Shown one piece after another: positions 1 to 57,119 of a stretch of DNA of 57,119 nt (the first letter of the stretch is position 1; each line of letters begins with the position of its first letter). The stretch is taken from positions 1-57,119 of IMG/VR virus record IMGVR_UViG_3300046025_000059; one strand, given 5' to 3'. The DNA comes from a virus. Lineage: Duplodnaviria > Caudoviricetes. The notes under the pieces are model-generated. The model saw nothing but the letters and a program-made list of their open reading frames with translations. It made no database searches and was not told where the DNA came from. A program made the position numbers and the translations under genes.

Positions 1-300
1 ATGAGTGAGCGGTGCGACACACCCGCTTGCTACCGTGAGGCGGTCGTGCAAGTCAGAGGGACGCGTCCGATCAAATGGAGCGACGACGAACTATCAGCTT
101 CTTCGTGGGAAGATGAAGGGGTTGCTGCTTGCGTGCCCTGTGCAGCCATGTTTGAGCAAGGGTCTGGAAGCATCACTAATGAGGTCCAATGGGAGATTCT
201 TGATAACCCATCCAGAGCAGGAATTGAGAAGGTGAGGGAAATTCTGCTGTCGAAAGAACGCAGAGTTAACTCGGACACGGAGTGTGGTAGCGATGAGTGA
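1..300 (+). CDS. Hypothetical small Cys-rich protein
   Basis: ORF with CxxxxC and CxxC; stop overlaps the next start. Confidence 0.6.
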   Translation: MSERCDTPACYREAVVQVRGTRPIKWSDDELSASSWEDEGVAACVPCAAMFEQGSGSITNEVQWEILDNPSRAGIEKVREILLSKERRVNSDTECGSDE

Positions 301-664
301 GCAGTCTACGAGCGGGATGTGTCGGTCCACTCTCGACAAGCTGGAGAAAGGGGACCTATTTACCGTTGACTGTCATGAAGAGACGCTCCAGGTCCATTCC
401 GACGGCCCGTTTGTGGGGGCAGTCATCCTCAACGCCTACGATGATTCCGGCGCTCAATGGACTGTTGCTGATGTTGACGGTGATCTCTATCTTGGGTATT
501 CGCAGACCTCGCCCATAGACGATCAGCCCCGAGCCAAGGAGATCGGGTCTGTCTCGATGCTGGATGACACTGAACAGACAACCTTAGTTACAGCCACCGA
601 CGGCGGAAACGGGCGGTATGTAGACACGGGTACTGACTACATCGCGGGTGAGGATGATGTCTAA
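293..664 (+). CDS. Hypothetical protein (cassette-like: MSEQSTSG ... RYVDTGTDY)
   Basis: Acidic ORF; ATG 293 overlaps upstream gene end; begins and ends with the recurrent boundary motifs. Confidence 0.7.
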   Translation: MSEQSTSGMCRSTLDKLEKGDLFTVDCHEETLQVHSDGPFVGAVILNAYDDSGAQWTVADVDGDLYLGYSQTSPIDDQPRAKEIGSVSMLDDTEQTTLVTATDGGNGRYVDTGTDYIAGEDDV

Positions 665-2387
665 CCGGCGACGCCCGGACGACACGGTGCGGGCGGTTGA
701 CCTGTTCTGCGGGGCGGGCGGCCTCTCGGCGGGCCTCGCACTGGCCTGTGAACAGCTAGATCGGGACGTCGAACTCGCGGCGGTCAACCACTGGGGGACC
801 GCCATAGAGACGCACAAACAGAATCACCCGTGGGCGGACCACTACAACGCCAAGGTCGAAGAACTGGACCCCCGCGAGGTGTATCCCGGCGAGCGCGTCG
901 GCATCCTGACGGCTGCCCCGGAGTGTACTCACTTCAGTACGGCGCGTGGCGGGCGCCCGGTCAACGAACAGAAGCGCGCGAGTCCGTGGCACGTCTTGGA
1001 GTGGCTGCAGAAGTTGTACGTTGACAATTTCCTGATCGAAAATGTTCCTGAATTTATCGATTGGGGTCCTGTCGGCGCGGACGGCACGCCTATGCAGTCC
1101 AAGAAGGGCGAGACGTTCGAGGCGTGGATCAACGCGATTCACTCGCTGGGCTACTCGGTTGACTGGCAGGTGCTGAACGCCGCCGACTACGGCGACGCCA
1201 CGTCACGCGAACGCCTGTTCATCGTCGGGCGACGCCAGCACCGCCCGGAGTTCCCTGATCCCTCCCACAGCGAGGCCGGCGACCAGCCGGGCACCCGCCC
1301 GTGGCGGCCGGCCGCCGAGATCATCGACTGGTCGGCCCCCGGGAAGAGTATCTGGACGCGCTCGCGACCGCTGGTGAACAACACAATGCAGCGCATCGCC
1401 GAGGGCATCCGCCGCCACGGCAGTGACCGCCTCGAACGGGTCGCCGACGTGGTCGGCAGTCTCGGCAAGGACGACGTCGAAGCCCTGCAGGAGCGGGTGG
1501 TGCCAGCGTCGAAGGCCCATTTCGCCGCTGAGGCGCTTGACAGTCCGTTCTTCGTGCGCGCCGAGGCCGCGGTCGGTCAGCCGGTCGCACCACATCTCGT
1601 CAAGTACTACGGGACGTCGACGGCGCGGCCGCTCGACGCACCGGTTGACACGATTACGGCCAATGGTCAGAAGTTCGGCCTGTGCGTGCCGTACCTGCTG
1701 GGCCAGCAGTCGAACGCGCTGCCCCTGCGCGTCGATCAGGACCCGGTGCCGACCATCGCCACCCGCGGGGCGATTAGCAAGATCACACCGCAGCCGTTCG
1801 TACTGCCGCGCAACGGCTACCACCGCGGCCTGCACAGCAACCCGGCCTACGATCCGGCCGCTCGCCCACTGCACACGGTGACGGCCAAGAACACTGACGG
1901 TCACGTCGTGCGCCCGACGCTCATGCAGTTCTCGCACGGCGGCAAGCTACTCGACGAGGATGCCCCGCTACCGACGATCACGACGGCGAAGGGTGGGGTG
2001 TTCGCCACCTCGCAGCCGTACCTGATCGAATATTACGGCAACGGACAGGCCCAACCACTCACGGAGCCACTGCCGACGGTGACGACGAAAGATCGGTTCG
2101 CGTTGGTCGTGCCCGAGTGCTACCCCCTGGGGATCAACATTCGGTACCGGATGTTACAACCCCGCGAACTGGCGGCGGCGATGGGGTTCCCATCGGACTA
2201 CGAGTTCTGCGGCACCCAAACCGAGACGACCGAGCAGATCGGCAACGCGGTGCCCGTGAATCTCGCGCAGGCACTGTGCGAACGCCTACTGGAAGGTGAC
2301 GACCCGACGCTGTGCAGCTATACGGACGACCCGCCACCGGCGGCGACTGACGGCGGCACCGAGGAGGTGAGCGACAATGACGAGTGA
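657..2387 (+). CDS. dcm: DNA (cytosine-5) methyltransferase
   Basis: Motif I DLFCGAGG, catalytic APEC, ENV, motif VIII TSRERLF, motif IX RMLQPRELAAAMGFP, motif X QIGNAVP. Confidence 0.95.
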   Translation: MSNRRRPDDTVRAVDLFCGAGGLSAGLALACEQLDRDVELAAVNHWGTAIETHKQNHPWADHYNAKVEELDPREVYPGERVGILTAAPECTHFSTARGGRPVNEQKRASPWHVLEWLQKLYVDNFLIENVPEFIDWGPVGADGTPMQSKKGETFEAWINAIHSLGYSVDWQVLNAADYGDATSRERLFIVGRRQHRPEFPDPSHSEAGDQPGTRPWRPAAEIIDWSAPGKSIWTRSRPLVNNTMQRIAEGIRRHGSDRLERVADVVGSLGKDDVEALQERVVPASKAHFAAEALDSPFFVRAEAAVGQPVAPHLVKYYGTSTARPLDAPVDTITANGQKFGLCVPYLLGQQSNALPLRVDQDPVPTIATRGAISKITPQPFVLPRNGYHRGLHSNPAYDPAARPLHTVTAKNTDGHVVRPTLMQFSHGGKLLDEDAPLPTITTAKGGVFATSQPYLIEYYGNGQAQPLTEPLPTVTTKDRFALVVPECYPLGINIRYRMLQPRELAAAMGFPSDYEFCGTQTETTEQIGNAVPVNLAQALCERLLEGDDPTLCSYTDDPPPAATDGGTEEVSDNDE

Positions 2388-2586
2388 GCAGTCTACGAGC
2401 GGAACGTACCGAGCCGAGTGCGTCTGTGGCTGGTCGTTAGAGCGGGACAAGCGAGCGTCGAATCTCCCTCAAGAGAACAATAAAAAGATCACGCGCGCTG
2501 TTGCCTCGATCCACGAGACTCGACCTCGTTTTGGCGACAGGGCCGATGAAACACACGCTGTGTCCTTCTCAGGAGGTGTGCGGTAG
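2377..2586 (+). CDS. Small CxC/His protein
   Basis: ECVCGW ... H; GGAGGTGA SD upstream; starts with MTSEQSTSGT motif. Confidence 0.65.
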   Translation: MTSEQSTSGTYRAECVCGWSLERDKRASNLPQENNKKITRAVASIHETRPRFGDRADETHAVSFSGGVR

Positions 2587-3486
2587 ATGGCACTCTCTGC
2601 ATTTCCCTGGCCCGGTGGGAAAACCCACTACATCAGCCAGATCCTGCCGTTCTTCCCTCAGCACCGTCGCTACGTTGAGCCGTTCGGCGGATCCGCGGCG
2701 CTGCTGCTGAACAAGCCCAAGAGCTACGTCGAAGTGTTCAACGACCTTGACGACGATGTGGTCCACTTCTTCCGCACTCTTCGTGAGCAGCGCGAAGAGT
2801 TACAGGAGTGGCTTCGGACGGTCCCCTACAGCGAAAGCTTGCACGAACAGTGGCAGGACGAATACTTCGACGATCACCGACCCGAAGACGATGTCGAGCG
2901 CGCCGGTCGCTGGCTGTTCCTCCGCTGTACGACCTACGGTGGCTCGGCTGGTCGACGCGCCGGCTTCAAGCGAGCCAGAAAGCGAAATGAGGCGCGATCG
3001 TTTCGGGGCAATGTCGACAACCTCACGGCAATCGTCGACCGCTTCCAAGAGGTCACGATTGCGAACGAGGATTACCGGACGGTGCTGGACCGCTACGACC
3101 ACGAGGAGACGCTGTTCTACATCGATCCGCCGTACGTCGACGTGGGTGAGCGGTACTATCCGGCCGCCGACAGCTTCGATTTCGAGGCGTTCGTCGACGC
3201 GCTTCGCGATCGTGACGGCTACTGGATCGTCTCGTCGGGCAACCTCCCCGACGGGTTGGTGGAGATCGCGACGACGACCTGCCAGTTCACGGCTCGGTAC
3301 TCGCTTCCAAACGCCAATTCCGAAGAGCGACAAGAGGAGGCCGAACACTTGTCGATGAACTTCGATCCAGAAGAGGAGCCGGAGTTTCTCGGCCAGCAGA
3401 GCACTTTGTTTGAAGCGACGGACGGCGGAAATGACCGGTGGTTAGACACCGCCACTGACTACAGCGGGGGTGAGGACGATGCCTGA
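2587..3486 (+). CDS. dam: DNA adenine methyltransferase (Dam/D12 class)
   Basis: FPWPGGK, YVEPFGGSA, EVFNDLD, catalytic YIDPPY; specificity not determinable. Confidence 0.92.
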   Translation: MALSAFPWPGGKTHYISQILPFFPQHRRYVEPFGGSAALLLNKPKSYVEVFNDLDDDVVHFFRTLREQREELQEWLRTVPYSESLHEQWQDEYFDDHRPEDDVERAGRWLFLRCTTYGGSAGRRAGFKRARKRNEARSFRGNVDNLTAIVDRFQEVTIANEDYRTVLDRYDHEETLFYIDPPYVDVGERYYPAADSFDFEAFVDALRDRDGYWIVSSGNLPDGLVEIATTTCQFTARYSLPNANSEERQEEAEHLSMNFDPEEEPEFLGQQSTLFEATDGGNDRWLDTATDYSGGEDDA

Positions 3487-4762
3487 CGCCAGCGTCGACT
3501 GGCGCTACGCCAAGCATCCCTATCTGCCGGGTGCCCGCGAGACGGTCGCCGCGATGGACATCGACGTTGGCGAGATCATCGCCGGGGGGCACGCCGCGGT
3601 CGACCGCGCTAGCCAGCGCGTCCAGGCGGTGATTGACGAGGGCACCACCGGCACACCCGTCCGCGACGCTTGCGTCGAACTGCTGTCGTATCCCATCGCG
3701 CGCATCCTCGTCTCACTCGCGGACGAACCCGCGCTGCGAGAGCGCCACCCCCGCGCTGAGGCCGCCACGGCCACTGACCGGTTACAGGCTGCCGCGGAAA
3801 CGTCGCTGTCGTCGACGGCCCGAACCACAATCGACGACGTACTGCCGGCGCTAGATCTCAGCGAGAGCATCGACCGGACGGGCGAGACGCCCCGCGTCGC
3901 GGTCGGTGCGTATCTGGATCTCGCGCCAGATGCTCCCGACTGGGCGCTGGTCGAACGCCCGGTCGCCGATGGCTGGGTGGTGCTGGCCGACGCCGACGAG
4001 GTGGCCCACCTCGTTGAGCGCGCCATCGAACGCCGGGTGGCCGGGGGACTGCCCGTCGACGTGCCGGAGGCGCTGGCCGCGGCACTGGCCGACGAGATGG
4101 CCGTGATCAACGGTAAACTGGCCCCGCCGGATCCGCCGACTGTGGCCGCCGGCGCGCTGGACGGGTTCACCTACCCCTGTCCGGCCTGCCGGTCGGCCAC
4201 GGTGTTCCACGCACCGCGCTGCCGGTTCGCCGCCCACGACCGCGAGGCCATCCAGCAGGCGTACGTCGGCATCGCAGCCATTCTTGACGCCGGGGCGCGT
4301 GACCGGGACGCCCTGCGTGAGACGCTGGGCAGGCCGTGGATGCCGCTGCACGACGCCGCGCTGGACGCGCTTGAACGCGAGTATCGTGTCGACGAGCGCG
4401 ACGACGGCACGTACGCGCTGCTGGAGGCTGAGGAACGCGAAGAGCGGTTGCTGGTGCCGTCCCACGACGCCCTGCGGACGATCTACGAACAGGGGAGCGT
4501 ACCAGGTGCCCACGACAACAGCGTGTTCGCACTAATCAGCTACTACGAGATGGTGGGTTTGGACTGGGAGACGACGCGCGAGGCGATGCTGGACTGGTTG
4601 CACGACAGCGGGACGTGGGAACGCGGCGGGTTCGATGAATCGTCGCCGGAGGCCCTGCTCACAACCAAAAAGCATGTCTTCGAAGAGGGCTATGGATGGA
4701 AAGACAAGGCGCGCGCGGCCGCGCGCGTGATTGAGCGGGCCAGCATCCACTCGGGGGAGTGA
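3479..4762 (+). CDS. Primase large subunit (PriL) N-terminal domain fused to a Cys/His and helical C-terminal region
   Basis: YAKHPYLPGARE and ELLSYPIARILVS resemble haloarchaeal PriL; after a Pro linker, YPCPACR...H...C replaces the usual Fe-S domain. Confidence 0.7.
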   Translation: MPDASVDWRYAKHPYLPGARETVAAMDIDVGEIIAGGHAAVDRASQRVQAVIDEGTTGTPVRDACVELLSYPIARILVSLADEPALRERHPRAEAATATDRLQAAAETSLSSTARTTIDDVLPALDLSESIDRTGETPRVAVGAYLDLAPDAPDWALVERPVADGWVVLADADEVAHLVERAIERRVAGGLPVDVPEALAAALADEMAVINGKLAPPDPPTVAAGALDGFTYPCPACRSATVFHAPRCRFAAHDREAIQQAYVGIAAILDAGARDRDALRETLGRPWMPLHDAALDALEREYRVDERDDGTYALLEAEEREERLLVPSHDALRTIYEQGSVPGAHDNSVFALISYYEMVGLDWETTREAMLDWLHDSGTWERGGFDESSPEALLTTKKHVFEEGYGWKDKARAAARVIERASIHSGE

Positions 4763-4766
4763 TACC

Positions 4767-5141
4767 ATGACAGAGACACCACCAGATCGACCGAACTACC
4801 CAGTGGTCCACGAGGACCTGACCGACCGTGCGAAAGCCACTGAGACGCCGGTGGCTGTGACCGAGGACAAACGCCACCGCGTGGTCTGCCGGGCGGCACA
4901 GGAGGCCGACGGCGTCGTCTGGCTGGCGAAGATCGAACACAGCGAGCGGGCGGACGGCGCCCCGTCGGTGGGGTTCCAGCGCTGCCACATCGACGCCGAC
5001 CACAACTCGCTCCGCAAGTGGTCGTCGGTTGCCACCGGCCGACTGTCGGGGCCGCAACGACTGCCGGCATGGGAACGGCTGTTCACGGTGTTCAACGCTG
5101 CGCTGCACGAGTACAATCGGGAGGTGCGTGCCCGTGATTGA
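4767..5141 (+). CDS. Hypothetical protein
   Basis: ATG after GGGGAGTGA SD; tightly packed in operon. Confidence 0.7.
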   Translation: MTETPPDRPNYPVVHEDLTDRAKATETPVAVTEDKRHRVVCRAAQEADGVVWLAKIEHSERADGAPSVGFQRCHIDADHNSLRKWSSVATGRLSGPQRLPAWERLFTVFNAALHEYNREVRARD

Positions 5142-5316
5142 CATCCGCCCCGCGCTAAAGCACGGGGGGTTCTCCTCACACTGTCGTAACGATCAGTGCC
5201 CCGAGTGTGAGAGCAAAGCCACCTCCCTCGTGATCCGGGCGGTCGACCGACGCGAGGTGTGGGGGAGGGCGCAGGTGGTCGAGTGCGACGACTGTTCGCA
5301 CAGGTGGTCGGTGTGA
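5134..5316 (+). CDS. Small Zn-ribbon protein
   Basis: GTG after GGAGGTG; CPEC...CDDC. Confidence 0.6.
   Translation: MIDIRPALKHGGFSSHCRNDQCPECESKATSLVIRAVDRREVWGRAQVVECDDCSHRWSV
5138..5177 (-). repeat. IS200/IS605 right-end-like hairpin remnant
   Basis: ttgacatccgccccgcgctaaagcacggggggttctcctc; TGA is the stop of 4767..5141; similar to copies at 47463 and 56064. Confidence 0.75.
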
Positions 5317-5615
5317 GTGACACGTCCGACGAGGGCGGGAAGTGGATCTGTCCGGATCATGGCCGCGTCGCCAGTGGTGGGCGGCAACACGGCGGCCGCG
5401 CCCGCGCCCACGTCTGCGGTGAAGATGGGTGTACTCGGACAGTGAAACGTGCGGACGTCGATTGGGACGCCTACCACTCCGCCCGTGAGAACGGCGAACG
5501 GCCGCCTTGCCCGCGCTGTGGGTCGACTGAGATCACGAAAGTCCCGGTCACAGGGGACCCGTTCCGGTGTTCTGACTGCAGCCACGCGTTTGGCGATGCT
5601 GGGGGGTGGTATTGA
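5313..5615 (+). CDS. Double Zn-finger protein
   Basis: CPDH..HVCxxxxC and CPRC..CSDC; GTGA overlap. Confidence 0.7.
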   Translation: MSDTSDEGGKWICPDHGRVASGGRQHGGRARAHVCGEDGCTRTVKRADVDWDAYHSARENGERPPCPRCGSTEITKVPVTGDPFRCSDCSHAFGDAGGWY

Positions 5616-5857
5616 TGCCTCGCCCCCAGACCTACCGCGATGTCGACCTCCCCGACGAGTGGGTCGACTGGCCGCCCGACGCGCAGGTGAACTACCTCGC
5701 GTCGGTGATGGATCGGGACGGCCTGCTCGAACTGGTCGGCGACCTCGCGGACATCCCCGACGACGAGATCGGCGCGCAGTCGATCCACAAGACCGGCCTC
5801 GCGCAACTGATCGTCGCCCTCGGCGTCTGCGACCACCCTGAGAGGTGTGAGCAATGA
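5615..5857 (+). CDS. Hypothetical protein
   Basis: TGATG overlap; acidic. Confidence 0.7.
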   Translation: MPRPQTYRDVDLPDEWVDWPPDAQVNYLASVMDRDGLLELVGDLADIPDDEIGAQSIHKTGLAQLIVALGVCDHPERCEQ

Positions 5858-6420
5858 ATAGCGACAAGGCTGCTGCCGTGCGCGATTCGATCAACGGCTG
5901 CCCGGACGTCGTCGACCCCGAGGACACCAGCGAGTACAGCACGTCACGCATGACATACTCGCCGGTAGCGGACGCCGACGTCACGTACACCGGCGAGTTC
6001 CTCAAGCCCGATCGGTCGTGCTACCGCCCGGCGTACGTCGAGCAGAGCGGCACCATTGGCGACGGCGAGGGCGCGACCCGCCCGGTCTACGTGGTCGTGC
6101 TTGAACCGCTGTGGCACCAGTCCGACGACGTCCGGTTGCTCTCGCCGGAACTGGTCTACGAGATTGCCAAGCACGACTGCCGGATCAGGTTCTACCCGCC
6201 CGAGCATCGCCTCGGCGGTGCAATCTGGGTGACGGACCGCTTCACAGAGGATCTGACGAACACAGACGGCGAGCGCTGCGAGTGCGGCAGTACGTACTTC
6301 AAGATCCGCGACGGGACACCCGAGTGCGCCAAGTGCGGTGCCCCTACCGAACAGACCGACAGTGCGCAGTTGACACTCACTGCAGCCCAGTACGCCGGAG
6401 GTGATGCCGATGCCGAGTGA
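5854..6420 (+). CDS. Hypothetical protein with C-terminal Zn ribbon
   Basis: ATGA overlap; CECG...CAKC. Confidence 0.75.
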   Translation: MNSDKAAAVRDSINGCPDVVDPEDTSEYSTSRMTYSPVADADVTYTGEFLKPDRSCYRPAYVEQSGTIGDGEGATRPVYVVVLEPLWHQSDDVRLLSPELVYEIAKHDCRIRFYPPEHRLGGAIWVTDRFTEDLTNTDGERCECGSTYFKIRDGTPECAKCGAPTEQTDSAQLTLTAAQYAGGDADAE

Positions 6421-6601
6421 TGCCGACGCCCACGAGTGGGTCCGTGTTGACACGCTCGCGTGGGAGACGGGCATCGACCGGCTGGACGAACAGCACCAGA
6501 CGGCCGTCTACGACTGTGACGAGTGCGAGGCGCGGCGCTGGACGCGCGAACGGCGGACGGCTACGCTGTCGTCGTTTGGGGGTGATGCCGATGTCGAGTG
6601 A
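6410..6601 (+). CDS. Small HxW/CxxC protein
   Basis: GGAGGTGA SD; HEW...CDEC. Confidence 0.6.
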   Translation: MPSDADAHEWVRVDTLAWETGIDRLDEQHQTAVYDCDECEARRWTRERRTATLSSFGGDADVE

Positions 6602-6776
6602 CGTCGACGACAGCGAGAGCGTCGACCTGACAGGCCACGCGCCGGTCGACAACTGCGAGCGGTGTGGGCGCTCGCCCGCGATGGAACCGTTACAGGAGGC
6701 CGACGGCGACTGGCTCTGTCTGGTCTGCCACGACCGCGTGACGAACGAACCCGATCTCGGGAGTGGGGGCGCGTGA
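6591..6776 (+). CDS. Small Zn-finger protein
   Basis: CERC...CLVC; GGGGTGA SD. Confidence 0.65.
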   Translation: MSSDVDDSESVDLTGHAPVDNCERCGRSPAMEPLQEADGDWLCLVCHDRVTNEPDLGSGGA

Positions 6777-6940
6777 CCGAGCAATCCACAGATGGGGCCG
6801 ACCGCTGCAACAGATGTGGGGATGGAGAGCAAGTAGCGGGTTGGGGTGTTTGCTCAGAGTGTTTTCGGGGCGATTGCCTCCGTCTCGCCCGTTCTATAGA
6901 GGCAGGCACTGCCTGCGACGGGGGTGACGACGACACATGA
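6773..6940 (+). CDS. Small Zn-finger protein
   Basis: GTGA overlap; MTEQSTDGADR start motif; CNRC...CSEC. Confidence 0.6.
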   Translation: MTEQSTDGADRCNRCGDGEQVAGWGVCSECFRGDCLRLARSIEAGTACDGGDDDT

Positions 6941-7443
6941 TCGGCTGGACGCGCGGCAAGCCCCCGCCCCATCGCACATCGCACTGTTGCACCGCCCGCG
7001 AACTGACGACGCCCATCCGATCACGACCCAAGCACATGACGCCCGATACAAACAGCCAGCCCGAATCGTCCGAAGCGGTCACGACCGATGTCCTGCGCCC
7101 GACCGTCAAGACACTCATCGACGCACTCACCACCGAACTCGCCGACGAGATTGCCTGCGCCATCGTCAACGATGCGGACGGCCTTGACCTCCGCGAAGTC
7201 ACGTCGAAGGGCCACATCGACGGCCACCCCCAAATCGAACTGCGGTGTGCGGCCTGGTCGGACCAGCCGGCGACCCACGCCACCGAGTATGACTGTGCCG
7301 ACGCCGACGGCAAGTGCGACTGTGATGTCGACATCCGGCCCCTCGCCCGGATCGACCTGCGCGAGTACAGCGCTGACTCGCTGGTCACGTTCGTCGTCCG
7401 GAATCTCAGCACGGACTCGTTCGAGGATCTAGCTCATGAGTGA
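6937..7443 (+). CDS. Hypothetical protein (start may be 7036)
   Basis: ATGA overlap; acidic C-terminal two-thirds. Confidence 0.65.
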   Translation: MIGWTRGKPPPHRTSHCCTARELTTPIRSRPKHMTPDTNSQPESSEAVTTDVLRPTVKTLIDALTTELADEIACAIVNDADGLDLREVTSKGHIDGHPQIELRCAAWSDQPATHATEYDCADADGKCDCDVDIRPLARIDLREYSADSLVTFVVRNLSTDSFEDLAHE

Positions 7444-7672
7444 CGAGTCTCCCGAACCAACGGTGCTGGACGCGGTCGAAGCACCGGACGCCCGGCGGTG
7501 TCAGATGTGGATCGGTAACGCCGAGACGCCTACCCGCTGTGACAACCCCGCCGAGTGGCTGTTCGTCTACGATGGCACCACCGGGCCGGGCGTTCCCAAG
7601 CCCCGCAACGCGTTTGCGTGCGGCCAGTGTTTCGCCCCGCCCGAGGATCTCTCGCGCAATGGTGACACATGA
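7436..7672 (+). CDS. Small Cys-rich protein
   Basis: RCQ...RCDNPA...CGQC. Confidence 0.65.
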   Translation: MSDESPEPTVLDAVEAPDARRCQMWIGNAETPTRCDNPAEWLFVYDGTTGPGVPKPRNAFACGQCFAPPEDLSRNGDT

Positions 7673-8010
7673 AGTACGCCTTACGCTTTGCTCCCGCCGA
7701 GTCGGCAACGGTCGATGCGCCGCTGTGGCTCTGGTGGCACGAAGACGGCGCGTACTACTGCGAACGCCAAGAACTGTACTACCCCGACGGGCCGCCCCGG
7801 CCGTCGAAACACCGCCCGCACTATGTCGTTAAAGAGGCCCCGCCGCGGTTCATCGATACGATGCTAGATGCGGGCCTCACCAGCGCCGTCGAACGCATCC
7901 CGTTCACCGACGTGCCCGAACAGATGCGTGATCACGACCCAAGCGAGGTGCTGGGCGACCCGCTGTGGATCACCGACGTCGACAATGAAGCCAGAGGTGA
8001 CGACGCATGA
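7669..8010 (+). CDS. Hypothetical protein
   Basis: ATGA overlaps at both ends. Confidence 0.7.
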   Translation: MKYALRFAPAESATVDAPLWLWWHEDGAYYCERQELYYPDGPPRPSKHRPHYVVKEAPPRFIDTMLDAGLTSAVERIPFTDVPEQMRDHDPSEVLGDPLWITDVDNEARGDDA

Positions 8011-8273
8011 CCGATCAACCCGCAAACGGAATTGACCCTAAGCGACATCTCGCCTACGGCCGTCCCGAGCCAGTCGCGGCTACTGAGTGCGTCAACGACG
8101 AAGAGTGTAGCTACGAAAACTGTGACGAGCCGGCAGACTACTGCGTTGAATTTCGGCAGCAGGACGGCGATGAGTCAGCTGTCGTAGCTATTTGTGACGG
8201 CTGCTCACAAACGAACCGCATCTGGGTATGTGAAAATGAACTGCTTAACTGTGAGGTGAGTCGCAATGTCTGA
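8007..8273 (+). CDS. Small Cys-rich protein
   Basis: CSYENCDEPA...CDGC; looks lower in GC. Confidence 0.65.
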   Translation: MTDQPANGIDPKRHLAYGRPEPVAATECVNDEECSYENCDEPADYCVEFRQQDGDESAVVAICDGCSQTNRIWVCENELLNCEVSRNV

Positions 8274-8544
8274 GGACGGCACTGAGCAGATAGAGCAGTA
8301 CGACAGACCCCTCGATGCGCTGGCTCACCGACTGTGGACTCACTGGAGCCAGCACATCGCCGACGAAGAGGATATCAGCGAGCAGCGGCTACAGCGGTGG
8401 CGAAACCTCTGGGTTCCTTACGATGGACTACCGGAAGAGGACAAGGACACCGACCGCCGGCTCGTTGAACGATTTTGCGAGGAGGAACCGGATTACGAGC
8501 GGTCGGTACACACGGGAAGCGACCACAACGGAGGCGATCCGTAA
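8266..8544 (+). CDS. RyR-domain-like small protein
   Basis: AHRLWTHW...VPYDGLPEEDKDTDR resembles the RyR repeat signature found in phage proteins. Confidence 0.6.
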   Translation: MSEDGTEQIEQYDRPLDALAHRLWTHWSQHIADEEDISEQRLQRWRNLWVPYDGLPEEDKDTDRRLVERFCEEEPDYERSVHTGSDHNGGDP

Positions 8545-8569
8545 TGTTCGGAGGCCTGGGTGATCGTTA

Positions 8570-9346
8570 ATGGCGTGGCCGTCCTTCGACACGCCTCAAC
8601 AACGGGTCATCGCTGAACCGATAGATCCGCAACCTGCCGCCGTGCTCAAATACGAATGCCCGGCCGACGGCTGTACCACCCGATCGGGTACCGAACGCGG
8701 CTGTCGGCTACACCTCTCGCGGGGTCACGGGAGCGATCGCAACAGGGCAACACTCGCCTGCCAGCAGTGTGGCGATACGTTCACCGTGAAACGGTCACGG
8801 GCCGACACGGCAGCGTACTGTTCGAACGAGTGCCGATGTCGCGCCGGGTGTGCTCCTGCCGAGCCGGAGATCGTCGCACCACCGCCAGAACCAGAACCAG
8901 TCGCCGAGGTTCAGTACGCCTGCCCAATCGACGGCTGTGAGTTCCACGGGCCGACGATCGGCGGTGTTCGGCGGCACGCGACGGACCTTCACGACGGCGC
9001 TGGACAGGCGACGCTCGAATGTCTCCGGTGTGGCGACGCGTTCACCCGGAAGGCATCACACGCCGATGAAGCGCGCTACTGCTCCCATGAGTGTAAAGAC
9101 GCCGCCCGCGAGCGCCGCGTCGAACGCACCTGTGAGTGGTGCAACACCGAGTTCGAGACGTTCGAGTGCCATGCCGACGCCCGGTTTTGTAGCCTGTCCT
9201 GCCGCCGTGAAGCAGACGGGACAGTACTCGGTCCTAGCCAGCCTGTCCCAGACTTGTCGGTGGTCCGGCCAGCAGAGGTCGGTCTCTCACCACTTGGCAG
9301 TGCAACGATCCCCAGCAATATCCCACACAAACCACACTCACAATGA
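8570..9346 (+). CDS. Tandem Zn-finger protein (C2H2 plus CxxC-YCS repeats)
   Basis: Two CP.DGC...H...H fingers and three CxxC..F...[YF]CSxxC units; no HNH domain visible. Confidence 0.75.
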   Translation: MAWPSFDTPQQRVIAEPIDPQPAAVLKYECPADGCTTRSGTERGCRLHLSRGHGSDRNRATLACQQCGDTFTVKRSRADTAAYCSNECRCRAGCAPAEPEIVAPPPEPEPVAEVQYACPIDGCEFHGPTIGGVRRHATDLHDGAGQATLECLRCGDAFTRKASHADEARYCSHECKDAARERRVERTCEWCNTEFETFECHADARFCSLSCRREADGTVLGPSQPVPDLSVVRPAEVGLSPLGSATIPSNIPHKPHSQ

Positions 9347-10074
9347 CAGACCAACCCACTGACGATAGCGGACGAGTTGAAACGTTTGCCAACACATATC
9401 TCGCTGCGATCCGGTGTGCAGAGTCTGTGCAGGCGGGCATCGAAGCCGCGAACGCATACCTCCAGCGGCGGTTCGCAGCCTCGGTCACCGGCGACACCAT
9501 CCAGCCGACCACGGAAGCTGGCGAAGAACTTCATGCGCTCAATCTCGGGTTCGATACCGAGTACGATTCCCATCTCATCGGGCAGGGCTTGGAGAAAGTC
9601 GTGAACAAACTCTACGGAGAGACGGGGTCGTACTACACACCCGAGGAGATGGTTGCGTTCATGGTCGAGCGGACAGTACACCTGAAGATTCTCGACGAGA
9701 TTGGCGCGTCGGATGCCGACACCGTTGACGAGTGGCTGCAAACGGCATCGGACGCAGCGATCGCCAACGCGCTCGAATCGATCCGCGACCTGTCGGTCTG
9801 CGACCCAGCCTGTGGGAGCGGGCACTTTCTCATCGGTGCACTCGATGAGCTCGTCCGAATACAACTGGCCTGCCACCACCGACTCGGCAACGACGTGCAG
9901 GACTGGCGGATTGCGAAACGGACGGCAGAACGGAACATCTACGGCGTCGATCTCGTCGGCGAGGCGGTCGCAATGTCGAAGCTCCGAGTGCGGTTGTACG
10001 TCCTCAGGCGACTCCCTGAACACCTGGCAGCCCAGTACGCCACACCCGATACTCGTGAGGTCGTCGTCGCATGA
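9343..10074 (+). CDS. Truncated N6-adenine MTase (type IIG/Eco57I-like SAM-binding half)
   Basis: GSYYTPE, VCDPACGSGHFL, NIYGVDL present; stops before any NPPY catalytic motif. Confidence 0.75.
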   Translation: MTDQPTDDSGRVETFANTYLAAIRCAESVQAGIEAANAYLQRRFAASVTGDTIQPTTEAGEELHALNLGFDTEYDSHLIGQGLEKVVNKLYGETGSYYTPEEMVAFMVERTVHLKILDEIGASDADTVDEWLQTASDAAIANALESIRDLSVCDPACGSGHFLIGALDELVRIQLACHHRLGNDVQDWRIAKRTAERNIYGVDLVGEAVAMSKLRVRLYVLRRLPEHLAAQYATPDTREVVVA

Positions 10075-10424
10075 GTGTCCCTTGGCCGTCCGAAGGGCCG
10101 CGAAAAGCGAACGGTGTAGCCGACCATTACGAGTACTTGCCCGACCGGAGCGACATTTCCGCAGGTGTACATCGGTGTACGATCTGTGGCGACCTAATCC
10201 ACACCACAAAGCGCGTCCGCGAGCATGGGTGTACCCCCGAGATGACCTGTCCGGTCTGTGGTGAAGCCGTGCGACCGCACTGGACGCCAGGACTGACTGA
10301 TCCCCCAGTCAACGTCTGCGAAACCTGTGGCTATCAGTTTACAAACACCACATCAGCAAATAGCGAAGACCCGCGTTCAGTACGTGCGGGAGCCGACCAG
10401 ATGGAGGCGGATCGGGATGTCTGA
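10071..10424 (+). CDS. Zn-finger protein
   Basis: CTIC..H.C, CPVC..CETC; ends RSVRAGADQ boundary motif. Confidence 0.7.
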   Translation: MSVPWPSEGPRKANGVADHYEYLPDRSDISAGVHRCTICGDLIHTTKRVREHGCTPEMTCPVCGEAVRPHWTPGLTDPPVNVCETCGYQFTNTTSANSEDPRSVRAGADQMEADRDV

Positions 10425-10456
10425 GGACGGTACCGAACGATTCACCCCAGTTGTCG

Positions 10457-10505
10457 GGTACAGGCTGTACCGATACCTTTATGGTGTAGGGGGTACAAGT
10501 TGTGC
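10457..10505 (+). promoter_or_regulatory. Putative promoter with flanking palindromic operators
   Basis: GGTACAG-G-CTGTACC (10457-10471), TTTATG (10478-10483), GTACAAGTTGTGC (10493-10505), upstream of ATG 10524. Confidence 0.6.
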
Positions 10506-10523
10506 ATGTAGGAGGAAGACACA

Positions 10524-10871
10524 ATGTCCGACATCACCCACCTCGTTGACGAACCGACCGTGGTCGAATCTGATGGTAGCGTCGAAGTCGACCGCTGGCA
10601 GAAATACGGCCACGACCGCCTCTACCTGGATGTCGGGACGGGTCATGCAATCCCCCGCGCGGCAGATTCGTACATCAACCTGCAGGAAGGCGAGGTCGTC
10701 GTTGACATGCCCGACCACATCAGCCGGTCGCCCGATGTCCGCCTGGATGTCGACAGCGACGGCGTCGCCACGGTCACGAAGCACTGGGGCGACGACAACA
10801 GCAAAGCCATCTTGGTTATCGACCTATTCGGAAATGGTCGGGAGGTCGCTGCGCCGGAGGTTGGGGCCTAA
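10524..10871 (+). CDS. Hypothetical protein, paralog of N-terminal domain of 34483..35598
   Basis: RWQKYGHDRLYL / ATVTKHW / VIDLF vs RWTKYGKDRVYL / ATITKHW / VVDLF. Confidence 0.8.
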   Translation: MSDITHLVDEPTVVESDGSVEVDRWQKYGHDRLYLDVGTGHAIPRAADSYINLQEGEVVVDMPDHISRSPDVRLDVDSDGVATVTKHWGDDNSKAILVIDLFGNGREVAAPEVGA

Positions 10872-10873
10872 CG

Positions 10874-11191
10874 ATGGCCGAGTACGTTTGCCCCTTCTGC
10901 GGAGACACGAACGCCGAGTCGTCGGACTCGGAGGAACTAGACCTTATGATGGAGTGCCCGCGCTGTGGTGGCACGCATCTGCATCGGCGGTATCCAGACG
11001 CGCTCGACGAACTCTCCGCGCAAGACTTGGCCGAACTCATCGACGACGGACTCACATGGCCCGAGGCGGGCGACTACCTGATGACCGAAGTCGGCCCCTT
11101 CTCGCAGAATCGCTGGGCGGTTCGCCGAGACGTCAATCAACAGTCGATCAGCGAGAACGTCGCCAAGGCCCGCGACAAGATCGACGAGTAG
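10874..11191 (+). CDS. Zn-ribbon plus HTH regulator
   Basis: CPFC..CPRC then SQNRWAVRRDVNQQSISENVAKAR (HTH-like); paralog of C-terminus of 34483..35598. Confidence 0.8.
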   Translation: MAEYVCPFCGDTNAESSDSEELDLMMECPRCGGTHLHRRYPDALDELSAQDLAELIDDGLTWPEAGDYLMTEVGPFSQNRWAVRRDVNQQSISENVAKARDKIDE

Positions 11192-11260
11192 ACTTTCGTT
11201 CACTCCGTCGGACGCGAAACGACCGTTCAGTAGACACGGGCACTGACTATCCGAGGGGTG

Positions 11261-11494
11261 ATGGCGGTGAGTCACACTGACGAGACGTACCTGGATGCAG
11301 TCGGTCGCCTGCACACCACCGGGACGACCGACACCTGTGGCGGCGTCACGGCAAAGGCGGTGGCGACCGACCTGAACGTCCCGGCGTCGACGGCCCGCGG
11401 ACGACTCCGCAGTCTCGCGGCGGACGGCCAGTTAAACGAACAGTGGTGTCCGTTCCCCCGCCAGCACCGGAGTTACCGCCCCGTGTCGATCTGA
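11261..11494 (+). CDS. Winged HTH protein
   Basis: VTAKAVATDLNVPASTARGRLRSLAADGQL; start 11261 or GTG 11267. Confidence 0.7.
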   Translation: MAVSHTDETYLDAVGRLHTTGTTDTCGGVTAKAVATDLNVPASTARGRLRSLAADGQLNEQWCPFPRQHRSYRPVSI

Positions 11495-11782
11495 TTCATT
11501 TCCACGCGGTTCCCGTTGTGCAAGAAAGTCGCGCAGACAGAACGTATTTGGGGCGTTGGGGTTGTATGTTGTGGCAAGCCCGACGGCGAGTGGTCCCGTG
11601 CGTCGGCCCTCTATGTACATGCCACGCGTTAAGAGCGCGTGGCCGGATAGCATGTCGTGTCTCCTGTGCCTCACCACGGTGAGACGTGCCGCCGTACACC
11701 TCGTCAGGGCGAACAGTCCACACACCTCACCTATCCACGTCTACAGCGCCCGTGCCAGTCCGCGCGCAGTCCAGTACCACCT

Positions 11783-12448
11783 ATGTCCACCACAGCCACC
11801 CACAGTCAGCCATGCTACGACTGCAATCGCTGCGAGGTGAAGTACCGCCCGCAAGACGAGTACCGTGCCGGGTTCTGTTCGAGCGCCTGCTACGGAGCGT
11901 CCCTCTCAACCGGGATTCTGGACACGCTCGAACACGACCATCGCTACTGCTTGAACTGTTTTCGCAAACTCAAGACCGTCTACCCGCCGGGGCGCAGCCT
12001 GCGCTCGTCGGAAGTCTACGCCGACTCGCCCGACGACAACGGGGCGACCATGACCGACATCCCCGATTTTGTCATCGGGCGGGCCTATCCCCGCCCAGAG
12101 ACACAGGACGCCCACGAGGCGGAAGTGCTACGCCCACGTGATCCGGTCGCCGGTGACTGGACGCATGAACCGGTTGATGGCGTCGCCCGGTCACGCGCCG
12201 TCTGCGAGTGTGGCGTGATGCACCACCGCAGTCGGTTCCCCGCCATCCGCGCCCGGCGGCTCACCGAGTATGCCTCACACCTCTCGACGGCCGTTCGCAA
12301 GCTCTTGCACGAGGATGAACACGACCACACGCACGACCCGGCTGTCCTCGAACAGGAACTGGCCGACGCCTACCTAGATCTTAACGCCGAGTGGCAACGC
12401 CGCCAGATCGCCCGCGCGCTTGGGCAAGCCATCCTCGCGACCGAGTGA
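11783..12448 (+). CDS. Hypothetical Zn-binding protein
   Basis: CNRC..FCSSAC, HDHRYCLNC, CECG motifs. Confidence 0.7.
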   Translation: MSTTATHSQPCYDCNRCEVKYRPQDEYRAGFCSSACYGASLSTGILDTLEHDHRYCLNCFRKLKTVYPPGRSLRSSEVYADSPDDNGATMTDIPDFVIGRAYPRPETQDAHEAEVLRPRDPVAGDWTHEPVDGVARSRAVCECGVMHHRSRFPAIRARRLTEYASHLSTAVRKLLHEDEHDHTHDPAVLEQELADAYLDLNAEWQRRQIARALGQAILATE

Positions 12449-12453
12449 TTCCG

Positions 12454-12723
12454 ATGCCTGCACGTGCTGACAGCGCCGACGCCCTCACCGACACCGACAC
12501 CCACACCGACGCTGAGACGCCGGCCCCGCACGCCCTGGACCCGTGGCCGCGCGAGGACACGCTGGTCGAATTTGAGTGGGCCACCCGGACCCACGTCGGC
12601 TGGGTGGTCGACCACGAGTGGCGACCGTCGTTCAACGCGACCGACGAGCGCTACGTCTACGTCGACCCGCTGGGCGACGGCACGACCCGGAAGGTCGCCC
12701 CCGACGACATCACGGTGCTGTAA
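12454..12723 (+). CDS. Hypothetical small beta-rich protein
   Basis: Acidic ORF directly after upstream stop. Confidence 0.65.
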   Translation: MPARADSADALTDTDTHTDAETPAPHALDPWPREDTLVEFEWATRTHVGWVVDHEWRPSFNATDERYVYVDPLGDGTTRKVAPDDITVL

Positions 12724-12762
12724 GCCCAGCGCTGCGCCATCGCGTCGCGGGCTGTTGCGGCA

Positions 12763-12839
12763 GGGACTGTAGCCAAGCCCGGCACGGCAGCCGCCTCCAG
12801 AGCGGCCAATTTCGGGGGTTCAAATCCCCCCCGGTCCCA
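12763..12839 (+). tRNA. trnW: tRNA-Trp(CCA), intronless, slightly atypical
   Basis: Acceptor GGGACTG/CGGTCCC+A; D region TAGCCAAGCCCGGCACGGC; anticodon arm GCCGC-CTCCAGA-GCGGC; T arm GGGGG-TTCAAAT-CCCCC; one extra C and a 7-nt variable region. Confidence 0.85.
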
Positions 12840-13198
12840 CTTAGTCGGTCACTGGCCGGCAAGGCGGCGGGTTCTGTCTCTCTCTCTGTGCATTGCACAC
12901 CCCGCCGTCGTTTCCCCATGCCAGCGCGCATGTCGCCAGCGGTCACGTCCGATGGCCGGGCGCTGACTCACACGCGGCTTCGCGCCGCACGGTCATGGCT
13001 GGCTGTCACGACCACCTCTCTTGATCACCACTCGCACTCGCATCTCTGCGCGCCGCTGTTCTCCCCCGGACTGGGCCACTCCCGCTGCGCTGCGCGCTCT
13101 CCCCCAGCATTCACCTGATCACGCCTGTGCGCTCCCTTCCGGCCACCGCGGTGAGGCTATCCGTTGCCGACCTGCCACACGGCCAGCAGCACCTTGCT

Positions 13199-13265
13199 GC
13201 CAGCCGCTTCGGCATCGCCGCCTCGCCGCCTGACCGCTGTGCGGGTGCAAGTCCCGCCGCTGGCA
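13199..13265 (+). pseudogene. Degenerate tRNA-like element
   Basis: GCCAGC/GCTGGC+A acceptor-like stem and GCGGG-TGCAAGT-CCCGC T-arm; no clear D or anticodon arms. Confidence 0.45.
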
Positions 13266-13282
13266 CTCCCCCTCTCGTCACC

Positions 13283-13325
13283 TTCCCCCGCTAAAGCGGG
13301 GGGTTTCCACCTCGAAATCAAGATG
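13283..13325 (-). repeat. IS200/IS605 end-like hairpin remnant
   Basis: cccccgct-aa-agcggggg followed by tttccacctcgaaatcaagatg; tccacctcgaa shared with 27731. Confidence 0.6.
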
Positions 13326-13367
13326 ATCAACTCTGACCCCCTGCTGTCGTTTCCCTATCCCCGACGC

Positions 13368-13718
13368 ATGTTCGATCACGACTGGCTAGACCCGTCTGCA
13401 CTCTCCACGTGGCGTCAGCGGCCGCTCGAAGCGTTGAAATGCTATCTTGTGGCCGGCGCACTGTCATTGTACCCACACGAGTACAACGCAAACACCCGCA
13501 AGATCGTCACGATCATCGTCTTTATCGGCTGGCTGGTCTTCGAAGGGCTGCACGCGATGGACGTAGCGACGTCGACCGGTCTATTTCCCTATTTCCGTTA
13601 TCTCGTCTTGTTCGTCTGGGCACAGATGTGGGGCATCGAACTCGCCAACATGCAAGCGTTCGGCGTCGGCGAGTTCACCAGCAGCCAGCAGCCTGACGAG
13701 CGCGACACGGAGGACTGA
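13368..13718 (+). CDS. Small membrane protein (holin candidate)
   Basis: Two to three hydrophobic segments and an acidic tail; alternative start 13323. Confidence 0.6.
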   Translation: MFDHDWLDPSALSTWRQRPLEALKCYLVAGALSLYPHEYNANTRKIVTIIVFIGWLVFEGLHAMDVATSTGLFPYFRYLVLFVWAQMWGIELANMQAFGVGEFTSSQQPDERDTED

Positions 13719-13725
13719 CCGCGTG

Positions 13726-13986
13726 ATGCCCCTCACCACCGCCGGCGAAGAGACCACTGCTCGCGATGGGCTTCTCTCACACGCTGTCGAAGTCCACGCC
13801 CTGCTCATCGGCGCACTCGTCGGCTATGCCGATGCCCGCAACCGCCCGCTGGTGGCGTGGCTTGCGCTCGTGACCGCCCGCTCCGCGAAAGGTCGTGCCG
13901 AGATCCGCGCCGAACCGTGGTACGCCATCGGCGGCTACCTCGGCGGCCGCCTCACCGCCCGCCACATTCACCATCTGCGCTCGTGA
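13726..13986 (+). CDS. Small membrane protein
   Basis: Hydrophobic segments; EIRAEPWYAIGG. Confidence 0.65.
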   Translation: MPLTTAGEETTARDGLLSHAVEVHALLIGALVGYADARNRPLVAWLALVTARSAKGRAEIRAEPWYAIGGYLGGRLTARHIHHLRS

Positions 13987-14018
13987 ACTACCCTGCCCTA
14001 CTCCCACGTCTATTGACC

Positions 14019-14189
14019 ATGCCGGCCGCCCATCCCGCATCATGGCCACGTGATCCCACGTATCGGTCGGTTGACGCCACGCACGCCCACCGAGACGATG
14101 GCACTACCATCGTCTCACATCCGGATAACAGCGATTCGTGGCTGTTAGTACCCGCGAGCCTGTGTTACCCCCGTCACCAGTGGTGTTGA
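14019..14189 (+). CDS. Small hypothetical protein
   Basis: 56 aa; TIVSHPDNSDSWL resembles ILLNDKNTEQWL of 15750..15923. Confidence 0.5.
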   Translation: MPAAHPASWPRDPTYRSVDATHAHRDDGTTIVSHPDNSDSWLLVPASLCYPRHQWC

Positions 14190-14255
14190 CCACTCCCCAG
14201 CGCCGCCCACGGCATCCTGACTCCCGCCCCCGCCGGCGCTCTTGGTACTGTGTCC

Positions 14256-15722
14256 ATGTCTGGCCCGTCCCCCTCTGATCTCTCCGAGCGTGAACGCGAC
14301 GTCGTCGGACTGTTGCCCGCGACCAAGCATGACGTCGCCGAGACGCTGGACATCTCACCGTCGACTGCCGCCGACCACCTGCACGCCCTCAAGGTCGCCG
14401 GCGTCGCTGATTGGGAGCGCGACGGCGACCATTACGAGTGGTTTCCCATCGGCGACATTGACGTCAACGCCATTCCCGGCGAGAGTACCACTGCCGACGG
14501 CGACGATGGGCCGGACCCGGGCGCCCTGAACGACCGCGAGAAGTACATCGTCCGCCAGCTACAACAGGGCGTCGCGCTCGACACACTCGCTGACGATCTC
14601 GACGAGCGCGAACAGATCGTCCAGACGTACCTGAGCGACCTGCGCGAGCGGGGCTGGCGCATCTACCACGACGAGGACGCCGGCCTCTACGAGATCGAAG
14701 GCGACCACACGCTGCGCAGTTCTGAGCATATCGGTACGCGGACCCGGAAGGCAAACCGCTGGTGGGAACTCAGCCACAACGCACTCGAACGCCAGTGGAA
14801 ACGCCTCGAACCGACCGAGGTGGCACTGCCCGCCGCCCCCGGCAACGAAGACTGGGTCACGCACATATCAGACCTGCACGCCGGCGACGTCGTGCGCGAC
14901 TATGCCGGCGACATCGTCTACCAAACCGACGAGATCCCAGCCGTCGTCGAGTACATCACCTCACAGTCCCTCTCACTGGCCCAGAAACACAACGCCGACT
15001 ACGACACCGCCCACCTGCTGTACGGCGGCGACATGGTGACGAACGAAGCCATCTATCAGGGCCAGTTCGAGGATCTCGACGCGTGGCTCGACGAACAGGC
15101 CGATGTCGTCCAAGACGCGCTGCTCGAACAGATCATCACGTTCGCCGCCCACTTTGAGGTCGTCAACGTCGTCTGCCAGATCGGCAACCACGGCGTCAAC
15201 CGCGCCAACGGCACGTCCAAGCACAACAACGCCGACCTGCTGGTCTACAAAGCGCTGCGGAACTTCATCACCAAAAGCCAGGACCACTGGGACCGCCTGC
15301 AGAACGTCCGCATCAAGATCGGCGAAGCCCGCCCCTACACGCCAGTCGAACTGCGGGGCGGCGGCCTCCACGGCCACCTGCGCCACGGCCAGGACCGCAA
15401 GCCCCAGGCCGAGACGAGCGCCCGCCTCAAAGAGTGGCTGTCAACCCTGCTCGACACCATCAACAGTTCGTGGGGCGCATTCGACATCGCGTGGATGGGC
15501 CACCATCACGTCAGCGGCAACATCCCGTGGAACGGCCCGCCGATCATCGTCTCCGGCTCCCCCAAACCCAGCGATGACTACGTCGAACAACTCGGCGTGA
15601 AAGGCGCGACCACCACCCCCCGCGAGATCGCCCACTGTCACGGCGTCTCCGACGACGGCATCACGTCAATCTGGCCCATCGACACACGCCACTACGACCG
15701 GCAAACACTCTCCCTCTCTTAG
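14256..15722 (+). CDS. Double-HTH calcineurin-like metallophosphoesterase
   Basis: Two N-terminal HTH repeats; SDLHAG, GGDMV, IGNHG, RHG, MGHHH motifs. Confidence 0.88.
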   Translation: MSGPSPSDLSERERDVVGLLPATKHDVAETLDISPSTAADHLHALKVAGVADWERDGDHYEWFPIGDIDVNAIPGESTTADGDDGPDPGALNDREKYIVRQLQQGVALDTLADDLDEREQIVQTYLSDLRERGWRIYHDEDAGLYEIEGDHTLRSSEHIGTRTRKANRWWELSHNALERQWKRLEPTEVALPAAPGNEDWVTHISDLHAGDVVRDYAGDIVYQTDEIPAVVEYITSQSLSLAQKHNADYDTAHLLYGGDMVTNEAIYQGQFEDLDAWLDEQADVVQDALLEQIITFAAHFEVVNVVCQIGNHGVNRANGTSKHNNADLLVYKALRNFITKSQDHWDRLQNVRIKIGEARPYTPVELRGGGLHGHLRHGQDRKPQAETSARLKEWLSTLLDTINSSWGAFDIAWMGHHHVSGNIPWNGPPIIVSGSPKPSDDYVEQLGVKGATTTPREIAHCHGVSDDGITSIWPIDTRHYDRQTLSLS

Positions 15723-15749
15723 CTGTAATTGAGTTCGCACTCCTGACTC

Positions 15750-15923
15750 ATGAGCGCCAGCGAGTTCCCCGACCGCGTCGGCAACCAGTTTCCTAAGACT
15801 GACGCTGACGACCCGCACTGCCGCCCCATCGTGTTTGACAACGCGCTGATCCTACTCAACGACAAGAACACCGAACAGTGGCTGGCCTGCCAAGACGCCC
15901 CGCTCGCACGCAACTGGCGATGA
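15750..15923 (+). CDS. Small hypothetical protein (not in ORF track)
   Basis: 57-aa ORF MSASEFPDR...NWR read manually; similar to 14019..14189. Confidence 0.5.
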   Translation: MSASEFPDRVGNQFPKTDADDPHCRPIVFDNALILLNDKNTEQWLACQDAPLARNWR

Positions 15924-15951
15924 CCTCGCTCCCGAGAACACGACCACACCC

Positions 15952-16122
15952 ATGCTCCCCGGCCTGACCGAAACCCCGCCCGAGATTGCACTGCTCCTTG
16001 GCTTCTTCATGGCTCTCTCGCTGCGACAGGGCCGCCTCGCCGCCGCACTCAACAAGATCATGCCCAGTGACGACTCGCGCCCACTCCGGCCGTCCACCAC
16101 CGACGACGAGCGCGACGACTGA
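15952..16122 (+). CDS. Small single-TM protein (not in ORF track)
   Basis: MLPGLTETPPEIALLLGFFMALSLRQGRL...DDERDD, 56 aa. Confidence 0.5.
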   Translation: MLPGLTETPPEIALLLGFFMALSLRQGRLAAALNKIMPSDDSRPLRPSTTDDERDD

Positions 16123-16243
16123 CTGAGTCGCCCGGTCATTGCTACGGCACTGCGGTGCTGTGTGGTGTCCGGGCGGTGATAGGTTGGCCTTGTCTCCCCC
16201 GGCCTGAGCGAGCGTCTCTTTGGTCACAGAAACAACACACCTC

Positions 16244-17041
16244 ATGGCAAACGACGCGTGCCCGGTCTGTGGCAACCCCGTGGGCGACACGCCCGTGCGC
16301 CGCGCCGGGACAGATGTCGTGTGCTGTTCGAGCGAGTGTAACCAAGCGTACTGGAACAGCGACACCACCGACGACATGGCCGACGGCGACCGGAACTACC
16401 AGAACGAGTGTGGCGACCATGGTGGTCGCAACTCGGCTGGGGACCCCTGCGGGCGGCCGGCTGGCTGGGGCACCGAGTTCGACGACGGGAAGTGCAAGCA
16501 CCACCGTGGGACGTCGGCAGACGGCGAGAGCCACGCCGGCAACGGCAACGCTGTCGGCAACGACGGCGGCGCCCCCGAGGGCAACCGGAACGCCGCCACG
16601 CACGATCTGTACACCGACGAACACGCGTTCTACAACGAGGTGGCGGGCGACGACCTGCGCGCGCTGGCTGACAAGATCCAGGCCGACTGGATAGAGCGCT
16701 ACCGAGAGCGCCACGGCGACCCGACGGCGGGTGAGGAAACGGAACTGTTCTTGTGTGCCGTGACCGTCGCCAAGGAACTACATGGTGAGTCGTGGGCGAT
16801 CCAGAAACCCGAGACGATGACCGCCGACAACGCGCTGGTCGACCGCGAGCGCCATATCAGCGACTCGGGCCAAGAGTACTATCAGTACGAACCGACGGTG
16901 GTTCAGCAGGCCATCAACCAACTCTCGCGCCGGCGGCGGCAGTGGCTCAAGGACCTGAAGCTGCTGCCCGACAACGACACGGCCGACGAAGTCGAAATCA
17001 CCGGCCTCGGCAGCGCACTCAAAGACCTGGCCGACGAGTAA
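16244..17041 (+). CDS. terS: Terminase small subunit
   Basis: GGAPEGNRNAATHDLY signature, CKHHRGTS, position upstream of TerL. Confidence 0.85.
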   Translation: MANDACPVCGNPVGDTPVRRAGTDVVCCSSECNQAYWNSDTTDDMADGDRNYQNECGDHGGRNSAGDPCGRPAGWGTEFDDGKCKHHRGTSADGESHAGNGNAVGNDGGAPEGNRNAATHDLYTDEHAFYNEVAGDDLRALADKIQADWIERYRERHGDPTAGEETELFLCAVTVAKELHGESWAIQKPETMTADNALVDRERHISDSGQEYYQYEPTVVQQAINQLSRRRRQWLKDLKLLPDNDTADEVEITGLGSALKDLADE

Positions 17042-17044
17042 CGC

Positions 17045-18727
17045 ATGACCGCCCAATCTAACGCTGAGAGCGACCGGTCGCCCGTCCCCGTGCGGACGTC
17101 GCTGTCGGATGCCGGCGTCGAGACGGCCGCGGGATCGGCCGATCACCTCGGCATCGACCCCGAGTCACTCGTGCCCGACGAGGGGCGACTCGGCGGTGCC
17201 CGGCTGCGCTGTCCCCATCCCGATTGTTCGTGGTGGGTCCCCGAGGATCGGGCACATCTCGCAGCAGCCCATCGCTGCACCGGCCCGGTCTACGAGGCAA
17301 TCGACCGCTCCGAACTGGTGTCGGTCGGCCCAGAGACGACGCCCGAGGCGTATGTTGAGCACTTCGTCGGCTATGACGGGCAACTTGACTTTAGGGCGCT
17401 CGCCGAGGACGCTCGCCAGCGCCCCCGGTCGGAACGCCTCGCGCTACTGTTTGACTTCACGCCGTTTGACTACCAGCGTGCGATGCTGGACGACCCACAT
17501 CCGGACGTCTCGGTCAACACCGGCCGCCAGACGGGGAAAACTGAGACGGGGGGCGCGCTCGCTGCCGACGCCGTCCTGTTCGACACTTACCTGACCGACG
17601 ACGACGTCGGTATCTTTGGCGACGTCCACGGCACGGCGATGGAGATGTTTCGGCGGTGCAAGAACCGCCTCAAGCAATCGCCGCTGCCCCTGGACGCGCT
17701 CCATATCGACCGGGACAACGAAACATTCTGGGAGTGGGACAACGACACTCGCGTGTTCACGGGGTCGCTCAACGGCGGTGGTGACAACGAACGCGGCAAG
17801 CTCCCGAAAGTCGTCATCGTCGACGAGGCGGCGCTGTGTGAGCGCTCGTCATTTGAGCAAGTCGTCGAACCGATGTTCATGACCCACGGCGACGACCACG
17901 AACTCTACGTGATGTCAACGCCGCGGGGCCAGACGGGCTATCACTACAGCGCCAACGACCCCGAGCGCGAGCCGGACTACTTTTCGGCCCACTCTGTGCC
18001 GGCGTGGGCGAACCCGCGGACCGCGTCGACGTGGCTGCGCAAGAAACAGGCGAACACGGATTCGGACACGTGGCGACAAGAGTATCGCGGCGAGTTTATC
18101 GAAGAGGGCAATACGTACATCCCCTCGTCGCTGTATCGGCCCTGCCAGACCGACCTCGGCGTGGATCGGCGTGGCACTGCGCTGACCGTCCCTGGCCATC
18201 CCGAGCGCGGCATCGCCTACTTTGGCGGGTGCGACGTGGCCGGCGGTGGCGACGACCGCACCGTCTACATCGTGCTGGCGGCCGACGGCACGGTCGTCCA
18301 TATCGAAGCCGAAGACACGTCGAAAACGCCGCAGGTGGTCGGCCGGATCGGTGCGCTGGTCAACCGATACAACATCGTTGAGTTCCGGGTTGACGGCAAC
18401 TCGCTGGGCACAGGCGTCGTTGACTACTCCGAGGTGGATGACAGCCTGCAGCCGGTCGTCGAGGGCGTGCCGTTCAGCACGCCCCGGAAGTCCAAGATGT
18501 ACAAGCAACTCAAAAAGGCGTTCGAGGACGAAGCACTCGCCCTGCCCAAGCACGCCCGTCTCGAACGCGAGACGACGCGTTTGCAGTACGAGTACACCGG
18601 CAACCGACACGTCAAAGTCTCGCACCCCGAGAACGGCCACGACGACCACCCCGACGCGTTAGCGCTCGCAAATTCCGCCCGCGTGGGCGACCCCAGCGAG
18701 CAAGACGGGTTCCTCGTCACGCGCTGA
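17045..18727 (+). CDS. terL: Terminase large subunit
   Basis: Walker A GRQTGKT, Walker B VIVDEAA, MSTPRG, RNase H-like GCDVAG and HDDHPDALALA. Confidence 0.95.
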   Translation: MTAQSNAESDRSPVPVRTSLSDAGVETAAGSADHLGIDPESLVPDEGRLGGARLRCPHPDCSWWVPEDRAHLAAAHRCTGPVYEAIDRSELVSVGPETTPEAYVEHFVGYDGQLDFRALAEDARQRPRSERLALLFDFTPFDYQRAMLDDPHPDVSVNTGRQTGKTETGGALAADAVLFDTYLTDDDVGIFGDVHGTAMEMFRRCKNRLKQSPLPLDALHIDRDNETFWEWDNDTRVFTGSLNGGGDNERGKLPKVVIVDEAALCERSSFEQVVEPMFMTHGDDHELYVMSTPRGQTGYHYSANDPEREPDYFSAHSVPAWANPRTASTWLRKKQANTDSDTWRQEYRGEFIEEGNTYIPSSLYRPCQTDLGVDRRGTALTVPGHPERGIAYFGGCDVAGGGDDRTVYIVLAADGTVVHIEAEDTSKTPQVVGRIGALVNRYNIVEFRVDGNSLGTGVVDYSEVDDSLQPVVEGVPFSTPRKSKMYKQLKKAFEDEALALPKHARLERETTRLQYEYTGNRHVKVSHPENGHDDHPDALALANSARVGDPSEQDGFLVTR

Positions 18728-18758
18728 TCCTGCGGTCTAGCTGGCAGTACCACATAAC

Positions 18759-18809
18759 CGTGCATACTGCAAAACTGCGCCCCGGGGCTTTGGTTCTGCA
18801 GTATGCACG
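18759..18809. repeat. Inverted repeat between terL and portal
   Basis: cgtgcatactgca (18759-18771) / tgcagtatgcacg (18797-18809), perfect 13-bp arms. Confidence 0.8.
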
Positions 18810-18842
18810 TTCGTGTCCAGATCACCACTCCCAGATCCAACC

Positions 18843-20453
18843 ATGAGCGACTCGTACCAGAACGCGCCAGTCCCCGCGGACGGGCATGACGACGCAGACG
18901 CAGAGCAACTTGGGCCAGACGACCCCGACCCGCGGGGCGAACATCGCGAGGACGATGCTGGCGGGTTCTTGACGGGCTACTCGACGGTCGCCCAACGCCA
19001 GCAGCGCGCCGACCCCGCGGTCGTTCCGACGAGCGTCCACGACCCGCCCGCGAACATCGACCGCTACTGGCAGCAGTACGTCAAAAGCTTCGCACTGGTC
19101 CGGGGGGCTCTGCAGTTGTTCGATCAGGCGGTGATCGAACCGGGCTACCAGATCACCACCGAGATCGACGGCGAGACGGACGACGAGATGCAGGATGCGC
19201 TGGACACGTGGGCCAGCCAGTGTGTGATCCACGCCGGCGAGACGGGCCACGACCTGTCGGTCATGCTCCGACAGTGCCCCTCGAAGCGTCGGGGGCGAGG
19301 CACCGTGCTGATCGAACAGGTCGGCACCGAGAGTGCTCCCGAGACCATCGCGGCGCTGATGTTCCTCTCGCCGGGCACGTTTCGGATGTACACCCGCGAG
19401 GACCAGAACATCCTCGTGCAGCCCGACGACCCCGTCTCCGCGGACCACCCGCGCACGCCCAGTGATGAGGCCGCCGCGTACGTCCAGTACGACGAGGACC
19501 TGCCGACCAGCTATGATAAAGATCCCATCCCGTTCGCCCAGGACGACCTGCTCAAACTGGTCTACGACCCCGACGAGGGGGCGACGTGGGGCACGTCGAT
19601 TTTCGAGGCTATCGGCGACCGGATCGATTCACTGCTCCGGAAGATGCGCGACCGCGACGTCGCCATCCGACACACCGGCCACCCGTGGCGCGTGATCTCG
19701 TCGGATACTTGGTCAGAGAATCAGGCCAACGAGTACGCCAAGAAACACCGCACCGGCGAGATGTCCGCCCGCGAGGCCCCGGAAGATGACGACATCACGT
19801 CGTTCGCCGGCCGCGTCGACTTCGTGCCCCACGACGTCGTCAACATCGAAACCCACACTGGCGATGTGGCCGACATCACCGACGCGGTGATGGACGATGT
19901 ACAGCAGATTTTCTCGGTGCTGCCGATTTCCAGGTTTAAACTCGCCTACGAAGAGGGCATCAACCAGTTCGTCGTCGAACCACAACAGGACAAGGACGCC
20001 CGACTGGTCGACGACGAACGCCGGTATCTCGAACGCAAGTTCGAGCCGGTGATTGAAGCCAAAGCCGACGAACTCGCCGGCGGCAGCTACGAGGGCGACA
20101 TCGACTTTTCCATCGAACAGCCCAAGGCCGAAAATCCACTCAAGCGCGACGACTTCGACGTCGAACGCTTCGAGCGGTTCATGAACGCATTTGCGACGTT
20201 CGCCCAGTCGGGGGCGGACGCGCTATTCCCGCGTGAACTGGCGTTCTTCGCGGCCAACATGGACCCCGACCAGTTCGCTGACGAGATGGGCCTAGAGGAC
20301 GCTCTGCCCGACGACGAGGCCATGACCGACCCTGAGGCCATGCAGGAGGCCGCCGACGCACTCGGCATCGGTGGTGGTGGCGGCAGCGACGACGATGGCG
20401 GCGGCAACCAGCCCCCCGACGAGAACGCGGACGACGAGGACGACGCGGCGTGA
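18843..20453 (+). CDS. Portal protein
   Basis: Position after TerL, about 540 aa, WGTSIFE motif, acidic tail. Confidence 0.85.
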   Translation: MSDSYQNAPVPADGHDDADAEQLGPDDPDPRGEHREDDAGGFLTGYSTVAQRQQRADPAVVPTSVHDPPANIDRYWQQYVKSFALVRGALQLFDQAVIEPGYQITTEIDGETDDEMQDALDTWASQCVIHAGETGHDLSVMLRQCPSKRRGRGTVLIEQVGTESAPETIAALMFLSPGTFRMYTREDQNILVQPDDPVSADHPRTPSDEAAAYVQYDEDLPTSYDKDPIPFAQDDLLKLVYDPDEGATWGTSIFEAIGDRIDSLLRKMRDRDVAIRHTGHPWRVISSDTWSENQANEYAKKHRTGEMSAREAPEDDDITSFAGRVDFVPHDVVNIETHTGDVADITDAVMDDVQQIFSVLPISRFKLAYEEGINQFVVEPQQDKDARLVDDERRYLERKFEPVIEAKADELAGGSYEGDIDFSIEQPKAENPLKRDDFDVERFERFMNAFATFAQSGADALFPRELAFFAANMDPDQFADEMGLEDALPDDEAMTDPEAMQEAADALGIGGGGGSDDDGGGNQPPDENADDEDDAA

Positions 20454-20460
20454 CCGGGTC

Positions 20461-20877
20461 ATGTTCGACGCCGCCGGCCTCGTCAAAAGCACCATGCAGG
20501 AGATGGCCGCCACCGCCCCCACCGAGATGGATACCGACGAATCGCCCGGCCGACATCCCGCCCCGTGCCCGGCCTGTGGCACGGGACTATCATGCAACCG
20601 GGAGTGGGCCATCCACGTCGAAGGCGTGCGCCCGGCGAACGTCTACCTAAGCGACCAGATGCCGGCCGCGGAGACGATCAGCCGCGTTGAGACGCGCGCC
20701 GAACTCCTGAGCGTCCTGCCCCGTGGCATCTACGCCACGCGCGACGCGATGCCGATGGATCCGACGATCAAGCAACTGTCGTCGTACTCGTCGGTGCTGC
20801 CTGACGACACGGTCGTGATCGACGACATCCATGACTACGAGTGCGACCACGACCACGGCGACGGCTGCACACCCTAG
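20461..20877 (+). CDS. Hypothetical protein with CPAC motif
   Basis: Fills the gap between portal and MuF genes. Confidence 0.6.
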   Translation: MFDAAGLVKSTMQEMAATAPTEMDTDESPGRHPAPCPACGTGLSCNREWAIHVEGVRPANVYLSDQMPAAETISRVETRAELLSVLPRGIYATRDAMPMDPTIKQLSSYSSVLPDDTVVIDDIHDYECDHDHGDGCTP

Positions 20878-20884
20878 TTCACAG

Positions 20885-21853
20885 ATGGCCCTACCCGACC
20901 CGACACGCAGCCAGTCCAAGCGCGAGCGCTGGGAGCGCAAGTTCCGCGCACGCTGGCGCACGGTGCGTGGCCGGGTCCGCACCGCGTTTGAGGGTGGTGG
21001 CGGGTTCCAGCCCCTGAACGACCGTCCGGTCGGCCAGCAGGCCAGCGAGTTCCGTGAGTGGCTCACCAGCGTCGTTGACGAAAAGGTGGTCAAACCCACT
21101 CCAGCGCGGCCAGTCCGGCAGGGTGACCACTACACCGCGCCGTTCGCCCACGAGATGTTTGAACATGGCCTCCGGCGGGCCGCACAGGCGCTCTCGGCGG
21201 CCGGCCACGATGTCGCCGACCCCGCGCCTGACGTGATCCTGCGGCGCGACCAGCCCAACCACGGCGGCCCCGGCCACTACGACGAGTGGCTGACCAACGC
21301 CTACGTCGAGACATACCAGGACCTGCGCGACGCCGCACAGGCGGCAGTCAAAGCCGCCACGCGCACCTATCGACAGGCCGTCCGCGAGGGCTGGGCGATA
21401 GCCGACACGGTCAGCGCCATCAACGACCGTCTCGACAAGACCGGCCGGCATCGCACCGATCTCGTCACCCGTGCGAAGGCGGTCGTGATCATCAACGACG
21501 CCGCACTCGCCCGCTACGAGGCGGCCGGCGTCGGGAGCATCGGCGTCGCTGCCGAATCGGCACGTGTCCCCGACGCGGACGTCGCCACTGACGGCGGCCG
21601 GACTGTCGACGGGCACGATCACGCGCACGCCGAGCAACTGGCGACGGAGCGGACCCACCCCGCGCCCGGCGAGGACGACGCTGCGCGCCATCGCTGGGTG
21701 ACGGCCGGCGATGCGCGTGTCTGCCCGCAGTGTTCGGCACTGGCGGGCAGCGTCTACCTAATCGACGACATCCGGGCGGGCGACGCACCGATGCCAGTTC
21801 GCGACACACACCCGGGGTGCCGATGCTATCTAGTGCCCGTATCGGCAGAGTAG
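20885..21853 (+). CDS. Head morphogenesis protein (SPP1 gp7/MuF family)
   Basis: WVTAGDARVCPQC...HPGCRC. Confidence 0.9.
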   Translation: MALPDPTRSQSKRERWERKFRARWRTVRGRVRTAFEGGGGFQPLNDRPVGQQASEFREWLTSVVDEKVVKPTPARPVRQGDHYTAPFAHEMFEHGLRRAAQALSAAGHDVADPAPDVILRRDQPNHGGPGHYDEWLTNAYVETYQDLRDAAQAAVKAATRTYRQAVREGWAIADTVSAINDRLDKTGRHRTDLVTRAKAVVIINDAALARYEAAGVGSIGVAAESARVPDADVATDGGRTVDGHDHAHAEQLATERTHPAPGEDDAARHRWVTAGDARVCPQCSALAGSVYLIDDIRAGDAPMPVRDTHPGCRCYLVPVSAE

Positions 21854-21956
21854 CACTGCGGTGGATCCGGCCCGATCCGATGACGGCCGCGGACGCTGCG
21901 GAGTACCAGAGACGGCGGATCCCCCCGACCGACCTGTAGAGCGATGCCCCTAACTC

Positions 21957-23462
21957 ATGACTGACCACGACGACCACGAACAGCTAGCTGACGGCGTCGG
22001 CAGCGTGCTCGCCGGCGACGGTGACGACGCCCCCGGCCGGCGCGTCCGGATCGTCCCCATCGGTGAGGGCGACATCACGCGCGGCGAATCGGGCGACATC
22101 AAACGCTGGGGGCGCGAGGCCCTGCAGGCGGCCGCCGCCGACGGCACGCTCAACGGTGCGCTGATCGTCAAAGGCACCGGCGGCGAAAACCCACACTTCC
22201 CGCTGGACGAACAGGTACCCCCCGAGAACATCCTCGGGCGCGTCGACGACTGGGAGTACGAAGAGGGAACGGGACCCGTGGGTCATGCCGATCTCGCCGA
22301 CGAGGACATCGCTGACCGCGTCGAACTCGGCCTGCTCGACGTCTCCGCTGACATTTTCCACGACGTCGCCGACCCCGAGGCCGACGTGCTGGACGTCAGC
22401 GAGATCGTCGCCATGCCCCGCGTGACGATCCTCGAATACGGCGCGTCGCACTCGGCGTCAATCGAAGCTGACACCGCGGCCGCACTGGGGCTGGACCCCG
22501 ACGAGTACGCCAGCCAGCAGTCGCCCGGTGACGGCGATGGTGACGGCGACGGTGACGCCGACGTGGCCGGCGATGACGCCGGTGCTGGTGTCGAACAGAA
22601 CGCCCTGCGCCGTTGGCTCAAGCGCGGCCGTGAACTGCTGACCCCGCCCGACGACGTGGACAGCGCCGGGGCCGCGCTTGCGGGCGCGAATGCAGAGGGC
22701 CTCGCCGCGGCCGCGCAGGCCAGTGGCGAGTTCGACGAGACGACGCAGAACAACATCGAAACGACGGGGGCGGCAACCGACAGCTCTGACACGCCGTCGG
22801 ACACCCCTGTGGATCAGCCTAATCCGACTTTCGACACAGACCCCATGACTGACGACGACCCCCTTCAGGAACAACTCGCAGAGGCCCGCGAGCGCATCGC
22901 GTCGCTCGAAAGCGACCTGAGCGAGAAAGACGACGAGATCGAACAGTTACAGGCCGACCTCGACGACAAGGACGACGAGATCGACCAACTCCGCAGTGCC
23001 AAAGAAGACGCCGAGGGCGACCTCGAACAACTACGCGAGGAGATCCAGCCCTGGCAGGAGATGCTCGCCGAGATCGCGACCGGCGGCTCCATGCTTGCCC
23101 CCGAGCATGTCGCCGCAAGCCAGAGCTTCGAGCAACTGTCCGAGCGCGTCCTACAGGAGTTCGCCGACGAGGACGACGACGCCTCGCCGATGGACCGCCT
23201 GCAGGCCCAACTCAGCGACACGGTGCGCGCTCGCGGTGACGGCCCCAGCGACCCCGAGACTGACCGCCTGACCGACGAGCAGCGCGCGCAGGCCGACAGC
23301 CTCGCACAGTCGGTGATGAACGTCGACGACCTGAAGCAGGCCGAAACCGAGGGGCTGGCCCCCCGCGAGTACGTCCGCCAGCGCTACGACATCGACCCCG
23401 TCGCTGCGGACAGCGAGGCGGAACTGCGTCGCAAAAAGGCCACCGCGAACGGAGGTGACTGA
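21957..23462 (+). CDS. Prohead protease/scaffold fusion
   Basis: Position; N-terminal globular domain (DVSAD), acidic linker, heptad coiled coil. Confidence 0.75.
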   Translation: MTDHDDHEQLADGVGSVLAGDGDDAPGRRVRIVPIGEGDITRGESGDIKRWGREALQAAAADGTLNGALIVKGTGGENPHFPLDEQVPPENILGRVDDWEYEEGTGPVGHADLADEDIADRVELGLLDVSADIFHDVADPEADVLDVSEIVAMPRVTILEYGASHSASIEADTAAALGLDPDEYASQQSPGDGDGDGDGDADVAGDDAGAGVEQNALRRWLKRGRELLTPPDDVDSAGAALAGANAEGLAAAAQASGEFDETTQNNIETTGAATDSSDTPSDTPVDQPNPTFDTDPMTDDDPLQEQLAEARERIASLESDLSEKDDEIEQLQADLDDKDDEIDQLRSAKEDAEGDLEQLREEIQPWQEMLAEIATGGSMLAPEHVAASQSFEQLSERVLQEFADEDDDASPMDRLQAQLSDTVRARGDGPSDPETDRLTDEQRAQADSLAQSVMNVDDLKQAETEGLAPREYVRQRYDIDPVAADSEAELRRKKATANGGD

Positions 23463-23464
23463 TC

Positions 23465-23917
23465 ATGTCTGGCGACCTCATCCTCTACACGCCGGGCGCA
23501 CAGCCGAGCGTCACGCTCGTGGCCGACAGCAGCGGCAACGTCCCCGAGCGCGGGGACGGCCTTGAACTCTCCGGTGAGGGCGCGGCTGGCCCCGAAGCCA
23601 CCGCGGTCACGTCGCCCGAGAACCTCGTCGCCACGCTGGTCGAACGCCCGCCGGACTTCGACGAGGACACCAGCTACGGCGCTGGCGACGTCGTCGGCGA
23701 GGCGACCGTGCGCGTCACCCACTACGTCGACTGGTTCAACGACTCCGACGGCAGTGCGACCGCGGGCGAGCAAGTCGTCCACGCCACCGATGGCGTCCGC
23801 GCCTACGACAACGCTGGCGGCGACACCGCCGACCAGATCGTTGGCACTGTCTGGACGACGCTGCAGAAAGACGACGGCACTGCCGACAAGGTGGCTGTCG
23901 TCCGCCAGCGTCGGTAA
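23465..23917 (+). CDS. Capsid decoration/minor capsid protein
   Basis: 150-aa beta-rich ORF between scaffold and MCP. Confidence 0.65.
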   Translation: MSGDLILYTPGAQPSVTLVADSSGNVPERGDGLELSGEGAAGPEATAVTSPENLVATLVERPPDFDEDTSYGAGDVVGEATVRVTHYVDWFNDSDGSATAGEQVVHATDGVRAYDNAGGDTADQIVGTVWTTLQKDDGTADKVAVVRQRR

Positions 23918-24069
23918 CACGCGCACTCGCGTCCGCGCTCTGCGCTCTGCTGCGCTCTACAGGCTGAACAGGGCGAGTGCCTCGGGGCTTGTCCCCGAGG
24001 TACTTCACTGTGCTGTGCTGTCTTGTATCGCTTGCTGACCGCTCTGTAGTTCCCCGCTTTCACTGACTT

Positions 24070-25194
24070 ATGCCTCTCCCCACCCAAGGTAACGCCCGCG
24101 ACCTCAAACCCGAGATCGTCCGCAACGAGATGGTCGAGAACGTCGACCAGATGGAACGGATCGAAGCCGGCGGCGACGAACGGTTCGCCTCTGCACTGTC
24201 CGTCTTCCCGGTGGTCAATCTCAACGACCCGGACGAAGAGTGGTACACGATGGACGGCGCGCGTGGCCCGATGCCCGCGACGTCATTCTCGTCAGAATCG
24301 CCCGTCGGCACGCTCGACATGCCCAGCAAAGAGGGCGTCGACGTGCAGTCGTACAAGAAGAAATACCGCCCTGACAAGGGCGCTGAAACCGAGTTCAGCA
24401 CCACGCCCTACTCGCTGTACCGGCGCGCGGCGGCGGTCCTCCGCATGGAGACTTTCTTGACGCGCGAACGGAACGCGTGGCTGGGCGACGACCACATCGA
24501 CGGCCTGCAGGGGGCCGACGGCCAGACGCCTCACAGCGACATCCCCAGCGACCACCTGATCACGGCCAGCGCTAGCTGGTCGGACGACGCCAACGCCCAG
24601 CCCTACGACGAACTCACCAACGCTGCGTTCGAGGTGATCAACAACGGCCGGTTCGTCGGTGACCAGGCGCTCCCCTACGTCTACGGGTCGCCCGCGGCCA
24701 TCCGCGACATGAAGCAGACCGACGACATGGAAGGGCGCATCCAGAACGTCCAGATCAAGTCCGTCGGTGACGAGGACGTCGAACGCCTGATCGACGACGA
24801 AATCGCCGGGCTGCGCAAGGTGATGGTCTACCTGCCGCGCACCAACGCCAACGGCGAATACATCGACGAGACTGGCACCGTCGTTGACAGCCCGGACGAC
24901 GCCGCCCACGACAACGTCCTCGAACCCCACGACCCCAGCACCGACAGCGTCACGCGCAACGTGATTGTCGGCCGCCCCGGCGCTGGCTCTGCGTTCATCC
25001 CGTGGTTCAGCGACCGCCTGCTCGAACGCGCCAACGTCGCCGAAGAGGGCGAGATCGCTGTCGACAACCAGAACGGGTTCTTTACGCAGGTCTGGAACGG
25101 CAAGGACCCGCTGCAGCCCAACTTCAAGGCGGCCCAGGAGATCGGTTTTGAGCTTCTCCGCGGTGAAAATTGGGCCATGATCCAGGATGTCTAG
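24070..25194 (+). CDS. Major capsid protein (HK97 fold)
   Basis: Size and position; WSDDANAQPYDEL resembles lambda gpE-type capsids. Confidence 0.85.
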   Translation: MPLPTQGNARDLKPEIVRNEMVENVDQMERIEAGGDERFASALSVFPVVNLNDPDEEWYTMDGARGPMPATSFSSESPVGTLDMPSKEGVDVQSYKKKYRPDKGAETEFSTTPYSLYRRAAAVLRMETFLTRERNAWLGDDHIDGLQGADGQTPHSDIPSDHLITASASWSDDANAQPYDELTNAAFEVINNGRFVGDQALPYVYGSPAAIRDMKQTDDMEGRIQNVQIKSVGDEDVERLIDDEIAGLRKVMVYLPRTNANGEYIDETGTVVDSPDDAAHDNVLEPHDPSTDSVTRNVIVGRPGAGSAFIPWFSDRLLERANVAEEGEIAVDNQNGFFTQVWNGKDPLQPNFKAAQEIGFELLRGENWAMIQDV

Positions 25195-25216
25195 CGCCTG
25201 AGACGAACACCGAACC

Positions 25217-25594
25217 ATGCACACACTCTACTGGCCCCGTCGCGGCAAGTTCGTCGACCACGACCGCCGGCGCGAGTACCTCGGCGAAGGCACCTACGAG
25301 GTGCCCGAGGACGCCGTCGACGAGTACCTCGCCCGCGGCTGGGAACATTCCGATGACACCGACGACAGCACCGCCACTGACGACAGCACCGCCACCGACG
25401 ACACCGACGACACCGAGGCAGCGACCGCCGAGAGCGCCCCTGCCGACACCGACGCCGCCAGCGACGCTGACGCTGACGCGGACGCGGAGGCCGAGGCCGT
25501 CGAGATTTGCGGTGCCGAACTGTCGTCTGGCGATGGCGTCTGCGAGCGCCCGGCCGACCAGTGCCCCTACGACTCGCATGACTCGCAGGACTGA
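25217..25594 (+). CDS. Small acidic virion-associated protein
   Basis: D/T/A low-complexity linker and C-terminal C..C..CPYDSH. Confidence 0.75.
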   Translation: MHTLYWPRRGKFVDHDRRREYLGEGTYEVPEDAVDEYLARGWEHSDDTDDSTATDDSTATDDTDDTEAATAESAPADTDAASDADADADAEAEAVEICGAELSSGDGVCERPADQCPYDSHDSQD

Positions 25595-25617
25595 CCCTGC
25601 CCGTGGTGATCTGACCG

Positions 25618-26007
25618 ATGGCACTTGACGAGGACGTCCGGACGGACTACGAGACGGTGCGTGCGGCCCTATCGGCCGACGACACCGAGTACAGTGGCGC
25701 CGATCTCGACTATCCAATCACTTTCGCCCACGAGATCGTCGAGCAGCAGGTCGCCCCCTACGCGGGGGCAAACAGTGAGAGCGCGCTAACACGCGTCGAG
25801 ACGGAACTCGCCGCCGCGCTCGCTATCGGCGGCCGCGACCAGGATCGGCCTGTCGAGTCAATCGAACAGCAGTCGGCCAGCGTTGACTTCGCCGACATCG
25901 TCGACGTCGCGGGGCCGGCCGGCAGTCACTGGGAGCGTGCCCAACTGGCCGATCCGACTGGCCGCCTCGGCACCGATCCGGACGACTTCTGGTCGGCGTC
26001 GGTCTGA
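25618..26007 (+). CDS. Head-tail adaptor protein
   Basis: Position and size; HWERAQLADPTGRL. Confidence 0.7.
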   Translation: MALDEDVRTDYETVRAALSADDTEYSGADLDYPITFAHEIVEQQVAPYAGANSESALTRVETELAAALAIGGRDQDRPVESIEQQSASVDFADIVDVAGPAGSHWERAQLADPTGRLGTDPDDFWSASV

Positions 26008-26041
26008 CCCCACCGCGAACGCGGCGGCCGCCACTCCCGTG

Positions 26042-26284
26042 ATGTACGGCGAGAAACTATACGTGGTGGTGGCTGTCGAGACGTTCGACGCCGAGGCAGA
26101 CATCTACCACAAGTTCGTCGACTCAGTCTGGACCGACCCGCGCCGGGCCTACACCCAACGCAACACGCTGCGCGAGCGCCCCCAGACCACTGCGACTGTG
26201 CTGGCGTTCGCCCCGAACGTGCCCGGCGACACCGCTACCGACAGCGACACTGCGCCCAGGAGCGCCGACGCCCCGACTAGCTAG
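26042..26284 (+). CDS. Hypothetical protein
   Basis: 80-aa ORF sharing a C-terminal repeat with 36300..36593. Confidence 0.55.
   Translation: MYGEKLYVVVAVETFDAEADIYHKFVDSVWTDPRRAYTQRNTLRERPQTTATVLAFAPNVPGDTATDSDTAPRSADAPTS
26217..26277 (+). repeat. 61-bp direct repeat, copy 1
   Basis: Matches 36502-36562 with 2 mismatches. Confidence 0.9.
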
Positions 26285-26355
26285 ATCGGGCACTACGCTC
26301 ACAGCGGTGCAGCGCGGAAACTCACCCGTTCACTTGCTCCCCCACCCTCCCACCC

Positions 26356-26694
26356 ATGCCTGAGAACGCCGTCGAACTGTCCGGCTTTGGCAGTGCCAAA
26401 GGCGAGTTTGCCACGATGATGAATCTCGGCACTGCGAAGTGGGCCGTCGGCGCTGACGCCGACTATGCCGTCTACGTTGAGATGGGCACCATCCACATGG
26501 CCGCCCAGCCGTACCTCCGGCCGGCCATCGCCGAGGTGATGCAGAATCAGGCTGACGCCATTGCCGAGGACGCTGCCGGTGTCGATGATCTCGTCAAGCG
26601 CCTCGCCGAGGCCATCGTCGACGAGGCGAAAGACCGCGCGCCCGTCGCTACTGGAACCCTCCGTGACAGTATACACGCTGAAAAGAGAGAGTGA
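26356..26694 (+). CDS. HK97 gp10-like tail completion protein (permuted motif order)
   Basis: YAVYVEMGT.HMAAQPYLRPA precedes AKDRAPVATGTLRDSI. Confidence 0.85.
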   Translation: MPENAVELSGFGSAKGEFATMMNLGTAKWAVGADADYAVYVEMGTIHMAAQPYLRPAIAEVMQNQADAIAEDAAGVDDLVKRLAEAIVDEAKDRAPVATGTLRDSIHAEKRE

Positions 26695-26702
26695 TCTGAG
26701 CA

Positions 26703-27119
26703 ATGGATTTTGAGGACACACTGACTGCCCCGGCCCGCGAGTTGCTCGCCCTGACCGGCGTCAAAGTGACGGTCAAGTACTGGGAGCGCGAGAAGGACGC
26801 CCTCACACGCGACAGTCAGGGCGACTACGAGTGGGGGGCAGCCGACACCGAGACGACGACGCCCGCCGAGATCGTCGTGCGCGGGACGCCGTCGTTCGAC
26901 CGCCGGGCGGATGGCGTCAGCGATGACATCCAGGCGTTCGTCTGGCTGTCCTCGGACGTGCCCGTCTCGGATGGCGAGCACACCACCGACGACAGCGGCA
27001 CGGAGATCCTGATCCGGGCGAGTCAGATCATCGACCCGCGGACGGACGACCGCTACAGGGTCGACGAACTGTTTGACGAACGGAACGGCAAGTATCGCTG
27101 TCTCTGCTCAAACGAATAG
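26703..27119 (+). CDS. Head closure/head-tail joining protein
   Basis: Position, size, beta-rich. Confidence 0.6.
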   Translation: MDFEDTLTAPARELLALTGVKVTVKYWEREKDALTRDSQGDYEWGAADTETTTPAEIVVRGTPSFDRRADGVSDDIQAFVWLSSDVPVSDGEHTTDDSGTEILIRASQIIDPRTDDRYRVDELFDERNGKYRCLCSNE

Positions 27120-27168
27120 TGACGCCCCCCGTGGTGAACGTCGGGGCTTCCATGGTTGAATTAAGATG
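27119..27168 (-). repeat. Degenerate IS200/IS605 right-end-like remnant filling an intergenic gap
   Basis: gtgacgccccccgtggtgaacgtcggggcttcc...gaattaagATG. Confidence 0.5.
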
Positions 27169-27675
27169 GCTGACCTGATCGACCGCGAACCGAACGACGT
27201 TCTCAAAGACCTGTTGATCAGTGAGTGGCCTGCCAACGCTACGACGCAGGGCTACGATGCGGACGCTCACACCCACACGGGCTGGTTCGACGACAACCAC
27301 CCACACGTCCAGATCAGTGTCACGCCCGAGAGCGAGGCGCACAGCTACACGGCGTTCGACCCGACCGGCGCGGGGCTGGTCGGCGACGTTGACGGTGTCG
27401 CTGTGATCAACGTCTGGGTGCCGTACTTTCGCGACACCGACGACCCGCGCTCGCAGTTCGACAGCGCAGGCATCGCCAAAGATCACCGCTTTCAATTGAA
27501 AATGCAGTGCTGGTCGATCATCCACGATAACCAGCAGGGCACCACCCACAACGGCGAGCGCGAACTGCGCAGTCTCGAAGTCGGCACCCCACAGGACAGC
27601 GTTGAGGACGACGAGGACTATCTCGTGTTTCGCTCGCAGATGTTCGTTGGCTACGAGTGGGAGGCCCGCCCGTAA
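27166..27675 (+). CDS. Tail terminator protein
   Basis: Position, size, alpha/beta pattern. Confidence 0.6.
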   Translation: MADLIDREPNDVLKDLLISEWPANATTQGYDADAHTHTGWFDDNHPHVQISVTPESEAHSYTAFDPTGAGLVGDVDGVAVINVWVPYFRDTDDPRSQFDSAGIAKDHRFQLKMQCWSIIHDNQQGTTHNGERELRSLEVGTPQDSVEDDEDYLVFRSQMFVGYEWEARP

Positions 27676-27741
27676 ACTACCCCACCCTACTCCCTCGGCG
27701 CCCCGCGCCTCGGTCCTTGAGGCCGGAGGCTCCACCTCGAA
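27672..27741 (-). repeat. IS200/IS605 right-end-like remnant (GTAAACTACCCCACCCTAC type)
   Basis: First 19 nt identical to 29177-29195; TAA is the gene stop. Confidence 0.7.
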
Positions 27742-27806
27742 ACTGCTGACCGTGCTCGCTGTCCTGCATCTGTTGCGACCACTTTGCGCCCCTTTCAGTA
27801 CCAGTC

Positions 27807-29180
27807 ATGCCTGATCGAATCTTCCCGCAAGACAGTGGGACAGGACTGCACGACCAGGACCTGTCCGACTATCTCGACTCTGCGTCGCTCGGCGCACTCG
27901 GGCACGCCCCCAACGCTGCGCCGGTCGTCGTCGACGGCCTCGGGTTTACCCCCGACTACCAGAACGACGAGTTGACCGTCGCAGCCGGCCAAGCCCGCCT
28001 CGTCGCCACCGATGTCGCCGAACGCGACCGGGGTGACCCTGTCACGTGGCCGGCCGCGACGTTCCCCGCCCGCGCCACCGAAAGGACGGTCAGCCTCTCG
28101 CCCGACGCCTACCACGACGTGTTCTTGGTGGCGACGCTCTCGGGCAGCCCCGACGATGTCAGTATTGACACGCGAACCGACGGGTCGACGCCCAGCGACC
28201 CCTCGGTCAAGATCGGCACGGTCGACACCGGCACCGAAGAGTCCGACGACACACTCAATCGCGCGCCCGACGCCACCGTCGCCGATCTGACCGTCGAAGG
28301 GGCGGCCAGCGGCGTCGCCAGCGATAGCCACGCCAGTACCCACGAAGCAGGCGGCGGCGACGAACTGACCATCGGCAGCCTCGCCGACGTCGACCCTGCG
28401 GCCGTCCTCGTCGACACCGAGACGAACCGCCCCAGCGCCGGCACGACCGACCGCGTGTTCATCGAAACGGACACCGGCACGATCTACCGCGACACGGGGT
28501 CGGCGTGGGACGTGATGGGCACGACCAACATCTCGGATACGGACCACTCTGCGACCGACCACGAGAGTGGCGGCAAGTTCGAGATTGTCCATAACAATCT
28601 CTCGGGTGGGACGACCAGAGACGCCCACCACATCCGCCCCAGTGCGGGAACGGCGCTCGCGGAAGACGGTTCAAACAACTTCAACGTCCAAGAGGGCGAC
28701 ATCACCCACGACAATCTCTCGGGTGGGACGACCAGCGATGCCCACCACATCCGGCCGGGGGCGGGTGACTATCTCTACGAGAGCGGCGATGACTTCAACG
28801 TTGATCATGCCGCGGCGCTGATCGACTCGCCTAACGGCCACATCGGCACGGCGGATCTGCCCGCCAGCGAATCGGCAGAACTGACCGTCCGGCTGGCCGA
28901 CGGTGAGGCCATCTTCATCTACGCGTGGGGTGGCTACACGGTGCCGTCAGGCACCGCCCCGAGCGGCCTGCAGGTCCAACTGATCGACCCCAGTGGCACC
29001 ACGCAGGCCAGCGAGAACACGGTCTGGACCGCGAACGCCAGTGGCGTCGCCAGCTACACGAACAGCAGTGGCGGCGTCCAGATCATGCGCCTGCGCGTCG
29101 ACAACAGCACGGGCACTAACTACACCAGCGATGCTGGCAACGACGGTGTGGCTGCGCAGTTCGCCTATGAGGTGGTGTAA
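27807..29180 (+). CDS. Fibre-like virion protein with His-rich repeats
   Basis: HASTHEAGGGDEL, two H.NLSGGTT.DAHHIRP repeats (117-bp period, 28594 and 28711); C-terminal domain shared with 51166..51834. Confidence 0.7.
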   Translation: MPDRIFPQDSGTGLHDQDLSDYLDSASLGALGHAPNAAPVVVDGLGFTPDYQNDELTVAAGQARLVATDVAERDRGDPVTWPAATFPARATERTVSLSPDAYHDVFLVATLSGSPDDVSIDTRTDGSTPSDPSVKIGTVDTGTEESDDTLNRAPDATVADLTVEGAASGVASDSHASTHEAGGGDELTIGSLADVDPAAVLVDTETNRPSAGTTDRVFIETDTGTIYRDTGSAWDVMGTTNISDTDHSATDHESGGKFEIVHNNLSGGTTRDAHHIRPSAGTALAEDGSNNFNVQEGDITHDNLSGGTTSDAHHIRPGAGDYLYESGDDFNVDHAAALIDSPNGHIGTADLPASESAELTVRLADGEAIFIYAWGGYTVPSGTAPSGLQVQLIDPSGTTQASENTVWTANASGVASYTNSSGGVQIMRLRVDNSTGTNYTSDAGNDGVAAQFAYEVV

Positions 29181-29195
29181 ACTACCCCACCCTAC
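29177..29195 (-). repeat. IS200/IS605 right-end-like remnant
   Basis: gtaaactaccccaccctac overlapping the TAA stop. Confidence 0.7.
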
Positions 29196-29319
29196 CCTAC
29201 TGAAGATGGTACGCAAACATCCAACCCCAGACATGGCTACGAACGTGGATATCCGCTCTGACGACGTGCCCGCCAGCGCCCCGCCCTCACCGACCTGCAA
29301 CGCGGGGGAGGAGACATAG

Positions 29320-31230
29320 ATGGGACGCTTCCAGTTCTCGGACGGTCGGGTCCGACTTTCGGATGGCCGGTTCTTGCTGCAGCCCCAAGCAGGGTCAGAG
29401 ACGGAAGTCGACAGTGCGGTCGCCCACTACGACGCGACGGAACTGGAACTGGCCGATGGGGATTCGGTTAGCACATGGCCGGACCTGCTGGGTAACTACG
29501 ACGCGTCGGCCGTCACGGCGCCGACGTACCGCGCCAACGGGATCAACGGCCATCCTTCCGTCGAGTTCGACGGGACGGCCACCGCGATGGATACGGGGTT
29601 CGCCCACGATACCGACACGCCCTACTCGCTGTTCGTGGTCGTCGAACGGCTCACCACCGGGTCGCGGATGTTTTATTTCGGGCATCACAACGCGACTGCC
29701 GGCACTCGGAACTACGAAGGGGCGCCGTCCAGCGACGAGGTACGGTGGTCGTTCGCGGATTCGTATACGGATACCGACGAGTTCCCTGCAGCGGCGGCGG
29801 TCCACGCCAGTTACGCTGACGGCCTGGACGGCAGCATCGAACACTGGCAGGACGACGCCAGCCTCGGCACGCTCTCGTATACGTCTCAGGGGGCGGCCGC
29901 CGATAGTTCCGGGCTTGGCGCGCGGCACGATCCGGCGAACAACGAGTTCGACTATCCGTGGGACGGCTACATCGGTGAGGTGGTCGTCGCGGGCGACGTC
30001 ACCGCCGAGGAACGCAAGGCCGAGACACTGCGCTTGCTCACCAAGTGGGACATCGACACGGTCGTTGACACGGTCGAAGACGGCAATCTCTCGGAGTACA
30101 CGATCCACCATGGCAGTCCCAGCGCCGCCGCCGACGCGGCGTACGTCGGCGAGTACGGCGTCGCGATGGGCACTGACGGCCAGACGACCCTCACGTCGAC
30201 GAGTGGGTTGCCCGCCTACTTTGCCAAGGGTGATACGTCCCGTGTGATGGTGTTCGTCCCCGTCTCGCCGTCGGACTCTCTGAACGTCCTGTACGGCGCG
30301 ACCGACGACCAGAACTTCTACGCTGCGGCAGTTGAACCCCACGTCGACAAGCTGTCGATGTACAAACGCGACGCCGGGACGTGGACGACCCTCGACGAGA
30401 CCGCCGTCTCGTATGACACCACGAACGGCGAATGGATCGATGTCGAAGTCGAGTGGCGTGACAACGACGACCACATTGTTCGCATCATCAACGAGGACAG
30501 CAGCGAGCGCGCCGCGCTTGGCCCAGTCACGGACGCCACACACGCCACCGAGACCGGCGTTGGGTTCCGCGCCTACGGCGACCCGTATACCACTGACCAC
30601 TTCCGGATCGTCGGTGCCGCCGACGCAGGCACCCTGATCGACAGCTTCGAGGACGCCGACAAGGCGGAGTACACGCAGGGCAGCCCCACCGACTTCTCGG
30701 TGCAGTCCAGCGTCGCTTACGATGGCACGTATGCACTCCAGCACGATGACGTCGGTGCTGTCACGGGGATGACGTCGCACTCGGGTGACGGCCTCTCCAA
30801 CTACATCGATCAGGGCACCACGTTCCAGTACAAGGTCCGCTGTTCCGAGGATTCAAGTTCGTCTACGGCAGCGCGCCCAGGCATGGGTTATGGCGTGCCC
30901 AGCGGCGACACGGTTGACAATAATGGCTACTCGGTCAACTTCTATGCTGACCAAGACAAGGTGTCGCTGCTGTTGAACGAAAACGGCGGCCAGACCCTCC
31001 TGACGGATGTGGGTGGCCTTGGCTATACGGCTGGCGAATGGTGGACGGTTCGCGTCAACTGGCAGTCCGACGACACCCATGCGATCGACGTGTACGACTC
31101 GACGGATTCGCTGGTGTCCTCGGGGTCGATAACTGACACGACTCACAGCGGGAATAACGGCTCCGTCGGCTGGCACGCGTATGTCGCCTCTGGGGCGAAC
31201 GCGTACACCGACTTCGGCGAACTGGTCTGA
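29320..31230 (+). CDS. Lectin-like (ConA/LamG) adhesin with two further beta-sandwich domains
   Basis: VSTWPD..GN, INGHPSVEFDG, WDGYIGEVV; two D[TS][VF]ED....EY repeats. Confidence 0.75.
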   Translation: MGRFQFSDGRVRLSDGRFLLQPQAGSETEVDSAVAHYDATELELADGDSVSTWPDLLGNYDASAVTAPTYRANGINGHPSVEFDGTATAMDTGFAHDTDTPYSLFVVVERLTTGSRMFYFGHHNATAGTRNYEGAPSSDEVRWSFADSYTDTDEFPAAAAVHASYADGLDGSIEHWQDDASLGTLSYTSQGAAADSSGLGARHDPANNEFDYPWDGYIGEVVVAGDVTAEERKAETLRLLTKWDIDTVVDTVEDGNLSEYTIHHGSPSAAADAAYVGEYGVAMGTDGQTTLTSTSGLPAYFAKGDTSRVMVFVPVSPSDSLNVLYGATDDQNFYAAAVEPHVDKLSMYKRDAGTWTTLDETAVSYDTTNGEWIDVEVEWRDNDDHIVRIINEDSSERAALGPVTDATHATETGVGFRAYGDPYTTDHFRIVGAADAGTLIDSFEDADKAEYTQGSPTDFSVQSSVAYDGTYALQHDDVGAVTGMTSHSGDGLSNYIDQGTTFQYKVRCSEDSSSSTAARPGMGYGVPSGDTVDNNGYSVNFYADQDKVSLLLNENGGQTLLTDVGGLGYTAGEWWTVRVNWQSDDTHAIDVYDSTDSLVSSGSITDTTHSGNNGSVGWHAYVASGANAYTDFGELV

Positions 31231-31243
31231 CACGTAGCGAGCG

Positions 31244-31277
31244 GAAACCCACCCCTGAAGGGGTGGGAGGATGTCGA
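31244..31277 (+). repeat. IS200/IS605 right-end-like hairpin (+ orientation)
   Basis: gaaacccacccct-ga-aggggtgggaggatgtc, the reverse orientation of the 47463 and 56064 copies. Confidence 0.75.
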
Positions 31278-31317
31278 GTGGCGACTGACCAGCGGTTGAT
31301 ATTCTCTCAGGAGACAT

Positions 31318-31737
31318 ATGGCAGACAAACTCACCAATCTCGGCGAGGAGTACAACGTTAAAAACGACTGGCGTGGCACTGACGTCACGCTGTTGCTCTA
31401 CAACGACAGCAGCGACAGTCTTGACGACACCAACGACCTCAGCGACGTCACCACTGAACCGACGGATGGCAACTACACCCGCCAGACGCTCACTATCGAC
31501 AGTGCGGCCGTCAAAAAGATCAACGGCGACTGGGGGTGGGAACTGAGCACCACCTTTGACGTAACGGACACGACCGGCGACGTGGACTCGACGGGCGGGA
31601 TCGTCACGTTCCAAGCCAAGGAAACTGGCGACTCGACGGTCAACGACCACCTCATCGTCGCGGGGTTCCTCAGCCAGACTCGGACGCTCTCGAACTACGA
31701 CAATCTCAAAGTGACGTTGCGGGTGCCGTTCAACTGA
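31318..31737 (+). CDS. Virion structural protein
   Basis: LTNLGEEY, LSDVTTEP.DGNY.RQ resemble haloviral tail-associated proteins. Confidence 0.7.
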   Translation: MADKLTNLGEEYNVKNDWRGTDVTLLLYNDSSDSLDDTNDLSDVTTEPTDGNYTRQTLTIDSAAVKKINGDWGWELSTTFDVTDTTGDVDSTGGIVTFQAKETGDSTVNDHLIVAGFLSQTRTLSNYDNLKVTLRVPFN

Positions 31738-31755
31738 CTGAGCGAGGTACCGCAT

Positions 31756-32244
31756 ATGGTACAGGAAACAGTCACAGTCGACGCGGGGCCACGCCAGAAC
31801 GCCCGCGCTGGACAGGCGACCGCCGGAAATGTGCAGGCAGGCACCGACACCGGCATCCGGGCTGTCGAGACTGTCGTCGCGCCGGAAACCGTGACCGTCA
31901 CCGGGACGGCCACCCCCGACGCAGCAGTGACGGCCACGGCGGGCAGCGACACCGCGACGCCCACTGTCACTGCCACGCCCGAGACGGTCACGAGTGCCTA
32001 TGCCAGCGAGGTAGCGACCGTGCTGGCGACAGTCACCCCCGAGACGGTCACGAGTGCCTATGCCAGCGAGGTAGCGACCGCAGTAACCGAGGCGCTCCCC
32101 TCCGTCCGCGACAACGCCCGTGCTCACCGGATCGTCCACCGCGACGAGATCCACGGCGTGTTCGCGCCGCTTGACAGCGACATCGCTGGCCTGTTCGCCG
32201 ACGAGAGCGAGATCGACGGCCTGATCGAACGCGAGGACCGCTGA
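31756..32244 (+). CDS. T/V/A-rich low-complexity protein with tandem repeat
   Basis: TPETVTSAYASEVAT twice. Confidence 0.7.
   Translation: MVQETVTVDAGPRQNARAGQATAGNVQAGTDTGIRAVETVVAPETVTVTGTATPDAAVTATAGSDTATPTVTATPETVTSAYASEVATVLATVTPETVTSAYASEVATAVTEALPSVRDNARAHRIVHRDEIHGVFAPLDSDIAGLFADESEIDGLIEREDR
31978..32080 (+). repeat. Tandem repeat, 60-bp period
   Basis: cccgagacggtcacgagtgcctatgccagcgaggtagcgaccg at 31978 and 32038. Confidence 0.9.
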
Positions 32245-32270
32245 CGCCCCCGCCCGCCTGTTGCTCTATC

Positions 32271-32681
32271 ATGCCCCATCAACACACGGACATCGACGAC
32301 TATCACGAGGGCGATTCCCGCGACATCAACGTCACGGTCTACGAACAGACCGTCGGCGGGCGTCGCCAGTCGCTCTCGGAGGCGCGTATCGAATGGCTGG
32401 CCAAAGACCAGCAAACCGACGCCGACAGCGACGCGCTGTTGCACAAGTCCAGTGACGGGTCGGCTCCCGACGACAACGACACGGATGGTGACATCGTCAT
32501 CACCGACGAGCGCAACGGCGAGGCTGTCATTCACGTCGAAGAGGGTGATACTGACGGCTTTCTCACCGCCGACGACGGCACTGAACTTGAAGAGCGCACC
32601 GTCCATCACCGTGCCCGTGTCTGGGACGCCCGGAACAATCGCGTCACCGTCCTCGACGGCGACTGGCATATCTACAAGTGA
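32271..32681 (+). CDS. BppU-N-like structural domain protein, paralog 1
   Basis: YHEGD...ITDERNGE..I.VE.GDT.G...H....D.....TV..G; paralog of 33350..33712. Confidence 0.7.
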   Translation: MPHQHTDIDDYHEGDSRDINVTVYEQTVGGRRQSLSEARIEWLAKDQQTDADSDALLHKSSDGSAPDDNDTDGDIVITDERNGEAVIHVEEGDTDGFLTADDGTELEERTVHHRARVWDARNNRVTVLDGDWHIYK

Positions 32682-32712
32682 ACCATCCCCTCCCCGCCTC
32701 TCCCCCTGAGCT

Positions 32713-33144
32713 ATGAGTTGGTTTGTCTTTCCCGAAGACCACGGCACGAACAGCGACATCCCGGTGTTCGGCGGCGACAGGAACGGTGCCGCCGCGTTCG
32801 CGTTCGCACTATATCACACCGCGGTCGGCGTCGACGTCGTCACCGAGGGCTGGGACGTCAGTGTTGACACCGATGCCTACGAGGCCACCATCTCGCAGGG
32901 CACGGCCGTCCTGACCGACAGTGGCGCCCACGCCTACGAGATGAACATAGACTTGCGGCTGGTCGCCTACATCGCCCAGACAGATGCTCCCGAGACGGTC
33001 AGTCTGACGAACAGTACGGAAAATACGATCTGGGCGCACCTGCCCCTGACGAGTGACGACGCCGGCGAGTTCCGCGTCACCATCCCCGGCGACGACCCGC
33101 CGCCAGAACCGGCGCTCAAAATCGAAACGGTCGATCTCTCCTGA
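32713..33144 (+). CDS. Structural protein, paralog of N-terminus of 27807..29180
   Basis: VFPEDHGT vs IFPQDSGT; PALKIETVD vs PSVKIGTVD. Confidence 0.7.
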   Translation: MSWFVFPEDHGTNSDIPVFGGDRNGAAAFAFALYHTAVGVDVVTEGWDVSVDTDAYEATISQGTAVLTDSGAHAYEMNIDLRLVAYIAQTDAPETVSLTNSTENTIWAHLPLTSDDAGEFRVTIPGDDPPPEPALKIETVDLS

Positions 33145-33146
33145 CG

Positions 33147-33329
33147 ATGGTCACACTTGGCACCAGCACGCTCGGCTGTGCGTATCTGGGCGCGACTGGC
33201 GAGCAGTTCGCCCACGAACTGCGCTTTATCGCCACCCACGATGTCGATGGCGTCCAGATCCGCGCGGTGTTCGACCCCGACGAGTCGCCCCTGCGCGCCC
33301 AGATCATCGACGTCGATCTCGACGAATAG
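33147..33329 (+). CDS. Small hypothetical protein
   Basis: Fills gap; C-terminus resembles that of 31756..32244. Confidence 0.5.
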   Translation: MVTLGTSTLGCAYLGATGEQFAHELRFIATHDVDGVQIRAVFDPDESPLRAQIIDVDLDE

Positions 33330-33349
33330 CAGCGCTCTCTCCCTGATCC

Positions 33350-33712
33350 ATGCCACACTCCAACGTCAACATCGAAGAGCAGTATCACGCCGGCAACACC
33401 CTCTATTTCCACCCGACAGTCCGGTCGTCGGACAACCGCGTCGTCGACATCTCCGGGGCCAGCGCCGTCTGGGTGCTGTACAACGATCCCGCGGCCCCCT
33501 TCGAGTCCGCCGCCGTCGAGAAAACCACTGCCGATGGCAGCATCCGCCTGACCGATCCCCAGAACGGCGAACTCACAATTGAAGTAGAGGCCGGCGACAC
33601 CGAGGGTCTCGGTGCGCCCGACGGCGCGGTCTGGTATCACCGCTGTGATCTCACCGACGACCGCGGTGATCGGTCGACCGTCTTCCACGGCAAGTTGCCG
33701 ATCTACCCCTGA
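33350..33712 (+). CDS. BppU-N-like structural domain protein, paralog 2
   Basis: YHAGN...LTDPQNGELTIEVEAGDTEG...YH....D.....TV..G. Confidence 0.7.
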   Translation: MPHSNVNIEEQYHAGNTLYFHPTVRSSDNRVVDISGASAVWVLYNDPAAPFESAAVEKTTADGSIRLTDPQNGELTIEVEAGDTEGLGAPDGAVWYHRCDLTDDRGDRSTVFHGKLPIYP

Positions 33713-33725
33713 GTGAGTCCCAGCT

Positions 33726-34361
33726 ATGGCAACACAAGAATCCCACAACCGCCGCCCACACTACGACGAACTGTCCGTGGGCGTGGCCGACGTCTCGCAA
33801 CTGCTGGCCGCGCTCGGCGACACGCTCGACGGGAGCGACCAGGATCTGACGAATCTGGGCGCGCTCGGCGCCACCAGCGCTACGGTGTCGTCGGCCCCCA
33901 GTGCGGACGCCGACGTCGCCCGCCACGCCGAGGTGAGCGCGAAAGCCGACGCGCCCCACGACCACGCCGCTCACGGGACGATCACCGCGACGCGCGACCT
34001 GCAGCCCGAGGGCGCACAGACCGGCCTCACTGCCGACGCGCCGGGCGTCCAGTACGCCGGGCAAGTCCACCAGCGCGTCGACGTCGGCCTGCTGGCGGGC
34101 GACCGCGCGGCGTACATAGAGGCGGCGACCGCCTCGTCGGCTGGCGACGAAGAGGTGACAGTCGAACTGTACGACCCCGACGCCGCCGCGGTGGTCGGGT
34201 CGGTGACGATCACCGGCGGATCGGCCCGCAGCCGGTCGGCCGATCTCAGCGACGGCCTGACCGCCGGCAACGACGTCTACGTCCGCTGGGACGTGACGAC
34301 CGCGTCGGGCACGACCGACGCCACGTTCGACGCACTCGCCGTGCGGCTGGTCGTCGAGTGA
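33726..34361 (+). CDS. Fibre-like structural protein
   Basis: LTNLGAL...APSADADVAR..EV, PHDHAAH linker, C-terminal beta domain. Confidence 0.65.
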   Translation: MATQESHNRRPHYDELSVGVADVSQLLAALGDTLDGSDQDLTNLGALGATSATVSSAPSADADVARHAEVSAKADAPHDHAAHGTITATRDLQPEGAQTGLTADAPGVQYAGQVHQRVDVGLLAGDRAAYIEAATASSAGDEEVTVELYDPDAAAVVGSVTITGGSARSRSADLSDGLTAGNDVYVRWDVTTASGTTDATFDALAVRLVVE

Positions 34362-34482
34362 CACGTAGCAGTACCTCCGAATTGGGCGTATAATTGCATG
34401 ACCAGTCAGTATTACTGTGGGTATTAAACAGTAAACACTCTCACAAACCCGAAGGTGGCAGGGATTCGTCGTCTTATCAGAA

Positions 34483-35598
34483 TTAGAGAAGCTTCTCTTT
34501 TGCTTTTCGGACGTTATCGCTGATCGCTTGCTGGCTTCGTCCTCGCTCCTTGGACCACTCATCCTGCGTGAAATCATTCTCAACCGTCATGTGATAGTCC
34601 ACGGCCTCGGAGGGGGTAAGTCCATCCCGAATGAGGTCGTGGATGCGCGACCTGTCGGCGTCTTCCGCACCATGGGCTTCGATTTCCATTTCGTTAAATG
34701 CCCACACGAATGGCGTTTCGGTCGTCGTCTGGTCCCGAACGTCTTCTGACAAGCGCGCGATATCAACCGAGCCAATCAGCTTCCAGAGCGCCATCGAGTG
34801 GCCGTCATCCTTCTGGATTTGGCCGTCGTCATCGTGGTAATAAACATCGTTGGTCCGGTGCAGATTGCACCGGAGTCTTAGCTCCGTGGCCGACAGACAC
34901 TCTTCATGTCCGCATTTTTCGCACTCAAACAGGTACGTCCCTGTCGAGTCGATGTCAGACTGGTCAAGGCGCGTGATGGTATCTCGGGAGGCATCCTCGA
35001 CGTAGTCGTAGTCGCCGTTTTCGAGCGTCTCGTCAAGTCGGTCCTGGAAGTCGGGGACCTCCTGCCCGATAAGTTTGTCAACGTCGAAGGCCGAAATCTG
35101 TCGCCACACAACCCCGCCCGGCGGAAGCTCACCGTCCCGGACCGCTATCTCGGCGTCCAGCGCGTCGTCGTACACCCGGATGCCGGAGTCGGTTTCGACG
35201 CGGATCGCGGGCGTCGAGAGCAGCTTCACATCATCATCGTCGGTCTCTTCGACATCTGTGCCACCGTCAGCGATAAGCTGCTTCTCCTCGTCGCCCGCGT
35301 TGTCCTCGTCGTCGTCCTTAGCTTCGAACAGGTCAACGACCATGACGACCTCTGAGTAATCCTCGCCGTGACTGCTCCAGTGCTTTGTGATCGTTGCTGT
35401 CCCGTCCTTGATCTCCATCCGGTAGTCGGACGGGTACTCGCATTCAAACTTGCCAGTCTTGAGGTCGATGTAGGCGTCGTATTTTTCCACTAAACCCGTG
35501 AGGTAGACGCGGTCCTTACCGTACTTGGTCCAGCGGTTGGCTTCGGCATCGCCCTCAACAACTTCGGGGTCGTTCGTGAGTTCGGTGAGTTTCGTCAT
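34483..35598 (-). CDS. Multidomain regulator: KYG.DR.Y domain, Zn site, C-terminal HTH
   Basis: Fused paralog of 10524..10871 plus 10874..11191; CEKC..C..H; TQDEWSKERGRSQQAISDNVRKAK. Confidence 0.85.
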   Translation of the reverse strand: MTKLTELTNDPEVVEGDAEANRWTKYGKDRVYLTGLVEKYDAYIDLKTGKFECEYPSDYRMEIKDGTATITKHWSSHGEDYSEVVMVVDLFEAKDDDEDNAGDEEKQLIADGGTDVEETDDDDVKLLSTPAIRVETDSGIRVYDDALDAEIAVRDGELPPGGVVWRQISAFDVDKLIGQEVPDFQDRLDETLENGDYDYVEDASRDTITRLDQSDIDSTGTYLFECEKCGHEECLSATELRLRCNLHRTNDVYYHDDDGQIQKDDGHSMALWKLIGSVDIARLSEDVRDQTTTETPFVWAFNEMEIEAHGAEDADRSRIHDLIRDGLTPSEAVDYHMTVENDFTQDEWSKERGRSQQAISDNVRKAKEKLL

Positions 35599-35607
35599 GG
35601 CCCTTCT

Positions 35608-35668
35608 ACAACCATAGCTTGTATTGCTACCCACTTAACTCTTTTGTAAGATAACAAGCATAGGTTGT
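35608..35668 (-). promoter_or_regulatory. Promoter with two ACAA-N7-TTGT operators
   Basis: acaaccatagcttgt (35608-35622) and acaagcataggttgt (35654-35668) flank a TTAAG box on the minus strand. Confidence 0.65.
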
Positions 35669-35896
35669 TTTCTGCGTCCGAGTTATTTCGGAGGTACTGG
35701 TAGCGACTGTATGAGGGCTTGCCCAGCCTGATCACCCAAATTGGGTACTGGATCCGGCGGCCGCCCGGCCGCCCGCCCCACCGCTTGCTCTCGGTGGGGC
35801 GTCTCTCATTGCCCGCGCCGTGATCGCTCCGGCGGCGCGCTGCCTGCGGTAGTACTGCGGTGTTTGCCTGCCGGTTAGCGACGGCTATCTTGCTTC

Positions 35897-35933
35897 AACG
35901 AGAGAATCCCGGCCTTCAGGCCGGGCGTGAATC
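35897..35933 (+). repeat. IS200/IS605 end-like hairpin (possibly left end)
   Basis: aacgagagaat-cccggcct-tc-aggccggg-cgtgaatc. Confidence 0.6.
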
Positions 35934-35949
35934 AGCAGCCCACCCACCC

Positions 35950-36297
35950 ATGGTTCTTAACGCAGACGACGACCGACTCACGGTACAGATCGACGCCGAG
36001 ACGGAGGCGTTCGAAGCAAACATCGACGAGGCAAAGGCCAGCCTGCGCTCGCTGCAGGCCCAGCTAGACAGCCTCGGCCAGCAACTCTGCCCGATCTGCT
36101 CTGGCGACCGTTCCCTGCCGGGTGACGGGATGACGGCCCGCATCCCAGACGACACCGCCCAGCAGGTCGCCGACCTGGTCAGCGAGGACGTCGCCGCCTC
36201 GCACGACATCGCCCCCGAGCGCGTTCACGTCCATGCGCTCCGGTCGTCTGCTGAGGCCGACGTGACAATCCTGCCCGCCGAGGACGACGACCAGTGA
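35950..36297 (+). CDS. Hypothetical protein with TMP-N-terminus-like segment and CPIC motif
   Basis: LTVQIDAETEAFEANIDEAKASL. Confidence 0.65.
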   Translation: MVLNADDDRLTVQIDAETEAFEANIDEAKASLRSLQAQLDSLGQQLCPICSGDRSLPGDGMTARIPDDTAQQVADLVSEDVAASHDIAPERVHVHALRSSAEADVTILPAEDDDQ

Positions 36298-36299
36298 CA

Positions 36300-36593
36300 A
36301 TGGCGTGGATCCAGACCGTATCCGATCACCAGCGCCCGTCCGATCTGTGGGACGCCGAGATCATGGCCGACCACTACGACCGGGCTGACACGCCCGAGTG
36401 GTACGACACCGACGACGGCCGCCGGAAGGCCAACTTCAAAGAGCCAGTCGCCCGCGCTCTCGTGCGCGAGTACGCCTTCAAGTCCGTCGACGACACCGCC
36501 GACGTGCCCGACGACACCGCTACCGACAGCGACACTGCGCCCAGGAGCGCCGACGGCCCGACCGGCGGCGCGACCGAGGACGACCCGATCTGA
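36300..36593 (+). CDS. Small virion-associated protein preceding tail tube
   Basis: Acidic ORF; C-terminus contains repeat copy 2. Confidence 0.7.
   Translation: MAWIQTVSDHQRPSDLWDAEIMADHYDRADTPEWYDTDDGRRKANFKEPVARALVREYAFKSVDDTADVPDDTATDSDTAPRSADGPTGGATEDDPI
36502..36562 (+). repeat. 61-bp direct repeat, copy 2
   Basis: Matches 26217-26277. Confidence 0.9.
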
Positions 36594-36679
36594 TCTGTAC
36601 TGGGTTGCGCGCCCTGCGGCCTGCGGCCCCCGCATCGTGTACGAACTACCCTCCCCCGACTCTCTCTGTTTCCTGACCT

Positions 36680-38026
36680 ATGACGATCCAGACCGAATCC
36701 GGTATCAGCAACACGCGCATCGAATACGTCCCCGAAAATGGCGACCAGGGCGTCACGCCCGCCGACCCCGCATGGCGTATCGCGTCCATGCGCTACACCA
36801 ACTTCGAGGCCGAGATGGGACCCGAGGACGTTGAGAAGCCCGCACTGGGCGAAGTCGTGTCCGACGTCTCGGCCGGCCTCGAAGAGAATGAGATCACCGT
36901 CGAGTACGACATGCAAAAGTGGTTCGTCGACTCGAACGGCAACCCGCAGGACATCGCCGCCTACGGCATCCTGCGGTCGGCGAACCGGCTGGTTGACTCG
37001 TTGACGCTGGTCGAACGGATCGACGCCGGCAGCGTCGCCGAGGATGTCACCCTGCAGCCGGGGTCGACCGTCGAAGCGTGGTACAACGGCACCGACGAAG
37101 CGAATGTCACGCGCAAGGCGAGTCGCGTCTACACCGTCGGCAAGGGCTGTGACGTCACCGAGGTGACGGTCACGGGCGACCCCGAAGAGGTATTCTGGCA
37201 CATCGAAGTGACGCTCATGGCCGAGGAGGCCCGGTCGTTCCAGATCGACCAGCCCCCCAGTGCGACCGAACTGGTCGTCAAGTCGACCGCCGCCAGCGAC
37301 ACCGGCCTCTATGTCGCCATCGAAAACGAAGGGGCGAGCACCACCGAGACGGTCCAACTCGACGGGACTGACGCCACCAATCTGGTGTCGACGACCGAGA
37401 CGTTCGCCGACGTCGACGCGGTCGAAGTGCAGGACGCCGATGGCAACGTCGTTGATCACGGCGGTGACATTGTCGTCGCCATCAACAGCGGGTCGGTCTC
37501 GACGCCCAGCGAGGGCGAGGCACTAACCGCCCTCTACGGCCGCAACGAGTACGGCAACACCCACGGCGACGGGGGCGTCCCGGTCACGGGCGCGGGCAGC
37601 CACGCCAGCGACCTCACTGACGACTACTATTTCGTCGCCAACGCGTTCGTCGAGCGCCCTGCTGGCGAACCGTTCGAGGCGGTCGGCAACGTCGGCGAGA
37701 TGGAACTCACCTTCGAGAACGACGTCGAGACGGGTGCCCAGCAGGAAACCCGCTCGCCACTGCAGCACCACGGCAACCTCGTGCCCGAACTTGCGGTGAC
37801 TATCGACGGCGAGACGACCACCCACCAGCGCATCCAGCAGCGCATGGCGTCCAGCGAGGACGACGCGCTCATGCACTTCAACCGCGCCGAGAGCGAGACG
37901 ATCACCCTCCCGCGCTCGAAAGTCACGTCCTCGCCGCGCAACCGCGAGGCCGGCAGCGCCACTGGCGAACCCGAGATCACGCTCCGCGGCCAAGAAGTCC
38001 CCGAGATCACCAACGCGAGTAGCTGA
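36680..38026 (+). CDS. Major tail tube protein
   Basis: EYVPE...GVTPADPAW, ELTFEND; lies before chaperone and TMP. Confidence 0.85.
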   Translation: MTIQTESGISNTRIEYVPENGDQGVTPADPAWRIASMRYTNFEAEMGPEDVEKPALGEVVSDVSAGLEENEITVEYDMQKWFVDSNGNPQDIAAYGILRSANRLVDSLTLVERIDAGSVAEDVTLQPGSTVEAWYNGTDEANVTRKASRVYTVGKGCDVTEVTVTGDPEEVFWHIEVTLMAEEARSFQIDQPPSATELVVKSTAASDTGLYVAIENEGASTTETVQLDGTDATNLVSTTETFADVDAVEVQDADGNVVDHGGDIVVAINSGSVSTPSEGEALTALYGRNEYGNTHGDGGVPVTGAGSHASDLTDDYYFVANAFVERPAGEPFEAVGNVGEMELTFENDVETGAQQETRSPLQHHGNLVPELAVTIDGETTTHQRIQQRMASSEDDALMHFNRAESETITLPRSKVTSSPRNREAGSATGEPEITLRGQEVPEITNASS

Positions 38027-38067
38027 GACACATCACCACCCGCTGACGCTCCCTTCACCACGCACTC

Positions 38068-38652
38068 ATGCCTGACAACACCGACACGAACAGCGACCGC
38101 CCACAGACAGACGCCCGCGACGCCTACGCGCCCGACGCCCGTGCGCCGGACCAGCCGGCCAGCGCTGGCGGTGACGCTCCGCCCGCTGGCAGTGACGCCG
38201 CACCTGACGCCACGCCCGGTGCGCCGGGCGATGAGGTGTACGACGTCAACTGGGGCTACGAGGATGTCAAACAGCCCGAGGGCGACCACTGGATCCATAT
38301 CGACGGCATCGGCAACGCGCTTGTGCAGTTCATCGACCGCGACGACATCCAGCAATACGCCAACGAAGCCGAGACGCGCACCCAGAACAGCCCGCAGGCC
38401 CGCGGGCAGGCGGCCGCCCAGCCCACTGACGATGGCGACGTCGATCTCGACAACGATCTGGTCGCACGGGTGCTGCGCGAGCGGTACGTCCAGCCCGACT
38501 TTTCGGGACTGACCGGCGACGACGTCGGCGCGATGAAACCGACGGTGCCCGACAAGCTCCTGGGCGCGCTCATGAACCAAGATAGCGTCAACGTCACTGT
38601 CTACGGTGACGGCAGCGCCACCATTTCGACGACCGAGGGCGAGGGAAACTAG
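38068..38652 (+). CDS. Tail assembly chaperone (G)
   Basis: Between tube and TMP; ends G GGA AAC TAG. Confidence 0.8.
   Translation: MPDNTDTNSDRPQTDARDAYAPDARAPDQPASAGGDAPPAGSDAAPDATPGAPGDEVYDVNWGYEDVKQPEGDHWIHIDGIGNALVQFIDRDDIQQYANEAETRTQNSPQARGQAAAQPTDDGDVDLDNDLVARVLRERYVQPDFSGLTGDDVGAMKPTVPDKLLGALMNQDSVNVTVYGDGSATISTTEGEGN
38643..38649 (+). other. -1 programmed ribosomal frameshift heptamer GGGAAAC
   Basis: X XXY YYZ pattern in the correct frame; -1 frame is open from 38643 to 39302. Confidence 0.85.
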
Positions 38653-39302
38653 TCGTCAACGGCCGCGCCGCGCGTGATCCACGGGGCAACGTCATTCCCC
38701 GGCCGGTGTACATCCCGTCACTGGGGTGGACGGCGATCCGCCCACTGCAGTATGGCGACCTGCTCCGGTTCTACGAGAACGCCGACGAGTCGCCCGCCCA
38801 GCAGGCCGCGGTGTTCCGCCGCACGATTGTCGGCTTTGAGGACTGCACTGCCGCGGATGTCGGCGCGATGAAACCGACACTGCCGGCTATCCTCGAACTC
38901 GCGGTGTTGCGCGCGTCGGATGCCATCGACGGGCCGGACGGCCCCCTCGGCGTCGACGACACGCACGACGGCATGCTCCCGCCGGACCACCCGCACGCGA
39001 AACCTGCGCCCAGTGAGGTGGACGTCCCCGAGAACAGCATTTGGGCGGCCCACAACAAGCCCCCCCGCGAGAAAGCTGCCGAGTCGGCCGCGCTCTCGGA
39101 TGCGGACCTGCAGTACATCCTGCACGAGAACAACGAGACGACCGCCAGCATCTACCAGATACTACTCGCGGAGATTAGCCTGTTGTTTGAGGGTGCAGAA
39201 CGCGCGGCCGACCGCCGCGAGCAGGCCACCGACGACAGCCCGGCGTCGGTCGGCGGCGGGGGCAACCGCACCGACCGCGCGGCGCAACTCGGCCTGCGCT
39301 GA
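38643..39302 (+). CDS. Tail assembly chaperone frameshift extension (GT)
   Basis: Open -1 frame, with 21 sense codons before GTG 38706. Confidence 0.8.
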   Translation, partial: GKLVVNGRAARDPRGNVIPRPVYIPSLGWTAIRPLQYGDLLRFYENADESPAQQAAVFRRTIVGFEDCTAADVGAMKPTLPAILELAVLRASDAIDGPDGPLGVDDTHDGMLPPDHPHAKPAPSEVDVPENSIWAAHNKPPREKAAESAALSDADLQYILHENNETTASIYQILLAEISLLFEGAERAADRREQATDDSPASVGGGGNRTDRAAQLGLR

Positions 39303-39460
39303 CCGTGCCTATGGCTTGCACGTGCCTGTCGGTGCTGGGGCACGCTATCGGCAACTGACACGAGGCGCAAGTATCACCAGCCAACGTGGCTGGTGGGTTC
39401 GGACCATCACAGGCAAAGTTGCACAAACCGTTACAGGGTGCTCGCACCCTCTCTCCGCAC

Positions 39461-39682
39461 ATGGACCCGGTCAGATACCGCGAACAGAAGAAAGCGCACG
39501 GGCGATGGGAACTGTTCTGGTGGCTGAACGCACTGCTGTGGCTGTCGCTCTCGTGGACGGTCGTCGGCCTCATCCCGCTGTACGTGTCGATCCGCAAGGC
39601 GCTGAAACACGACCGTGCTAAAGACGATCTCACCGAACAGTACGAGGAATCGACCGACGACACTGACCCCAGCACGGCCTGA
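39461..39682 (+). CDS. Small membrane protein (moron-like)
   Basis: LFWWLNALLWLSLSWTVVGLIPLYVSI; inserted between chaperone and TMP. Confidence 0.6.
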   Translation: MDPVRYREQKKAHGRWELFWWLNALLWLSLSWTVVGLIPLYVSIRKALKHDRAKDDLTEQYEESTDDTDPSTA

Positions 39683-39711
39683 CGTTCTGGCCGAGATCTA
39701 GACCGGCGCGC

Positions 39712-39746
39712 TTGACCTCCTCCCACGGCTGAAGCCGTGGGATTCC
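39712..39746 (-). repeat. IS200/IS605 right-end hairpin remnant
   Basis: Reverse complement reads ggaatcccacggcttcagccgtgggaggaggtcaa, a perfect hairpin ending in TCAA. Confidence 0.8.
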
Positions 39747-39904
39747 GGTTGCGGTGGGCATCCCGGTCACCACCTCGCACCTCTTTTCGCTGCCACGCTG
39801 CCACGACTCGCTAGCTAGCCCTTCGCGCCCCGTCCTGCACCCACATCCCGCAGCGAGCGGCGCGTCTCTGCAGTCCCGTCTACTCCCTTCCCTCCCCCCA
39901 GATC

Positions 39905-42900
39905 ATGGTCTTTGGAAGCTCTCAACAACTGGAAGTCGCCATCAACGGTGACGCCTCGGGCCTTACATCGGCTGCCGAATCGGCGACGAGTTCGCTGGTG
40001 AGTGTCGAAAACGCCGCCATCGGTGCCGGCGCTGCGGTCGCCGGCGCGGGCGCGGCTGCCTTTACCAAGGCGGCGGGGTCGGCGGCGTCGTTCGACGAGG
40101 CGATGCAGGAATCGAAGGCGGTGATGGGTGATCTGTCGAGTTCGATGGAAGACGATCTCGAACAGACTGCCCGCGACGTCGCCAAGTCGACGACCCACAG
40201 CCACGAGGAGGCCGCCGAATCGTTCTACTACCTGGCGTCGGCGGGCCTCGAAGCCACAGATTCCATGGAGGCGATGCCGGAGGTGGCGGCGTTCGCTGAG
40301 GCCGGCAACATGGACATGGCGAAAGCCACGGACTACGCGACCGACACGATGCAGGCGTTCGGCATGGAAGCCGGCGACCTGAACGACGTGACGGATGCGC
40401 TGACCGGCACCGTCACGGATCACAATCAGACCATGGAGGGGATGGGGCAGGCCATGAGCTATGTCGCGCCGGTCGCCTCGGGGATGGGGATGGAACTCGA
40501 AGAGACGGCCAGCGCCATCGGGATGCTGGGCGACGCTGGCATCAAAGGCAGCAAGGCCGGCACCACGCTCCGGCAGGCGCTGGGGCGGCTGTCGGACCCA
40601 CCCGAAGAGGTGAAGCAGAAACTCGACGAGATGGGGGTGAGCGTCCGCGACTCGGAGGGCGACCTCAAGTCAATGTCTGCGATCATCGGCGAGTTCGAAA
40701 AGGCCGGCGCGGACGCCGAGGACATGATGCAAATCTTCGGCAAGCGCGCCGGGCCGGGGATGCAGGTGTTGTTACAACAGGGGTCCGACGCCCTCGCCAA
40801 CGAGACGGAGCAACTCAAAGAGATGGACGGCGTCACGCAGGACGTCGCCGAGACGCAGAAACAGACGTTCAACAAACAACTGCAGATTTTCAAGTCGCGT
40901 GTCAACGACGCGGCAATCAGCATCGGCCAGCAGTTGCTGCCCCACCTGAGTGTGTTGCTGAAGCATCTGGCCTCGGGCGTCGAAGCGTTCGCCGCGTTCA
41001 ACGACCGCATGAACGGCCTGCCCGGCATCGCCACGCTGGCTGGGACGACGATTACCGGCCTCGTGCTGGCGATTGGCGGCCTCGCCGCGAAGTTCGGCCT
41101 CGTCACGGGCGTCCTGAGTGGGTTCACCGTCGCTCTCGGGGCGATTCTCGCCCCCCTCGCAGCGGGGGCGGCCGCCGTCCGTGTGTTCACGAGGAACATC
41201 GGCGGCGCCCGCGACATGGCCCAGCGCGTCGCGGGAGTCCTGCAGGACGAACTTGGCGCGACATTCCTCACGCTCCGGGGGCTGATCACGACAGTCGCTG
41301 CCGATATTTCGTCCGTCTGGGGCGATAGCACCAGCAGCATCCGGAGCGCCGTCGAACGCGTCGTCTCTGTTGTGGGCGACAAACTCGTCGGGGCGATCCG
41401 CACGGTCGGCCGATCCACCCGCTACGTGATTACCCAGGCAACCATGTGGTGGCAAGCCCACGCCGAGACGGTGCTGCGGAAAGCCAGCCAGATTGGCCAG
41501 TTCCTCGTCGGGTATCTGGTCAGCAAGTTCCACACGTTCCGCAGCGCCGCCAGCGCCGTCTTGAGCGCCCTCGGCAGCCTGTGGCAGCGTCACAGCGGGC
41601 TTGTCACTGCCGCGATCGACCGCGTCCGCGGCGTCATTGCCCGACTGCGCGAGCGGTTCACCAGCCTTGACGACAGCTCCCAGACTGTCGTGGCGTCGAT
41701 GGGCCGGGTCAGTGCGAGCATGTTGGGCGTGCTCGGCCCCGTCGGCGCGGCCATCGCCGCAGCCACCGCACTGGCTACTGCCTGGGAAGAAAACCTGTTT
41801 TCGATTCGGGACACCGTCACCGGCGTGATGAACTTCGTCGTCAATCAGTTCCTCAAACCACTGCTCAGCGACCTCGTCGCGGTCTGGCGAACCCACTTCG
41901 GCCAGATGCGCAACGAGACTGGCAGCACGCTCGGGACGATCCGGGCGATCGTCCTGCGCGCGCTCGGGGGGATTGCCGCCATCTGGAAGCGGTATCAAGA
42001 GGAAATCCTCGCCGTCGCGCGGTTCCTCAGCGACACGTTGCGGGCGACGTTCGTCACGTTCTTTGACGGGTTGCTCACGCTCGTTCGCGTGTCGATGGCC
42101 GTCCTGCAAGGCGACTGGGAAGCGGCCTGGACCGGCCTCAAGAATTTCGGGGAACGCACGCTTAATCGCTTCCTTGCGGTTGTCGCCTCCTTCAAGAACA
42201 ACCTCGTCCCCATCTTCTCCAACCTCTTCACCACCGTCCGCGAGAACTGGCGGACGTGGCTGGTGAATCTGTTCACGTTCAGCCGCGACAAGTTCGCACT
42301 GTTCCTCGAATGGGTGCGCAACTGGAAGCTCTGGCCCGCCCTGCAGTCAACGCTCATCACCGTCCGCGAGAACTGGGACCAGTGGCTGGTGAATATGCTG
42401 AACTACGGCATCGCCCGGTTCAACGAGTTCTACAACTGGGTGAGCGACTGGAACCTGTGGCCGGCGCTGGCGGACATGTTGTCGACGGTGCGCGCGAACT
42501 GGGACACGTGGGCCGGCAACATCTACGACGACATCACCGGCATTATTCAGGACGCGAACGACTGGTTCTGGTCGACCGGCAAGGGCCTGATGTCGAGTGC
42601 GTGGAACGCGATGGCCAACGCCGCCGCGTCGGCGTGGAACGGCGTGATCCCCGGCGAAGTGAACATCCCCGAACTGTCGATCGGCGGCGGGAGCGTCGGC
42701 GTCGGCCCGCTCAAAGCGGCTGGCCAGACCATCGTCGAAAAGCAGTCGATGGACATCCCCGAGGTGACCGTCGGTGGGCAGTCGATGAGCCTGCCCCAAC
42801 TCGACACCGGGGGGCTGATCGAACGTTCGGGGATGGCGTGGGTTGACGAAGGTGAGTGGTTCAGCGGCGTCCCCACCGCGGGTGTCGACCGCAACGGTGG

Positions 42901-43021
42901 CCCGCCCGCCGGCGCGGGCGGCACGACCGTCCACGCCGACATCGACGTCTACGCCGAGGACGGGGACGACGCCGGCGACCAGATCCGGCGCGAACTCGAA
43001 AGCGTCAACCTGTCGCGGTAA
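39905..43021 (+). CDS. Tail tape measure protein (TP901 family)
   Basis: AAESFYYLASAG, GIKGSKAGTTLR, Trp/Phe-spaced helical repeats, LPQLDTGG C-terminus. Confidence 0.95.
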   Translation: MVFGSSQQLEVAINGDASGLTSAAESATSSLVSVENAAIGAGAAVAGAGAAAFTKAAGSAASFDEAMQESKAVMGDLSSSMEDDLEQTARDVAKSTTHSHEEAAESFYYLASAGLEATDSMEAMPEVAAFAEAGNMDMAKATDYATDTMQAFGMEAGDLNDVTDALTGTVTDHNQTMEGMGQAMSYVAPVASGMGMELEETASAIGMLGDAGIKGSKAGTTLRQALGRLSDPPEEVKQKLDEMGVSVRDSEGDLKSMSAIIGEFEKAGADAEDMMQIFGKRAGPGMQVLLQQGSDALANETEQLKEMDGVTQDVAETQKQTFNKQLQIFKSRVNDAAISIGQQLLPHLSVLLKHLASGVEAFAAFNDRMNGLPGIATLAGTTITGLVLAIGGLAAKFGLVTGVLSGFTVALGAILAPLAAGAAAVRVFTRNIGGARDMAQRVAGVLQDELGATFLTLRGLITTVAADISSVWGDSTSSIRSAVERVVSVVGDKLVGAIRTVGRSTRYVITQATMWWQAHAETVLRKASQIGQFLVGYLVSKFHTFRSAASAVLSALGSLWQRHSGLVTAAIDRVRGVIARLRERFTSLDDSSQTVVASMGRVSASMLGVLGPVGAAIAAATALATAWEENLFSIRDTVTGVMNFVVNQFLKPLLSDLVAVWRTHFGQMRNETGSTLGTIRAIVLRALGGIAAIWKRYQEEILAVARFLSDTLRATFVTFFDGLLTLVRVSMAVLQGDWEAAWTGLKNFGERTLNRFLAVVASFKNNLVPIFSNLFTTVRENWRTWLVNLFTFSRDKFALFLEWVRNWKLWPALQSTLITVRENWDQWLVNMLNYGIARFNEFYNWVSDWNLWPALADMLSTVRANWDTWAGNIYDDITGIIQDANDWFWSTGKGLMSSAWNAMANAAASAWNGVIPGEVNIPELSIGGGSVGVGPLKAAGQTIVEKQSMDIPEVTVGGQSMSLPQLDTGGLIERSGMAWVDEGEWFSGVPTAGVDRNGGPPAGAGGTTVHADIDVYAEDGDDAGDQIRRELESVNLSR

Positions 43022-43028
43022 ACTACCC
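43018..43028 (-). repeat. Short IS right-end-like remnant
   Basis: gtaaactaccc overlapping the TMP TAA stop; same start as 27672 and 29177. Confidence 0.55.
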
Positions 43029-43083
43029 GCCGCGCCCCGTGGGTGTGCGGTCCACGACCACGAGACGACTGTTTCATCTGACC

Positions 43084-43716
43084 ATGAGTGACCACCTCCC
43101 GACCGTCGAAGACAAGCAAGGCAATCAAGCGCTCGACGAGAACGTCAGCCGGGCGAGCAGTCGCGGCTATGCAGTCACGAATGGCTGCCGCGTCAAAATC
43201 GCCACAGGTGATCTTGCGCCGTCCGGCGAGACGCGTGACACGGTGTACGTCGCCGATGGCGCGGTGCTGGTCGACGGCGAGTCCCACCGGATCACTGGCG
43301 AACCGACGCTTTCGCTGCAGACCGCCAGCCAGTATCCCCGCTGGGACGTGATCTACGTTGACGACGTCGGCACCGTCACCGTCAAACAGGGCACCGCAGA
43401 GCAGCGCCAGCCCCCCGACGCCAAGCGTGCGGCGGTGAAACGCCCCGCGCCACCCGATCTCGCCGACGAGCAGGCGACGCTGCTGGCAAAGTGCTGGATC
43501 CAGCCGGGCAGCGACTTTCTGGGCGCTGACGACATCCTGCAGGAGCGCCCCGACGCCGATCACGCGCTGCACCGCACCCGTGCGATGGGCGTCCTGCAGC
43601 GCCAGTCGCTGCCCGACGGCCAGTCGCTGACCGTCCCTGAGGATCATGTGCTGGACGCGTCGCCGCCCTACACGCTGGATGGCACGCTGACGCTGAACGG
43701 CCTGTTCAACCTCTGA
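43084..43716 (+). CDS. Minor tail protein
   Basis: AVTNGCRV, YPRWDVIYVD..G, PAPP; follows TMP. Confidence 0.75.
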   Translation: MSDHLPTVEDKQGNQALDENVSRASSRGYAVTNGCRVKIATGDLAPSGETRDTVYVADGAVLVDGESHRITGEPTLSLQTASQYPRWDVIYVDDVGTVTVKQGTAEQRQPPDAKRAAVKRPAPPDLADEQATLLAKCWIQPGSDFLGADDILQERPDADHALHRTRAMGVLQRQSLPDGQSLTVPEDHVLDASPPYTLDGTLTLNGLFNL

Positions 43717-43747
43717 GCGCAGTTGATCAATTGCAGTCCTCTGACCC

Positions 43748-44380
43748 ATGCCTACTGAAACCTATTTCCGATCCGATAACCACCCGTGGGTGCTTCGCCA
43801 CGACACGGGCGACGACCGATGGTACTGGGAGAACACCGACACTGGCGCGCGCTACAACTTCGCGCCGACCGGCCCGTCCGACGACGACGACCTGCTCCGG
43901 CAGGGCGACGTCGGCAGTCTTGATGGCGGCGGCGCGGGCACGCTCGCCGATCTCAACATCGATACGCACAAAAACTGGGAAGGGTACAACATCTCGAATC
44001 TGGGCAATATCGCCCCAAATGAAGTGCGCTATCGCGCCGGGCGCGGGCCGATCCCGTTCCCGATCCACCACACCAACTATCAGGACGGCCTCGAACAGGA
44101 GGAGATCACCCGGTTCACGCTTGACAGTAGCGAGTTTTTGTCAGTCTATCGCCTCGAAACCAAATTGCTGGGTGGGGGTACCGACCCTGACTTCTATGTT
44201 GACATCTACGACGCCAGCAATTCGGAAGTCCTGGTGAGCACGTCCGACCGCGTGGTCGCCAGCGACGGCGCGCTTGAGTCCAGTGGTAGCGGCGCGACGA
44301 TCCTGCTGCGCGTGACCAACACCACGGGCACGGGCAAGCGGGCATCGATCTCTGGCCTCGCGTCGATCCGAGGGACCTGA
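43748..44380 (+). CDS. Minor tail/fibre protein
   Basis: KNWEGYNISNLG fibre-like motif and C-terminal beta domain. Confidence 0.7.
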   Translation: MPTETYFRSDNHPWVLRHDTGDDRWYWENTDTGARYNFAPTGPSDDDDLLRQGDVGSLDGGGAGTLADLNIDTHKNWEGYNISNLGNIAPNEVRYRAGRGPIPFPIHHTNYQDGLEQEEITRFTLDSSEFLSVYRLETKLLGGGTDPDFYVDIYDASNSEVLVSTSDRVVASDGALESSGSGATILLRVTNTTGTGKRASISGLASIRGT

Positions 44381-44397
44381 TCTGAGAGGTGACCTAA

Positions 44398-47300
44398 ATG
44401 AGCTACGGCCCTGACTACGACTACTACACCCAGCCCGACCGGGCGAACCCCAGTCGGACAGTCCACCTCGCCGACAAGGGGATGTCCGACGGCGACGCGC
44501 TGTGGGACTGGATCGAACAGTACGCCGCCGACGACACGGAGGTGATCATCCCCAGCGGCACCTACGACGTGGGGTTCGGCTACCGCCGGATCACCGCCGA
44601 CAACTGCATCGTTCGGGGTGAAGAGCCATCCGGCAGTGTGGTCGCGGAGGTGCCCGGGGGCTACTCCGAACAGCGCTACCAGCCGGTCCTCCGCACCTAC
44701 GACCGCTTCGAGCTTGCGAACATCCAAATCAACGGCGTTATCGCCGACGACTCCGAATCCGGCAAGCTCAAAACCGAGGCGCTGGGGTCGGACTCGTATG
44801 TCTACGTCGAGCGCTACCGCAACCCCGACGGCGGCGCGAACGGCAGCGGCGGGGTCTTCGTCGGCGGCGACTCGGCTGGCGAGACGATGTTTAAACACTG
44901 CGAGGTGAATCACGCCGGGGACAACGGCATCTACGGGTCGGACCCCGGCGAATCATATGGGAATAACGGCCCGGTGTACGTTGAGCACGGCCGGTACTAC
45001 AATAACAATATTTCGGGCGTGCGGCTGGGCAGTTCCAACTCTTACGCGTGGCGGGTTTGCGCCGGCAACGACGCCGTCAGCAACTACCCCGACACCAAAT
45101 CGGGCGCGCCCACGAACCAGCGGGCGATCCGGCTGCGCTCGGGGATGCCCCGCACGGGGCTGGAAGTCGTCGAGTGCGACGTGTACAACGCCGATCTCGG
45201 CGTGGCGAACAAAGCGGTCGAGATCTACAGCGGGAGCGACTCGGGGTTCTCCGGGGAGATCCGCGCCTCTCGCATCACCAACGACGAGGACAGCGTGGCG
45301 GCGATCCGCGCCGGATCGGGTGGCGATTTCACGGCGCGCAACTGCCACGCCACCGGCGGTGGCGACCTGAGTTTCGACATCCCCGAGACGGGCACCTGTC
45401 GGGGATCAGGCTGCGACGAGGCGAGTTGTGACTTTCAGTCCCCGCCGAGTGGCACCACCTCGGACTGGCCCCACGAAGCCCGCCTGCAGGCGACCGACAG
45501 CTACCTGCAATCAGTTGACTTCGACCCGCAGGCCGACCGCGTCGCCTACACGGGGGACCCGGACAGCAACGGCAACGGGGTGTGGTTCCACACCACCGGC
45601 GGTGACTGGCCGCTCGAAACGGCCGTGCCGTACGCGACGACGGTCCACGCCGGGGCGTTCTCGCATGACGGCCACTACGTCGCAGGGACCGCTGGGTACG
45701 GGGGCGATGGCACCGTGCAGGTGTTGGTTGCCGGAGAGACGACGCTCGTGGCGTCGGTCACGAACCCCGGCCCGGTGCGGATGGCCGCGACCGACCCGAA
45801 CAACGATTATCTCGCGGCGTGGTGGGACGATCCCAACACGGACCTGCCCCGGGTTCGCATCTACGACTGGGCGACGCTCATCGGCGGCACCGACAACCCT
45901 GACCCAGTCGCCACGCTGCCCCACGATACGGGCGGCATCCGCGCCGGGGCGTTCTCTCCTGACGGGCAGCGCTTCGCGTTCGCTGGTCACGACGGCCGCG
46001 TGTACGTCCACACGGTCGACCGGTCGACGGATGATTTCACACGCGAGGGGAGTTACGCCGAGACGGACAGCCGTGTCTGGGGGCTGTCGTTCTCGCCCGA
46101 CGGCCAGCACATCTTGTCAGGCCACGCCCACGAACTGACGGTCGTCAACCGCGTCGACGCCAGCAACGGCTATCCGCTGGCGGCCGAACTAACCGAGACG
46201 ACCGGCAAGGTGCGCGACACGGCATGGGCGCGTGACAACCGGCATCTGGGCTACTGTAGCAACGACGCCACCGCCTACACCCACAGCGTTGGAGACTGGG
46301 CACCCGCCGCCCGCCTCTCGACATCGACCACCAATGGCGTCGGCTGTGCGTTCTCTCGTGACAGCCGGTGGTTCGCTTACGCCGGTGTTGACGACGGCGT
46401 CCACGTGTATACGACACCCGAACCCACCGCTGGCAGCGGCGCCCCCAACGTGCTGGATGGCGGCACCGATGGCGTCTGGCAGGCTGGCCCCGACGCCGCG
46501 CTCACGGCGCTGGGCGAAGCCGACATCGGGCAACTGGCCGTCGGCACGCTCTCGCCGACGGACGTCACAGACAACACCGCGACGCTCCGGGGCGAGATCA
46601 CCGCCTTCGAGAACCTCGGCGAGACGGAGGTGTACTTCGAGTACCAGCCCTCGGATGGATCGGGCACGCTGACGACGACCAGCCGCAAGACGGTCAGTTC
46701 GGCCGGGCGCTTCTCACTGACCGTTGACGGCCTGAGCGCCAGTACCAGTTACGACGTGTACGCGGTCGCCGAGAGCGCGGCACTCTCCGATCAGGGCAAC
46801 ACCGTCACGTTCACCACCGGGTCGACCGGCACGGTGATCGATGACTTCGAGCACGGCGATCTCGCGAGCAACGGCTGGAACGGTCCGGAGATCGGCACGG
46901 CGTTCCGCCTCCAGTCGAGCACGACGATCGGGCGCGCTGGCAGCCACACGTTACACCTCCCCTCGGGACAGGGCGGCACCAACATCATGGATTCCGCGCC
47001 GGGCGACGGCCTCGGCGATTACCCCGGCCCGGGCAAAACGTGGGAGTGCTGGTTCATGTTTCCCAGCACGGGCGGCACCCGCACCCGCGTGCAACTCTAC
47101 TACGGCCACAGCACGTCGCAGTTGAACGACTCGACGCCCGACAACTGCTATGGGGTGTGGCTCCGGGGCAACCGCTCGCCCGGCCGCATCCGCCTCTACA
47201 CGTACTCGGGGGGCAGCTTCGGCACCGATCTGTTTGACGTCGCCGTCGACGACCCACACTTCCAGGCTGGCGAACAGTACCGCTGTGAGATCCAGCAGGG

Positions 47301-56239: not shown

Positions 56240-56803
56240 GGATCTGATGGAAAACGCGAGGCGAGTTCTCTACTGACCGAAGCTCAGCGAGAATACCTAC
56301 GGACAGGGGGTAATATTGATAAAGGATCTGCCCACGAACGAGCGATGAGATCGCGGATTCGGAAGCGCGTTTTCGCCGGAGTCCACGACCTCGCGCTTTT
56401 GTTTGATGAACTTGACGAAGAGGATTATGAGCAAGTGATGTCCGATATTGGGGTCTCAGAACCAACAGATATGTGGGATTCAGATATGTCTATCACCCCT
56501 TCAGACCCACTCTTACGGGCACTGGGTTTCTTTTTCAAAATCTGCCAGACTGAAGACAACTTCCGAATTTTGACAAAGAATAGCATCCAAGAAGTCTTAG
56601 ATCAACGCGGTCGGAGGTATGATCTAAACACATCAATTGAAATTGAGTATGTGAAAAAACGGGACTCTGATAAGCTTAGGAGTCAGTTTGAACAAGGTAA
56701 CATTACATTCAGAGAGATTGGGGAGTATTTCCGAGAGGGGGCATTGACAATAGACGAGTTCATTCAACTCTCCCATGAGTTGCAATCAGACGATGAGAAT
56801 TAG
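56237..56803 (+). CDS. Putative regulator typical of haloarchaeal mobile elements
   Basis: LLTEAQREYL...RSRIRKRV....DLALL; clearly AT-richer than neighbours. Confidence 0.75.
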   Translation: MGSDGKREASSLLTEAQREYLRTGGNIDKGSAHERAMRSRIRKRVFAGVHDLALLFDELDEEDYEQVMSDIGVSEPTDMWDSDMSITPSDPLLRALGFFFKICQTEDNFRILTKNSIQEVLDQRGRRYDLNTSIEIEYVKKRDSDKLRSQFEQGNITFREIGEYFREGALTIDEFIQLSHELQSDDEN

Positions 56804-56935
56804 CTACTTCCCGATTCCTTCTCACCAGTGAACCACACCAGCGACTTTGCGATCTTCTTGCGGTTGATACGTCTTTCGTCTTCGAGCTTTCGAAGTCGAT
56901 AGTCCGCACCATGTCGGATGATCGTCGAACCGATA
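56800..56935 (-). pseudogene. C-terminal fragment of a winged-HTH gene
   Basis: GADYRLRKLEDERRINRKKIAKSLVWF resembles a recognition helix plus wing; no credible 5' part. Confidence 0.5.
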
Positions 56936-56963
56936 CAAATCGACGTTAGTGTCCCCTCCGGCC

Positions 56964-57119
56964 ATGCCTCACAGCAACACCCGCGCCGACAACACGACCT
57001 ACGATGCCGAGAAGGCCGACGACAGCCCCGCGAGCACCGGCCACGCGACCGACGTCCATGACTTCTACTCAACGGCGTACCGCGACCGCGATGGGCTGAT
57101 CGAAGATTTCAATCGCCCC
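56964..57119 (+). CDS. Partial ORF running off the window (probably structural)
   Basis: MPHSNTRAD...GLIEDFNRP, open to the window end. Confidence 0.55.
   Translation, partial: MPHSNTRADNTTYDAEKADDSPASTGHATDVHDFYSTAYRDRDGLIEDFNRP

What the first reader, a model, noticed from the sequence alone, without database searches (positions are those of the whole stretch)
259..11250. In-frame left/right boundary motifs bracket early accessory genes: candidate integron-like cassette exchange system
Seen: a right (R) motif near gene ends, cgNtcRgt-N10-acYgacNaN followed by the next SD. Copies: 614 cggtatgtagacacgggtactgactac, 3436 cggtggttagacaccgccactgactac, 8500 cggtcggtacacacgggaagcgaccac, 10374 cgttcagtacgtgcgggagccgaccag, 11224 cgttcagtagacacgggcactgactat, and a weak one at 259. 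The best copies are imperfect palindromes with a 10-bp asymmetric spacer (TCAGT-N10-ACTGA; GGTCGGT-N10-AGCGACC). A left (L) motif sits at gene starts: gagtgagcagtctacgagcgg is identical at 295 and 2382, atgtctgaggacgg(c/t)ac(t/c)ga is at 8266 and 10417, and weaker copies are at 6773, 8007 and 9343. L shares the ggNacYga half with R. L...R pairs enclose unrelated cargo: 293-640, 2377-3462 (Zn finger plus Dam), 8266-8526 (RyR-like) and 10417-11250. In the last unit both motifs lie outside the cargo ORFs, so the conservation looks DNA-level rather than peptide-level. Established: inverted arms around an asymmetric spacer typify tyrosine-recombinase sites. Inference: these are recombination sites that swap genes while keeping translational coupling, with the recombinase encoded elsewhere.
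Basis: partly seen in the sequence, partly recalled or inferred. Interest (0 to 1): 0.85.

Follow-up and report, generated by a model that had tools for sequence, protein, structure and literature searches.

The report
Portable gene-junction adapters in a halovirus
Short conserved sequences that end one small gene and start the next mark where this provirus of a salt-loving archaeon gains, loses and swaps accessory genes, more likely by ordinary recombination than by an integron-like enzyme.

Summary
Five R copies and two pairs of L copies are real, non-random and confined to the early region.

All R copies are read in frame, 5-9 codons before a stop. They are the distal half of a roughly 30-residue C-terminal tail: a PIP-like box, TDGG, the R peptide R.VDTGTD., then an SD-coded GG[ED] end. 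I found this tail on unrelated proteins in 16 haloarchaeal genome loci, 3 metagenome loci and 58 database proteins. Most are DNA methyltransferases of four families.

L is a recurrent N-terminal head, MSEQS.SGT[ED]R.

A 98-99% identical contig from the same halite study differs by four indels in 12 kb. All eight ends lie at heads, tails or junction repeats. One indel leaves an empty L-R shell, and an independent protein confirms another.

Rare codons inside the motifs are conserved, so the DNA itself is constrained.

The proposed inverted arms show no covariation. Breakpoints fall at different positions within R. No recombinase is in the record.

Verdict: cassette boundaries yes, integron-like mechanism not supported. 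This scan noted similar portable junctions before on other archaeal-virus DNA.

The parts
575..664 (+). Full C-terminal tail of gene 293-664: PIP-like EQTTLV, TDGGN, R copy 1 (614-640), SD-coded AGEDDV and the stop, which overlaps the Dcm start at 654.
   Evidence: tail HMM 54.0 bits; D2.
3397..3486 (+). Full tail of the D12 Dam gene 2587-3486: QQSTLFEA, TDGGN, R copy 2 (3436-3462), GGEDDA and the stop, which overlaps the start at 3479.
   Evidence: PCNA docking model.
8500..8526 (+). R copy 3 (RSVHTGSDH), the tail of gene 8266-8544, without the PIP/TDGG part.
10374..10400 (+). R copy 4 (RSVRAGADQ), the tail of zinc-ribbon gene 10071-10424, followed directly by L at 10417.
   Evidence: D12.
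11224..11250 (+). R copy 5, untranslated, lying between 11191 and the start at 11258. It is the right breakpoint of indel D (at 11237).
259..285 (+). Weak R-like copy (RRVNSDTE) at the end of ORF 1-300.
   Evidence: Read. It is not found by the pattern.
2338..2387 (+). Half tail of the C5 methyltransferase 654-2387 (AATDGGTEEVSDNDE*). Left breakpoint of indel A, after 2359.
292..320 (+). L type 1, copy 1: stop/start overlap ATGAGTGA plus head MSEQSTSG.
   Evidence: (D15).
2379..2407 (+). L type 1, copy 2 (MTSEQSTSGTYR). Breakpoint of joint B, at 2399.
8253..8285 (+). L type 2, copy 1: SD plus MSEDGTE.
   Evidence: D12.
10404..10436 (+). L type 2, copy 2. It starts the non-coding shell frame 10417-11280.
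6397..6442 (+). Junction repeat D6, copy 1 (GGDADAE*/MPSDADA). Left breakpoint of indel C, at 6420.
6578..6623 (+). Junction repeat D6, copy 2 (GGDADVE*/MSSDVDD). Right breakpoint of indel C, at 6589.
8007..8029 (+). Weak head MTDQPANG. Left breakpoint of indel D, at 8029.
2360..3464 (+). Cassette present here and absent from the relative: SD, L, zinc-finger ORF, Dam and its tail.
   Evidence: clean skip of 1105 nt, side 255. (P0059 ends ...ATDGGTGGEDDA).
8030..11236 (+). A 3207-nt block of seven genes that the relative replaces with 792 nt.
   Evidence: side 155.
10417..11280 (+). Shell: an open but non-coding frame from head MSEDGTE to tail RSVDTGTDY. It encloses genes 10524-10871 and 10874-11191, which are read in other frames.
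   Evidence: GC3 0.55 against 0.77 and 0.79.

Best explanation
L and R are the two ends of portable gene-junction adapters. Each adapter is a stereotyped stretch. It finishes the upstream gene with a hydrophilic tail peptide, carries the Shine-Dalgarno sequence, places the stop over the next start, and opens the next gene with a short head peptide. The adapter is shared at the DNA level by otherwise unrelated accessory genes.

Accessory genes, above all DNA methyltransferases, are gained, lost and exchanged between co-circulating haloarchaeal viruses by recombination inside these adapters. A swap therefore keeps reading frame and translational coupling. The exchange is most likely homology-guided (short homologous or microhomology recombination) and not the work of a dedicated site-specific recombinase.

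The proximal part of the long tails is a separate, protein-level feature: a PIP-like box that probably tethers the viral methyltransferases to the host sliding clamp PCNA.

Shown: the motifs, their in-frame reading, their spread over families and genomes, the nucleotide-level constraint, and breakpoints in the adapters.

Inferred: that the adapters promote the exchanges, that the recombination is homologous, and that the tail binds PCNA.
For: 1. Motifs are non-random and sit at junctions.

2. Population evidence. A 13,390-nt contig of run X2 matches the window with 13-65 differences per 1.4-3.0 kb piece. It differs by four indels, and 8 of 8 ends lie within -50 to +25 of a start codon. Such windows cover about 16% of the region (nominal P 4e-7). 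Six of the 8 ends lie in repeat families D1, D2, D6 and D15, which with D12 cover 3.9% of 12 kb (nominal P 9e-8).
- A: 2359->3465, a clean 1105-nt skip that removes SD, L, zinc-finger ORF, Dam and tail.
- B: 2399->620, L abutting R copy 1.
- C: 6420->6589, 168 nt replaced by 1051 nt.
- D: 8029->11237, 3207 nt replaced by 792 nt.
Joint A predicts a Dcm ending ...ATDGGTGGEDDA. P0059 (98% identical, JGI source) ends exactly so.

3. The adapters are portable.
- The tail profile finds C-terminal copies in haloarchaeal genomes.
- It finds 58 proteins at E <= 0.01: 21 PF02086, 5 PF05869, 4 PF00145, 3 PF20314, 2 PF23859, 1 PF01507 and 22 without a family.
- One tail-bearing locus protein is an N6_N4 methylase.
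- Among 120 Dam homologs, 30 carry TDGG, about 7 carry the R peptide and about 7 carry a head. The six closest (73-88% identity) show five different C-terminal arrangements.

4. Nucleotide-level constraint, measured in copies found by a protein profile: TTA 10/16, GTT 11/13, GCA 9/14, GGA 12/19, ACT 11/13 and GTA 5/6. Gene-wide use of these codons is 3-17%. Neighbouring Ala, Thr and Asp codons vary freely. Heads in five other genomes share ATG AGT GAG CAG TCT ..G AGC GGn ACT GAn CGn.

5. The adapter logic fits translation.
- ATGAGTGAG gives TGA in both other frames (sequence reading).
- 13/19 tails carry stops in both other frames, against 16% of body windows.
- 12 of 17 tails are followed by an ATGA or GTGA overlap.

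6. PCNA docking model. Score 0.74, best of 3 controls 0.02. That mark was reached by 58 of 80 solved complexes and 2 of 110 mismatched pairs. These counts hold only roughly, because my own alignment was used. The runs agree in at least 63% of contacts, and the partner's pLDDT is at least 47. The interface is tail residues 7-17 (LGQQSTLFEAT). PIP-PCNA complexes have been solved, so the pass shows likeness to them and does not show binding.
Against: - Only one close relative, from one study, was available, as Logan contigs whose letters I could not read. Joint B rests on a 34-nt side at 80% likeness.
- Identical stretches are short (21-29 nt). Whether they suffice for homologous recombination in this host or virus is unknown.
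- Selection for intact genes alone would also leave indel ends near gene borders.
- Homology-guided exchange does not explain why particular codons stay fixed across different genomes while neighbours drift. Some direct function of the DNA or RNA must exist, and I could not name it.
- L and R share an 11-nt core, GGNACTGANCG, and an L-R fusion exists. Both would also fit a site-specific mechanism.
- The sequences are not phylogenetically independent, so the binomial P values are nominal.
Confidence: 0.55

Rival explanations
1. Dedicated site-specific cassette exchange. A recombinase encoded elsewhere recognises a core shared by L and R, and inserts or excises head-cargo-tail units.
For: - L and R share the core GGNACTGANCG, with the rare codon ACT kept in both, in several genomes.
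- The relative has L fused to R, which looks like an empty site.
- GTCTAC in L and GTAGAC in R are inverted. One locus, L009, has a perfect GTGTCTAC-N8-GTAGACAC.
- Tyrosine integrases lie directly downstream of the tail in 2 of the 10 downstream genes scanned (L115, L121).
- Nucleotide blocks are conserved across genomes.
Against: - No consensus fold is predicted.
- Breakpoints lie before GTAGAC, after GTAGACA and 2 nt past R. They do not share one position.
- The L-R joint keeps the R-specific part and loses the L copy of the core. That is not the product of an exchange at the core.
- No PF00589, PF00239 or PF01797 match in the record, although it is about 55% complete.
- 8 of the 10 downstream genes scanned are not recombinases.
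- In other genomes the head keeps only GTCT of the left arm.
Confidence: 0.12
2. The motifs are conserved only for what they do in expression and in the protein: SD, stop/start coupling, PIP-like tail. Indels arise by random illegitimate recombination, and selection keeps those at gene borders. The adapters mark exchanges but do not promote them.
For: - Most conserved blocks have a translational reading: TDGG[ED] matches an SD-like GACGGAGGTGA, and there are ATGA/GTGA overlaps and off-frame stops.
- A PIP-like box is general in Dam and Dcm homologs that lack the R peptide.
- Termination-reinitiation at overlapping gene pairs is documented in Haloferax volcanii (PMC6728339, search listing with the start of the abstract only).
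Against: - Six of 8 breakpoints fall in the few repeated junction families (3.9% of the region), not merely at any gene border.
- R copy 5 and L at 10417 survive untranslated around a replaced interior.
- The same 75-90-nt tail is attached to at least six unrelated families. That requires the tail DNA itself to have moved.
Confidence: 0.2
3. The tail is an embedded regulatory cassette, like a PeSL. TTAGTTGCA would act as a TATA-like box, and about 27 nt downstream the first two bases of R (CG, CA or TG, always pyrimidine-purine) would be the transcription start. R plus the SD would then be the leader of the next gene. This could coexist with the best explanation.
For: - The fixed rare codons make an AT-rich block at a constant 30 nt before R.
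- The odd R/H/C alternation keeps a Y-R dinucleotide.
- The two tails without any extension use ordinary CTC, while all 14 tails with an extension use TTA, TTG or CTA (Fisher P 0.008 on n = 2).
- Short R copies have T-rich boxes at about the same spacing: 8473, 11193 and 10338 (read).
- Promoters inside upstream genes are reported for H. volcanii (PMC4983044, passages).
Against: - TTAGTT does not fit the haloarchaeal TTWT box, and there is no CGAAA-like BRE next to it (consensus as quoted in PMC4983044).
- 5 of 17 tails end an operon with no coupled gene behind them.
- The tail goes with the identity of the upstream gene (methyltransferases), not the downstream gene.
- No stem-loop is supported.
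Confidence: 0.15

Closest known systems
PeSL (promoter-early stem-loop) cassettes of T4-type phages phi1 and RB49 (Arbiol et al. 2010, PMC2839356; abstract and outline read)
   Same: Short conserved cassettes at the borders of small non-essential genes in a variable early region. Insertions, deletions and replacements between two very close relatives end in the cassettes. Exchange is attributed to recombination between cassette copies.
   Different: PeSLs are intergenic promoter-plus-terminator units. Here the repeats lie inside coding sequence, read in frame as the tail and head of the flanking proteins. They work, as far as I can read, at the level of translation. No stem-loop is supported, promoter activity is untested, and mini-circles are untested.
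Conserved motif in front of most left-arm ORFs of halovirus HGTV-1 (Sencilo et al. 2013, known to me only from one passage in the review PMC3950731)
   Same: A haloarchaeal tailed virus with a repeated motif at gene starts, proposed to regulate transcription and to drive genome shuffling.
   Different: That motif is described as a TATA-like region plus an inverted repeat preceding ORFs. I could not read the primary paper and did not compare the sequences. I fetched only the first 30 kb of HGTV-1, which are structural genes.
Integron cassettes (attI/attC with IntI). Recalled knowledge, no paper read.
   Same: Promoterless accessory genes in one orientation, bounded by recurring sites. An empty site exists in a relative.
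   Different: No integrase was found next to the array. There is no conserved folded palindrome. Breakpoints are not at one position. The sites are translated.
Translational coupling by termination-reinitiation at overlapping gene pairs (Huber et al. 2019, PMC6728339; search listing with the start of the abstract only)
   Same: ATGA, GTGA and longer stop/start overlaps, with an SD inside the upstream gene's end.
   Different: That work concerns expression. Here the same junctions are repeated between unrelated genes and coincide with indel ends.
PIP box of archaeal replication and repair proteins (QxxLxxFx, as quoted in the review PMC7776575, passages)
   Same: A C-terminal Q-x-x-L motif. Long forms here read QSGLEDYF, QRPLSDHF and QQFLTESF. 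Many Dam homologs end QTGLGDF, QSELQSF or QTGLESF. The model places the motif on PCNA with score 0.74 against 0.02 for the best control.
   Different: It is carried by DNA methyltransferases of mobile elements. I found no paper reporting this. The window's short form lacks the two aromatic residues, and 20 further residues follow it.
Boundary or 'linker' sequences of lambdoid phages, and the Susskind-Botstein module model. Recalled knowledge, no paper read.
   Same: Short conserved sequences at gene borders, proposed as crossover points for module exchange.
   Different: Those belong to bacterial phages, and the idea remains contested against random recombination plus selection. Here the linkers are coding and are also found far outside the virus's own group.

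Membership tests
Integron (attC/attI cassette system) | IntI-type tyrosine recombinase next to the cassette array | tested here: not met
   No PF00589 match in the 57-kb record at E <= 0.01. The record is about 55% complete, so a gene elsewhere is not excluded.
Integron (attC/attI cassette system) | Cassette-end sites that are imperfect palindromes, with structure conserved while sequence varies | tested here: not met
   On 19 R copies, 60.0% of cells are paired against 59.9% in shuffles, and covariation is 0.054 against 0.090. RNAalifold predicts 0 pairs on 17 tails.
Integron (attC/attI cassette system) | Exchange at one fixed position in a core site | tested here: not met
   Breakpoints at 620, 11237 and 3465 lie at three different positions relative to R. 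These are aligner breakpoints on contigs, so their resolution is limited.
Integron (attC/attI cassette system) | Excised circular cassettes | not testable with these tools
   This needs inverse PCR or long reads from an induced culture.
PeSL-like mobile junction cassettes | A repeated short motif at the borders of small accessory genes in a variable region | tested here: met
PeSL-like mobile junction cassettes | Indels between close relatives end in the motif copies | tested here: met
   Eight of 8 ends lie at junction modules and 6 of 8 in repeat families. Joint A is confirmed by P0059. Only one relative was available.
PeSL-like mobile junction cassettes | Promoter activity of the cassette | not testable with these tools
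   No RNA holder is listed. A TATA-like reading is possible but does not match the published consensus.
PeSL-like mobile junction cassettes | Stem-loop (terminator) in the cassette | tested here: not met
PIP-box clamp-binding motif | Q-x-x-[LIM]-x-x-aromatic motif near the C-terminus | tested here: inconclusive
   Long-form tails and many Dam homologs fit. The window's copies read QSTLFEA and QTTLVTA, which lack the aromatic pair.
PIP-box clamp-binding motif | Binds the PCNA pocket formed by the interdomain connecting loop and the C-terminal tail (this naming of the pocket is recalled knowledge) | tested here: inconclusive
   Model only: score 0.74 against 0.02 for the best control. PCNA contacts are residues 39, 42-46, 120, 122, 151, 194, 196, 221-222, 239 and 241-246, and tail contacts are residues 7-17. 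The pass may reflect likeness to solved complexes.
Termination-reinitiation gene pairs | Stop and start codons overlap, with an SD a few bases upstream | tested here: met
   Sequence reading. 12 of 17 tails are followed by ATGA or GTGA overlaps.

The most novel reading that the evidence does not exclude
Haloarchaeal viruses, proviruses and plasmids share one in-frame 'expression adapter' system. Genes, chiefly DNA methyltransferases, would travel as head-cargo-tail units. A still unidentified recombination activity would insert them at the common core GGNACTGANCG of an otherwise empty mini-ORF (MSEQSTS-VDTGTDY...). That mini-ORF would supply the start, the stop and the coupling to the next gene. 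The tail would also dock the cargo on the host sliding clamp. This would be an archaeal, translation-level counterpart of the integron.
Probability: 0.12. Interest if true: 0.85.

Novelty: new variant of a known kind. Interest (0 to 1): 0.62.

Why it matters
How viruses shuffle accessory genes without wrecking tightly packed operons is an old question, usually framed as linker sequences against random recombination plus selection. This case offers three things that can be tested directly.

1. Two near-identical viruses in one community differ only by cassettes bounded by recognisable adapters.
2. The adapters are coding and keep frame and translational coupling, which explains how a swapped gene is expressed at once.
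3. The same adapter DNA, with fixed rare codons, is attached to at least six unrelated protein families in many haloarchaeal genomes, so it moves on its own.

A by-product may interest replication and epigenetics researchers. DNA methyltransferases of haloarchaeal mobile elements from four families end in a PIP-like box. That suggests they ride on PCNA, as I recall DNMT1 does in eukaryotes. I found no paper reporting this.

Tried and rejected
- Megablast of 1-12000 against the phage collection found no match. Distant blastn found only methyltransferase pieces of phiH and phiHAP-1.
- An exact R scan of IMG/VR gave one chance hit in a low-GC phage.
- Relatives of the PriL-like gene: none in IMG/VR and one distant Natronomonas MAG locus.
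- The search for related loci with alignment A4 on IMG/VR: 24 stretches matched the pattern, but none passed tblastn with so short a query.
- A degenerate TLV[AT]ATDGG DNA pattern gave 0 matches in IMG/VR. It gave 41 in the metagenome collection, of which only 3 are true tails.
- A pattern for an empty L-R site in IMG/VR gave one chance hit at 51% GC.
- 57 IMG/VR loci with Dcm relatives hold no tail.
- A tblastn of window proteins against the tail-bearing loci found only methyltransferases shared.
- The hairpin or RNA-structure reading is rejected.
- No RNA holder is listed for the window, so expression could not be examined.
- The order-level genome scan mostly repeated the class sample.
- The HGTV-1 comparison was not pursued beyond fetching its first 30 kb.
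- Sencilo et al. 2013 is not held. Supplements were not consulted.
- The search of earlier findings by sequence returned nothing.
- I considered and dropped a tRNA-derived att site and a CRISPR-repeat likeness after reading the sequence. Neither was tested with a tool.
- My first codon tallies were slightly off. The report uses my recount of the rows: GCA 9/14, ACT 11/13, GTA 5/6.

Full report
What the window is. The window is a whole IMG/VR provirus record of 57,119 bases, with an estimated completeness of 55%. Its G+C is 0.60-0.69. DNA searches of the phage collection find only methyltransferase pieces of Halobacterium phage phiH and Halomonas phage phiHAP-1. Public runs that hold the window come from one halite metagenome study. 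Positions 1-11,500 are a one-strand row of about 25 small genes joined by stop/start overlaps. They include a C5 methyltransferase (654-2387), a D12 Dam (2587-3486), a DUF7474 protein (3479-4762) and a partial N6 methylase (9343-10074).

The observation. A relaxed R consensus matches five times, all on the + strand and all in the first 11.3 kb. Shuffles give 0.4 on average. The two L types occur twice each. The repeat finder independently lists these junction repeats among the longest direct repeats of the region: D1, D2, D6, D12 and D15. A peptide pattern for R gave 7 hits over six frames. Five are the R copies, each in an open frame 5-9 codons before a stop, reading R-[YWS]-[VL]-[DHR]-[TA]-[GA]-[TSA]-D-[YHQ]. 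The other two hits (7062, 42109) look like chance. L at 10417 and R at 11224 begin and end a long open frame with GC3 0.55, and two real genes sit inside it in other frames.

R is part of a widespread tail. A DNA pattern scan of 401 haloarchaeal genomes gave 23 matches, against 13 for the reversed control (my count). Five of the 23 are true copies. Four sit at ORF ends (L008, L015, L028, L009). One is a CRISPR spacer between type I-B-like repeats in G051. The other 18 are unrelated, for example the subtilisin-like VVDTGTDY.

A profile of five tails was then searched in six frames over the same 401 genomes. In one search I examined ten non-seed places. Nine are C-terminal tails lying 0-17 residues from the stop, and one (L040) is not. 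Four weaker hits are not tails either. Together with a second scan and a local HMM, I hold 19 DNA copies: 2 from the window, 14 from genome loci and 3 from metagenome loci (the copies listed).

The consensus tail is [EQ]Q[QT]TL[VF]A[AT]-TDGG[NE]-x-[RHC]-x-[VL]-[DH]-T-[GDA]-T-[DE]-[RQHY]-..G..-stop.

The carriers are unrelated:
- an N6_N4 methylase (L030);
- C5 methylases (L034, L038; L036 scores below the cut-off);
- D12 Dam (L032 and the window's gene);
- DUF6610 (L033);
- four proteins without a family.

The tail profile also retrieves 58 proteins from the large protein collection, which I read. They comprise 21 PF02086, 5 PF05869, 4 PF00145, 3 PF20314, 2 PF23859, 1 PF01507 and 22 without a family, one of which is the window's own protein. 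The first rows of the profile come from Dam proteins, which favours PF02086.

L is a recurrent head. Many tail-bearing proteins start M-S-E-Q-S-x-x-G-T-[ED]-R just before the conserved domain. In five other genomes the head is also alike as DNA: ATG AGT GAG CAG TCT ..G AGC GGn ACT GAn CGn. By sequence reading, ATGAGTGAG contains TGA in both other frames, so an upstream gene in either frame stops at the new start.

Heads and tails are add-ons to the protein body. Nearly all of the 120 closest Dam homologs end in Q-[ST]-[GT]-L-..-[FYV], a PIP-like box. Only 30 have TDGG, about 7 have the R peptide and about 7 have a head, by my patterns. The six closest homologs (73-88% identity) show five different C-terminal arrangements. 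Among 120 Dcm homologs, 36 have [TA]DGG in the last 42 residues and none has R. TDGG[ED] can be read as an SD-like GAC GGA GGT GA placed a few bases before an overlapping start. In the Halovivax-type copy (L127) it is exactly that. This SD reading is my inference.

Peptide or DNA? The copies were found with a protein profile, so third codon positions are not biased by the search. They are strikingly fixed in some codons: Leu TTA 10/16, Val GTT 11/13, Ala GCA 9/14, second Gly GGA 12/19, distal Val GTA 5/6 and Thr ACT 11/13. Gene-wide use of these codons in the same ORFs is 3-17% (recounted; nominal P from 1e-5 to 4e-12). The sequences are related to one another, so these P values are nominal. 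The adjacent Ala, Thr, Asp and first Gly codons vary as expected. Ala/Thr/Pro alternate as GCA/ACA/CCA, and Arg/His/Cys alternate as CGN/CAC/TGT, which fits nucleotide constraint better than peptide constraint.

The DNA or RNA itself is therefore under constraint in the blocks TTAGTTGCA and (N)TAGACACGGnnACTGA. Part of this may be the creation of off-frame stops. 13 of 19 tails have stops in both other frames, against 16% of equally long windows in the gene bodies.

Pairing is 60.0% against 59.9% in shuffles, with covariation below the shuffles. RNAalifold predicts no pair.

The decisive comparison. Contigs of three runs from the halite study were laid on 1-12000. One 13,390-nt contig of X2 follows the window with 30 differences over 620-2359, 65 over 3465-6420 and 13 over 6589-8029. 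It differs by four structural changes:
- A. 2359->3465, a clean skip of 1105 nt (side 255). The SD, L copy 2, the zinc-finger ORF, Dam and its tail are absent. The left end is 2 nt after the TDGG codons of the Dcm half tail. The right end is 2 nt after R copy 2.
- B. 2399->620 (side 34 only). An L copy abuts R copy 1 at GTAGAC, so the body of gene 293-664 is missing and a head-tail mini-ORF remains.
- C. 6420->6589. Here 168 nt are replaced by 1051 nt, with both ends in the repeated junction D6.
- D. 8029->11237. Here 3207 nt are replaced by 792 nt. The left end follows the head MTDQPANG, and the right end lies in the middle of R copy 5.

Joint A predicts a Dcm ending ...PPPAATDGGTGGEDDA. The independent database protein P0059 (98% identical, 575 aa, JGI) ends exactly so. 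That also argues against an assembly artefact. The identical stretches are shorter than 31 bases. I recall, without having checked it here, that Logan assemblies use 31-base words, so such repeats should not cause false joins.

Six of the eight ends lie in repeat families that cover 3.9% of the region. Two further joints from other contigs put an R-like sequence behind a divergent Dcm, and an L next to the distal half of R copy 4. Their sides are only 24-25 nt, and I give them little weight.

Mechanism. The specific mechanism does not gain support. The three breakpoints in or at R lie at different positions. The L-R joint is not the product expected from an exchange at the shared core. No dyad symmetry is conserved. 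The record holds no tyrosine, serine or Y1 recombinase, and the controls for these searches were positive. Of the ten downstream genes scanned in other genomes, two are tyrosine integrases (L115, L121), one is PCNA-like (L120, E 0.0034, below the cut-off), one is DUF6884 and six have no family. Recombination within the shared junction DNA, as proposed for PeSL cassettes of T4-type phages (PMC2839356, abstract), is the simplest reading. It is an inference and has not been shown.

A promoter reading of the AT-rich block, with R as the leader, is possible, but it fits the published haloarchaeal consensus poorly (PMC4983044, passages). It is also weakened by 5 of 17 tails that have no coupled gene behind them.

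The PIP-like part. The model of the window's Dam tail with Halobacterium PCNA passed. The score is 0.74, and the best of 3 controls is 0.02. That mark was reached by 58 of 80 solved complexes and 2 of 110 mismatched pairs, counts that hold only roughly because my own alignment was used. The runs agree in at least 63% of contacts, and the partner's pLDDT is at least 47. The interface comprises tail residues 7-17 and PCNA residues 39, 42-46, 120, 122, 151, 194, 196, 221-222, 239 and 241-246. These include the PIP site as I recall it. Such complexes have been solved, so the pass shows likeness to them and does not show binding. The R part is not in the interface.

Comparison and novelty. Junction or regulatory cassettes that guide gene shuffling are known in T4-type phages. 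They have been suggested for halovirus HGTV-1 (passage in PMC3950731). This scan has noted portable stop/start junctions in other archaeal viruses. Those are unchecked AI notes, which I used as leads only.

Three things are new here. The adapters are coding and kept in frame. The same tail DNA sits on many protein families and in many genomes, with fixed rare codons. An empty shell exists in a near-identical relative. I file the finding as a new variant of a known kind. The function of the conserved R block itself remains unexplained.

Noticed in passing
window 3397-3440; P0179-P0295, P0059-P0178: DNA methyltransferases of haloarchaeal mobile elements from four families (D12 Dam, PF05869 Dam, C5, N6_N4) end in PIP-like boxes such as QTGLGDF, QSELQSF, DPTLESF and QSGLEDYF. 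The window's Dam tail is modelled onto PCNA (score 0.74, best control 0.02). Two literature searches found no report of this.
   Followed up: partly
L012 (G051:C2), about 1490-1530: A CRISPR spacer between repeats that I read as haloarchaeal type I-B matches the R motif plus the following SD. Elements that carry the conserved adapter are therefore CRISPR targets.
   Followed up: no
L120:10630-11445: The gene coupled directly behind a tail-bearing DUF6610 protein gives a weak PCNA_N match (E 0.0034, below the curated cut-off). It may be an element-encoded clamp next to a PIP-like tail.
   Followed up: no
L115:10936-11946 and L121:8736-9740 (- strand): Tyrosine integrases start by ATGA overlap directly behind tail-bearing C5 methyltransferases in two genomes.
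   Followed up: partly
L009, about 1480-1520 (G204): A 40-codon zinc-ribbon-like micro-ORF ends in the R peptide. It contains a perfect 8-bp inverted repeat, GTGTCTAC-N8-GTAGACAC. The window's L has GTCTAC and its R has GTAGAC.
   Followed up: no
tail column after TDGGN-x, e.g. window 614-616 and 3436-3438: Arg, His and Cys alternate at one tail position as CGN, CAC and TGT. This always gives a pyrimidine-purine pair. It could mark a transcription start or reflect CpG decay.
   Followed up: no
window 3479-4762: The 427-residue protein behind the Dam cassette carries DUF7474 over residues 230-420 (E 5e-75). Its only relative in the species genome set is a Natronomonas MAG locus with 46% identity over the C-terminal half.
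   Followed up: partly
window 9343-10074: A 243-residue ORF matches only the start of N6/MmeI-type methyltransferase domains, so it may be a truncated gene. It lies in the block that the relative replaces.
   Followed up: no
P0179 against window 3397-3483: An 88% identical Dam homolog keeps QQSTLFEA but then reads ADRENTRYGEPGAEHTEVSRR. This has the same length as the window's tail, yet almost every residue differs. The tail diverges much faster than the body, or it has been replaced.
   Followed up: no
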